From Dimorphilus gyrociliatus (Eukaryota; Animalia; Annelida), in contig CAJFCJ010000015.1 in NCBI GenBank assembly GCA_904063045.1, positions 744,001 to 808,000 of the forward strand: a DNA stretch of 64,000 bases, in the 5' to 3' direction. Shown in pieces: positions 1 to 64,000 of the stretch. Position 1 is the first letter of the stretch, and every line of letters begins with the position of its first letter. A program made the translations under genes and the position numbers. The notes beneath the pieces were generated by a model that was given only the letters and a program-made list of their open reading frames with translations, was not told where the DNA came from and did not search any database.

Positions 1-2959
1 TCGGCGAAAAGTTCAGAGTAAAATTCAATCGTTTGCCTGATTGGAAGACTGATTACGAAATTGGAAAATATTTAATAGAGTAAATATAAATAAATAATAC
101 AAACTGTATTTGATATATTTAATTGTATTATTTTTGTTTATTTAAGCAACGGAGTTCTAGTTCATCTTGATGATTATATGGAAAAATTTAACTTACTTGC
201 GTTAGTATTATAATCAATTGCTTTATTAAGATTTATACTTCTCCAATTATTATTATTATTAATATTATCGTTTAGGTATATGACGCAAAAACTGTTTCGT
301 TTCTCAAAGAAAGAATGTACGGAAGAAAGTCCTGATAATCCAATGTTTCAGGAAGTACTATTAGCTGGACAATTATATCAGCGTTTTTTGCAAGAGAAGG
401 TTGAAAATTGGTTACATACTTTTAAGACGTTTTCTTTGAAGGTAATGAAAAATGCAGAAGAAAATGATACTATGGATTTAAGTAAGATAAATAATTAAAA
501 GAGAAAACATAATTATACAACATACTGTATATATTTATTTATTTTTCACGTTTTAGATTTCTTTTCTAAAGTGATAAAGATGACGCAACAAATTACAGCA
601 GCAGCGGAATACCTTATAGCTACGGGTAACCTTAGGTCATTGACTAATATTGGTTTACTTCAGGTTATAAGATTATTATATATTTTATAAATTTTTGGGG
701 TTAAAAATCTATAAATTATCAAATTTATCTCATATATTATTATATATTCCTTACAGACAACTGGTCTTGTTTTGGTTGCAGATAGATTAAATTTTCAAAG
801 ATTTTTATCACATTTCCAATCGATACACAGAGGAGCATTTTTTACTGAAATGAGAACCACCGGAGTTAGAAAACTGCTTCCCGAAGCTTGGGGATTTATA
901 TGCCCTGTTCACACGCCTGACGGCTCTCCTTGCGGTTTACTAAATCATTTAACAGCAAATTGCCAAGTTCTAACGCAAGCTGAAGACGAAGAAGGAATCC
1001 ATTCGGTTTTGTCCTCTTTTGGTATGAGAGATATTGGAGATATCCTACAATTTACCAATCAGAGTTATACTGTTCTATTAAACGGTAAGGTTCTAGGATG
1101 TTTGAAAGATGAAAATGCTGGGGAAGCTGTTACTGCTCTTAGGCGTTTTAAGGTTTTAGGCGAGGAGAATATCCCGTCGTCTTTGGAAATTTGCTTTGTG
1201 AAGAGAACTAATGTGGCCAGCCAATATCCTGGAATATACTTATTTACAACCTCTGCTAGAATGCTTAGACCCGTTAAGAATCTAATAGAAGATGAAATTG
1301 AGCTTATTGGCACTTTCGAACAGGCTTACTTGGATATTTGTATAACTGCTGATGAATTTCACAAAGGTCTAACAACTCATATGGAATTAAGTGAAACGGC
1401 TATGTTATCCACTCTAGCTAGCTTGACGCCCTTCTCTGACAATAATCAATCTCCAAGGAACATGTATCAGTGTCAGATGGCTAAGCAAACCTTAGCAACA
1501 CCGGTTCACGCTTATCAATTTCGTTCGGATAATAAATTGTATAAATTGGAGACGGGACAAAGCCCACTTGTTAGACCTTATGCTCATGACCATTATAAAA
1601 TGGATGAATATCCCATGGGAACAAATGCAATTGTTGCTGTTATTTCTTATACAGGCTATGATATGGAGGATGCTATGATCATTAGTAAAAGTGCTGAAGA
1701 GAGAGGCTTCTGTCATGGTACAGTTTATAAGACGGATGTAAGATTTTGTTATACAATGCATGTATATAAATTTATTTTATAGCTATATATCTTTTTTGAT
1801 TTGTCGTCACAGTTTGTCAGCTGTTCTGAAAAATCTGGCAGAGGAAATAGACTAAAGAGTACTGATTTTGTCTTTGGTATTTGTTAAATATTTTTGTTTC
1901 ATTAACGTTAAAGGTTAAATTATTTCCTCTTTTATAACAGGAATTAAACCCAACGATCCGAGAATTGTCGGTAGTAGTTATATGTTGGAAGCAGATGGTT
2001 TCCCCCCACTAGGTTCACTTTTACGGGCTGGTGATCCTTATTATGCTTCCATAAATTTACAAACTGGTGAAATGAAAGTTAAAAAATACGAAAAAAATGA
2101 GGACGCTTTTATTCATTGTGTTAAAGCTATTGGAACTTCGTATACCGAGGATAATAGATATATTTCAGCCGCTGTCACGTTAAGATACAGAAGAAACCCA
2201 ACTATAGGAGATAAATTTTCATCCAGACACGGTCAGAAAGGTATTTGCAGTCAGCTGTGGCCAGTAGAAGATATGCCTTTCACGGAGAGTGGGATGACTC
2301 CTGATATCCTTTTCAATCCTCATGGCTTCCCTTCAAGAATGACAATAGGTATGTTAATCGAAAGTATGGCTGGAAAGAGTGCTTGTATGCACGGTAAAGT
2401 CCATGAGGCTAGTCCGTTCGTGTTTAATGAGGAGGATACTGCTTATGATTACTTCGGCAAACATCTAGTAGCTGCGGGATATAATTATTACGGCACAGAA
2501 AGATTATATAGTGGGACAAATGGAGAAGAAATAGAAGCTGATATATTTATAGGAACAATTTACTATCAGAGGTTGCGTCACATGGTTTCTGATAAATTTC
2601 AAGTCCGTACTACAGGACCTGTCGATTCGTTGACACTTCAGCCGGTTAAAGGAAGAAGTCGAATGGGTGGTGTACGTTTCGGAGAGATGGAAAGGGACGC
2701 ATTAATTGCTCACGGAGCAAGTTATCTTGTTCAAGACCGTCTCATGAACTGTTCAGATAGATGTGCAGTGAGGATTTGCAAAAAATGCGGAGATATGCTT
2801 TCGCCAATTTTAGATAACACCAAAAATGATTCAGCCTGGAAATGCCTTTTATGCAAGTCTCGTAAGCATATTGAGACTATTCATATACCTTACATTATGA
2901 AAGTTTTTGCGGCCGAACTTGCAGCAATCAATGTTCGTCTGCAGTTAGATTGTTTATAA
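1..2959 (+). CDS. POLR1B: RNA polymerase I second-largest subunit RPA2, 5'-partial, multi-exon
   Basis: Spliced exons at about 3-79 (GEKFRVKF..PDW), 147-234, 276-481, 558-663, 756-1737, 1813-1877 and 1942-2959. Pol beta-subunit motifs FICPVHTPDGSPCGLLNHL, NQSPRNMYQCQMAKQ, GDKFSSRHGQKG, RLRHMVSDKFQVR, GGVRFGEMERD and a C-terminal CxxC..CxxC finger. The DKFQVRTTG and PDGSPCGL variants are Pol I type. Confidence 0.95.
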
Positions 2960-3531
2960 TAATACTTATTGTTAATTCATAAAGATAAATCCTATTATTT
3001 TTTGTTTAAAGTGAACGACGGATTACAAATTTCGTCTATAAATTAAGAAGTTTTATGATTTTAATGGCTTCGTAAGAGAAATAGGTTGAGTAAATAATGG
3101 TATAATAAAGAAATAGGTACGTGGATAAGTAGGAAACACAGAGATATGACGGGTTGGAATGTCTAATAAAGCAAGTCCACTTAATTCTTTTCCCATTCGG
3201 AATCCCATTCATATATAATATCTTATGTATACCGTCCTCGTTAATTCGAATTGCAGACCTAACTAAGCCTAGTCTGTCCTATTTATTTTACTTTATGGGC
3301 GTGTCTTGTCTGGGTAGTTGCCTTTTTAGACACGATATTTCCTAATTAATTTATTAAGCTTGAAGATGAGGATGAACGATAATAAATTTTGAAGGTGAAG
3401 AATCTTAGATCTAGGTAAATGTAATAAATGAACGATAAAGGTCAAATTCTAGCGATTATATTTTGCTACTCAAGCCAAAAATTTTGTCTGCACAAAACAA
3501 ATAAGCACACAAAATAAAGAATAAAGGTTCT

Positions 3532-4671
3532 CTATTTAATCTTCTCTTTTGGGATAAGATCTTCGATACTTTGTCCCTTTTCTAGTTTCTTTTCCATTTC
3601 AACAAGTAGATTAACGCCGTCAACAACAAATTGTGCTAGTTGCACTTCCGAATAACCAAGACGATCGCTGTTGGAGATATCGTAAGTCCCTCCAGTGGCT
3701 TCGGTGTCTACGCCACCAGTTCCTCTCTTTTGCAGGCGAAGTTTGTCCAATATGGCATTCAATTGTTTTTCATCTTTGCTAAGCTTTGGGATCTTAACAT
3801 GGACACCAGCTCTAAGACCAGTTCCGAGATTCGAGGGACAGGTTAGAATGTAGCCGAGATGCTCATTCCACATGTAGGATTGACCTTTAGCTTTCATGCA
3901 GTCTTCTACCTTTTGGAGACCTTCGCAAAATCTACGGAAAACAGATTTCATATCGCCACCCTTTTGCATAGAGATGACACGAGTATGATCTTCTTCATTG
4001 ATCCAAACAAGGAAGGTCTTTTCATCATTGTGCCAAATTCCTCTGGCATCGGGCCAATCCCTAGCCATTCCAGCGCAAGTAAGTAGGGGAGATACTGGTT
4101 TATCAAAAAGGAAATGATCTTCGATCAGTTGATTTTGCTCCTTTTCGGTCATTGTCGACAAAGGATAGTATTTTCCTTTGTATTCGCCAGTGAGAGAACC
4201 AAGAGCCTCGGTGACAATACTTTCCACCTTTCTTCTCTCTCCTCTAGTGCAGTGAGGTGGGAGGGCAATTCCCTTAATAGATCTACCAGTTCTAACTCTT
4301 GAAGAGAGAACATACTTAGGATCGAATTCGCCACCCTTTAGCTTGGTCCAATCCAAGTCGGAAGGATGTTTTTGATCGGGACCATAGCCGCCGTGTCTAC
4401 CGTCAATGATCGGGTCTAAAAGTTCCTTGAAAACGGTGTAAGTTTCTTCATCGCCGGCAACAGCTCCAACAGTCATAATAAAAGGATGGCCGGGATTATC
4501 GACACCAGTTTGGATAACTTGATCAAGCGTGAAACCACTTGGAGTAACCTTATCACGCAAATTGGCGTAAATCTCCTTGGTCAAGCATTTAGCCATCCAG
4601 TTATTATGCTTACTCAAGTCTGGGAAATCTTCCTCAGCCTTATATTTCTTTTGGTTCACATTTCCAGGCAT
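3532..4671 (-). CDS. Creatine kinase, cytoplasmic-type phosphagen kinase, intronless CDS (379 aa)
   Basis: [24 protein letters not shown] (full-length CK specificity loop), [16 protein letters not shown], active-site [16 protein letters not shown]. No mitochondrial presequence and no N-terminal Gly. A splice acceptor at about 4699 suggests a 5'UTR intron. Confidence 0.92.
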
Positions 4672-6044
4672 AATCGATTTTTTTCTCTTTTAATTGATTC
4701 TAAAATGAAAAAAAAGCCTTTTTACATATAAAATATCGTATAAAATGCAACGTGATAAATTAATATCAGAAAAGAAAATTTGTCTACGTGTCAATTTTCT
4801 TTTTGAGTAGTATCGTTAAAACACGCCTTAATTTTTTTTTCTTCCATAAAAGAGAAAAGAATCATTTTTTTTTTAACACGTAATGTCTGAAAAAACTAAT
4901 ATGGTTGGTTTGCCACGGTAGTTATAACGACCTCATCGACTGGCTACAGCAAAGTTTATTAAGCCTACTCAAAGCAAATAATTTCTCGTTCATTTTTTTT
5001 CTTTTCAAAACTAAATCTTTCACGAATAGAAACGCCTTGAAAAAGCAAAAAGGTATCAACCTTCAATTACATGAACGAGTTTTCGGACATGGTCGTATTG
5101 ATTGTTCCGTTTATAATATATTACGCTTTGATATTCAAAAATCGTTTTATCTAGGTATTAAAAACGACTAGATTATTATATTACCATAGAACATTGTTCA
5201 GGTATAAACCTACGCTACAGGAAAAGTGTTAAAAATTCGGAAAATTCAAGAACATTTAAAAAAAAATGGAGTATCTGAATTTTCGCAGACATTTCATAAA
5301 AAATGTCGTTAAGAGTACTTATATCATTTAACGTAATATTCTAAAAAATTTAGGTCAAATAAAATAAAACTTTTTACAATTTTATCAAACAATTGGCTTA
5401 AGCCTATATAATAATTTCGGCTAGTATAGTAATTGTGCAAAAGAAATAAGAAATTATGATATATTTTTACCTTACTTCGAACAAGTAATGCTGTCACCAC
5501 GCGAGCTGGTAGGCGAATAACTAATTAATCGTAACCGAGGTGCTCACCAGGGGTGGCACAAGAAAAATTAATAGCGACATCTACCTTTGCTAATAATGAA
5601 TATTTGCTATTCATTCGTTCTATAAACTTTTCTTTTTATAACATAACCCCCTTAAATAAACCTAAAATCAGAACAAGAAGGGAATCCTATTATCCGATGA
5701 AAAGTATATTGTTTCAAAGAACTATAGATAGAGGGGAACGCCTTAAAAAAGAAAGTAACGCCGTTCTAAGTAGAAAAAAACAGGAAACAGCGCTGTAATC
5801 ATAAAGATAAATCAAATAGCTTATAGAAGATTTGCTGAACAAAAAAAATAACAGAATAGAACTCACTTAATTATTACCAGTTAAATATGTTTATAAAGTA
5901 TGTTACCAGTCTTATGAAAGGAATATTTCACTTTCATAACTATACTTGTAGCGATGAAAAATTATCGATTGAGCGACTGACTAACCTATTTGTTACTACT
6001 TTTATTAATTTAAAAGAAGTACGGCATCTCTTAATGAAAGAGAC

Positions 6045-6058
6045 AGAGAGAGAGAGAG
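6045..6058. repeat. (AG)n microsatellite
   Basis: agagagagagagag seen directly. Confidence 0.8.
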
Positions 6059-6199
6059 AAAATTGAGAAATAATGTGTTACTATACTGATATAAACTGTA
6101 TATCATTTATCAGATGTATAAAAGTAAATAACCATTCAATCAATTTATTTGTGCTTGTTAATGGATTAATCTTATCTTTCTTGTTTAATTTGTTATTAA

Positions 6200-7405
6200 T
6201 TACTTAGTCATCCGTTCTTCAAAGACTCTTTTAGATAGTCTAGAGTCGAATTTTAATTTTAATTTGCCATTTGATTTTTTTAATTTTAGAACGCCAAGTA
6301 TAAGGAGATTATGGATTTCTTCTTCGGAGAATTCTTTGTGAATATCTTCTAAAAATATACCGTCTTTGGATTTACCTATTTTTATCATGATCTTCCACTT
6401 TTCACTCGTCTTATACGCTATTAATAATCTTTCGTTCTCTTTTTCTATTAATTGTTGGGCGGTTTCTTCAAAGTTAATACCTAATATCCAATCTTTTTTA
6501 AATCTCTCGAGATATTCTAATCTTCCACCAACTAAAGAAATAATTTCGCATATCCTACTCTTATCCATTTTTAATTTACATTTGTAATTTCCATCTTCGT
6601 CAAAGATTGTTATAGGATTATTTAAGTAGCTAAACGATTCTTCGAATGTCAAATCTCTAATTGTCAAGGTTGAACCTGATCTTTTCCAGAGAGTCTGATG
6701 ATTTTCAAGCAGTCGTAGACAGGAAGAATAATTACTACTTGATACGAAAACTACTTTTATAGAATTCCTTATGGCCCATTCATTAGCCTTGAGTAACAAG
6801 GTTCTAACGAATTCTTCATTCTCTTCTTCTAAATTCTCAAAGTTGTCTATAACAATTACTGGTAATTTACCTGTTTGTTCATTAAATTCTTTAGTAGCTT
6901 GTTCAATATCTTCTAAAATGCTCTCGAGAATGTTATTCATTGTGTAATTCAATAAATTCTTTAAATACCATTCTAATTTTAGATTGAATGCAAAGTACAA
7001 GTCCTTTGGAAAAACTTTGGCTGATCGGACAGGCACGTAGAGCATCCACGTTTCATTTCCATCGCTGCTCATCCGGCTTTTGATTAATTCAACTATAGTC
7101 CTCGTTTTACCAGTTCCTTTTTGACCATTAACAATATAAAATAAATTAGTGGGACTAGACGAGAGAACATCGCATAATCTTTGTTCTAGTTTTGGTCGTC
7201 TTTGGTAAGGTAAGACAATATCGTTTTCATTGTTAAGTAGACAGCCATATTTTAATTTATCACCAATATATAACCTACGATTCATATAGTAGTAAGTACC
7301 ATATATAAATAGAGATGTTGTTGAACCTATAACCCCAAAAATAGTTCCTCTATGATAGAAAATACCCAGATGTTTATATAATTTCTTATAACGGAAGACT
7401 TTCAT
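6200..7405 (-). CDS. Intronless P-loop ATPase (ATPase_2/AAA_16, STAND-like) with an N-terminal hydrophobic segment (401 aa)
   Basis: Single ATG-initiated ORF. Walker A GQKGTGKT, Walker B VIVIDNFE, then KVVFVSS, TIRDLTFEES.SYL and LVGGRLEYL. Hydrophobic stretch GTIFGVIGSTTSLFIYGTYYYM near the N-terminus. Confidence 0.75.
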   Translation of the reverse strand: MKVFRYKKLYKHLGIFYHRGTIFGVIGSTTSLFIYGTYYYMNRRLYIGDKLKYGCLLNNENDIVLPYQRRPKLEQRLCDVLSSSPTNLFYIVNGQKGTGKTRTIVELIKSRMSSDGNETWMLYVPVRSAKVFPKDLYFAFNLKLEWYLKNLLNYTMNNILESILEDIEQATKEFNEQTGKLPVIVIDNFENLEEENEEFVRTLLLKANEWAIRNSIKVVFVSSSNYSSCLRLLENHQTLWKRSGSTLTIRDLTFEESFSYLNNPITIFDEDGNYKCKLKMDKSRICEIISLVGGRLEYLERFKKDWILGINFEETAQQLIEKENERLLIAYKTSEKWKIMIKIGKSKDGIFLEDIHKEFSEEEIHNLLILGVLKLKKSNGKLKLKFDSRLSKRVFEERMTK

Positions 7406-7436
7406 TGAAAATTATCATGTTACTCTTTTTTTTACA

Positions 7437-7520
7437 ATATATATATATATATATATATATATGTAAATATGTATTAATAAATATTCATATATATAGATAT
7501 ATATATATATTATATATATA
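7437..7520. repeat. Compound (AT)n microsatellite between the ATPase start and the Mieap-like stop
   Basis: About 13 perfect AT units followed by further interrupted (AT) runs. Confidence 0.9.
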
Positions 7521-7616
7521 TTTATACAGTAATATAGTTTTTTAAATATTTGAAATTAGAAGTTTTAATTATTTTTCAACAGAGTTTTTTTTATATAAAA
7601 AAAAAATGCTTCAAAG

Positions 7617-9486
7617 TTAAAAAATTACTCGTCCTTTACATATAACCTTATCTTTAGCTCCTCTTAAGATAGGTATTGCATAGGCAGCTATTCTTTTGCC
7701 CTTTTTAACTTGATAATTAGGGACTAACGGTTCGTGGAGTAGTGGGTTAAACGTTGGTGGAGAGACGTCAAAAGTAAGCATTGGTTGCTGGATAGTCATC
7801 TTCCAAACAAGTTGAGCGCATGCTAAAATAAAATTACCGATTTCTTTTTTTTTCCTTATCAAGTTCATTGGTAGTTCGTTAGAGAATATTTTATAAACCC
7901 TTCTCTCCGCTTCCTACAAAAACAAACGTAACTTACGATTAATTAATTTAAAGATATACAATTAATTATTCAATTACCTCTGCTAATGGTGTAACGTCTG
8001 CTCTAAAAATTTCTTGTTTAAGAGAATCTCTTATAAACTGTTCCAATTTCAAAACATTCTCTTTTTTCTTTGTATTTCTTTAGTATTAATATATTAAGGA
8101 GAAATATTAAAATAATTAATTTTAAGGTGATTATTCTTACGTTGTCATGTCAACTTTTATCTTCCCTCCATCTCTTAATTCTTTTACAGTTTTTACTGGC
8201 TGTTGAGCGAGCCGTACGGTCAAACTGCTTACCTGTTGCAAAGTAGGCCTAGCGAGAACGTAACATTCCTAAGATTAATTGAGAAGAAAAATTATTTTTT
8301 GAACTTTTGATCGCTTTAAAGAGAATGTCAAGCTACTTACCCTAAGATAAGTGTGTAAAAGATCAATTATCTTTTCATCACTAATTGAAGAAACAGTTCT
8401 CCTTAAACATTCTTCTGCCTCTTCCCATTTAAAGTCCATTAACTTTTCAAAATCGCTTTTAATCTATATATATATATATATATACATATGTCAAATTTTA
8501 ATTACTAGATTATTAATCGAAGAGGAAGTAGAAGAAGGGGAAAGAAAAATGGAATAACCTCCTGGGATAGGTCTATATTAGTTCCTGAAGAAGGCAATCT
8601 ATGAAAAAAAAAGAGTAAGTAGGCCTATTGTTAAAAATTATTCATTCTCAGTGAAAATTATAAAATTAGGCTAACTCGGTATATTGTTTTCCCTTGTTTT
8701 TGGATAATTTATCAGATTGGTCAAGATTCAGATCTGTTTTTTCCAATTGACTTATTAACGAATCGAACGAATCGATCTGTTGATTTGATTTTGTAGTAGT
8801 TTCTGAAAGGCCACGCCTAATCGTTTTCCATTCATTGGTTATCTAGTTTTTAGTAAATATTCGCTCTTTTAGTAAATTCAGGTATTTTTAACATTCCCTT
8901 AAGTTACCTGTGTAATTAAAGTTTCAAGACTGATCGATTTCGGTTCTTCTTCAGTATTGCCATTAGTTAGTGAAGAATCGGATTGATTTGTATTATTTGC
9001 AGGATTATCATTAGGTACTTCTTCTTTTACGCGTTTTTGAGGTATGTATCCGGAAGCGAATTTAAGGCGATCTTCCATACTGAGAAAACTGGATGCCACT
9101 TCTGCCAATTGTTCATTCCACAGTTTCAGTTGAAAGGATAAATTCTGACGTTGGAGAAGTTTTAGAACTGATTCTAATTCTTTCTCATTTTCACAGTTCT
9201 CAAACAGATGGCGACAGCGTTTTAATGCTGTTGCATCAGGAATTTTCGTCGGTAAAAGTTTAGCTGCTTCTTCGTAGTTCTCCTCCAAATGTGCTTGAAG
9301 GTTAGCTAACTTGTTTTGCAGCTGCTCTAACGTAGCTATATGGCTTCCAAACGAAGAATTTGACTCCATTGTCTTATCATAAGACCAAGATGGATTTCGC
9401 ACGGATTTGCGTAATGCAACGGCAACATTATTTAAGACGTTTGACCAATTAGCCAGACTTTTCTCTTCTTGACTGTTCAATTCCAT
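7617..9486 (-). CDS. Mieap/SPATA18 C-terminal-domain-like protein, 7 exons, about 480 aa
   Basis: In-frame GT-AG exons at about 9486-8909, 8843-8675, 8598-8560, 8462-8341, 8269-8141, 8078-7978 and 7914-7617. The C-terminus FILACAQLVWKMTIQQPMLTFD..FNPLLHEP..AYAIPILRG..VICKGRV fits the Mieap C-terminal pattern. N-terminal part is coiled-coil-like. Confidence 0.65.
8465..8484. repeat. Intronic (TA)n microsatellite
   Basis: (TA)10 seen directly. Confidence 0.9.
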
Positions 9487-10479
9487 GGCCGTAACTGAAA
9501 AAAAACCTGTAAAGAAATCGGCCTTTCTTATAATTCTGGCAGATTCAATTCACTTCAGTCTGTATTGTTCCGTTCAGGCCCCAGTCATTTTCTATTCAGG
9601 TCGTCTCATGTAATTTAAATTTAAGGTGTTGTCCTCAATTGGCTAGCCTAGTATAGTAAGCTATTCGTAAATAGTAAAGAAAACCTATCTTATAAATATT
9701 AATATCCAGCTTTCTTTTTCGCTCCTTCAAAGAGAAAGTAACTTTTCTCCTTCTATCAATGCATTCATTCTTATATCTATTGAATATCTCATAGAATAAG
9801 GAACACAAGTCATTTCTTTAAATATAAGAAAAAGATTCAAAATGAACAGTCTAGATAAAGTCCAAATTGATGAAGTCATTCAATTTTTAATTATGATTAA
9901 CGATTTCTAACTGGATAATCCCTATTTTTTTTTATAATTATAGAAACTTAATGCATTAACGGATTAAATCTTGCAATTACAATGAACGTTATTATTAAAA
10001 AAGTATGTAGAAGGTGGTGTGTTAAGAGTTTAGGAACATTTCGATATGGATTTATACTATTCCTCTGAAGTCCAGATTCCCAAGTACATTCTTTATCTTT
10101 GTTATAGAAATTTTATACTATTAATTCTTGACAGTCTAAACTAATTAACTATACAATTAAACAATTGAAAACTGCTATATTTAGTTAAACATTCTAAATT
10201 CTTGATACATTTTAACCAATTTTTACTAATTTTCAATTAGAATTCTATATTAATCGGGGAATAATAATATACATAAGACACTATGACAAGATAAGGTATA
10301 AACACTTAACATAAGGTAAATATTACTGAGAAAGTTATTAGTGAACAAGTAGTACTTCTTGCATTCCTCTCTTTTCTTTAACATACCATAGTATTCAATA
10401 AATTCAATAGGAGAAGATATTTCATTCAAGACAAGGAAGAAGGTCAGATTAAAATCCTAGATTTTAAGTAAATATACTG

Positions 10480-10498
10480 TATATATATATATATATAT
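10480..10498. repeat. (TA)n microsatellite
   Basis: Seen directly. Confidence 0.9.
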
Positions 10499-10647
10499 AA
10501 AGAAGAAGAAACACCTAAAATAGTGTATATTATAATGTTATTTAACTCTGATTTATAATAATTTTTAACTATGTTTAAACGACAAGAGTAGCAATATCAT
10601 ATTGGAGCGATAATGCAATATTAAACTGTGCTATGTTATTATTTTAC

Positions 10648-10666
10648 TATTATTATTATTATTATT
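10648..10666. repeat. (TAT)n microsatellite
   Basis: About 6 units seen directly. Confidence 0.8.
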
Positions 10667-10722
10667 ACTGAATGCTGGTATTCAAATAATATTATTTTCA
10701 TATTAAAAACTTTTTAGAGAAA

Positions 10723-10811
10723 GGGAGGGGTCGAGGGGCAAGGACCATGGGGCTTGGTTTGAGTGCTGGGAGGGGGGCATGGGTGGGGAGACAGGGGCGC
10801 CGAGTTGTGGG
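10723..10811 (+). other. G-rich island with G-quadruplex potential
   Basis: Ten G>=3 tracts in 89 bp. GGGAGGGGGGCATGGGTGGGGAGACAGGGG (10768-10797) fits G3N1-7 x4. Confidence 0.8.
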
Positions 10812-12438
10812 CGTTATAGGTTAACTTTTTCTGAGATTTTTGTGTCAAATAAATGGATGATAGAATAGGTTATTTATTTAAAAAATTAATAAAGAACCAC
10901 TTTGAATCATTAAACTTAAAATTATGCATATTAAATAATTAGAATATTCATATTAATAACTATACGGTAATGTTTATTAATGAGATAATACATTATTTTC
11001 TAATTAGACTAAACATGTGGCTAATAGATCAACCTTGAAGAAATGAGGTTATTATTTTTATCCAGATAATTATTGACTCATACCTAGCTTATCTGAGAGT
11101 AAATTTATGCAAATTTGATAAGGAATAGATTCCCTTAATTTAAGAAGATTTAAAGAATAATACTTGCATAGAACTATTAAATAAAGAATGCATACTTAAA
11201 TTTTCTTACTAATTAATTATATTAACAAATCTTGCAAAATCCTAAAGCTATTACGTAATCAATATTAAAAAAAAAGATACTATATATAGCCTTAGTGTTA
11301 CTTGTATAATAAAATAGATATATTTTCCTAATATTTGAATATAATCTAATTAATATTAGATATTTTTTAAAAATTCAAAATGTATTGTTATTCTATATCT
11401 GGCAATTGTAAGCTAATTCACTTTCAGTATTAAACAAGGACAATATCTATCAAAACTCTTTCAGGTAGCAGGAATTAATTTTATAATTAGATCTATAGAT
11501 AAGAGAAATTTGGCCTATCACGTCTACCAAATCGGCTGATGCTATTTCAACCTAGAAAACGAGGTGACCTATTCAAGTTTTATATATTTTTCATATGCAT
11601 AATTTAAAAATAGTAGATTAAATCAGTTTATATAGATTTAATGCTAATGCACTAGTAATCATCAATCAAAGATACATCGTCTAAAATCCTCTTGCAGAAC
11701 TCTAACAGATTTTTGTTACCTATAAAATTCTTTATATATATTATAGGTTACGATTTCAAAAATAGTATAACAAGTTATATATCAACAGATTACACGAAAT
11801 AAGAACAATTAATTCTCATGTTGATTTTGTCAAGGAAACTTAAAACTTGATTAAGATCTGTGATAAAGTACATTTTTGTTTATTTCTGGCCTTTGCTACC
11901 TTTGGCGTGTTAAGTCTCACTTGTTAAGGGAGTAAAATACCACCTCAATACTTTTATAATATAATAAAATATCCTTTTCCCATTAGACTTCTATAAATTA
12001 TAGCCTTAAGAAATCTTTATTGGGTAGACACTTATCACATATCTCTACTTCCACTTTTCTGATTCTTCTCAAGTGTCCATATCCCCGTCGAAGGGAGACT
12101 GTAAAAGACTATTCCTACTGTCAAATGATATATCATCTTCCCTATCTTTGAAGAGGGAATTGCCAACAAATTTCAAATTCAATACAAAAGTATCTTGAAC
12201 ATTTTGCCCGACATAAGAGCTGGATATAACTATTGTAGAGATATTGTTCAGATTCTTATGCGTCTTATCTTAACATTCATTAAAAATTTTAAGTCTTTAA
12301 TCATTCGTGTGTATTAAGCTTGTATTAAACAATTAAAATAAAATATTTTTAATATTATTCAATTCATTGATTATTCTACCTAATATATCTTTTAATTAAA
12401 TTAGAGATATTAATAAATAAATCAAAATATTTTTGTTA

Positions 12439-15400
12439 TTAAGCACATGACTTATTGGAGATGGCATTACAACCCCGATACGATCCAATAGAGTTGAGAC
12501 AATTATCTCTGTAATACTTGTAGTCGAAATATCGACGATTGGTCTTGAAATAATCAATAATATCTTTCCATAATTTGTCACAAGACAGAAGTTTTGCGTT
12601 ACCTATAAAATAGAAAATAATACTTTTAGTCTTCTAAAAAATATACTTATGTACAGTTTAGGAATGAAAAATATAGTACTAACCTACTATAATTAATCCA
12701 TATTTTGCTCTTGTTAAAGCTACGCAGGCTTGGTTTGGATCGGTAATGAAACCTAAATTTTTCTTTTTCCATCCATCACTTGCTTCACGATCAATATCAT
12801 GCTCTCCAAGAGATCGAACCGTACTAAAGATAACGTAGTCCCATTCTCCTCCCTGACTACTTGAAACCGTTCTGACATCATAATCGCAGTGTCCTTCGCT
12901 GCTTAATTCCTTTTGAATGGCGTTACATTGAGCCCTATACTGGGATAGTAGTCCGATTTTTGCACGTGGGCAAATATATCGTAGTGCACGAAAGATTTCA
13001 ATTGCAGCATGAACTTCTTCGTCATTCTTTTTTGAGTGCTCGTGCCCCTCCTCTGTAGTCACTGTAAGAGACTCTTCATCTCCTTCCAGTTGACAAAAAG
13101 CCATTTCTTCAAACTTAAACTTTTTATTTAAGTTAACCGTTTTGAGCTTTCCTTCATAAAATAATTTGGATGCTAATTTGCAAATAGTTGGTTTCATACG
13201 ATATTGATCTTCCAACATGCTGGAAGAAGTTTCTAAAACGTTAAAAATTTCAAAGAGTGATTTCCCCATCTCCAGATCTTGGGCAATTTTTGAAAAGATG
13301 GTTGCTTTTAGTTGTTTATGATCTCCAATTAGGACAACTTGCTTCGGTTTGTAAGTAGCAATTGGTAATAAAGTCTCAGGTTCAATGCACATTCCTGCTT
13401 CATCAACAATACATTGTTCCACTTTGTCTTTCAAGGATTCAATTACGCGATCATTACCACAAAGACTTGTTGTACATAAGATTATATCATATTTTTGAGT
13501 TTCTTCTATGGATGCTAAACGTAGAATTTTCTTATAACGATCAATATCCGTTTCTAAAGCCTCTTCTGGCTTCAAACGCTTAAATGTCTGATCAAACTGT
13601 AAAATTTCTCGTGAATACTTTGCTTTTTCTTGTCGAATCAAATGATGTAGAGAACAATATTTAAGTAGAGGATTGCATTTTTCCCGTTTCGTATATGCTG
13701 AACGTGGTATCGGAAAGTCTGATTGTTCGTATTGTGATCCATAAATTCGTAATATCTTCGTATCTGGTAAACACTCTTTAAACACCATGGCCACAACATC
13801 AACTGAACGATTAGATGGTCCACAATACATTACTTTTTTCTTCTTCTGGTTTAATTGTTGATGCTTGAATGCATTTATGATACTATACCAGTATGCTATA
13901 CGAACACCCGTAACGGTTTTACCCGTTCCTGGTGGTCCCCAAATTAGAGTAAATTCATTTTGCATTGCATTTATAATTTTTTCCTTTTGTATGTTATTAA
14001 CAGATCGAAAATATTGACTTGGAACGTCTGGAAAGTTATCAAATGTGTCTGCTAAATAATCCAAACTCGAGATGTCCCCGACGACTTTACTTTTAATTTG
14101 TCTCATTGCAAGTTTAGGTGCTATATGAGAATCTATATCCATTGATTTTATTTCCCTTAAGGCTTTTTTCATTCTTAAATACATGGGACTGAGTGGAATC
14201 AGTGTAAAATTCCCCTTTATTCCCGACTCGAAGATTTCAGTAGGTATATTCATATTAGAATGATGTAGTCGGAAGCGGAAGGTATCTTTTGACTTTGACT
14301 TGTTAAACTCATGGTTAATTTGTATAAGGTGTGCAACTAATATTACTTTTGATGAGAGTAGTCTATCTATACTTTTATCGTTTAAAAACTCATTTTTATC
14401 TCTTATTATAGTCCTCTCAGTTTGAAAACAAGCCAAAAATGGATTTTCATCTGCATCCTCATCTAACGTTTGTAATATTTCTCTCTGTTTCAAAAATCTT
14501 CGTTTTAGACTAAACTTAACAATAATGTTGCCTTCTTTCCGCTGCCACTTGGTCATTACATCTTGGATAATTATGTTGTCTTTAGACGAAGTTGCTTGCT
14601 GAACATATTCAATAGTTAATAGATCATTCCACGCTTGTATGTATCTGTCTAAATTTTTGTGTCCAAAATGAATATTACGTTTAATATCACGACAAAAGCA
14701 AAGAACTGGATTTTCGCAATGTTCAATACAAAAGCCCAGTTTGTTAGTTAATTTAACGACCTTTACAGATGTCTGCCAATTTTTAACATCATTCTTTCTA
14801 TCTATCTGAACTAATATTTGATCAGAAACTTGGAAATCTCTTGTAAAAGAAACGTAATGATCAACTATAAGATTATCCCTAACTTCCGATGACACTTCTG
14901 ATGACTCATCCCTAGACGCCGAGGAATTGACTTTAGAAATCCGATCAGATATCTTTACCTCTCTCTTGAAATAGTGTTCATCATTGTTTACAATACTTTG
15001 TAATATATTGTTCCATTGAGTCGAATTAATTTTAACAGCTTTTCTGTCAGATCCTAAATGTTTTGTTTGTGATGCAGATATTAATAATCTAGCTGAATTC
15101 GTCTCATTTTCAGCTATGTTATAAATTCGTTTTTTCCAAGAAACAAGCAAACGCTCCTCTCCTAATGATGGCATACAACTTGGGAAAAGTTTAGCTAAAC
15201 GAATTTGAAATTTATGATCATGATATGTTACTTCCAACATTTCTTTATTCACATCGGTTATTATCATATTGAGAAGAGATGGTCCTGATCTTAAAGCATT
15301 GGCTAACCGAATTTCAATAGCTTCTTTTTCATATTTTTTTTGCTTTTTAACTGCTTGGTTTATATTTGATATCATTTCATCAGTATTGAAGATCAATTCC

Positions 15401-18400
15401 TCTTTATTCATTAGGTGTTTTAATAGTCGATGTGCAATAATATCCGAATAACGCCGAATAGGTGATGTAAACCAAGTATAAGCCTCTGCCTGAAGAGTAA
15501 AGTGCCTAATTGATTCTTCTCTACCAGATCTTATTACAGCGTTATTTTGAATTTCATGCCATTCTTTTATAGGAACTACTAAACTGGGATGGTTTAACTC
15601 TCGGCATATTAAATTCATAGCCTTTTTCATATTGTAACCATTTACAAAACGTACAACATCTTTCCAAACATCTTCTCTTAAGATAGTACGTTTTTCAAAT
15701 TCTAAAGCATTTCGACCTGTCATGCTAACAGCTCTTTTCAAGTATAACGATGCAGAAATATCTGCTTTGTATTTTTCAAAGTATAACTCTAGTGCGGATT
15801 TATCAGGTTCATCCTGCGAACGGAAGATGGCTTGAGCTCTACTCTCTGTCATAAAATATTGGCCAACGCTTTTGTTAGTTGCAATCATAAATTCTTCAAC
15901 AAGCCAATGTGCTTCTGGATCATCAATTTTAAGATCAATGAATCTTGACGCTTCTCCCATTCTAGATCTTCTAATATCTTGCGCAATTTCCCAAAGTTTT
16001 CGAACAATAGAACTCCATTCTTTATCGTTGTTCTGACCTTCATCGTCTAAAGCTTCTTGGACTTCTTCATAGTTCAAGCGAAATTTTGATCGTATATTTT
16101 CGAATTCGACGTGTAAATGTTTGTCTTCCAAAGACCATAAAGAATTTCTCCGTTCAAAATGATGATAAATACTTACAACAGCTTTAACTTGATCTGGTAG
16201 TAGACTTAGAGTACTTACAACATTATTTGGTAACATATGAATTACATTATCGCTGCTCGGATAGTAAGATGTTATTCGCTCTCTAGCCATTTTATCAATT
16301 TCATCATCTACTTTAATGAGACTCGTAACATCGGCGATGTGAACGCCAACAATACAATGATCATCATCTATTTCTCTTAGAGAAAGACCATCATCTAAGT
16401 CAGTGGACTTTGGTGGATCAATTGTTAACACAGTAATTTGGTCATTCACTTTATCTTTTGCAATTTTCTTCTTATTTAGTTTAACGTTTTCGTGTTTTTC
16501 AATAGCATAACGTAAATTGAGTTGGTTAAAGCAATCTTGAATTGTTTTAGGTTCATCAAATGAGTCTATTACTATACCTCTAGGATAGTGGTGAAACTCG
16601 CTCCATTTTAATAGACGCACTTTGTATATGGCATTTACGTTAATAGTTCGGTTTTCACTTTCAGTTTCACTTTTCCAAATAGTAATATAATTCTTTGCGT
16701 CGGATCTAACTTTTGCTTGAAGAACGTGTACTTTAGGTATTGATTGACAGATGGGACGTAGGAGATTGCAATGGTAAATGTTTGCTCCACAATAAAGAAT
16801 TTTTCCTTCAATTTCTCGTTCTCTACGTAAAACTCCAACAACCTTCCCACACTTTTCGCCTTTATGAGCTTTTACATATTTACTTTTGCCGTTTATAACC
16901 ATTTCTTCAACAAGAACAATATCTCCTGTGAAAGCCATGCCAGCCCTAAATCTTGAATTTATAACAAAACGGGAAACCCCCATGTTTTCTAAGGGTTTTG
17001 CTTTTGCTAAATCTCTTGTTAGAATTTTTATTTCGCATTCAAAGTACTTTTCTGGTTCATATTGAAGGAGTTGTAAACATTCTTCCCTATCCTTCATGTG
17101 ATATTTTCTCTTTATATTTCGAGATGAGCAATTACTTTCAAGTATACTCTCTATGTCGTCATTTTCGTTATCTTCAGAACAGAAATCTTCCTCTTCGGCA
17201 GTAGAAGGAATATTATATTCATTAGATATATTGAAGTAAGATTCCGATTCATCCGAAGAAGGTAAATCACTTTCTTCATTATCATTTGATGATGACGTAT
17301 CGTTTTCCTTAAGCATCTGGCTTTTCTGATAGTTTCTTAATATTTCATCAGTATTTATGTCTTTGGGTCCTGTTGATATATTTGCTAATGCTCCGTAAGT
17401 TTTCAATTTGATATTACTCTCTAATTGATCAATTGAAAAATTCTCCGGTTCTATCGATTTATTTTTAATACATTCTTTTAAATATTTTATCCAAACACGC
17501 TGACAGTTCCCTTCTGAACATAGACGCTGCGCATCACCTACAATAGTAATAGATGACTTTGCTCTTGTAAGTGCAGTGTTCAGCATATTTAAATCCAAGA
17601 TGTTGCGTTTTCCGGAAAAAGTGTTTAGTATAATTGCCGTATACTCGTGACCTTGTACAGAATCAATTGACAGAACGCTAACAGATTCTAGTTCTGGATA
17701 TTTATGTATCAAAGTTTTAAGTAGAGTAAGCTGTTCAGGCTCCGTTGAAAGAACAGCAACATTAAACTTATCTAACTTTCCGTTTTTCGATTTGGGCCAT
17801 GATCTAAGCATTTTCTTTAATATGGCCACCGTTTGATCTGCTTCGGGCAGACTTGACATTTGAACTTCTTCGTTTATAGACGAAACATGACAAAATCTGT
17901 TGATAAGTTTCTTATCTTAAAATACAGAATACAACAATACATTGAAAATATTTTACCTTAATGGTTGAACTTCAGGTAGGGTCCTTACAGAATTATGACA
18001 TTTCAAATCAATATGGTAAAAGTTTTCTCCAACAAACTTGACAATTTCTTCACAACTTCTATAAACAACTGTCAAATTTACTCTAAAATCTGCCATATTA
18101 TTTCTTATATAGTCTTTATAGAGTCTATTAAGAATCGATACGTGATACCCATGTGACTTTATGTTTTCACAAATAATCGTAGGATTAATTTGAATATGAT
18201 CTCCGGCAATAACAATCTAAAAAAATTACAAACATAATCTCTGTTATCATACTGTATAAACTATTTAATAAAAATCCTACCTTAGTATTTTCATTGGCTA
18301 ATGATAAAGGTATTAAAGTCTCTGGTTCTGTACACTGAGCAACTTCATCCAGAAATATGCTAGTGAAATATTTCTTTAATTTTAGTTTTTGGCTTATGAA

Positions 18401-21400
18401 AAAACAATTTTCATAAGAAGATACAATTATTTTATGCTTTTTTATCGATTCTTCCGTTATTGTAGTTAAATTCTTTATTAGAAATAAGGTACTTAATCCT
18501 ACAAGATTTTGCTTGAAAACTTCGCAAGAACTGTTAAAAATACATTTAGTTATCAGGTGAAAAACGAGCAAAATTGAAACGAACCTTGCGTTTCTTGTTG
18601 TGATTAATATTCGAGATCTGGGATTTGTTTTAGTCAAGAGAAGCGCTGTTCGGGCTAGTGAATAGCTTTTACCAGATCCGAAAGGACCATATAATATTAA
18701 AGGAGGAGCTACAGTACTGTAAGTACTTTGACAATATCTATATACTGCCAGCTGTTCTTCTGACAAATCTTTCATTAGTTCATCATATTTCTCATCACAC
18801 TGTACCAACTCGCTTTGCTTTGGAAATATGAAATCTAGACGAAATCTCTTAAAATCTCCCAAGGACTGATTAATCATTGCAAACATTCTAAAGTCTAATT
18901 GGAATTGTACTTCCAATGATTCACAACGATTCAGCGATAACCAATAATCTGCCAAAATGAGTAAGGTAATGACATTTACATCCACTTTATCTATAGTTGC
19001 TTCGTACACAGTCAGCTGGTCAACCTCGTTAGGATTGTGAAGACGTACGCATTTTATCATTTCGCGAAAGGATAAAAGGGTTGTTAAAGCATCTTCGATA
19101 CCATCGAAACCGAGCTTTATGCTTACATACTTTCTATTCGTTATTTTTGTTGCTTTGCCTTTTACAGGTAGTTTAAATATCCTTTGTGATCTTCTCTTTC
19201 TCTCCGATGCTTCCGATTTGATGACAGTTTCCATTTGAGATGTATAATTGTTCCTATTCAAATTGTTCATTAAACCTTCCTTTAAAATATCAAAATTAAA
19301 GGATTTGGTTATTTTCTGAGGTGTATTTTCCAGTCGTTTAATACAAATAGTTCCTGGATCCCATATATTTTGCATAACTTCTCCTTTTTTTACTTTTCTT
19401 ATTGTTCCATGTTTGGCTTCAACAGTTACTTTTAGTTTTATAAGTAATGCAGGTCTTGTGTCAAAATCGAGAACCAACCACTGAAAGTTAAAGTTATACA
19501 GTTAAAAGAAACAGTTATAAAAAATAAATTGTCAGTTATATTAACTTGTTCATACACTCCAAAAATATGCGTTTCAAATATAACGCTGATATTGAAAACG
19601 TTGTGTCCATTTCCTCTTAACTCGTCTTTGGATGCCATTCGTTCCCACTTTGTTTTCAATAATCTAAATCGAGTATCATCCTTCAATAATACTGCTTTTT
19701 CAAAGGAAAATTTCGGCTGTTTCAAATTGATATTTAAATAAATTATTAATACTTTAGTTATAACAATTTTTGATGCTTTACATGATTATTTTGCATTTGA
19801 ATATTCCAAATTTTTGTTGCTTTCTCTCTTCCATCGCAGTCGATTTGTAAAGTTATTTCTTTCTCACGTTTTTCTAGCAATTCTTGTTGAGAGCCATCAT
19901 TATAGAATAAATTCACTTTATCAAGGTTTTCTATTAGCTACAATATATAAATATCAAAATATAACGTTATTTCAACGTTATTATTATTTTTAGTATGACT
20001 TATACGTACTACATCAGGTTTATTGTCGGATTCTTCATATTCTTCCGATAGTTGTTTGATGAATGAAGAATCTTTCGATAGTTTCAAGCTTTTACGCAAA
20101 TGCACTTCCATATTAATTCTGTCTTTCCATTCTGCCAATTCTTCGTTACTATGAGCTTCAGAACACAAATCAGCAAACTGACAAGTTCCAATGCTATAAA
20201 GATGGAGAAGAAATACAAGGATAAATACACAAATCATTACTTTAAATAGATTTCTTACTTTCTGCAAAGTTTAAGTTGACTTAACTGGACACCTAGAGGA
20301 GGATCACGATGAGTCCAATAAGTATTATCTACACTATCAATCAAAAGCAAATTGTGTTGAGGACTACTCTTATGATGATCCAAGTCAATTAAATTATTGA
20401 ATTTCTCATTACAACGTTTGCAGAAATACTGTGATCCAGATCCAACACTTATTCGGCTACTTTGAATAGCCATATGCAAGGTAGTAACTGTAAGAAGTGT
20501 AAGCATTTACTAATCTATTATTTTCGAATCTTCTACTAATACAAACTGTTTTTTTCATACATCCACTTCCATACAATATCTTCCTGTTGAGTAGGCTCTA
20601 TTTTCCAACTTCCATCTGAAAGAGGGCATTTTATTTCATTAAATAGAACTTAACGAAATTGTATTAAACCTTTACCTTTCTCTTTAAATGGTATACTACG
20701 AATTACATATTCACTATCCTTTAAACAAATTTGTAGACCCTCATCCCATTTATGGCATTGCTGATTCTTTTTTGGTGGTTTACAATTTCCACCACTTTTC
20801 TTTGATATTCTTCCTCCATATAAATTCCAACAAGAACCGCAAGCCCATTCTAAATTAAAGGGGCAATTTGATGGTAGGCTTGGAATAGCTTTCTTACTAG
20901 TTAATGGTTGAACTGTCTGACTATTTGACCACAGCTGCAAGAGAATATCTGAAGCCTTCCACATTTGTTTTTCCAGTTCGCTGTGAGCTCCTTTACATTT
21001 GCTTCTATCTAAGCAGTTGTCCAAATCCTGACATAGATGGTACTCGTTATCTTCAATTTGTGGTCGAGGAAATATAAAGATCCTTTCGCTCTCCTCAGAA
21101 TGCTGATAAATCGTTAAATCCTCTTTCTGAAATGGTAACCCAATTAATACGCAATTTTGTTTAATAGCTTGCTCTTACCGCTTCACAGAAGATACATTCA
21201 TCTTTCGTTTTTACTTCAATTTTACTAGGAATACTGAGATAACATTTTAAGCATACTCTTTCAAATGAACCTGGATAGTATCTTCGAAAGTAGTTAATGT
21301 TCAATTGTTTGTTCTTATTCTTCGTTTCTCGAAGTTGGCTCATAAAATTTTGTAAATCAAAACTTTTCTCGATAAATTCTGCAGTCCAAATCTTTCTTTC

Positions 21401-23264
21401 TTCTTCGTTGTGGACAAATTTACAATTCAAGCGTGAACCAATTTTACAGTTTTTTCCCTTTTTGAATTCTATACATGTCTTAAATTCTGTGAACGATTTT
21501 GGAAGAAGACTGTATACCCATTTTCGAATTTCAATGAATGATGCATTCTCATCTTCTCGATTCTTTATCAATAAAATATTTAAATCACAATCGTGTTCTT
21601 TCTCTTTTTCCATCGTTATGATAATTTCCTTTTTCTGCGATTGTGAATTTACTGATTGTTTTGAAATGCAGCAACGCCAACAAGCTAATTTAACATCATA
21701 ATTCGGTAGAGGAAATTGTATTTTTATTTTATTTATCTTCTTTTCAGTCCAATCCAATTTTTTTAGATAAGAATCTAAGAAAAAACTAACTATGAGAGTA
21801 TGATTTTAAATATAATTGTAAATAAAGTAGACCTTTCGATAGATTAGGTTCCTGTTTCGCTTCTTCCATCTTAAGTTGGCCACATTTTCGTCTAATCAAA
21901 GGTGAATAGTCAAGCATATATTCAATTTCATGTTCATCATTAACAAAAGAATCTGAGTTTGATTTTTCTGATTTCGTATGAGTAGCAGGTGCAGTTGGTT
22001 TTTCTTGGTCTTTTATGTTTCTACCACGTTTTCTTCTACTTGTTGGCTTCTTCCTTTGTTTTCTTTCGTTTTTAGGGCGCTAAATTTTTCATAGAATCAC
22101 TGTAACCCTTTCTTGTTGCTTAAAAAGTACCTACCGGCAAATGACTTTTGTTTATCCATTCATCATCAATTTCTTTAAGTTTTTCATCCCTTTCTTTTAT
22201 CTCTCTATCAATTTTTTCTTTAAGTTCCTCCAACTTTTTCTGATAATCATTTTCCTATAAATGTTAGAAGTAGTAGTTAATGTATAAATTACTATTATAG
22301 GAAAATCAGATAAGAATTACTTCTGTGTCATATTTCTCAGCCGTACTTATTTCTTCCAAAGCTTTAACATATTCCTTTAAACGATTATAAACTAATGCCC
22401 GATAGAAGCAGATTTCGATAGCGTGAAAATCCGGTACCATACATCTTACTATATATATATAATAGTAATTTAATAATCGAAACTGAATGACGCAAGTAAG
22501 AATGATTATGACTCACGGTCGCTTGTAAATCTCAGTATTTCTCGACAAGAAAAATTTTCTGAAAACTGAAAGTAGGATAAATAAATATACAGATTGCTAA
22601 GAATAATGTTTCTTACTTCATTACTGATTGAATAAATCATTTTAACGGTTTCATAGAGATTTTTCACTTTCAAGTCTTCCTCCTTTATAGCTAATTTTGT
22701 AGAGCAGAGATCTTTACATAAATCAACAGCTTTCTGTGTTACCTCTAAACAAGCAAATTGAAAGCATATACAATTGTTTGAAACTATTTCTTCAAATGCA
22801 AATTGTGCCTCTTCTAGAAGATTAATAAGTGTATCGTTACTGTCGGAAAAATGACGGAGGTTAGCAGTGCGTTCGTAATAAACCATTACATTTAAATCGT
22901 TAATTGACCCCAGCTCCTTGTCTATTATATTAAATCTAATAAATACTCTGACGAACCTATACAAGAAATATATTATATTTTTTTAATATCTAGATAAGGG
23001 TATTTTCATTGTTTCTCACCAACGAGGATCGTTGAATTTGAAATCGATAATAGACATAGTTTCTAAGAGCTTAGAAAAAACGACTTTGAGTTGTTTATGT
23101 ACAGTTAGAAGCCAGTTTTTGTATTCGTCCTCGCCCATAGTTCCAAAACCTGTTCCAGAACATTTCTGAAGAAGTTCTCTCCAAGCTATATTTGAAATCT
23201 CAACAAGCTTCCTAATTTCCTCCTCAAATTCGCGAGTTTTCTTTAGTTCACAGAGTGACACCAT
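12439..23264 (-). CDS. HELZ2: HELZ2-like helicase: zinc fingers, two SF1 (UPF1-like) helicase domains and an RNB (RNase II) domain, with an N-terminal TPR/ZC3H7-like extension; about 18 exons, about 3,200 aa
   Basis: Exons splice in frame from a tentative ATG at 23264 to the stop at 12439-12441. Contains C2H2 FCKRCNEKF..HHKSSPQH, WTHRDPP, CCCH CSEAHSNEELAEW and EQWLVLDFD. Helicase 1: GPFGSGKS, DEVAQ, TALTRAKS. RNB: TIDPPKSTDLDD and YTWFTSPIRRYSD. Helicase 2: GPPGTGKT, DEAGM, QGGEWDY, VALTRAKYG. The start codon is uncertain. Confidence 0.88.
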
Positions 23265-24255
23265 CCTGTTCGTTGCAAACTTCACGAACAAGTGATCACG
23301 CCTTATGTTAATTTATAAAAAATACATTGCGAAATTCAGTTTCGATTTTTTTCTTTCCCCAAATCGAAAATCCTGCTCAACTAACTCCGATTTACAAACA
23401 ATAAATTTTAGAAACTAAAAGAACAATATATTATTATACTATCAAACACTCTCTGACAAATATGTAATAATGTGAATAGACGAAATTATCATATTGTTTC
23501 GTTTTCTATGGCCTATTTCGTAACAGATTTAACTGAAACGAGAGGAAATCCCTCCTATTACTCATCACACTGCAAATTGATCATCCAATTCTCATGTAGT
23601 ATTCATCTTAGAGATTACGGTTAAATTATATACATATTTTAAAACTGAGTAATACAACGTGTTTCTCCAACTTACGTTTTCTCTCAATAGGTATATATTT
23701 ACATGGTTTTTTAAAAAGTAGGCAGTGGGAAACAGCACTATTTTACAGTTTTAACACCAGGTAATATTTACTATTGTTATTGTAGGGATTGTTTTTATAT
23801 TGCATAATCTAAATATTAAAGTTTGAATTTTAGTCTGATCTTTTGAACATGGATTATGTAATTCACTGATTAAAATCACAATAAGCTGTCAACAAGCTAT
23901 TTATAATAGATAATATCGAATAAATACTGGTCCTTTGATTAGATAGTAATGTATTGAGTTTTATCAATTATGATACCTTTTGTTTTTGAATAAAGGAGAC
24001 TACAATAGTGTGGATAGAGTGTATCAACTATAGGGTATTTTATAAATGTGTTAGTAGGCCTTTAAAAAAGTAGTAAAAGAATTTTCTAGGCTCAAGGTCA
24101 CTAACCTTTAAAAAGTAGGTCATTGATTGTATTTCATGTAGTCCTTTATTGGGATGTTGGATATAGTAAGAATTAATGTAGTATAGTATTCAACGTATTT
24201 TTAGTTCATTTTCTAATCCGTAATTTTTTAGTATTGCGTAGATTTTAATCGAATA

Positions 24256-24266
24256 TGCCATCTGGC
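24256..24266 (-). promoter_or_regulatory. CTCF-core-like motif (GCCAGATGGCA) in the HELZ2/FASN divergent interval
   Basis: Matches the YAGRKGGCR core. Confidence 0.35.
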
Positions 24267-24947
24267 TGTTGGAATAAGGAAGAGGCCTACTTTTTATAAA
24301 GATCAATAAGATTTCTAGGCCTTTTGGACAGCGTGGAACATGCAGAGTCAGCTGACTAAGCTACGCATTTTAAGAGAGTGAAGCGACCTTTTGCTGAAAA
24401 CCTTTCGATGTCCAAGATGCAAAATATTACGCTTTATCATTAATTTGAATCGATTTTACGAAAAAGAAAGATACGTTGTGATTCAAACTAACTGTATTAA
24501 TTGACTGATAATTTATCTTATAATACTTTCCATACATCATAAATACCATATTAGTGAAAGTTGACCTGAGAAAGTTTAAGATTATCGATAGATTGGTTTT
24601 CTTATTTAGATATCTGGCTGGGAAACATTAGTGAATGTCCTTTTCAAGGGCCTTTCTCTAGTACTAAAGCCGGCACCGCCAGAAAAATCACCAGTTTGGC
24701 AACCTTAACCTTGAGCATAGTAATGACATGCAAATAATAACCTCATCGTAATCAAACCAATGGGCGACGAGATAGGTTCATTAATATTCATATCGCTGAC
24801 TGTACAGTATATAAAAGATTGATCTTGGCCTTCTACAACCCTGAAACTGACTAAGAGCACGTTTAGCCTTATATAATAAAACGTACACGTGTTCACGGAG
24901 ATATTTGAAATTATCTTCATAGGGAAACTTGAACTAAATCAGTGACA

Positions 24948-27900
24948 ATGCCTGCTAAATCAGTAGAAGAAATACACATACCGGTCTATGAAATTGAAGA
25001 CCAGGATGAATGCGCAGAACCTTCTTTCTCATATCCTCAACCAGAAGATGTAGTCGTCTCAGGTATTTCAGGACGTTATCCCGAATCAGAAAATATTGAT
25101 GAATTCCGAGACAACCTAATAAATAAGAGAGACATGGTAACTGATGATGATAGGAGATGGCCACAAGGCCTATATGGCTTACCTACAAGAAGCGGTAAAT
25201 TGAAAGATATCTCTAAATTTGATGCTTCTTTTTTTGGCGTCTCTCCGAAACAAGCCGACAATATGGATCCACAAATACGTATAATGCTCGAAGTGTGCTA
25301 CGAAGCTCTAGTTGACTCTGGTGTCAATCCCGCTTCGGTAAGAGGAAGTAAGACAGGCGTATACGTTGGTACAAGTGCAAGTGAAGCACATGATGCTTGG
25401 TCTAATGATATTGAACAAATGTCCGGCTACGTGATGAGTGGATGTCAAAGAGCTATGTTTGCCAATCGCCTTAGCTTTTTCTTTGATTTTAAAGGACCAA
25501 GTTACACAGTCGACACTGCATGCTCCTCATCCCTTTTGGCCTTTAACTTGGCCGTTGATGCCATTAAAAGCGGTCAGTGTGATGCCGCCTTGGTTGCTGG
25601 ATGTTCTCTCTGCCTCAAACCATCCACTGCTCTACAATTTCAACGCCTTGGCATGCTTTCCTCAGTTGGCTGCTGTAAATCTTTTGATGAATCTGGAAGC
25701 GGTTATTGCAGAAGCGAGAGCGTTGTGGCCGTTTACTTACAAAGAGCAGATATAGCCAGACGAATTTACACCACAGTTGTCCATGCTAAAAACAATGCCG
25801 ATGGTGCAAAGGATCAGGGTATCACCTTTCCATCAGGAGAAACTCAGAAACAATTGTTAAAAGAAGTATATGCTGAAGCCAGAGTTGACCCAGGATATGT
25901 TTCATATGTAGAAGCACACGGAACAGGAACAAAGGCCGGTGATCCACAAGAATTAAATAGTATAGCCGAAGTATTTTGTACAAAGAGTAGACGAGGTCCG
26001 CTACTCATTGGTTCCACAAAATCCAATATGGGTCATCCTGAACCAGCATCCGGATTAGCAGCCCTTAGTAAAATCATCATTTCCATGCAAGACGGAAGTG
26101 TACCTCCAAATTTGCATTTTGCTAACCCCAATCCTGATATCCCAGCTCTTCGAGACGGTAGACTAAAAGTTTGCACAGAAAACACTCCTTTGAAAGGACC
26201 ATATGTTGCTATCAACAGTTTCGGATTCGGTGGAGCAAACGTTCACGTTCTCCTTAAATCGTATCCAAGACAAAGAATTAGAAGTCCTCACCCAGCAGCC
26301 GGAAAATTACGATTAGTCACCTTGTCTGGAAGAACAGAAAGTGGAGTGGCAGATGTTCTAGCTAAAGTTAAGAACAATTCCCCAAATAATCTTGAGTTAC
26401 AATGTCTTCTACAAGAAGCTTGTGGAGACTCTGTTCCAACTGTTATGCCATATAGAGGTTTTACTCTTCTAAACGCAACTTGTCCCGAACAAGATATTAT
26501 TGAAGTCAGCAAAGTTCCTGCACCTACCTCTGCTGACCGTAGGCCTGTTTGGTTTATCTTTGCCGGAATGGGCACACAATGGCACGGTATGGGAAGAGAT
26601 TTGATGACTGTTCAACCTTTCCGTGAATCTATCATGAGATCGGCAAATACGTTGTCCCAGTTTAATCTTGACTTATACGATATGCTGATGCATGGTGATG
26701 CTGATACACTAAACTCTACTCTTAACTCTTTTATCTCTATCGCTGCTATACAGGTAATCAATCATTTAAACTTATCTTTATCAGATATCCATCACGACTA
26801 TTCTATTTACAGGTAGCCTTGGTTGATGTTCTCAAGGCTATTGGCGTTAAAGCTGATGGCCTTATAGGACATTCGGTTGGTGAGTTAGGTTGTGCATATG
26901 CTGATGGTGGACTTACTGCTGAGCAAACTGTATTAGCCGCTTACTGGAGAGGCCGGTGTGTTTTAGATGCTAAGTTACCAGAAGGAGGCATGGCTGCCGT
27001 TGGCTTGACATGGGAAGAAGCCGTTCGACGATGCCCTGAAGGCGTTGTACCAGCTTGTCACAATTCAATTGATACTATCACAATTTCTGGACCAAAAGCC
27101 AAAGTTGACTCTTTTGTTGAAGAGTTAAAATCGGAAGGTGTCTTTGCCAAGGTCGTCAACAGCGCTGGAGTAGCTTTCCACTCGTATTTTATGAAATCCG
27201 CCGAAAGCTCCCTAAAAGAAGCCCTACACAAAATTATAGTAAACCCCAAACCGAGATCTCACAAATGGATATCATCCTCCATTCCTGAATCACAATGGCA
27301 TACAATTTTATCTAAGTTCTCATCAGCTGAATATCATGTCAACAACTTAGTTTCACCTGTTCTCTTCCAAGAGGCATTAAGATATGTTCCTGATGATGCT
27401 ATCTGTATCGAAATCGCTCCCCATTGCCTACTTCAAGCAATTCTTAAGAGATCCCTATCTACAAGTGCGACGTTCATTGGCCTCATGAAGCGCAACGTTA
27501 ATAACATCACCCACATGTTGGCCGCTTTGGGTAAAGCTTACCAAGCTGGCGTCGATATGAAACCTTTGGCTTTATGGGGCGGAATCGCCACACCAGTGAG
27601 CCTCTCCACTCCCATGCTGTCTTCTTACATTCAATGGGATCATAATATTTCTTGGAGTATTCCGACTCTAAAGGATTTCAGCAGTGGTGGTCAAGGAGGA
27701 GCCGATGTCTATGAAATCGATGTCAATTCTCCAGATTCTCCAGACCGTTATCTCACAGGTCACGTAATTGATGGAAGAGTTATATATCCGGCCACTGGAT
27801 ATCTATCACTAGCTTGGCGTTCTCTTGCTAAACAACAACAATATCCAGGAGATTGGTTTCAAATGCCGGTTGCTTTTGATGACGTAAAAATACATAGAGC

Positions 27901-30900
27901 AACTATCTTACCAAAAACAGGATCTGTTTCCTTGACTGTGTCCATTGCTTCGGCAACCGGAGCATTTGAAGTAAGTGAAAACGACTCTTGTGTCGTTAGT
28001 GGTAAGATCAAAATGATGGACGATGCTTGGCTTCCCGATACCAGTGACACTATTCCAAGTGAAACTGGAGAAATAAAGACTATGTCATCGAGCGACGTTT
28101 ATAAGGAGCTTCGTCTTCGTGGCTACGATTACGCAGGAGCCTTTAGAGGAGTCCTCGAAGCCGAAGTGAGTGGATTAAGGGCTTCAGTTGCCTGGAAAGA
28201 TAACTGGGTTACAATGTTGGATACTATGCTCCAAGTTGTCGTCCTCAGCTCAAGCGGCAAATCACTTAGACTACCAACAAGAATTAAGCACTTATCTATT
28301 GACCCTCGTTTACATGAGCAAAACATTGTATCTTCTGAAGACGGTCAAGTTAAATCTATACCAATTGCTTTTGATAAAGAACTCAATATTTGTAACGCTG
28401 GCGGTGTTCGTATGCTGGGCTTACATGCAACTGTTGCACCAAAATCATCAAGACAAACTGCCCCTACTCTAGAAGAATATACATGGCAGCCATACAAGAG
28501 AGAAACGCTAGATGAACAAACTTATAGAACCATTGCTGGAGTGGTATTAGAAAACAGCGGCAGTATTAAAGTCAAGACTTTTGAATGTGGCGATATTTCT
28601 CTCTCTGAAAATATCTTCCCCTATTTTGCAACACAGCCACAAATTAGGCCAGAATTTACTTCATCTGTTGATACGGAATTACCCGCAGATATTACTAAAG
28701 TTGAATGGAATGGAACTTCGAATTGTCCTGCATCTAATATGGACTTCCTAATTTGCACTAATTCTGAACTTGTTGAAAAAGCCTCTACATGCTTGAAAGA
28801 TGGAGGATTTGCTTTTGTGAAAGGAAACTGTTGTTTGGCGTTGAATCCAAATTTCACAGTCATTTCAAAATTCTCTGATTTCTGCTTTTGCAGAAAGAAT
28901 GTTAAGGAAATCCAAGGATCGATTAAGGAAATATATGTGGATAATCTTGACTATGGTTGGGTTGATGATATTAAATCATCCCTCGTTGATGAAACAATTG
29001 AAAGAATTTACTTGAAATCCGAATCTTCTAATCCTAATGGAGTTGTTGGAATGGTAAACTGCTTAAGACAAGAACCAGGTGGACAAAAAGTTCGCGCGAT
29101 TCTTTACGAAAAAGGAAGCGTCAAAAGCACTGAAGAAGAAAAGATACAATTGAAACTGGACTTGATTATCAATGTTAAACAAAAAAATAAATGGGGAAGT
29201 TATAGACATATCCCGATACCCTCTTCTCCTCCAACTATTGAAACTAATAATGCCTTCGTTAACGTACTAACACGAGGAGATTTAGCTAGTCTCAGATGGA
29301 TTGAAAACGATGTCAACGATGAGAACGGCAATGTTAAAACGAATGTTCATTATGCCTCTCTTAACTTTCGCGATGTTATGTTGGCGACCGGCAAGCTTCC
29401 TCCAGATGCTTTACCTGGTGACATGGCTACGAAAGAATGTATTCTTGGTATGGAATTTTCAGGAACTGCTGGTAAAAAGAGAGTAATGGGTCTAGTACCG
29501 GCAGCCGGTTTAGCCACATCTATCGATGTTAAAGAAGATTTCCTATGGGATGTACCCGATGATTGGTCTTTGGAAGAGGCAGCAAGCGTACCAGTCGTTT
29601 ATGCTACAGCTTTCTACGCCTTGGTTGTAAGAGGTCGTTTACAAAAAGGAGAATCTGTTCTAATTCATTCAGGTTCTGGAGGTGTTGGTCAAGCCGCTAT
29701 TGCTATAGCACTCTCTATGAATTGCACAGTATTTACAACGGTAGGATCTCCCGCTAAAAAAGAAATGCTCCTGAAAAGATACCCTGGTCTATCTAGAGAG
29801 CGAATAGCTAACTCTCGTGACTCAACATTCGAATGGCATATATTGAGAAATACTAAAGGTCGCGGTGTAGACGTTGTTCTAAACTCCCTGGCTGAAGAAA
29901 AATTACAAGCCTCTGTTCGACTTTTGGCTTCTCATGGACGTTTCTTGGAAATTGGAAAAGCCGATCTAGCAAATGACAATAGTCTCGGAATGTCCGTATT
30001 CTTGAAGAATATTACATTCCACGGAATCCTATTAGATGCCCTCTTTGAAGGAGATAATCCTGATTGGGTTACTGTCTCTAATTTAGTTAGAGATGGAGTA
30101 AAGAACGGAGTCGTTAAGCCTCTCCCAACAACCGTATTTAATAGAGACGATATTGAAGGAGCTTTCCGCTTTATGGCGCAGGGTAAACATATCGGTAAAG
30201 TTGTTGTTAATGTGGGGGGCGAAGTAGGTGTTGAAGCAATAGCAAGAACTACATGTGAACCTAACAAATCTTATTTGATTATCGGAGGCTTAGGTGGATT
30301 TGGCTTAGAGTTGGCTCAATGGTTGATTGATAGAGGAGCAAAACATCTAACTCTTACGTCTAGATCGGGAGTTAAAACAGGTTATCAATTTAGATGTTTG
30401 AGAAGATGGCGAGAAAATGGAATTAAGGTGCATGTCTCTAGAAAAGATGTCAAAGACTTAAAGGAAGCTAATGACCTCTTAAAAGAAGCTTCTGAACACG
30501 CTCCTTTAGGAGGAGTTTACAACTTGGCCATGGTTTTGAAGGATGCGTTTATGGATAGTCAGACGAAAGAAATGTTTTCAGCCGTTTCAGATCCAAAAGT
30601 TTTAGGAACAATAAATGTTGATTCTCTGACAAGACAAGACAGCTTTGGCAAACACCTTGATCATTTTGTTGTTTTCTCTTCTGTATCGTGCGGAAGAGGA
30701 AATGCTGGTCAGGCTAATTATGGTTTTGCAAACTCGGTTATGGAAAGGGTATGCGAAAGAAGACGTCAAGACGGTTTCCCAGCTCTTGCAATCCAATGGG
30801 GAGCCGTTGGAGATGTAGGTGTTGTCCTAGATACTATGGGAGGTAATGATACGGTAATTGGAGGAACTCTACCACAACGTATCACCTCATGTCTCTCAAC

Positions 30901-32095
30901 TATGGATCGATTCTTGCAATTGCAAAGAACTCGTTCCGACGCTGCTGCTGTCTATTCATCTTTCGTTCTTGCCGAAAGAGTATCAACTTCATCCTCGTCA
31001 GAAAAGCCAGATCTTGTTGCCTCTGTTGCAAATATTTTGGGCATGAAGGATGCATCAGCGCTGGACGCTGACACAACCTTGGCTGACTTGGGTCTGGATT
31101 CTTTGATGGGTGTTGAAGTAAAACAGACATTAGAAAGAGACTTCGATATAATTCTTGACATGAAAGATATCAGATTATTAACAGTAAACAAATTGAAATC
31201 ATTGGAAGGAGCAGAAAGTTTATCAACCCCCTCTTCTAAAGAGAAGTCTCGTATAAGTGGCATGGCTAGAGAAAGATACAACCTACCTAATCTTATGCCA
31301 ACAGAAGAGTTAATCCATGTAAATACATCAGTCAAAAATGGTGACAAACTGCCGATATTTATTGTATCTCCTATTGAAGGTTTCGCCAGTACATTTAAAA
31401 ACCTTCCAAAGTATTTATCCGATCAAAGAATATACGCTCTACAATGCACAAAGGAAACTCCTTTGAATTCTGTGCCAGAACTCGCCAGTCATTATATCAA
31501 ACTAATTAGAACAGTACATAAAACAGGAAAAGTTAATGTAGCCGGTTACTCTTTCGGCGCTTGTGTAGCCTTTGAAATGGCATTACAATTGGAACAAAAT
31601 GGTGATTTAAATACCGTTACATTATTGGATGGTTCTCATTCCTACGTCTCTACTCATACGACCGCACATAAAGAAGCGTTGAAGAGCAGGGAGGCTCAGT
31701 TATCGTACGCCTTAGCAACATTTGCCGATACGTTAATAGAGCCTTTCGATCACACTATCTTTACGGCGGATCTCTTAAAGTGTAAGGATGACGAGAGTCG
31801 ATATGAAACCTTAACTAAAACATTGAAAGATGTCGAAAAATTGGAAAATGTCGAAGAAGCCGCTAAATCGTTTGTTAAGAAATTATCAATTGGAGATGAA
31901 TACGTACCAAAACGTAAATTACATGAGAATGTTACATTGGTATCGGCCAAAAAGAGTTCAGTTAATTTGGGTAAAACCTATGGCTTGGAGAATGTTTGCG
32001 AAGGCAATATAAAAGTAATAGAGGTCGAAGGAGACCATAATTCATTTTTGAAGACAAATGAAGGCAAAGACGTTGCTTCTGCTTTTTGTTTCTAG
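24948..32095 (+). CDS. FASN: Type I animal fatty acid synthase (KS-AT-DH-psiMT/psiKR-ER-KR-ACP-TE), 2 coding exons, about 2,360 aa
   Basis: Single intron 26754-26812 joins ..AAIQ|VALVD. KS: DTACSSS, HGTGT, NMGHPE. AT: GHSVG, AFHS. DH: HVIDGRVIYP, LDTMLQ. ER: IHSGSGGVG. KR: GGLGGFG, NYGFAN. ACP: LGLDSLM. TE: GYSFG, LDGS, GDH. The ATG at 24948 follows the GTG used by the ORF track. Confidence 0.92.
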
Positions 32096-32230
32096 TCCCT
32101 ATACACTTATATATATGCATATATATACATACATATATCTAATTCTGAATTTTGAGAGAATAAAATGTTGATATTTTGAAGAAATTACCCCAAAATTAAA
32201 AATTATTCTTTTAATTTTATTTACTTAACT

Positions 32231-32293
32231 TAGATGGCGCTTTAACACTTTGTACAAATAGGCGTGTGTGTAAATCGCTTTACGCGCCATCTG
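32231..32293. promoter_or_regulatory. Pair of oppositely oriented CTCF-core-like motifs (TAGATGGCGC on +, CAGATGGCGC on -) upstream of the Death-domain gene
   Basis: Exact YAGATGGCGC at 32231-32240 (+) and 32284-32293 (-). Confidence 0.5.
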
Positions 32294-32555
32294 CCTCAAG
32301 GCTCCATGGCAGCGGTTATAATAAACGATTATTAGGATTAGTAACGGTTTTTTGGTTAATTTCATGCAGTGAGTTATACAGAGCTTTCTAAGATCAACTT
32401 AACATTTTTAAATCGATGATTGCCTTATTTACAAATTGTTGTTAAAAGAAATTATTGACAAACATATTAAGGTAACAATTTGCCTAATAAAAAATCGACT
32501 TATTTCTAGTCTTTCGAGTTCTATTATACTTATTTTCGATTGTTATAGAGAAGGT

Positions 32556-33554
32556 ATGTCGCGCCCAAGCAGTTCAAAAGGAAAGAAGGGTAAAAAAGGT
32601 CAAACTAAAACGCCTAAACAACAAGTGAAAGAATTAACGGAACAGAATGCAGAACTTATGAAGCAACTTGATGAAAATAGAGAAAACTTGCGAACTTGTG
32701 AAGATAAGCTAGCGTTTTTAACCGTGACGTTGCTACGTAACTTGGATCCAAGAGACTTTGGTGTTCGACCAGACGCCGAACCATTACTTGTTCCAACAAA
32801 AGCTTTAGAGCAAATGGTATCTAGTCTATCTGCAAAAAAGAAAGTTCGAGAAGTGTCTGTTGAAGCTAGAATAGAAGAATTAGAGACTCGTGTTACTCAA
32901 ATGAACTCAGAAATGGCTAAAATGTGTAAGAAGACTATAGCATACGAAAATGGATTACAGGACTTATTGTCCTATAATAACATTGATGAAGTAAAGGATA
33001 AAATCTACGATCTTCAATTCATTGCAGGAAAGCAGTACGAATCCATCGCGATTGCCGATTCTCAAGCAATCAAACCACCAATGATGGATGGTATAGAGAG
33101 AAGGAGCGACGCAGCATGCAGAAGAATGATCGATAATGAAATTGAATTGAATCTTGTACCCCCAGCTGATAAATTACCAGGAGACACGCATATTTCAGAT
33201 ATGCATAACAATCTCAGGTTGCATTTGATAAATGAATTAAGCTACACAAAGCGTTCAGGTAAGCTTAATAGATTAGTTTATACTTTTGCAAATAATTAAC
33301 GAGTATGATACGCATGTTTTTTTTTGTTCTCTTTAGGAATGGATTGGAGAATGTTAGCCGATAGGGTTGGTATAGCACGAGAACAAATTGAGGAATGGCA
33401 ATATCAGAAACTAGATATGCCAGCTGGACGGGTATTCTCAGCTTGGTCACAATCAGATGGTGCAACTGTTCGACTTCTGCATAGACATTTAATATCGCCA
33501 GAAATGAGGTGCACATTTTTAGCCAAGCGATTATCCGATTTTTACGACGTGTAA
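32556..33554 (+). CDS. Uncharacterised protein: Lys-rich N-terminus, coiled coil and C-terminal Death domain (about 306 aa)
   Basis: ATG at 32556; intron 33259-33336 joins the two ORF-track ORFs. Heptad-rich VKELTEQNAELMKQLDEN and ARIEELETRVTQMN. C-terminal LRLHLINELS..GMDWRMLADRVGI..IEEW..PAGRVFSAWSQSDGATVRLLHRHL is a Death-domain pattern. Confidence 0.75.
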
Positions 33555-33761
33555 TCGATTATTTTAAGTTTTATATGTTTCTCCGAATTTGATAATATAA
33601 AAAAAAAAGCAACTTCTACCAAAAGTTTAACCTTCACCTTAAATCTATTATATTCTAACTTGTGTTTAGTATTGTTTACTTTTAAAAGTGTTCATAGTAT
33701 AAGAAATCGGATTTTTGGGAGTTAAATAGCCCATAGGGGAAATAGAACGATGTATAAAACG

Positions 33762-34510
33762 TTAATGCTTGTCTTCCGGACGACAAATTATTACCGGACA
33801 GTGAGCGTGATGAAGAACGTAGTCGCTGTTGAATAGATTAGTATAATAATAGAATTAATAAGAAAGATGATAGTGAATAATGGAAATCATTTTTACCTTA
33901 CTGAACCGAGTAAAGTCCTACGGATTGTACCCATTCCTCTTGTTCCCATAACGATCATTCTAGCTCCTTCTTCTTTTGCCAAATCGATTATCAATTCTCC
34001 AGGCCTGCCACTAAAAACGGCCTTAATGCGACCCGAAATCTGTAATTAATTAAGGAAATGCGATGTTGTTTTTTAACATTTGTCCCACACTCCTCCTTAA
34101 GAAAGAAGTTACCTTATTAGCACGCATTTTATTTGCAAACTTTTCCTCAAGCTTCTTCACTTTATCCTTTTCAGCAGCTAGCATTTGCTCCCATAACTCG
34201 CCAGACATGTACATTGCCTCTGCAAAGAAGTCAATCAAACATATTTCAATAGTACACTCATACAACAAGGCTAAAAATACACGTACGTTGGGAAGACACA
34301 AAAGGTGGTTCTGCACTATGAACTAACAGAAGATTATGATCACTCTTGTGCATATGCTCTATGTAAACTGTTCAAACATTATGATATTAAGTGAATTTTA
34401 GAAAATAGTAGGTCAAAGTTTCGAGGCTTACATTCAAAAGCATGATCAGCTTGTTCACTTCCATCAATGGCAACAATAACGGTGAACTTTTTTTCAGCTA
34501 CTTCTGCCAT
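33762..34510 (-). CDS. Universal stress protein (UspA-like), 5 exons
   Basis: Spliced product [83 protein letters not shown]. The G-2x-G-9x-GS ATP-binding motif is intact. Confidence 0.93.
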
Positions 34511-35613
34511 ATTTCGTCTTCGTTCGGCCGCTTTAGTCTGCTTAGTTCGAAAGATGGGATATAAATGACAACAATATATTTTAAGAGAGTGAAGTTTGAC
34601 CTTGACCTTTGAACTTGTCTTTGCTTGGTGGAAAAAAACAAATTTTAGACACGTTCGTGGTAATTTTGAATTATTTCAGATCTAAGTAAAATTCGAATTT
34701 TAACATTATAACTATTTTATTGTGTCATTTCATATATGTATGTACTAAAGCCAAATGTAAACTATTAACTTTTATCTTTAGGCACTTTTGAACAAACGAG
34801 ACAGATAGATGACGCAAACACCAAAACAAAAATGGCCACTCTATTAATATTTTTAGCTGCGCCATAAGTCAAATATACTGTTATCAATTACTTTTCGATT
34901 TTCGCTTATACTTGAAATATTATCAATAGAATATTGTAGATATTTATGATCTTTTAAACGATATTAGGTAAATAATATCAAGCAGAAAATGTTTTAAGCC
35001 CATAAAAACAACATTTGTCATTTTCTTATATCTAAACAACTAGCTGTAACTTGCCATTAATCTCAATAAAACAAATTATTAGTACAAATTTTCTCCTTTA
35101 ATTAAGCCATATTCGACGGCTATCAAGTTATAATCTCTAAGCTGAAATAATCTTTCTGTACAACTGAAGAAATCTCATTTGTTTTTTCCATTGTTTGTTA
35201 TAGAGGTTCAATGTTAGGCCAATATTGGCTTTTTGTTTTCATGGACAGACAAAAACTATCGATAAATCATAAAAAAAATATTAAATCATTTAATTATGGT
35301 TTATACAGTCAATAAGTTTGTTTTGTTTCAACTTTGTCTATGTAATTTATTGATGAAAAATTCGTTCAATAGTCAATTGTATTTGTACAGTCTATAGGAA
35401 AAATATGAACTTTTTTGATTGATATATTTAGATGAAACTTTTCTTGTTATAAAGTAAAAACAATTCATATGGACTTTTCTTCAAGTTTTTACAAGTGCAT
35501 TTACTTTAGGAAAATCATTCTTTAGATATACAATAAAAAAAAATACGCGTTCCTTTTTCATCAGAAATAACCCTTCCTTATTTGAAAATGTCTGCTATTA
35601 GTTACAATAGTTA

Positions 35614-35625
35614 GCCGCCATATTG
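35614..35625 (+). promoter_or_regulatory. YY1-like motif GCCGCCATATTG upstream of RBBP8
   Basis: One mismatch from GCCGCCATTTTG; about 190 bp upstream of the ATG. Confidence 0.45.
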
Positions 35626-35816
35626 AAATGACTAAACAGGGAAATGGTTAATACATCTAACATGATATTTTACGTAAAGGGAATGGTTTAGGAAAACTGG
35701 TAATCTGGTAAGCGCGAAAAGCTATCTTATTGTACAAAAAAGTCAATATTAAGGGTGATAGCAAAATCAAATTTGGTCGTAGTAATAAATATAATTTAAT
35801 TTCTGCTTAACTTATC

Positions 35817-38289
35817 ATGGAGGATCAACCAGACAGTCTCAATTTTAGCAATATAAAGCCATCACCGAGTAAAACACAACATAAACCGTTTTCAGGACTG
35901 CTAAGAGAAGTTTATAAATCGTATTTGACGGATAAAGATGGTAAAAAGTGGTTAAAATGATATTTTTCGATTCTATTTTAGAATTTCTTTACAGAACTTT
36001 CAAAAACTGTCTTGGCTCTCAGAAAACAACTCGAAGAATCTAAGAATAGAATAGCAGGGTTGGAAAAAGAGAGAGACTCAATACTCGCAAAGGGAAAAAA
36101 GTATTCAGAAAAGTGTGATAAACTCCATAATGACACTGAAAAATTTAAAAATGAAATCGAGATATTAAGAGAACAGTTCGTATTTAATTTTTTAACATAA
36201 GTAATAAAACTCATTGCAATATACATAGATTGAAAGGTGGTTGTCCCAAGTGCCAAATTCTAGAAGACCAAGTTAAAGAGATAAAGAAAACGAAAGAAGT
36301 TTACGAAAAGCTACTTGTTTCTCAAAAGAGTTTGTATATTTCTTCCTTGTTCATCGCACTTATTCTAAATATTAGTCTTTTCAACAGAACTTGAGTCAAT
36401 ACCATCAGCTATGGTTGAAAATACAATGCCAGATTCTTATGGAACGGTATGCGTGAATGATACACCAGATCCTCAAGCTACACCGACCAGAAAATTTGTT
36501 GCGCCTACACCCTTGAGAAGGTTATTAGCTTCCTAAAACATTAGAGCGTTGTTGAAGTCAAATTTATCCTTCAGATCACCAAGGCGAAGGTTGCAGCGAA
36601 TAGCTGAAGAAACTCCCACTCCTTCCGGTAGTCGAAGCGCTAAAAGAGGAGCCATCAGTGAAGACGAAATAATTCCTATGTCGCCTGAACAGGTTCTTTC
36701 AAAGCCTAAAAGGAAACGGATTAACTCAACGCTTTCAGATAGAGTAACGGAAGAGAAAAAAAAAGAGAAAAAAAATGAAGCTGAAAAACTCGACAACATA
36801 AGCATAATTGAAAATACTGAGGATCATTATAGCGAAGTTATCATTACTAGCAGCAAAGGAAAAAATGAACAAAGAGTAAATCAATTAAAAGTTATAGAAA
36901 CCTCTGTAGATCATATTGTTCCAACCTCTAATGAAAAAAATCAGAAGAGCACCAGTACAACTCAAGATTCTATCTCAGTGACAACAAATAGTACTATTGA
37001 AGATGAACCTAAGAGGATGGGAACAGAAGAAATATTTCTAGCTTCTGATACTGAAGATAATGATATGGACAAAGTTAATGGTATTCGAGAAAAATTTGAG
37101 GCAACCTATCATGAAGAAAAAGGAGATAGCCAAGATATAGATATTATTAATGAATCGAAGCACACAATAAATGATGATTCAGTATTTCAGAAAGGAAATT
37201 TAGACTCTTCCTTTCCAATTAATAAAATAAGGGGTATTAATAAAAAAATGTATCATTCAAGACGAGGTACGAAGAAGCAAGCAACGTCATTATCTAATAT
37301 ATCTCAATCAAGTAAATATAATACAAGAACCCGTTCACAAAAATCAAGCCCCGAAAAAAGCGCAGGTAATACGAAACGAAAAAGAAATGTGTCGAGATCA
37401 AACATTTCGCAAATCTCAAGAGCAAAAGAAAACAACTCGAGTATTAGCAGTTCAATATCTAGTACAAGAAAATCAACCAGGCGGACAAAAGTTCATAATG
37501 AAGACGAGGAATTACAAGAAGCCCTACGATTATCAAAAATGGAATACGAAAATTCTTGTTCTAATAATACTATAGATTCTGAAGAAACAATAGTAGAAAG
37601 CTTTTTGGGTTCGACGTATGTAGAAACATTATTGTTTAATTTGTTTCCTTCGTTAATCCAGAATATTTCAGCATACCATCTTCCAATATGACAACGGATA
37701 GCAGCTTATTACCTTTGGAAAGAGAAGTTATAGAGTAACTAATTCTAAATGTTTTGTTTATGGAAATCTTTACAAGTCAATTTATAAATAGAAAATTGAA
37801 ACCTAAGAAGCCAGAGTTCGCTCAAGTTGAGGTTGCAAGGAAGAAAAAAGACCGAAAAAACATGGATGCATCACCTTGCTTTCAATGTGAAGCCGTAAGA
37901 TATCTAAATTAGAAAATGTTTCCTTGCTTTTTAGATAAATTTTACTATTTCAGTATTTTGCCGATTTGGATCCTCTTGAAAGAGCTGAAAAACTAAAACT
38001 ATGCAGACATAAAGCCAATTTTCGCAAACCGTCAACACCCGAAACATATTGGAACGTTGGATTCCCGAATACTGAACATTGTGTTGAAAAAGGTTAGATT
38101 TTCAACATAATCTGGTTACTTTTTCTGAACTTTTCAATATTTGCTGTTTTAGGCTATATGAATACAACTCAAACAAAACCATCAAAATTCAGAAGGAAAA
38201 AGGCTTTCAAACAGTTATTTGAGAGAAAAGAAGGCAATGAAGATTATACAGAAGAGAGAGATGAAGAAGAAGAGGAGAATGTTCATTAA
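35817..38289 (+). CDS. RBBP8: CtIP/RBBP8 DNA end-resection factor, multi-exon
   Basis: N-terminal coiled coil and a long low-complexity middle. C-terminal Sae2/CtIP domain: FAQVEVARKKKDRKNMDASPCFQCEA|YF..LCRHK..KPSTPETYWNVGFPNT, containing CxxC, an RHR-like motif and the CDK TP site. Confidence 0.85.
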
Positions 38290-38642
38290 TATTTTTTATT
38301 ACAGCTTATTCTTTTTTGAAAATGAAGCATATGACTTTTTTTTTGTATAATTTCGTTTTATTTCAATTTATTTGAGGTCAGTCTCGTTCAACGTTAATAC
38401 TTTTCCGATTCTCTGTTCATCCACTTAGAGAATCGTAAGAAAAACTTAGGGAAAATGACTTAACATTCCTGTGTCATATAATGAAAATAAACAAGGTATG
38501 AAATATTTAGTTCAAAAAACTGTTAACGCATTATATCTATCTGGTTTAATTAGCGTAAGATAAATCCAACTAAAACTTTAGTTCATTGAAAACTATTGAT
38601 TCATTGACCATATGACCGATGAATGATCGGTTAATAAAATAG

Positions 38643-38652
38643 GCGCCATCTA
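38643..38652 (-). promoter_or_regulatory. CTCF-core-like motif (TAGATGGCGC) just upstream of the PLPP gene
   Basis: Exact YAGATGGCGC about 70 bp upstream of the ATG. Confidence 0.5.
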
Positions 38653-38723
38653 CATGAAAAAATAGTTCACCAGGTCGAACGATGAGGAACTCTTTCTAAA
38701 TTTACTATTATTCGATCAGCAAG

Positions 38724-39912
38724 ATGCAAATAACTATTGATTACACATGGAAAGTGGTTATTGATATAATCATAGCAGTAGTCCGTAAGTTAGATGGAGG
38801 GTGTCTCTATAAAATCGAAATATAAACCATGATATTTCAGTTATTATTCCCTCAATCGTTTTCAAAGCGACTGGTAAGCCATTCCACAGAGGATTTTTCT
38901 GTGACGATGAGTCCATAAGAAGACCATTTAAAAGTGATACAATTTCTACACCTGTTCTTTTCATTGTCGGTGGCGGTCTACCTTTTTTTGGTGTAAGTTT
39001 TTTTACCGTTACTATTATGATCATCTTTATTGTTAATATTCTATGATAAAGTTTCTACCCTTCAATATAGATAATTATCAACGAAGTTTTTCTGAGGAAT
39101 ATAACGAAAATTCGACGAAGTGCAACTACAGTATCAAAATATGCTTTGTGTTTGGGAAAATCCACTCCTATAATCTTATTAACACTATATGTATATATAG
39201 CACCATTCGTATTTGGCTGTGTTATCTGTCAATGTTCGACAGATATTGGCAAATATATGATTGGACGTCTTAGACCTCATTTTATAGATGTTTGTCAACC
39301 TGATTGGAGTAAAATAAAATGCACCGAAAATAATTTGCCTGTTTATATTACTGATATCGAATGTCTTGGAAAGGATACAAAGCATATAAAGGAATCAAGA
39401 TTGTCTCATCCTTCAGGACATTCATCGTTTAGTGTCTATACTATGCTATTCTTTGCCGTAAGTATTATGCTGCAAAGATATTATTATATTTATATAGCAT
39501 AATATTAGTAATTATGAGTAAAATATAATCTTGCATTTCTTATCAGTTCTATATGCAAAAACGATTGAAAATTGGATGGAATCGATCAATCAAATTTGGA
39601 CTGCAGTTTATAGTGATGATGCTTGCAGTGGCTTGCTGTCTTAGCCGTATAAGCGACTACAAACATCATTGGTCTGATGTCTTAGGAGGAGCTATTCTAG
39701 GAACCATAGTGTGCTTATATACTGTAAGATAAAAACACTCTACCTAAACGATAAGTGATAAAACTTTGTCCCATTATCTACTTTTATAGGTTTTTAGCGT
39801 TTCGATTTTATACAAGAAGAACATTGAAGAAGTAGAAAAGAATGAATTAGCAGCAAATGAGCGAGCCGAAAGGGAACAGTCATGCAATCTAGGTTCTTGT
39901 TCGGAACCTTAA
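38724..39912 (+). CDS. Phospholipid phosphatase (PAP2/LPP, wunen-like), 5 exons
   Basis: PFHRGFFCDDESI; C1 KYMIGRLRP; C2 PSGHSS; C3 LSRISDYKHHWSDV; several transmembrane segments. Confidence 0.92.
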
Positions 39913-40146
39913 TAATCTATAAATTTTGAAATATTTACCAAATTATAAAAGAAACGACAAGAACCAATCCTGGTTAGAAAGGATCATTTTATCTCCTTTT
40001 TCCAGTTATGTAAGACAAACGATAATTTATTACACCGAGTTTCATTGAAATGAAAAAAGTTTTTTTTGCGCGAAAGCCTTTTATTAGAGATTCTCTTTTA
40101 CATCTCAACAGAACACGTGTTTTTTGGGAATAATCATCTGAAGTCT

Positions 40147-40731
40147 TTAGTTTTTTTCTATAAACCTTCTAATCATAAATGCTTGATCATCTTTTGCAAA
40201 ACCAAAATTTTCGTAGAATCCAACCTTATCGTGCTTACATTCAAGAGATAACTTATAAACTCCTAACAATTCGCCTAATAATACTAAGAGTTGAACAAGT
40301 AGTTTTCCTAACTGTTTTCCCCGATAATCACCGTTGACAACAACATCTTCAATTCTTCCTCTCTGACCTGCAGAATGAATAAACTTTTGTTCGAATATTA
40401 AACTACTCGATCCAACTATTTTGTTTGTGGATTTGTCTTCTATAACCAGTATATAATACGTTCCTTCACATCTTTTCATATCTTCAAATCTTTTCTTAAA
40501 TTGTTCTTCCGTGACTATACCAACTTTAGTCAACTGACTCATAAGTAATAAATAATCTCGATGTATATCATCATCTCTTAAAGGACGTACAACCAATCCA
40601 TCTCCTGGTTTCTTATATGAAACCCCATTCTGAAAGTTGCACTTTATTTTACTCCAGTCTATTTCTTCTAAAATATTAGGATCGAAAAGATAATTGATTG
40701 TACCATTTATGGGTTCTTCGAAATTTGTCAT
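40147..40731 (-). CDS. GNPNAT1: Glucosamine-6-phosphate N-acetyltransferase, intronless CDS
   Basis: LVVRPL..DD..YL.LMSQLTKVG, EQKFIHSAGQRGRIEDVVV, YRGKQLGK and YKLSLEC are the GNA1 family signature. Confidence 0.95.
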   Translation of the reverse strand: MTNFEEPINGTINYLFDPNILEEIDWSKIKCNFQNGVSYKKPGDGLVVRPLRDDDIHRDYLLLMSQLTKVGIVTEEQFKKRFEDMKRCEGTYYILVIEDKSTNKIVGSSSLIFEQKFIHSAGQRGRIEDVVVNGDYRGKQLGKLLVQLLVLLGELLGVYKLSLECKHDKVGFYENFGFAKDDQAFMIRRFIEKN

Positions 40732-40816
40732 CTTTAGTATTGTGTCTCTAAAAACTATCCTGTCAATAATTCTGCAGATAAGAAAAAATCGAACGCGATT
40801 TTACACGCGTAGCCGA

Positions 40817-40825
40817 TCACGTGAC
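40817..40825. promoter_or_regulatory. Extended E-box TCACGTGAC (CLEAR/M-box-like) in the GNPNAT1/NPRL3 divergent promoter
   Basis: Seen directly in a CpG-containing patch of the 474-bp head-to-head interval. Confidence 0.4.
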
Positions 40826-41205
40826 AAAAATGGCTACACAAGTAGATTTTATTTTAAAGCATACTAAAATGTTAAGAAATATCGAAAAGAGTAGTAAAGA
40901 ATTTATTGGAGTAGTACTAATATACGAAAATATCTCTTAAGGTCAACCTAGAAGTAAAATTTATCAATGCTAAATCAACAGTCAACGTTCTTAGCTTGTA
41001 TTTAAATTATTTTTCAACTTTTTTTTTATTAAAAAAAAAACAAAGCTTTAAATATTTACTTTTGTAATATTATTTGATTTTTTAAAGTAGATTTTTTACA
41101 TTATTTTGAAAAATTTCGAATCATTTTTAGCAAACACCGTTCCAGATTAGTCATATTCGCAATTGCAGTATCCTTGATTCTGTTTACTCTTCTGCATTTC
41201 GAAAT

Positions 41206-43604
41206 ATGAATGTTGATCCACTCGCCGTCTATTTTGTTACATCAGGAGCTGCAGGAAATGCATTGTTATTTAAATATCCTCATGAAAATGAAAAAGAAGA
41301 GTGTTTCGAAGTGGTTATATATTTTACCTTTGTTTCGTTGTAAATTTATCTTAATATCGCCCGTATTTTTCTCTAAAGTTGGAAGAAACAGAGAATATAG
41401 ACTATGAAAATTGCGAATTACCAGTATCATTATTTGATGACTTTAGAATAGAAAGGTGATTAATTGTATATATTCTAGTTTTACTATTTACTCTTTCTAA
41501 AAAAGATATAAACAATTTTTAATACTTAAAGATTGTTTAAAACAAGTTAACGATCCAAACAGGCTTAAATCTGCCTCCAATTTAAGACAAGGCAGAACAG
41601 TGGACATTGAGGACATTACAATTGAACACCTTCTAGCTGTCAATAATTTATTATGCAACAATAAATTTGAGCTTAAAATAAGTGATGTCATATTTGTTGG
41701 TTTTCCTATTCTTGCATTGCCGGAACACTCAACGAGGAAGGATTCTACAAGTCTGATGTCTTTTCACATAGCATTTGCCTTGAATGTAAGTTAAATATTC
41801 TTTTTAATTAGCAGATGAACTATATGTTTTATTTTTCTCTTTTAGGGAAATTCGTCTAGTCACATAATTGAATTATATCAGGAACTTTCTAGGAGATTAG
41901 CAGTATCTTTGCGATTTGAACAAGAACGTTGTAATTATTTATCAGATCAAAAAAATTTAATATGGGCAATAAGAGACGAAATAGACAATGTACCAGAAGG
42001 TATTTTAATGTTTAATTACAATACTGTAAATAGCAAACTATATACAACATTCGAACACAATTTTTCTTCTTCAAGATCAAAGAGAGTGTCCTTTTAGACT
42101 AATCCTGCAGGATGACAAATGTACAATTGCACTTCTTCTTCGGGAGGTTTATTTAGGGTAAATAAATTTAAAGAGAAACATTATTGAATATCTTAATTTA
42201 TGAATTACGTTTGTTGTCTTTATCTTTTATATTTAGCCTATGCAACACCGGAATAGTTGAAGTGAGAGTGAATAATCTAGTTCGTGTTAGTTTTTGTATT
42301 CCAGAAAAAGTTCATAATCCATCACAACAAAACTTTGTTATTTCGGTAATAATAGAATTTTTCCTACTTTTAATTACCAGTTTTGTATTTGTGTATAAAA
42401 TGTATATTTATTTGTTTGAACAGTTTTCACAAATTGAACGACATATAAATTCAATTAGGTAAGGTATTCTCTTCTAAATTAACTTTATTAATAATACAGT
42501 CTTCCCTCTTTTTTCAAATCTACGTAGACCTTATCATAGTTTTATTATTACTGAGAAGAAAGAAGACCTTTTACAAAAGTTACAACCTGAAGCAAATCCA
42601 AATTTAGTACGAATTATCAAAGTTGCAAATGTTACTAAAAGTTTACCTGAATTAGCAAATTTAGCTGATTTACCTATTCAACATGTTGAGTATAATTTAT
42701 TTACCTATCTAGAATATTTATTATATTATTAATCTGTAGATTTAAACTGCTTTTTATTTTCTCTATTTAGGTTTTCGATTCTGTAGCTCATCTAGTTTAT
42801 TGGGGCAAGGCTTTAGTTATTTATCCCCTTTGCGAACATAATGTTTATTGCGTTTCTCCATCTGCAGATTGTAGACCGTAAAGATTAATTTCTATATTTA
42901 TAATCTAAATAATTTTTGCTTTTTTTATTCCTTTTCCGTTAGAAATTCAACTTTAGCTGATTCATTTTTTGATGAATGCAAACGTAAATTACCCGATGTT
43001 CTTTCGCAATTCTCCTTACCAACTCGAGTCGGTGACTTATTCAGCGTATTTAATAAACGTCAACAAAAAGTAATATTTACTATTTAGACATTTAATTATT
43101 TAATTAATAATTCTTATTAACTTGTTTATATTTATATAGATGCAAATAACAGAGATAATCAAATGGTTGTTAAGGCATAAACAAATAATTCAACATCACA
43201 CTTATGTTTATTTGGAGAAATATGATGAAAAACCAAAAACAAATCCAATTTCTATAGAAGTTAACGATTCGATTAATGAAGAATTAAATAAATATCCAGA
43301 TATTAAAGATATATTACAAAGCTGTCCTGCTGCACAAAATGAAGAGGATCTAAAATTATTTCTTTCGTAAGGACCGATCAGTTTTCATCTTCTTATCTTA
43401 AGTTTATTATTTTACTGATATATATATATATATATATATACATATAGGATAGTACCACATCTGAATGGTGAACATCATATAGAAGATATAATGTATAGAG
43501 AAAATATGAAAAGATCAACAATTCTAACAATACTAGACAAGTTTAGAGATGTAGTTTGTGTGAATGAAAGAGAAGACGCCGGAATTTCGTATTGGATAAG
43601 TTAA
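41206..43604 (+). CDS. NPRL3: GATOR1 subunit NPRL3, multi-exon
   Basis: [25 protein letters not shown]; [11 protein letters not shown]; [17 protein letters not shown]; [15 protein letters not shown]; RPYHSLLL; [21 protein letters not shown]; [24 protein letters not shown]. Confidence 0.9.
43418..43446. repeat. Intronic (TA)n microsatellite in NPRL3
   Basis: Seen directly. Confidence 0.9.
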
Positions 43605-44108
43605 GAGTAATGGAGTTTTGTAAATTAAGGATATAAATCGTTAACAATTATTATCAAGATCAAGTTTAAGAGTCGAGAGAATATATCAAGAATTATTTCG
43701 TTACTTTTTGTAATATTGAACTGTTTGGAGAAAAAACAAAAAAAAAACAGAGCAAAAAGAATGAAGGAATTATAGAAGATTTTTAATAGTATAAAACATA
43801 TTAAATAAACAATTTTTTAATTTATTTTAACAATTCACTAAAATTTGCATATTCATTTACTTCTATAGAAATTTCTGTAAAAAAAATTTGAATATATTAA
43901 TATGCAAATAGTTTTAACGTTTCAACAAATGTTTTTTTATTTATCATTTCCAACAATAACTTATTGACAATTTGGGAAAATATAATAAAAATAATGACTT
44001 AAAGAGTGAGGTTTGCTCATATTAAAATATTCCAATTGAATCTCAGTTTTCGAAATATAAAAAGAGAAGATAAACCTTCAATAAATATGACTGATCTTCA
44101 TCGTATGC

Positions 44109-47226
<3,118 letters not shown>

Positions 47227-48659
47227 AATTTAGAACATTTCGGCACGGAACTAGTAACCGATTTAAATACGAAATAGGACGAGTTCCGTCAAGCACTATA
47301 ACAGGGTAGTGAATATTCATATATTTCGAAACTAATTCCATTTACTAGCGGTATCCATATTAAAAGTTCTATTTTTTTTTACATCCGAAAGAAATACAAG
47401 AGAAGCTTGCACTCATTGAACATTTTAGAAATTTAATTTTTAATTTTGAATAAGATTACAACAAACGTAAAATTCTGAAAAGTTTCTGTCAAATAATACT
47501 TTTTTACTACATATTACAACGTTTTCACTAAACCTTGCAGATACTTAAAATAGTTAATAGTATAATCTACAGAATTTAAATACAACTCAAAAGTAATTTA
47601 GGCAAGTACAAACCTTCACTTAGAAACCATTAAAAGAGGTATGAACTTTTACGGTAGTAATACCAAGAAGAAATATAGAATAATGAATATTCATTACGCA
47701 TTTACTGAATGCTAAACCAGCTAGCTTAGAGAATTTCGTCATGGCATGAAAATCTATAGAATGTCCATGGACAATGTTTATTGTGAAATCCCCCAAACTT
47801 TTTTTTATAATCTCAAAAACAATATCTTTACTTACGCAAATATAACGCAGATAAAGCATTTAAGCAATTAAAACATGTCACTTTCCCAAGAAGATATTAG
47901 TTAGCCTATGTAGATGTAGTAGTCGAAATAGTTGTTTTCCTACGAGAGAATAGCCTAATAGAAATAATCCAATATGGAAAGATTCATCGAAAAGGGGAAA
48001 TTAATAAAAAAAAAGGGAAAGAAAAACAGAATTAAACATGTAATAGCCTGTCAATTGAAAGAGTCAGTCTGCGAAAAAAAATCATATAATACGAATTACA
48101 GTAATAATTACTTGATTAGACATGTTTATAACAAGTTGAATTTGCTATTATATTCTTTAAAAGACAATGTGATTAGTGTTTCAACATGGCTGGACATGAA
48201 AAAACTTGTTTTGATTTGATGTTTCAGCAGCAAAACTTTTGAGAACAATTTCTGACACGTTAGAACAGGAGTATTACAAGTAAAATACTGTTTTTGTCAA
48301 TAACTTTCCGTTTATATACAAGAAAAAACGTAATACGTTTATTATAACTTATTAGCATACTCTTATGATCAATGGATAGTTTTTTTATCAGTTACAGCAT
48401 AGATATGATTGTCTATTTTTTATCACCACTTGTAATAGCATAACTAATAAAAATTGAAGCAATACGCAAATGAAGAGTGAAAAGAAGCTCTTTTCCTGTG
48501 AAATGTTAGTTTGTATATACTGTATGTACAGTATGTAAGGCACGATACAACAAATAGCAAGCTATGTAAAAATTTTTTTGGAATTCGAAATAGTAAAACT
48601 AAAAAATTTACAAATTAAAGGAAAATGTTAAAAGGGAAATTAAAAATAAAATCGATAAA

Positions 48660-51057
48660 TCAATTTTGTCGAAAATCGCATATTAACTCTTCCCCAGTTT
48701 GTATATTTCTCTTGGCAAATAGTCCAATTCTTGGAAAAGTTGTATCGTATTGGTTGATGAACACTTTGGCGTAAATTAAATTGGCCTCAGAATCCCGTCT
48801 TACGAATCGTCCTATATTTGAAGCCACATCGGTTGTTAGGAATAAACTCGTTTGTTTTGATATTGAAACTGATATTTCATTTCTGCTCTCTTTTTCATAA
48901 ATACCATTAAGTTCGCAGATGAAAGAACCTTTTGGAATGAATTGACCAGATCGGAGAGACCATCTTCTGTCGCTTGTGCGAAAAACCTCCAAATTATATT
49001 GTATTCCCTTACTTAGAACCCTATTTTTACAGCGATTGTTCCAGCACGGGCAGAGTACACTGCATTCAAATATAGGTCCAGAGACTTTCGATTTAAGACG
49101 ACCATTCTCATCATAACATCCGTGTAGTTCGGAGCAAGAACAATTTTCTGAACAATCAAAGGAGCAAGAACAGAATCTATTCTGACTTACAATTTCATTA
49201 TAAACAACGCGAGAAGATCCGTAATTGCGAATTATATATTGGAAAGCGTCCACTTTCGTTTCGGCGTCGATTCCGTTAAAAGCCGGTATTGCCATTTTTT
49301 CTCTTCCATTTGACACATCTTCACTAACAATAGCTTCGAAATTTGTTCTATTATCAAACATAGACAATAGATGAATTTTATCTTTTGGTAGGAGATCGAA
49401 TGCGGTCTCTCCTTGTTGATTCTTATGTTTAACGTTTGTCCCTTCAATTCCTGCAAGGTATTCAGCAATATCGTGATGTTCCTGACGTAAAGCTATGTGA
49501 AGTGGAAGATCTCCAGCATTGTTAGGTATTCTTGGATTACAGCAGGTAGATACAAACAAATGAACCAATTTAAAAGAACCACCGTAAGCAGCCCAATGTA
49601 AAGATGTCGAACCTTCGATATCGGCGTGATTGGGGTTAGCACCCAATGACAATAGAAACTCAGCTACATTTTCACACCGGTTTTCACTGCAGTCCATAAG
49701 AGCAGTATAGCCGCAGTTGTCCTCAATATCCACGTCAATCAAATCTGTTATTAATTTTACTACCTCTAAATCATTCGACAAGGCAGCCATATGCAAAGCC
49801 GTTCGTCCATCAAGATCTAAATCACAGATGCATGCACCATAATTCAACAATTGTTTAACAATGTCAAGATTCCCAATTTTAGACGCAATGAGGAAGGGTG
49901 TACGGCATTCATCATCTCTTATACTTAACGACGCTCCTGCCCAAAGAAGAATGTCAACGGCAACTATATCACAGTTTTTCACAGCTCTCAATAGAGGAGT
50001 TAATCCTTCGCTTATTTTATCAAGATCAGCACCATTTCTTATACATTGCAAAATTCCACTAGTATCTCCATGCTTAACAGCTGCATGTAGATTATTGTAT
50101 GTCCGACTGCTGGAAAATGAATCGTTGCTAACTGAAATAGTTGCAAAAGATCTTTGTAATTTATTCCTTGCTTCATCGCTTAAAGAATATGTTTTTTTTT
50201 TAATTTTCATTTGAGCTGCTCCGTGTTTTTCAACAATTTCTCTTCGAATAGCCTCACTACAATATTTCAGTGTAAACAATTCTTCTTTCCAATTCTCAGA
50301 ATCACAATGTTCGCATTTTTTCACTTTTACACTATTAGCACATCTGACGTGTGTTAAATGCTTCTTTTCACAAACGTAAAATTTACCAAGTAAACAATGC
50401 TGACCGCATATTGTACAGCAATGGTGTTTTTTGGCAATTTCGGTATGTTTCTCACACATAACAACATAAGGTAATCGTACATGAATTCTAAATACGTTAT
50501 TAGAAAAAGCTAGTTCACAGCACATACGACTTTTCATATAAATAGAATCTGTCATTTGACATTGTTGTTTTTCTCCATCATTCTGAAGTTGTATTTGGGA
50601 ACATTTGCAAGCCGAATTGTCGGCTTCATAATCTACCGGTTGCTGTAACTGTAAAGGTATACTGGGCATGACACCGGTGTTTATTACTGAGGTAACGTCT
50701 ACTCTAGGAATTTGATCATCGCTTTCAACATTTGTGCCATTTTTTTCTATGTGCTTTAATGATGAACTGGAATGTTCAACAAAGGCATAAACTTCCGAGA
50801 CATTTTCGAGAGAAACTCTGCTCTTTCGTAGATATTTTAAAAATTCAATATCGCTTCTAGGCGATATATCAACAGTCTTTTTCGTTTGCGAGTCATCATC
50901 CATAGGTTCCTCAACCGATGAGGCTGATGGGGTTTCATCATCTGTGATAAATGATAAATCATTTGGATGAGGATTTGAATGTAAGGTCTCTGAAAGCGAC
51001 AAGATTGTATTGAGCGATAATAGGCGGTTAAGAGTATAAAATACCTGTACAACTCAT
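48660..51057 (-). CDS. EHMT2: G9a/GLP (EHMT1/2)-like protein: Cys-rich region, ankyrin repeats, pre-SET and a degenerate SET with no post-SET; 2 exons
   Basis: Exon 1 is 51057-51045 (ATG AGT TGT ACA G), intron 51044-50990, exon 2 runs to the stop at 48660. EHMT Cys-rich CEKH..HHCCTICG.HC..GKF..C, about 7 ankyrin repeats, EDVSNGREKMAIPAFN, pre-SET CSCSFDC..CSC..FECSVLCPC..CKNRV. SET motifs are substituted (see findings). Confidence 0.85.
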
Positions 51058-51203
51058 TTTTTAGAACAAAATCGACAGAGATTATAGTTCAAAGTTATAG
51101 ATTATAGTTTAATGACTAATCGTACTGTTTCACACATTTGTCGGATCATATCCTGATGATTTTAATTTGAAAATATATACAGTTTCTAGAAGAACGTGTA
51201 CAA

Positions 51204-51213
51204 TGCGCATGCG
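51204..51213. promoter_or_regulatory. NRF1-like motif TGCGCATGCG in the EHMT-like/peroxidase divergent promoter
   Basis: First 10 bases of the TGCGCATGCGCA palindrome, in a 405-bp head-to-head interval. Confidence 0.4.
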
Positions 51214-51462
51214 TAAACCACCAAATAACTAGTATTTCATAAAGTGAATATTTCATGATATAAATTAACTTTAATATTTATTTATTGTTAAAAATTTCAA
51301 AAAGGTCACATCATATCTGTAATTTCTATATTGTTCATAGTTCTTTTTATTTATGTAACCCCAGGTCTGAAAAAAAAAACAAGTACTCTAGAAATGACAC
51401 TACTCGTTAAGCAGAACTAGCTTTAGTAAGTTACAAATCTCACTCAGTGGTGTAGAGCAGTC

Positions 51463-54258
51463 ATGAGAGGGTAAATATTTAATACATTGGTTTTAATGTT
51501 CATTTTATTGAATTTAACTTTTCCCTTCCTTTTCATAATTTCAACAGATTAAACGTAGTGTTGACCGTAGCTTTGTCGATAGTCTCGGTTTTCACAAGCA
51601 AAGCTGAAGATGAAATGTTTAAAGAAGCTTTAAAGGATTGGAAAAGAAAAATTGAGAGAGATACAAAGCAGGCGTTAGGTTCAGAATATCACAATGGTTG
51701 TATCTTTCCAAATGGTATGGAATATGGTAGTTTGGTTGGGGAGTCTGGTTATCTTCTTGAGCATATTGCAAAATATAAGAAACAGTAATTGATTTAAATA
51801 CTGTATATTCGAAAAAAATAATCTACATAACTTTTTATATCTACTTTAGAAAGTATGGTCATTATTCGCGGAGAGATAGACCACTTCCACGCACCAATCA
51901 TAAATTAGAACCAGATGCCCCGTTCCTACATCCTATTCCTAATACCTGTCCTTGGCCCGAGTACAACTGTGACCCTAATAGCTTTTACAGGTAGTATATT
52001 GTATACAACATCAGATTGAACAAAATATTTAATTAATTATATTAATATTAGGAGTTTTAGCGGAGCTTGTAATAATTTGAGATATCCAATCATTGGACGG
52101 TCATTTACACCTCTTAGAAGATTTCTACCCTCAGATTTCGGCGATTGTAAGTTCAAACAGTTACCAACGAAATGTATGAAATAGCTTGTTATCTGATAAA
52201 TAATTTTATATCTAAATAGCTATTAGCTCTCTGAGGACTGGTAAAAACAATAAACCTTTGCCTTCCGCTCGACTTGTTAGTCTTACTATTCATCAACAAT
52301 CTAATGATACAAAGCATAATAAGTTTTTGACTTGCGCTATAATGAATTATGGACAATTTTTGGATCATGATTTATCTTTTACGGCTACTGCAAAAATTAC
52401 GGTAGGAGAGAAAAAGATTAATCCGGATTGTGGAGAAAGTTTTTGCGAAACAGTTTTAGAAGAATGCGAACCAATTACAATTCCAAACGATGATCCAATT
52501 TTTAAACCTTCAAGATGTTTAAAGTTTATACGTTCGCAAGAGAGTCCAAATTTGGCCTGTTCAATTGGACCAAGGGAACACGTTAATCAACTATCAAGCT
52601 ATATTGACGCGTCAAACGTTTACGGTTCGACGAAGCAGCAAGCAGATGCTTTAAGAAATTTTGATGATGATGGCACTTTAAGATCAACACCAACAACAGG
52701 TCACCACCATTTGCCAATAGGGAATCTAGATAAATCTTGCAAGAGCTTCAATAATGATAAAGAAATGTGTTTCGATGCTGGTGACGTAAGAGCTAACGAA
52801 CAGGTTTTGCTCATCAGCCATCATACATTATTTATGAGACATCATAATTATTTAGCGAAAGGATTGAAATATGTCAACCCCTCTTGGTCGGGAGAAAAAG
52901 TATTCCAAGAAGCTAGAAAGATTATGGGGGCTATTATGCAAATAGTGGCCTATGATGAATACTTACCAGCTATCTTAGGAAAAGATCATATGGCTAAATA
53001 TGAATTGAATTTGGCACCCGCAAAAGAGTATTATTATGGTTATACTTCGAAAGTTGACCCGTCGATTAGAACTGAATTTTCAACAGCTGCCTTTAGGTTT
53101 GGTCATGCTCAAATTCCAAATCACCTAACTATAAACAACACTAATATAGAATATTCAAGGGTTAGAGTTTAATTAATAACACAGACAAGCAGATACAAAC
53201 AATATTTCAATATTATTACTTGTTTTATAGCTCTTCTTTCAACCAACAAAATCTGTACATTTAGGACAAGGTAACCTTTTAAAAGCGTCTATTGAGAACG
53301 ACCTTAAGAATGCTGATAGAGTTTTTTCAAAAATAATCTCGAGTCATATGTTTACTGCTAATCCACCTTTTGGTACTGGAACTGATCTGCCGTCGTTAAA
53401 TATTCAAAGGGGTCGCGATCATGGTATACCAGGTAGGATGCGAATATTTTTTAGTTGAATCCCTATCTATAGTTTCTTTCATACGTTTGATCTTCTATAG
53501 GCTATAATGAATACAGAGATTTCTGCGGTTTGTCTAGAGCTTATTCCTTTAACGGACTTGTAGATATTCCACCGAGTATTCGTACGAAATTTTCGCAAAT
53601 TTACGAGTAAACTCCTTCTTTACATTTAAAGTCATTGCACATTTATTTTCTAATTATTCAATTTGTTTTGAAATAGCCATGTCGATGATATTGATTTATT
53701 CGCTGGAGCAATGAGCGAAGTTTTGGTAGAAGGTTCTCAAGTAGGACCAACTTTTCAGTGCATTATTGGTAGACAGTTTAAAATGCTGAGGAAAGGTGAT
53801 AGATTCTGGCACGAAAATCCAGGTCAATTTACTATGCGTAAGTAACTTTTGAAAATAAAAGCGTTCTTCACTACAATACCATATTAAGAGAATATCTATA
53901 ATTTTGTTCATATGTATCAATTATATTTTTACTATTGTAGCCCAATTAACTGCTTTGCGAAAGGTTAAATTGTCAAGTATTTTGTGCGCAAATACGAATA
54001 TTGTTGAAATTCAACCCGAAGTCTTTAAGAAACCTATTAGACAAGTCTTCCCAGATATTCAGTAAATATATATGTTTTTTGTTTATAATTTGTATTAAAT
54101 AATGCATGCAAATTTTTAGGGAGTTAATCGACTATGTCATGAGCGAAGGAAAAGAGCTATCAGAATATAAGCTACTGTGGGATTTGAACTATAACGCGGT
54201 TGTTGATTGTAACATTATTCCAGCTTTCGACTTCACACCGTGGGCAGATGGAGCTTAA
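51463..54258 (+). CDS. Secreted animal heme peroxidase (peroxidase-cyclooxygenase family, peroxidasin-like catalytic domain only), multi-exon
   Basis: Signal peptide MRGLNVVLTVALSIVSVFTSKA. YRSFSGACNNL, LPSARLVS, distal GQFLDHD, GDVRANEQ, proximal AFRFGH, NIQRGRDHG, GDRFWHEN. The heme-linking Asp and Glu are present; the MPO Met position is Gln. Confidence 0.92.
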
Positions 54259-54409
54259 TTCGGATTCTTTCTTATTTCTGACCGCAAAGTGTGCTTTAAC
54301 CTCTTTTCATTTTTACTAAATTCAATGTAAAAATAAAAGACCAAAGAAAATACTTCTTTCAAAAAATTTATTTTATTATTTTGCTTTACATCTTACAATA
54401 GTTTCGATA

Positions 54410-57400
54410 TTACCAACATCCACGTCGGAATGGTTTTCTATATGGCCGACTGAAGTTGCGACGATTGTCGTATGGCCTTCTGATAAACTCACAGCTTCTT
54501 CCTCTAAAAGGGTTTCTAAAATTCGCATCTGGTAACAAAGGTACACTATGATTTGGCGATATATTATCGCTTTCAGCCCCCCTTGAGATTAAATGTTCGT
54601 TTGGTAAACGTGACACTTCTGATTCAGAATTTTCTGGAAACTGGAATTGTACTTCAGACTTCTGAGGAAATTGAGCAATATCAGGGCGAAAGTTTATGCG
54701 AGATCCTTGACCTGGGGGATATCTCCATGCACCTTGTTGATCTCTTTGACCTCTATTTCTTGGCCAAGATTGGTAGTGTCTGTAACAGCCTCGCTTTAGA
54801 GTGTGATCCATTGGAGTTTGTAAAGGTATACGAGTTTGATTTATTTTATTATCAGCATGGGAAGTTACAGACTCTCTTCTAAACAATTTTCGAGCCAGAT
54901 TAAGTAATTTTTGATGAGAAACATTGTCATACACAGCATTCTCAGGATTTGATGCTATTCTTATAATCAAAGATTCAATGGCTGGTCGTAAAGCAGTTAT
55001 CTTTGCAGCAACTGTAGTTTTAATTTTCACTCTAATCCAATCATCTAGTAAAACGTTTTCTTCCCCCCAAGCTTTCACTGAACGAACACATAGCAACAAT
55101 AGATGTATGGGAGTAACCATAGTCATTTGTTTGCATGATACTGCTTTTGTTCTAATCTTCTCTCCAAACACAAAAAATGGTGAGGAAGGTACCAGATCAT
55201 CTTGAACGCAGTTTACGGATGATTTATGTATGAGAGCTGATTTATTTTCGGTTGTAATTACTTGCCGTCTTTTCTTATAAACACAAACGTTGGGATAAAC
55301 AGCATAAGCCAAAAAGGCGGTAACTGTATCCAAATTTTCGTCAGGGCCATATGGATTTATATCTACTGAATTAAAACTTTCCTCGGAAAACCCGCTGTTT
55401 ATAAGAATATCAATAAGTTGTTGTTTTGCTTCAGAAGCCATTCTTAAATTTCCAATATTCAAAGATTTATATTCACAAAAAGATGACTCTTCTTGTTCCC
55501 CATTTAAGCATGCCTGATACCATAGATCGTAAGCTTTCAGTAAGGCGACATGATCACTAAATCTATCCCCCGCCATACTTCTATGTTGATTGAGTAATTT
55601 TCCTTTTCTTTGGGGTGGAATAATGAATGGCTCTGGAAAAGTGCTCATAGCTGCAATTGTGCATGCCATGTCAGTGCAAGAAAAAGCGCAACAATACATA
55701 ATCATTACTCCTAGCCGAGGTTCTATTGGCAGGCGAGCAAGTATTCGACCCAGAGGGGTTAACTCACATTTAGAATCAAGAGCCTTCAGGTTTTTTAAAA
55801 CAACTTCCGCCTCAATGACCGTATCTATCGATGGTGGTTCTACGGTTTTCGCTAGAAAAGTACCAATTGATCCTAAGCGTAATAGCTTAATACTCAAAGC
55901 AATTTCATGTAAGGGAGTTCGCAATATTTCTGGAATTGAATGCTCGTCCAAATGGAAAAATCTTGCCTTCGTGCAAAGAACAAAACACTTTCCCGGCCTA
56001 ACTCTGCCCGCTCTTCCCCGACGTTGCTCTAAACTAGTTCTAGAGGCCCATACGGTTGTATAGTTTGTCATATTATTGTGAGTTGTAAACAGTTTCCTTT
56101 TCACTTTGCAAGAATCTATTACAAAACTGACATCATCGATTGTTATTGAAGTCTCAGCAATATTCGTAGATAAAATAATTTTCGTAACACCATCATTAAC
56201 ATGCTCAAAAACTTTTCTCTGATCTTCCCTTGGTACCTGAGAATGTAATGGAAGAATAATATAATTACTGCTACCAAACGTCGCGTGTTGCTGAAGATAT
56301 TTTTGAAGCATGACTATCCAATTCCAACCAGGCAAAAAAACAAGAATAGATCCAGGTATATTTAAACTCTTGATATGTATGAGCAAAGATTCAAAGAGTT
56401 CTACGGATATCTCTCTTTCACTTAACAAGGAAACGCTCTTTCGAGTTTCTGCACTATATTCTTCTGAAACTTTTAAATTCATATTTTCCGGATCTTCACG
56501 CCCCAAAACTAAATTGTCTTCGTCATCGTCATCCTCTCCAACGGGTAAAAATGAATTTGGCCTCTTTCGTTTTTTTGTTCGAAAAGTATCAGGTGTTGGC
56601 TTGAAATTCAACATTTCCACAATATCCTCGAGGAAATATCTTGTTACTGGATGTTGGCGACCATGAACCTGAACAATTTCCACTGAGCCAAAATAATCCG
56701 TAAAAAGTGAAGTGTCAACTGTTGCCGACATTAATACGACTCGTAACTGTGGATAGGATCTAACCATATCCCTCAAGATAACTAATAAAAAATCAGTATT
56801 TAAGTCTCTTTCATGAATTTCATCAACAAATACATGAGAAATTCCTCGCATGCCATTCTCGAGCTTACGCAATAGACTTCCTATGGTGCAATATAGCATA
56901 CTTCCAAATGGCCTTGGTAATACTGATTCGAAGCGTACACTATATCCAACAGATGTACCTAAAGTTTCGCACCTTTCATAGCTAACTCTTTCAGCTATTG
57001 ATATAGCACTAATCCTTCTAGGTTGAGTTATAACAATGTTGCAAGAACAACCTTTACCCATTTTAATAAAATGTTCCAAAACATATTGAGGTATTTGAGT
57101 TGTTTTTCCAGAACCGGTTTCTCCCCTAATCAAAACAACAGAATTCTTTTCTATTTTGTCAATAATTACATCTTTTAAAGAGTGTACGGGTAGTTGTTCA
57201 CGAAATTTTTTCCTCCTGCCAAACTCCGCTTCTGTTTGCTGTTCATGAAAGTCATTTAGTAAATCCAAGCTGATTGAGTCTAAATTTTTATGGGCTAGGG
57301 GGCCTTCGTCAATATTCATTGCTTTCCAGGCATTCCAATTCCTTTGAGGGGGTGACCATTGCACAGTTCCGTTAGAGAAAGGTTCATCTACTTCTTCGAA

Positions 57401-58410
57401 TGAATCTACAACTACATCACTTATCAATTGCGACGGAGTATCTTCAGAGAGTCCAACATCTTGAGGTGTTATATTAAACGAAGAAAGAACCTCGTCGATC
57501 TCAGCTTCTAATTCTTCTGATATTTTCATTTCGTACGGTAGAATTTCCATTGTCGTACATTTCTTCTTCTCACCATCATATTGTTCAATAATACCGAAAT
57601 GAAATAGTTGACGCACAAGAGACAGAGCGCAATTTTTCGAAGCTATTTGCTTGTTAGAGCCATGCTCTCTTCCAATAAGGCTTCTTCCCAATTTACTTAT
57701 GTAAATCTTCATTTCAGCTATAAAACTCCTGTGTTAAAATAAAATTATGATTGTTCTTTTTTTCGAACGTTTTTCTAGAGGAACGTCAACATACAGCACA
57801 TATATTGGACAACATTTTTTATATACCTATTATGATCTGGCCCCAGAGTTGAGTACTGATAATCAGCTTTAATGTGATTTTTTTGAAAATATTCATTTAA
57901 TCTCGATTTAGCATTATCCATTGTCCAGTTACCGTGAATTGCAGCCGTTAAGTCAACTTCTTCATTGGCTTCAACGTTCTTTTTATTTTGTAAAGCCATT
58001 AAATAACTAGACGGTACATCAGTCTTTTCACTATTTAAATTACTTAAATTACAATCGGTAGATTCCGCTGATCGAGAAGAATGGGGGTTTTGTGAATCGA
58101 TTTGGAGAGCTCCATTTGAAGAGTGTGCAGAATTGGTACTTCTATTTGGCCTGGCTATTGAAGATACTTCAATTTCCGAAATTTCGCTTAAACGTACAAG
58201 AAAATTAATAAAATCATCCGCTGCATTACTTTGAGCATCTTTTTTATTCGTAGAATTCCCAATTCCAATATAATCATAACCTTGAACTTTTAATTCGCAA
58301 GTAAAACGCTGTCTATGCTTACTACCGGATGCTCTATACTGATACTGAGGGCTTAACTTCTTCTTCTGCATAAGCCATGTATGCAAAAATTGCTTGACGT
58401 TTTCTCCCAT
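54410..58410 (-). CDS. DHX9: RNA helicase A / DHX9 (two dsRBDs plus DExH helicase), 2 exons
   Basis: dsRBD1 [24 protein letters not shown]; dsRBD2 joined across one intron (PDHNR|[28 protein letters not shown]). [29 protein letters not shown]. Confidence 0.95.
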
Positions 58411-58908
58411 GGCTTCTGTCGATATAGTTAATGATGAAAGGCTATTTGCCTAATCATTGAGAGAAGATGCTATTGAACTGCATAGCCCTATAAGTAGCAA
58501 ACTCGAATGGCCGTCGATTTAAGTCTTTGAGGATCGATTCGCGAAATTTATACCAGGTTTCGTTCAATAATACTTCTTTTTTAAAGAAACTCAAAGAGAA
58601 TCTGTAACTTATTATTTAATATTTAACATAATATTTTTTAATAAGAAAAGTATCCGTTTAAATCGCTATCATAATGAGAATTCAAAATTTTTCAATTAGA
58701 CGAAATATTCAAAAAGTAACACTGAAGGTGAAGGTGAAGGACAAACATTAGAAGTCAAGTCGTGGTTTAGAAAATTGCTCATATTTTATAATCGTTTTGT
58801 AATACAGCCGATATGATACCTGTTTGTAGCACAATTGCATAAAATATAATAATCCATAAGTTTCATTTACAATTTAATAGAGATAGTATTTCTTTTTAAA
58901 TCTTTAGA

Positions 58909-59684
58909 CTCGGCAAATATTACAATCTACTGCTGGAAAAGCTTTAAATATTCACAGAATGGCCGTTAACTCGGTCGCATCAAAATTGAACAGTCGTCAA
59001 CCTTCACACTCGTTAAGAAATATACAATTGATTAAGTGGTCTCCCATAATATCGCCATCGTTATCTCTGGAGCAATTGGACTCAATGTTTAACTCGCAAA
59101 ATTCTTGCTTATTTTCCACTGAAGTAAATTCGACCGGACCATCGCAAAAATCTGATAAAAACCTAGCTCATTTACACGCTATAAGAGAAATTCTAGTTGA
59201 TCAACTACCAACAATGTTTATTAGACCCCAGGAATATGGAGCCTATGCATTAGATGTGATATTTGAAAATAATTATTGGAATCAGTCTTATAAAACAGTA
59301 GGTATTAAAAGTTATGTTTGGGAGATGGCCAAGATAAGGATCTATGGTCACTTCAAATTTGCAAATATCAAAACTCATTTATTACGCGTAACGATACACG
59401 AAGGAGAAAAAGCTATTCGTATAAGGTGGAGAATAACTGGAGTGCCTCAGACACGTGTTTTTCTTCAGTTTTATAAATTTCTTCCCGGTAGTAAATATTC
59501 AAGGGAAAGAGATGATGAATCTAACTGGTTTGACGGGGTATCGACATTTTTTTTGAATGAAAAAGGTGACATTCAGCAACACACGGTTGACAGAGTTGAA
59601 AGGGATACAGAAGGAGCAAAAGATGGAAGTGTTTTGAATACGCTGAAGAAGTTGGCATCACAGTCAAGTGTAAACCCAACGTGA
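58909..59684 (+). CDS. C6orf136: C6orf136 (DUF2358-like) homologue; 5' exon not identified
   Basis: LVDQLPTMF..QEYGAY..DVIFENN..IRWRITGVP..FLQFYK..FDGVSTFFLNEKG.IQQHTVDRV matches the C6orf136 pattern. An in-frame acceptor at 58908 lies upstream of the ATG at 58959. Confidence 0.75.
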
Positions 59685-59840
59685 CAGAAATCATTCAAAA
59701 TTCATTATGTATATTTTACAATCTCTAATAATTTAAGTTGACTTAAATTGAAAAAAAAAAAATAATCAATAATAACCGTAGTTAAATTAGTTAATTGTCT
59801 GCCGAAGAGAAAAATACCTAAAAACACCCTTGAAACTTAT

Positions 59841-62800
59841 TTACAGTACATCTAGTCCACTGCTTCTTTCATCTTCTTCTTCGTCGTCGTCGTCGTCATC
59901 GTCGTCGTCGTCGTCGTCCTCATCATTTGCATCCGTGGAGGTAGTTTCGACAGGAAATTTCGATAGAATATTTTGAATTAGGCTTCGTACGCTTTTTAAT
60001 TCTGCGTCCTTTGCCGATTCTTTTCTCTTTTTAACTTCTGGCTCGTCATCTTTACTTTCGCGCCTTCTGGGTGGAGATAGAGAATTATGATCACTACTAG
60101 ATGAAGATGTTTTACGCCTCTTCCGCGGAACTTCCGTTTCTGTCAGAGAATCTAAGATAAAAAAAAACAGATTAGTATTTACATTAGTATTTTAGTAAAA
60201 TAGAATTTTAGTACCTTTCTCTTCATCCGTTTCGTCAGCCGAGCTATTTTCAGATTTTTCATAAAATAGATAATCTAATTTTCTAATGGCGTCAATTAAA
60301 TCGACAGGAAATATATTATCTTTATTCACTTGCGTTCTTTCCAGAACAGATAAGATAAGATCAATGGCTCTGACGTCACCTTCAATGTGGAGTAAATCAG
60401 ATAGCTCGATACGGTTACGTGCGGCTATCGCCATTATTTTAGGCATATACTCATCCAGTAGAGTAGGCTTCCTTTCAAACATGGGTTTGATAAATTCGTA
60501 AAGTACCACTTTGCAGAAATCGTAAATGGGTGGTAAAGCAAGGGATTTCGGATATTTACAGAGAACCAAAAATAAATAATCGGTTACTTCTATATCACAC
60601 AATCGTAATTGTTTCATAGCCATTTCACTAGCGTTTGATGAAGATTTAAAAATATCTCTCCAAACTCTTGCATAGGTTGTAGAGTGAAGTGGTGCACCAT
60701 CACATCCAGCTAAGCTACTCAATCTAGCTACCTCCTTAGTTAGACAACTTGCATTAATTGCGACTCGAACCAACAAGTCCATAACTGAATAGAATGATTC
60801 AAAATACTGCTCTAATTTTGCGTCGTACTCTTTATCTAAGCCTTTTTCTGCTTCTAAATACTTTGGACAGAATCTCATGGCAAAATGTGCTCTAACAGTA
60901 CGCTTTTCTTGACCTTTAAACGTTCTAGATGGCCAATATTGACCCATTGGTGGGTGAGGCTGTGGTAATTTTTCCATTTCTTTTAGTAGGACGCTCGTCA
61001 TTTGCTTAACAGCTTCTACTTGATAGTTCAATAGCATCTGTTTAAGAACGCTGATTGTAGCTGATCGTAATTCATGAGAGGCGTGAGCATTCAACAAAGT
61101 GACCAAGCGCGGTAGAATATCAGCGTTTTGAGGCCATTTTCGATGAATCCTTGAATTTTTGAAAGAGTGCGTATGTGCAATCTTCAATAATGGCTCCAGA
61201 CATTCTAAAACGTCTATTAAATCGGGTAGGACGTTACAGGCAGTTGCTTCGTAGTACATCTTATGTAGAGAGCAAATACTTTGAAACAATTTGGGTATAG
61301 CTTGATTTTCGACAGCTAAGATTTTTTCCCTATCCGTATGTACCAAAGTTCTTATGACAAAAGTTATAACAGACCAATGACAACAAGGATCAATCTTTTC
61401 AATCAATTGCTTAGCACAATCTTCTCTAAATCGATTAACATCTTCGATATCTTCTTCGGTATATTCTGGATATTTTGAACCCAAGAAACGCATGATTTCA
61501 TGTAATTCATTTATGGTTCTTGCATATTTAGCTGGATAAGGTAAAATATTTTTGAAAGCCCAAGCTAGATTTTCATGAAAGGCTAAGTGTCTAGCAAACT
61601 TCCTTGAATGTTTGCAACACATTCGAAGAAGCCCGTAGAAGGTGGGTAAAGATGAAGCATTGTAACGAATCGTCTCTGGATCTTCGTGATCGGCCAGAAT
61701 ATAATTAAATGGAATATTTTTAACAAATGTTTCACAGTCAGTTAATGTTTGAAGATTATCAGTACAATCAACGCATGCATTATGAAGGAATTGAAATATT
61801 CCTTGTTTTGTCATAGAGCAGGAACAAGATGCTTGAGGATTATTTGAATTGTGGGTTAATCGGGGATAATAGATATTCCATGCTTCTATTAGGTAATTTT
61901 TGCATATCATTTGTTCGGCTTTCGAAAATAACAGCATTGCTATGGCGTTAAAATAGTTGTTTAACAAATTAGCGCCGTGAGAGACGGGGTCGTAATATTT
62001 ATTAACATCTGATAGAAGAGATAAAGCGTATTCCAAAACGTCATGAAGTTCTTTGCGAATTTCTTGTGGTAGATTTACGTCTCTCAACAAGGCGAAATTA
62101 TGAATTATCCTATGAACAGTCTTTGGTGATAAAGGAGATGGGAATGAACTATATCGATATTGATGCAATGGCGCCAGCCTTATAAATAGACAGTACGCAA
62201 AATTTCTAACCTTCAAATCAGGATTTATAACCAAATAATTCCAAACCCAATCCGACATTCTATTTTTAACGAATAATCTAATAGTTTCAATTTTTGGCAC
62301 CATTTCACCGAACCACTCAAGTACATGTATGGGGCTTTCTGATAACTTTGACCATAAAACATTTTGGACAGCCGCCTCACACTCTTCCTGTTCAGATAAT
62401 AAGCTTAACATTTTTGAAAAAGGGCCAGAAATTCTTTGTTTCATTCCTGTCATTCCGTTTACTAATGTTTTTATTACCCGGTTTACGAGGTCTTCGTCAC
62501 CCTGAACCAAAGACAAGATCAATTTTAAAATATGCCGACCGTTTGCCCCATCTCTGATAACTCGGCTTAAAAATATGAAATCCTCTTGGTAAAGTGCTTT
62601 AGTATCGCTATCGGTTAGGGTTAGTTGAGAGTCTAATTCTTCGCGGCTATCGTCGACGAGCATCACAGTTAAAAGAACCATATTATCTAGAGAGGATAAT
62701 CGCTCTCGTTCATCTTCTTCGTCATCGTCCTCATCACTAGAATGTACTTCCATAATATCTGGCGAGATTAGTGGCAAATTTGGTCCTATAATGTCGTTGG

Positions 62801-64000
62801 AAGGCTTCTTTGTTGCCCTTTGAGCTGATCTTCTCAAGTAAAAATCAACGCAGTGAGAAATTGCGCAATTTTTCCTCATAAATTCTGCTTCTATAGGCCC
62901 AAGACGAACAAAATCGATAACCAAAGCAAAATATTGGCTCATATGTTTGCAATAAGTAGCATTTTTTACGTGTAATAATTCTAAAAGACTAAGTAGGAAT
63001 TTCGCTAAATTTGATTCTCTGTCATCTGAAGATATTAAACGTTGTTCAGGCATTTTAGCAACATGAACGACAAGTCTTTGAAATATTTCCCTAGTGATAT
63101 TGTTCGGACATTTTAATAAAATTTGCTTAGGCCACCTCATATCATCTTCAACAAGAGTAACAAAAAACCAATCCGATGTTTGCAAGCTCCTCGTTAAATG
63201 TGAGCTCAAAGCTTCTACCCATTTCATCATGTAGGTCTTTTCCCTTGCGTGTAGAAGAATATCCATTACAAAAGTACATAATAAACGAGCAAGAGATATG
63301 TTTAATTTTGTGCTAGATGGAATAGTATGAGCAACAGTCGTGCACATATCTTGTACAAATTGAAAGTATCGAGTATCAAACAAATGCTTTTCTCTTAAAA
63401 ATTTCATGTTATCTTCCCAGATCCAATCGGCCAGCTCAGAGCTTAGTTCAACTTGACACTTTTCAACTGGAGCATTCGGTAGAATACGTTCATAAAATAG
63501 CATATAAGCGCTATTTGATTTTTCGTATGATAGATCCATATATTTTTCATGTACGGAGTCATATGTCTTACTAGTCATATGACCACCAAAGCATTCGCTT
63601 GCCATATGTGCTTGATCCCATGGTTTTACTTCGGAATCGTTAAACATAAACCAAGCAGGAGATGATGGATATAAGTTGCTTTCGTCGCTTTTTTCTCTAC
63701 ATTTATCTCTGATAAATGAGTAATAATGACCTCCTTCAGCATTTCCCGTATGAACAGTTACTCCAACTAGCTCAAATTCAAAATTTTCAGTATCTAATGG
63801 ATGTCCATCGTTTTCACCAGTTGTTGAATTCATTAAATTACATTCCATGTATCTAGACATATCCATTTTCATCGGAAATGAGAAATGAGTATTTATCTTT
63901 TCTTTAGTCATCGTTAACATATTAAATGTATATCGCATTATGTTAAAGCATAAGTATCTAGGCAGGGTTCTAAAACAAGCTCGCTTTTCCGCCCTTACTT
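59841..64000 (-). CDS. USP34: Ubiquitin-specific protease 34, 5'-partial (continues beyond the window)
   Basis: KRACFRTLPRYLCFNIMRYTFNMLTMTKEKINTHFSFP; His box GVTVHTGNAEGGHYYSFI; FNDSEVKP..ASECFGG..SYEKSNSAYMLFYER; NYILADHED..RYN. One intron at about 60153-60213 precedes an acidic last exon ending at the stop at 59841. Confidence 0.92.
59870..59925 (-). repeat. Coding (GAC/GAT)n trinucleotide repeat giving poly-Asp at the USP34 C-terminus
   Basis: Forward strand tcgtcgtcg... translates on the minus strand as DEDDDDDDDDDDDDEEDE. Confidence 0.9.

What the first reader, a model, noticed from the sequence alone, without database searches (positions are those of the whole stretch)
48660..49035. 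G9a/GLP homologue with a dismantled SET active site and no post-SET: a candidate pseudo-methyltransferase
Seen, in a colinear alignment with the G9a SET: GWG becomes RWS (48957-48965; SAM-binding motif). FICEY becomes FICEL (48909-48911; the Y1067-equivalent). RFINH becomes RFVRR (48795-48800; the invariant Asn-His). ELGFDY becomes ELICDF (48672-48674; the catalytic Y1154-equivalent). The stop comes 3 residues later, removing the post-SET CxC-x4-C zinc site. The ORF, Cys-rich region, ankyrins and pre-SET cysteines are otherwise intact. Established: these residues are needed for SAM binding and methyl transfer in SUV39/EHMT enzymes; G9a and GLP work as a heterodimer and also have scaffold roles. 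Inference: a maintained but catalytically dead EHMT. It is either the partner or regulator of an active paralogue, or the sole copy, which would imply euchromatic H3K9me1/2 is lost or rerouted in this animal.
Basis: partly seen in the sequence, partly recalled or inferred. Interest (0 to 1): 0.8.

Follow-up and report, generated by a model that had tools for sequence, protein, structure and literature searches.

The report
Conserved catalytically dead G9a/GLP paralogue
The miniature annelid Dimorphilus gyrociliatus keeps, expresses and strongly conserves a second G9a/GLP-type gene whose methyltransferase domain has lost its cofactor-binding and catalytic residues, next to a normal-looking copy, so it is a natural test case for what these chromatin proteins do without enzyme activity.

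Summary
The window is Dimorphilus gyrociliatus and the gene is DgyrCDS10345. It has two exons and encodes 780 aa with the full EHMT architecture: Cys-rich region, ankyrins, pre-SET and SET. Aligned to human G9a, GWG is RWS, the Y1067-equivalent is Leu, Asn-His is Arg-Arg, the NHxC cysteine is Ser and the Y1154-equivalent is Phe. The ORF stops three residues later, and no post-SET lies downstream in any frame.

It is not a pseudogene. A sister lineage keeps an 80%-identical orthologue with the same lesions and the same stop position. Synonymous sites there are saturated, and dN/dS is about 0.03 in SET and ankyrins. A spliced RNA contig covers the whole ORF.

It is not the sole copy. DgyrCDS5107 carries an intact GWG, FICEY, RFINH, ELSYDY and post-SET, and the sister lineage has that copy too. 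A 2025 paper reports two ehmt genes and no SUV39 in this animal, but says nothing about an inactive copy.

Best reading: a maintained non-catalytic EHMT, probably a partner or scaffold of the active copy. Loss of activity and partnering are both untested.

The parts
51045..51245 (-). Exon 1: 5' UTR plus the first 13 coding bases (ATG at 51057-51055; ATGAGTTGTACAG), with an in-frame TAA two codons upstream
   Evidence: RNA contig X3 joins 51045 to 50989; sequence read
50990..51044 (-). 55-nt GT..AG intron. The annotated model DgyrCDS10345 instead uses an acceptor 48 nt further on, at 50941.
   Evidence: Joint 'skips 55, CT..AC' in X3; P0001 versus window ORF alignment; sequence
48660..50989 (-). 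Exon 2: the rest of the CDS, with the stop TGA at 48660-48662; total protein 780 aa
50301..50561 (-). EHMT1/2 Cys-rich region (residues 148-234)
   Evidence: Pfam PF21533, E 1.5e-13; 82% identical to the sister orthologue, dN/dS 0.05
49368..50105 (-). Ankyrin repeat domain (residues about 300-545). It is the most conserved domain of this protein.
   Evidence: Pfam Ank_2, E 5.5e-49; 90% identity, dN/dS 0.028; 21 synonymous versus 5 non-synonymous differences in a third lineage, X2
49683..49709 (-). Degenerate methyl-lysine cage: Y432...D437..E440, where other EHMTs have W....W..E. The later LHW470AA (49593-49595) is kept.
   Evidence: Alignment of 51 EHMT ankyrin domains; cage residues as in G9a W791/W796/E799 (PMC4335294)
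49020..49313 (-). Pre-SET (residues 564-661) with all nine Zn3Cys9 cysteines
   Evidence: Pfam PF05033, E 7.8e-15; cysteine inventory; invariant Cys columns in A2
48672..48962 (-). Degenerate SET domain (residues 681-777)
   Evidence: Pfam SET at only 34.6 bits, against 92-96 bits in active EHMTs; AF2 model matches the G9a/GLP SET at TM 0.82
48957..48965 (-). RWS in place of GWG (SAM-binding loop)
48909..48911 (-). Leu698 in place of the G9a Y1067-equivalent tyrosine
48789..48800 (-). RRDS in place of NHxC: the SAM-binding Asn, the His and the zinc-ligand Cys are all lost
   Evidence: G9a N1112S abolishes SAM binding (PMC13462943)
48672..48674 (-). Phe777 in place of the catalytic Tyr (G9a Y1154)
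   Evidence: Y1154 is essential (PMC8541646)
48660..48662 (-). Stop codon three residues after ...CDF, so there is no post-SET. The position is conserved in the sister lineage (TAA there).

Best explanation
This is EHMT-b, a lineage-restricted paralogue of the G9a/GLP (KMT1C/D) histone H3K9 methyltransferase in Dimorphilus gyrociliatus. It has become a pseudo-methyltransferase.

Shown from sequence: it keeps the EHMT fold and domain order (Cys-rich region, ankyrins, a pre-SET with nine cysteines, and the SET core). It has lost the SAM-loop glycines, the Asn-His pair, both active-site tyrosines, all four post-SET zinc ligands and the whole post-SET segment that closes the lysine channel. The gene is expressed and evolves under strong purifying selection. 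A canonical paralogue that looks active, EHMT-a (DgyrCDS5107), sits elsewhere in the genome, and a sister lineage has both copies.

Strong inference: EHMT-b cannot bind SAM or transfer methyl groups.

Most likely mechanism (weaker inference): it is a non-catalytic subunit that pairs with EHMT-a through its SET and pre-SET domains, as mammalian G9a and GLP dimerise through their SET domains. It would contribute its own Cys-rich and ankyrin binding surfaces to target, stabilise or tune the active enzyme. In that case labour is fully divided between a writer and a scaffold. The altered ankyrin cage, in the domain now under the tightest constraint, suggests that its binding partner differs from the usual H3K9me1/2.

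My confidence is about 0.85 that it is a maintained non-catalytic EHMT, and about 0.4 that it works specifically as the EHMT-a partner. The single figure given for this field (0.55) is a blend of the two.
For: - Identity and architecture: 100% match to DgyrCDS10345; Pfam CRR, Ank, Pre-SET and SET; best PDB sequence and fold matches are the G9a/GLP SET.
- Lesions. No downstream post-SET in either species.
- Experimental weight of these residues: G9a N1112S fails to bind SAM and is inactive, yet still forms stable dimers (PMC13462943). Y1154 is essential, Y1067 contacts the lysine, and the fourth zinc with the post-SET forms the channel (PMC8541646).
- Selection: the sister-lineage orthologue P0002 is 80% identical with identical lesions and stop. 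Nei-Gojobori dN/dS is 0.026 for SET and 0.028 for ANK, with pS about 0.72. In a third lineage the differences are 21 synonymous to 5 non-synonymous.
- Expression: spliced RNA contig X3 spans the ORF, and coral metatranscriptome contigs cover the SET region.
- Active paralogue in both species. PMC12153100 reports two ehmt genes.
- Shift of constraint between the same two species: EHMT-a is 85% identical in ANK and 97.5% in SET, while EHMT-b is 91.5% in ANK and 87.7% in SET.
- G9a and GLP dimerise through their SET domains (PMC8541646).
Against: - No biochemical test exists.
- SUVH9, long thought inactive, was later reported to need its catalytic domain for H3K9me2 in embryos (PMC8168562 abstract), so 'dead by sequence' can mislead.
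- Synonymous sites are saturated, so the dN/dS values are only rough.
- The RNA evidence consists of assembled contigs, which cannot show the 3' end or rare isoforms.
- Heterodimerisation with EHMT-a is purely by analogy. I tested no interface residues and ran no complex model.
- The region matching the G9a substrate-binding i-SET is modelled at low confidence (pLDDT about 39).
- The tree joins EHMT-a and EHMT-b only through two long branches, so the origin of the duplication is unresolved.
Confidence: 0.55

Rival explanations
1. EHMT-b is a stand-alone non-catalytic chromatin adaptor or reader. It acts independently of EHMT-a, using its Cys-rich region and a re-specified ankyrin pocket to bind histones or other proteins. 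The SET and pre-SET are kept only as a structural module or a homodimerisation module.
For: - The ankyrin domain is the most constrained part, at 91.5% identity against 85% in the active paralogue.
- Its cage has changed to Y/D/E/W, and the change is conserved in both species.
- G9a and GLP have catalysis-independent structural roles in mammals (PMC2887955).
Against: The dead SET and pre-SET are still under strong constraint (dN/dS about 0.03, all nine zinc cysteines kept). That is easier to explain if the module still makes a specific contact such as SET-SET dimerisation. There is no direct evidence either way.
Confidence: 0.3
2. EHMT-b is a natural dominant-negative inhibitor. It dimerises with EHMT-a and lowers or restricts its output, for example holding it at H3K9me1.
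For: - Human catalytically inactive G9a variants form stable dimers and act in a dominant-negative way on GLP/G9a (PMC13462943).
- EHMT-b lacks both a working SET and a canonical cage.
Against: The case rests on analogy alone. This is a sub-case of the partner model and cannot be told apart from it in silico.
Confidence: 0.15
3. EHMT-b is still an active methyltransferase with an unconventional active site or a different substrate.
For: The SET fold is retained (TM 0.82 to G9a) and is under purifying selection. The SUVH9 precedent also argues for caution.
Against: Five independent lesions hit the SAM loop, Asn-His, both tyrosines and the entire post-SET zinc site and channel wall. The single substitution N1112S already abolishes SAM binding in G9a. 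The active paralogue keeps every motif.
Confidence: 0.05
4. The finding is an artefact or a decaying gene: a young pseudogene, a sequencing error, or a mis-called 3' end with a missing exon that restores the domain.
For: Assembled contigs cannot exclude rare isoforms.
Against: - The intact 780-codon ORF, the lesions and the stop position are identical in independently sequenced samples of a sister lineage whose synonymous sites are saturated.
- A spliced RNA contig runs straight through the stop with no splice out of the SET region.
- No post-SET-like coding potential lies downstream.
- An alternative last exon could not repair the internal RWS, L698 and RR lesions.
Confidence: 0.03

Closest known systems
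Mammalian G9a (EHMT2) / GLP (EHMT1) heterodimer
   Same: It has the same domain order (Cys-rich region, ankyrin repeats, pre-SET, SET), and G9a/GLP are its best sequence and fold matches. There are two paralogues in one genome. The mammalian pair dimerises through SET domains and has catalysis-independent roles (PMC8541646, PMC2887955).
   Different: Both mammalian subunits are active enzymes with a post-SET and a W/W/E ankyrin cage. EHMT-b has lost the SAM and catalytic residues and the post-SET, and its cage is Y/D/E. The annelid duplication is reported as specific to D. gyrociliatus among three annelids (PMC12153100), so it is independent of the vertebrate G9a/GLP split.
Plant SUVH2 / SUVH9 (SUV39-family proteins without post-SET, regarded as inactive; PDB 4NJ5)
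   Same: These are SUV39-superfamily pre-SET and SET domains that lack a post-SET. Plant SRA-SET representatives in my hit list show strikingly similar lesions: R/KW-, RFIRH, T-C/V-DF. SUVH9 is also a PDB sequence hit.
   Different: The plant proteins carry an SRA domain and act in RNA-directed DNA methylation. EHMT-b has no SRA but has the EHMT Cys-rich region and ankyrins, and it lives in an animal with negligible 5mC (PMC12153100). The resemblance is convergence, not membership.
Non-catalytic partner subunits of methyltransferases (DNMT3L with DNMT3A, METTL14 with METTL3); the likely dead PRMT6 paralogues of D. gyrociliatus
   Same: In each case a degenerate paralogue is kept under selection alongside an active enzyme. 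PMC12153100 already describes likely catalytically dead PRMT6 copies in this same compact genome.
   Different: These belong to different enzyme folds and families. The partner role of DNMT3L and METTL14 comes from my own knowledge and was not checked here. No partner role has been shown for EHMT-b.
Human pathogenic G9a variants (N1112S, F1158L, K1162R, del1163-4)
   Same: These single lesions fall in the same SAM-binding Asn and in the segment after Y1154 that EHMT-b lacks. They give stable, dimer-forming, inactive proteins (PMC13462943).
   Different: They are disease alleles with dominant-negative effect, not an evolved and conserved gene.

Membership tests
EHMT (G9a/GLP, KMT1C/D) family | Domain architecture: EHMT Cys-rich region, ankyrin repeats, pre-SET, SET | tested here: met
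   Pfam PF21533, PF12796, PF05033 and PF00856, all above their cut-offs
EHMT (G9a/GLP, KMT1C/D) family | The SET region is closest in sequence and fold to G9a/GLP rather than to SUV39, SETDB or SETMAR | tested here: met
   PDB phmmer gives G9a/GLP at 3e-40, against SETMAR at 2e-24 and SUV39H2 at 2e-21. The top 50 Foldseek hits are all G9a/GLP, TM 0.78-0.82.
EHMT (G9a/GLP, KMT1C/D) family | Pre-SET Zn3Cys9 cluster | tested here: met
   All nine cysteines are present in both species
EHMT (G9a/GLP, KMT1C/D) family | Catalytic SET motifs: GWG, the Y1067-equivalent, RFINH, and ELxFDY with the Y1154-equivalent | tested here: not met
   The motifs read RWS, L698, RFVRR and ICDF
EHMT (G9a/GLP, KMT1C/D) family | Post-SET CxCx4C zinc site together with the NHxC cysteine | tested here: not met
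   The ORF stops 3 residues after DF, the NHxC Cys is Ser, and no motif is found downstream
EHMT (G9a/GLP, KMT1C/D) family | Ankyrin aromatic cage W-x4-W-x2-E that reads H3K9me1/2 | tested here: not met
   The cage is Y432-x4-D437-x2-E440. 47 of 48 other EHMTs aligned have W..W, and the active D. gyrociliatus copy has F..Y.
EHMT (G9a/GLP, KMT1C/D) family | H3K9 mono- and dimethyltransferase activity; SET-mediated homo- or heterodimerisation | not testable with these tools
   Needs recombinant protein assays, or co-IP or a complex model
Pseudoenzyme (pseudo-methyltransferase) | Fold homologous to an active enzyme, with cofactor and catalytic residues lost | tested here: met
Pseudoenzyme (pseudo-methyltransferase) | The gene is maintained: intact ORF, purifying selection, expression | tested here: met
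   Orthologue with the same lesions; dN/dS about 0.03; 21 synonymous to 5 non-synonymous differences; spliced RNA contig
Pseudoenzyme (pseudo-methyltransferase) | Demonstrated lack of catalytic activity | not testable with these tools
   Requires SAM-binding and methyltransferase assays
Processed or decaying pseudogene | Frame disruptions, neutral evolution (dN/dS near 1), no transcription | tested here: not met
SUVH2/SUVH9-type inactive SUV39 proteins | An SRA (YDG) domain N-terminal to the pre-SET and SET | tested here: not met
   No SRA hit; the CRR and ankyrins stand there instead

The most novel reading that the evidence does not exclude
A dinophilid annelid lineage independently re-invented a G9a/GLP-like two-subunit system and took it to the extreme. 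One paralogue (EHMT-a) keeps all catalysis. The other (EHMT-b) is an obligate non-catalytic subunit whose re-specified ankyrin pocket (Y/D/E/W) reads a ligand other than H3K9me1/2. That would redirect euchromatic H3K9 methylation in an animal that lacks SUV39, DNMT3 and measurable 5mC.
Probability: 0.25. Interest if true: 0.7.

Novelty: new variant of a known kind. Interest (0 to 1): 0.55.

Why it matters
G9a and GLP have long-debated functions that do not depend on catalysis, such as scaffolding, recruitment of other silencing factors and stabilising each other. In mammals these can only be studied with engineered point mutants.

Evolution has made such a mutant here and kept it under strong selection beside an active copy. 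The host is a small, culturable animal with a compact genome, no SUV39 orthologue and negligible DNA methylation (PMC12153100).

This gives a direct handle on three questions. What is the EHMT scaffold selected for? Is the SET domain kept as a dimerisation module? What does an ankyrin domain with a changed cage bind?

It also corrects how the published 'duplication of KMT1C/D' in this species should be read: it is one writer plus one pseudoenzyme, not two writers. Gene-count inventories of chromatin modifiers should therefore check active sites, as that paper did for PRMT6.

Tried and rejected
- The word-index protein search with the whole protein returned only self, the sister orthologue and unrelated ankyrin proteins. 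With the SET region alone it returned 3 hits, because the domain shares too few exact words with canonical EHMTs. I therefore used the exhaustive HMMER search.
- Two rounds of cluster look-ups, on short or AT-biased hits and on the hits most identical to the query, found no D. gyrociliatus paralogue. An amino-acid composition filter did not discriminate.
- The paralogue turned up only after I selected EHMT-architecture hits with Tyr at the Phe/Tyr switch.
- P0132 and P0200 were considered as candidate paralogues and rejected. They come from unrelated samples. P0200 is a canonical EHMT whose contig diverges after DSYLFDLD, probably because of an isoform or an assembly problem.
- The supplements of PMC12153100 held as text contain no ehmt gene identifiers.
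- The phylogeny meant to date the duplication joins the two D. gyrociliatus paralogues (SH-aLRT 96). The tool flags this as two long branches meeting, so I do not rely on it.
- The read-laying runs are all assembled contigs. They show presence and splicing but not the poly(A) site or expression level.
- I considered a complex model of the EHMT-a and EHMT-b SET domains and did not attempt it. The structure tool takes single natural chains only.
- Following the operators' rule, I did not build or search the spliced protein (exon 1 codons joined to exon 2). All searches used the exon-2 ORF by reference. Its first four residues, MSLS, are read from intron sequence; the RNA-supported start is MSCT.
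Full report
**What is there**

The window comes from the miniature annelid Dimorphilus gyrociliatus. The translated ORF matches NCBI protein DgyrCDS10345 at 100% identity.

The gene lies on the minus strand. A spliced RNA contig (run X3) joins 51045 to 50989 across a 55-nt GT..AG intron. Reading the sequence gives a start codon at 51057-51055, preceded by an in-frame TAA. There are four codons (MSCT) in exon 1, and the rest of the CDS lies in exon 2 down to the TGA at 48660-48662. The protein is 780 aa. The database model (764 aa) uses an acceptor 48 nt further downstream, which is also in frame.

Pfam finds the complete EHMT architecture:
- the EHMT1/2 Cys-rich region (residues 148-234);
- ankyrin repeats (about 300-545);
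- Pre-SET (564-661);
- a weakly scoring SET (681-777), at 34.6 bits against 92-96 bits for the active EHMTs scanned.

**Check of the observation**

A phmmer alignment of residues 530-780 against all PDB chains puts human G9a and GLP SET domains on top (E about 3e-40), far ahead of SETMAR, SUVH4 and SUV39H2. The alignment is colinear.

| Canonical motif | Here | Coordinates |
|---|---|---|
| GWG | RWS | 48957-48965 |
| FICEY | FICEL (L698) | 48909-48911 |
| RFINH | RFVRR | 48795-48800 |
| ELGFDY | ELICDF (F777) | 48672-48674 |

RQN and the stop follow. I recomputed all coordinates from the frame, and they are right.

Two further lesions belong to the picture.
- The cysteine of NHxC is serine (S738). 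With the missing CxCx4C, all four ligands of the post-SET zinc are therefore absent.
- The ankyrin methyl-lysine cage, W-x4-W-x2-E in 47 of 48 other EHMTs aligned, is Y432-x4-D437-x2-E440. The cage residues are those mutated in the binding-dead G9a W791A/W796A/E799A mutant (PMC4335294).

The nine pre-SET cysteines are all there.

No CxCx3-6C motif and no long open stretch exist in any minus-strand frame for 1.4 kb downstream. An alternative last exon could not repair the internal lesions anyway.

An exhaustive HMMER search of 1.84 billion representatives and a motif table of the 149 nearest proteins give these counts:
- GWG in 115;
- CEY in 115;
- an NH motif in 128.

Among proteins with EHMT architecture, none but this one and its orthologue carries all five lesions.

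**Not a pseudogene, not an error**

Logan assemblies of three runs (SRR23372228, SRR23372229, SRR23372216) from a related but unnamed lineage contain an orthologue, P0002. It is 80% identical overall, sits in the same gene order (followed by the KAT2/PCAF gene), and has the same RWS, FICEL, RFIRR and ELICDFRQN-stop. Its stop codon is TAA at the same position, and the flanks beyond it no longer resemble each other by eye.

Synonymous sites between the two are saturated (pS about 0.72-0.86), while pN is 0.06-0.07 in the ankyrin, pre-SET and SET domains. Nei-Gojobori dN/dS is 0.026 for SET, 0.028 for ANK, 0.049 for the Cys-rich region and 0.25 for the N-terminus. Because of the saturation these are rough values, but the direction is not in doubt.

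A third, closer lineage seen in a marine metatranscriptome (X2) differs at 21 synonymous and 5 non-synonymous sites.

The X3 contig is spliced at canonical sites on the gene's strand and covers the entire ORF without any splice leaving the SET region. Contigs from a coral metatranscriptome cover 48708-49122 and 49290-49856. These are contigs, so they show presence and splicing. They do not show the poly(A) site or expression levels.

**Not the sole copy**

An earlier first-stage note of this scan (s1-083756) mentioned a G9a/GLP orthologue elsewhere in this genome with Tyr at the Phe/Tyr switch. I tested this. Among EHMT-architecture hits with a Tyr at that position, P0165 belongs to the same 90% cluster as DgyrCDS5107 of D. 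gyrociliatus.

DgyrCDS5107 is a 1992-aa model whose N-terminal 1,100 residues are a tectonic-like protein, so it is probably a merged gene model. Its C-terminal 720 residues are a complete EHMT: CRR 1291-1382, ankyrins, Pre-SET and SET at 91.6 bits. It has KGWGVRA, FICEY, RFINHSC, ELSYDY and a post-SET, KCACGTESC. It shares only 29% identity with EHMT-b over 713 residues.

P0165 comes from the same three Logan samples as P0002, so the sister lineage also has both paralogues. Duplication and SET degeneration therefore predate that split.

The literature agrees. PMC12153100 (Genome Biol 2025) states that D. gyrociliatus carries two kmt1c/d (ehmt2/1) genes, has a setdb1/2 orthologue, has no assignable suv39h1/2, lacks DNMT3 and has negligible 5mC. 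That paper discusses likely dead PRMT6 paralogues but says nothing about an inactive EHMT.

**How constraint is distributed**

Identity between the same two species:

| Paralogue | Ankyrins | Pre-SET | SET |
|---|---|---|---|
| EHMT-a (active) | 85% | 97.5% | 97.5% |
| EHMT-b (dead) | 91.5% | 85.7% | 87.7% |

The dead SET evolves about five times faster in protein sequence than the live one, but it is still tightly held. The ankyrin domain has become the most constrained part.

In a maximum-likelihood tree of 51 EHMTs, the stem leading to the EHMT-b pair is 2.46 substitutions per site, against a median tip length of 0.41 and only 0.07 since the species split. This suggests a burst of change followed by stasis. 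The tree joins EHMT-b to EHMT-a, but the tool flags this as two long branches meeting, so I do not use it to date the duplication.

**Structure**

An AlphaFold2 model of residues 552-780 with a 38-sequence alignment has mean pLDDT 74 and pTM 0.78. Its best PDB matches are all G9a/GLP SET domains (TM 0.78-0.82, about 35% identity). The fold is predicted to be retained.

Residues 150-172 of the model (ORF residues about 701-723) correspond to the i-SET segment that carries the H3-binding DSYLFDLD strand in G9a. They are divergent and modelled at pLDDT about 39.

**Why the lesions should kill activity**

- In human G9a the single change N1112S abolishes SAM binding and activity while leaving a stable dimer.
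- F1158L, K1162R and del1163-4 lie in the segment just after Y1154 that EHMT-b lacks entirely. They reduce H3 peptide binding and abolish activity (PMC13462943).
- Y1154 is essential for catalysis, and Y1067 hydrogen-bonds the target lysine.
- The fourth zinc lies next to the SAM site, and the post-SET supplies the aromatic wall of the lysine channel (PMC8541646).

EHMT-b combines all of these defects. I rate residual methyltransferase activity at about 5%. The caution comes from plant SUVH9, long called inactive, whose catalytic domain was later reported to matter for H3K9me2 in embryos (PMC8168562 abstract).

**Mechanism**

Shown: EHMT-b is an expressed, conserved EHMT paralogue with a retained fold, lost catalytic and cofactor residues, lost post-SET and an altered reader cage, coexisting with an intact paralogue.

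Inferred: it is non-catalytic.

Most likely, by analogy:
- Inactive G9a still dimerises (PMC13462943).
- The continued constraint on a dead SET and pre-SET with an intact Zn3Cys9 cluster is most simply explained by a conserved protein contact.

I therefore favour EHMT-b as a non-catalytic subunit of EHMT-a that brings its own Cys-rich and ankyrin surfaces (about 0.4). Alternatives are an independent adaptor or reader (about 0.3) and a built-in dominant-negative regulator (about 0.15, a sub-case of the partner model). None of these can be separated with the tools at hand.

**Comparison and novelty**

By descent and architecture EHMT-b is a member of the EHMT family. It fails the family's enzymatic hallmarks: catalytic motifs, post-SET and ankyrin cage.

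Functionally its nearest analogues are the plant SUVH2/SUVH9 proteins, SUV39-family SET domains without a post-SET. Plant SRA-SET representatives in my hit list show convergent lesions: R/K-W-x, RFIRH, T-C/V-DF and no post-SET. EHMT-b has no SRA domain, and it sits in an animal with almost no DNA methylation.

Dead partner paralogues are a known theme in methyltransferases. A dead member of the G9a/GLP family was not found in the literature searched. I class it as a new variant of a known kind.

**Limits**

- There is no biochemistry.
- Synonymous sites are saturated.
- The RNA evidence is contig-level.
- The sister lineage is unnamed.
- The timing of the duplication is unresolved.
- No test of heterodimerisation was possible.
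All protein queries used the exon-2 ORF by reference.

Noticed in passing
window 44621-47836 (minus strand): The KAT2 (GCN5/PCAF) histone acetyltransferase gene lies directly downstream of the dead EHMT on the same strand (PCAF_N from ORF 46954-47226, GNAT domain 44624-45373). RNA contig X3 runs unbroken from the EHMT ORF through the intergenic stretch, splices out 47754-47835 and continues into KAT2. This means either overlapping UTRs or read-through transcription. The gene order is kept in the sister lineage (L001, L002). PMC12153100 lists both kat2a/b and an ehmt gene among the modifiers shifted to early expression in this species.
   Followed up: partly
window 50941-51057: The annotated model DgyrCDS10345 (764 aa) uses a splice acceptor at 50941. 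The RNA contig X3 uses 50989, which adds 16 in-frame residues (ETLHSNPHPNDLSFIT). This is either an alternative 3' splice site or an annotation error.
   Followed up: partly
P0299 (DgyrCDS5107), another scaffold of the same genome: The annotated 1992-aa protein fuses a tectonic-like N-terminal part (DUF1619 domains, residues about 427-1044) to the active EHMT (residues about 1270-1992). It is probably two genes merged in the annotation. Its ankyrin cage is F..Y..E rather than W..W..E, and it has Tyr at the Phe/Tyr product-specificity switch (ELSYDY).
   Followed up: partly
P0256 (Plectus sambesii, UniRef A0A914WYS3, 427 aa): This nematode SUV39-family protein has a similarly degenerate SET (RWA, SEI, NFVRH, TVDF, no post-SET). 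It is possibly another animal pseudo-methyltransferase of this superfamily.
   Followed up: no
window 50800-50870 (residues 45-67 of the ORF): A short block, DISPRxDIEFLKYLRKSxVSL, is invariant between the two lineages inside an N-terminus that is otherwise only 50% identical. It could be a short linear motif. The LRKS core faintly recalls the ARKS/ARKT sites that G9a methylates, but I did not test this.
   Followed up: no
window 54410-57712 (minus) and 52258-53172 (plus): The neighbouring genes are a 1100-aa single-ORF DEAH/RHA-type helicase (DEAD, Helicase_C, HA2, OB_NTP_bind) and an animal haem peroxidase exon. Both look ordinary.
   Followed up: partly
L005 (P0200, Logan SRR27258115): This EHMT transcript contig from an unidentified organism is canonical up to DSYLFDLD and then diverges, losing the NH and FDY motifs. 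It is probably an unspliced or alternative isoform, or an assembly artefact, and is not related to EHMT-b.
   Followed up: partly
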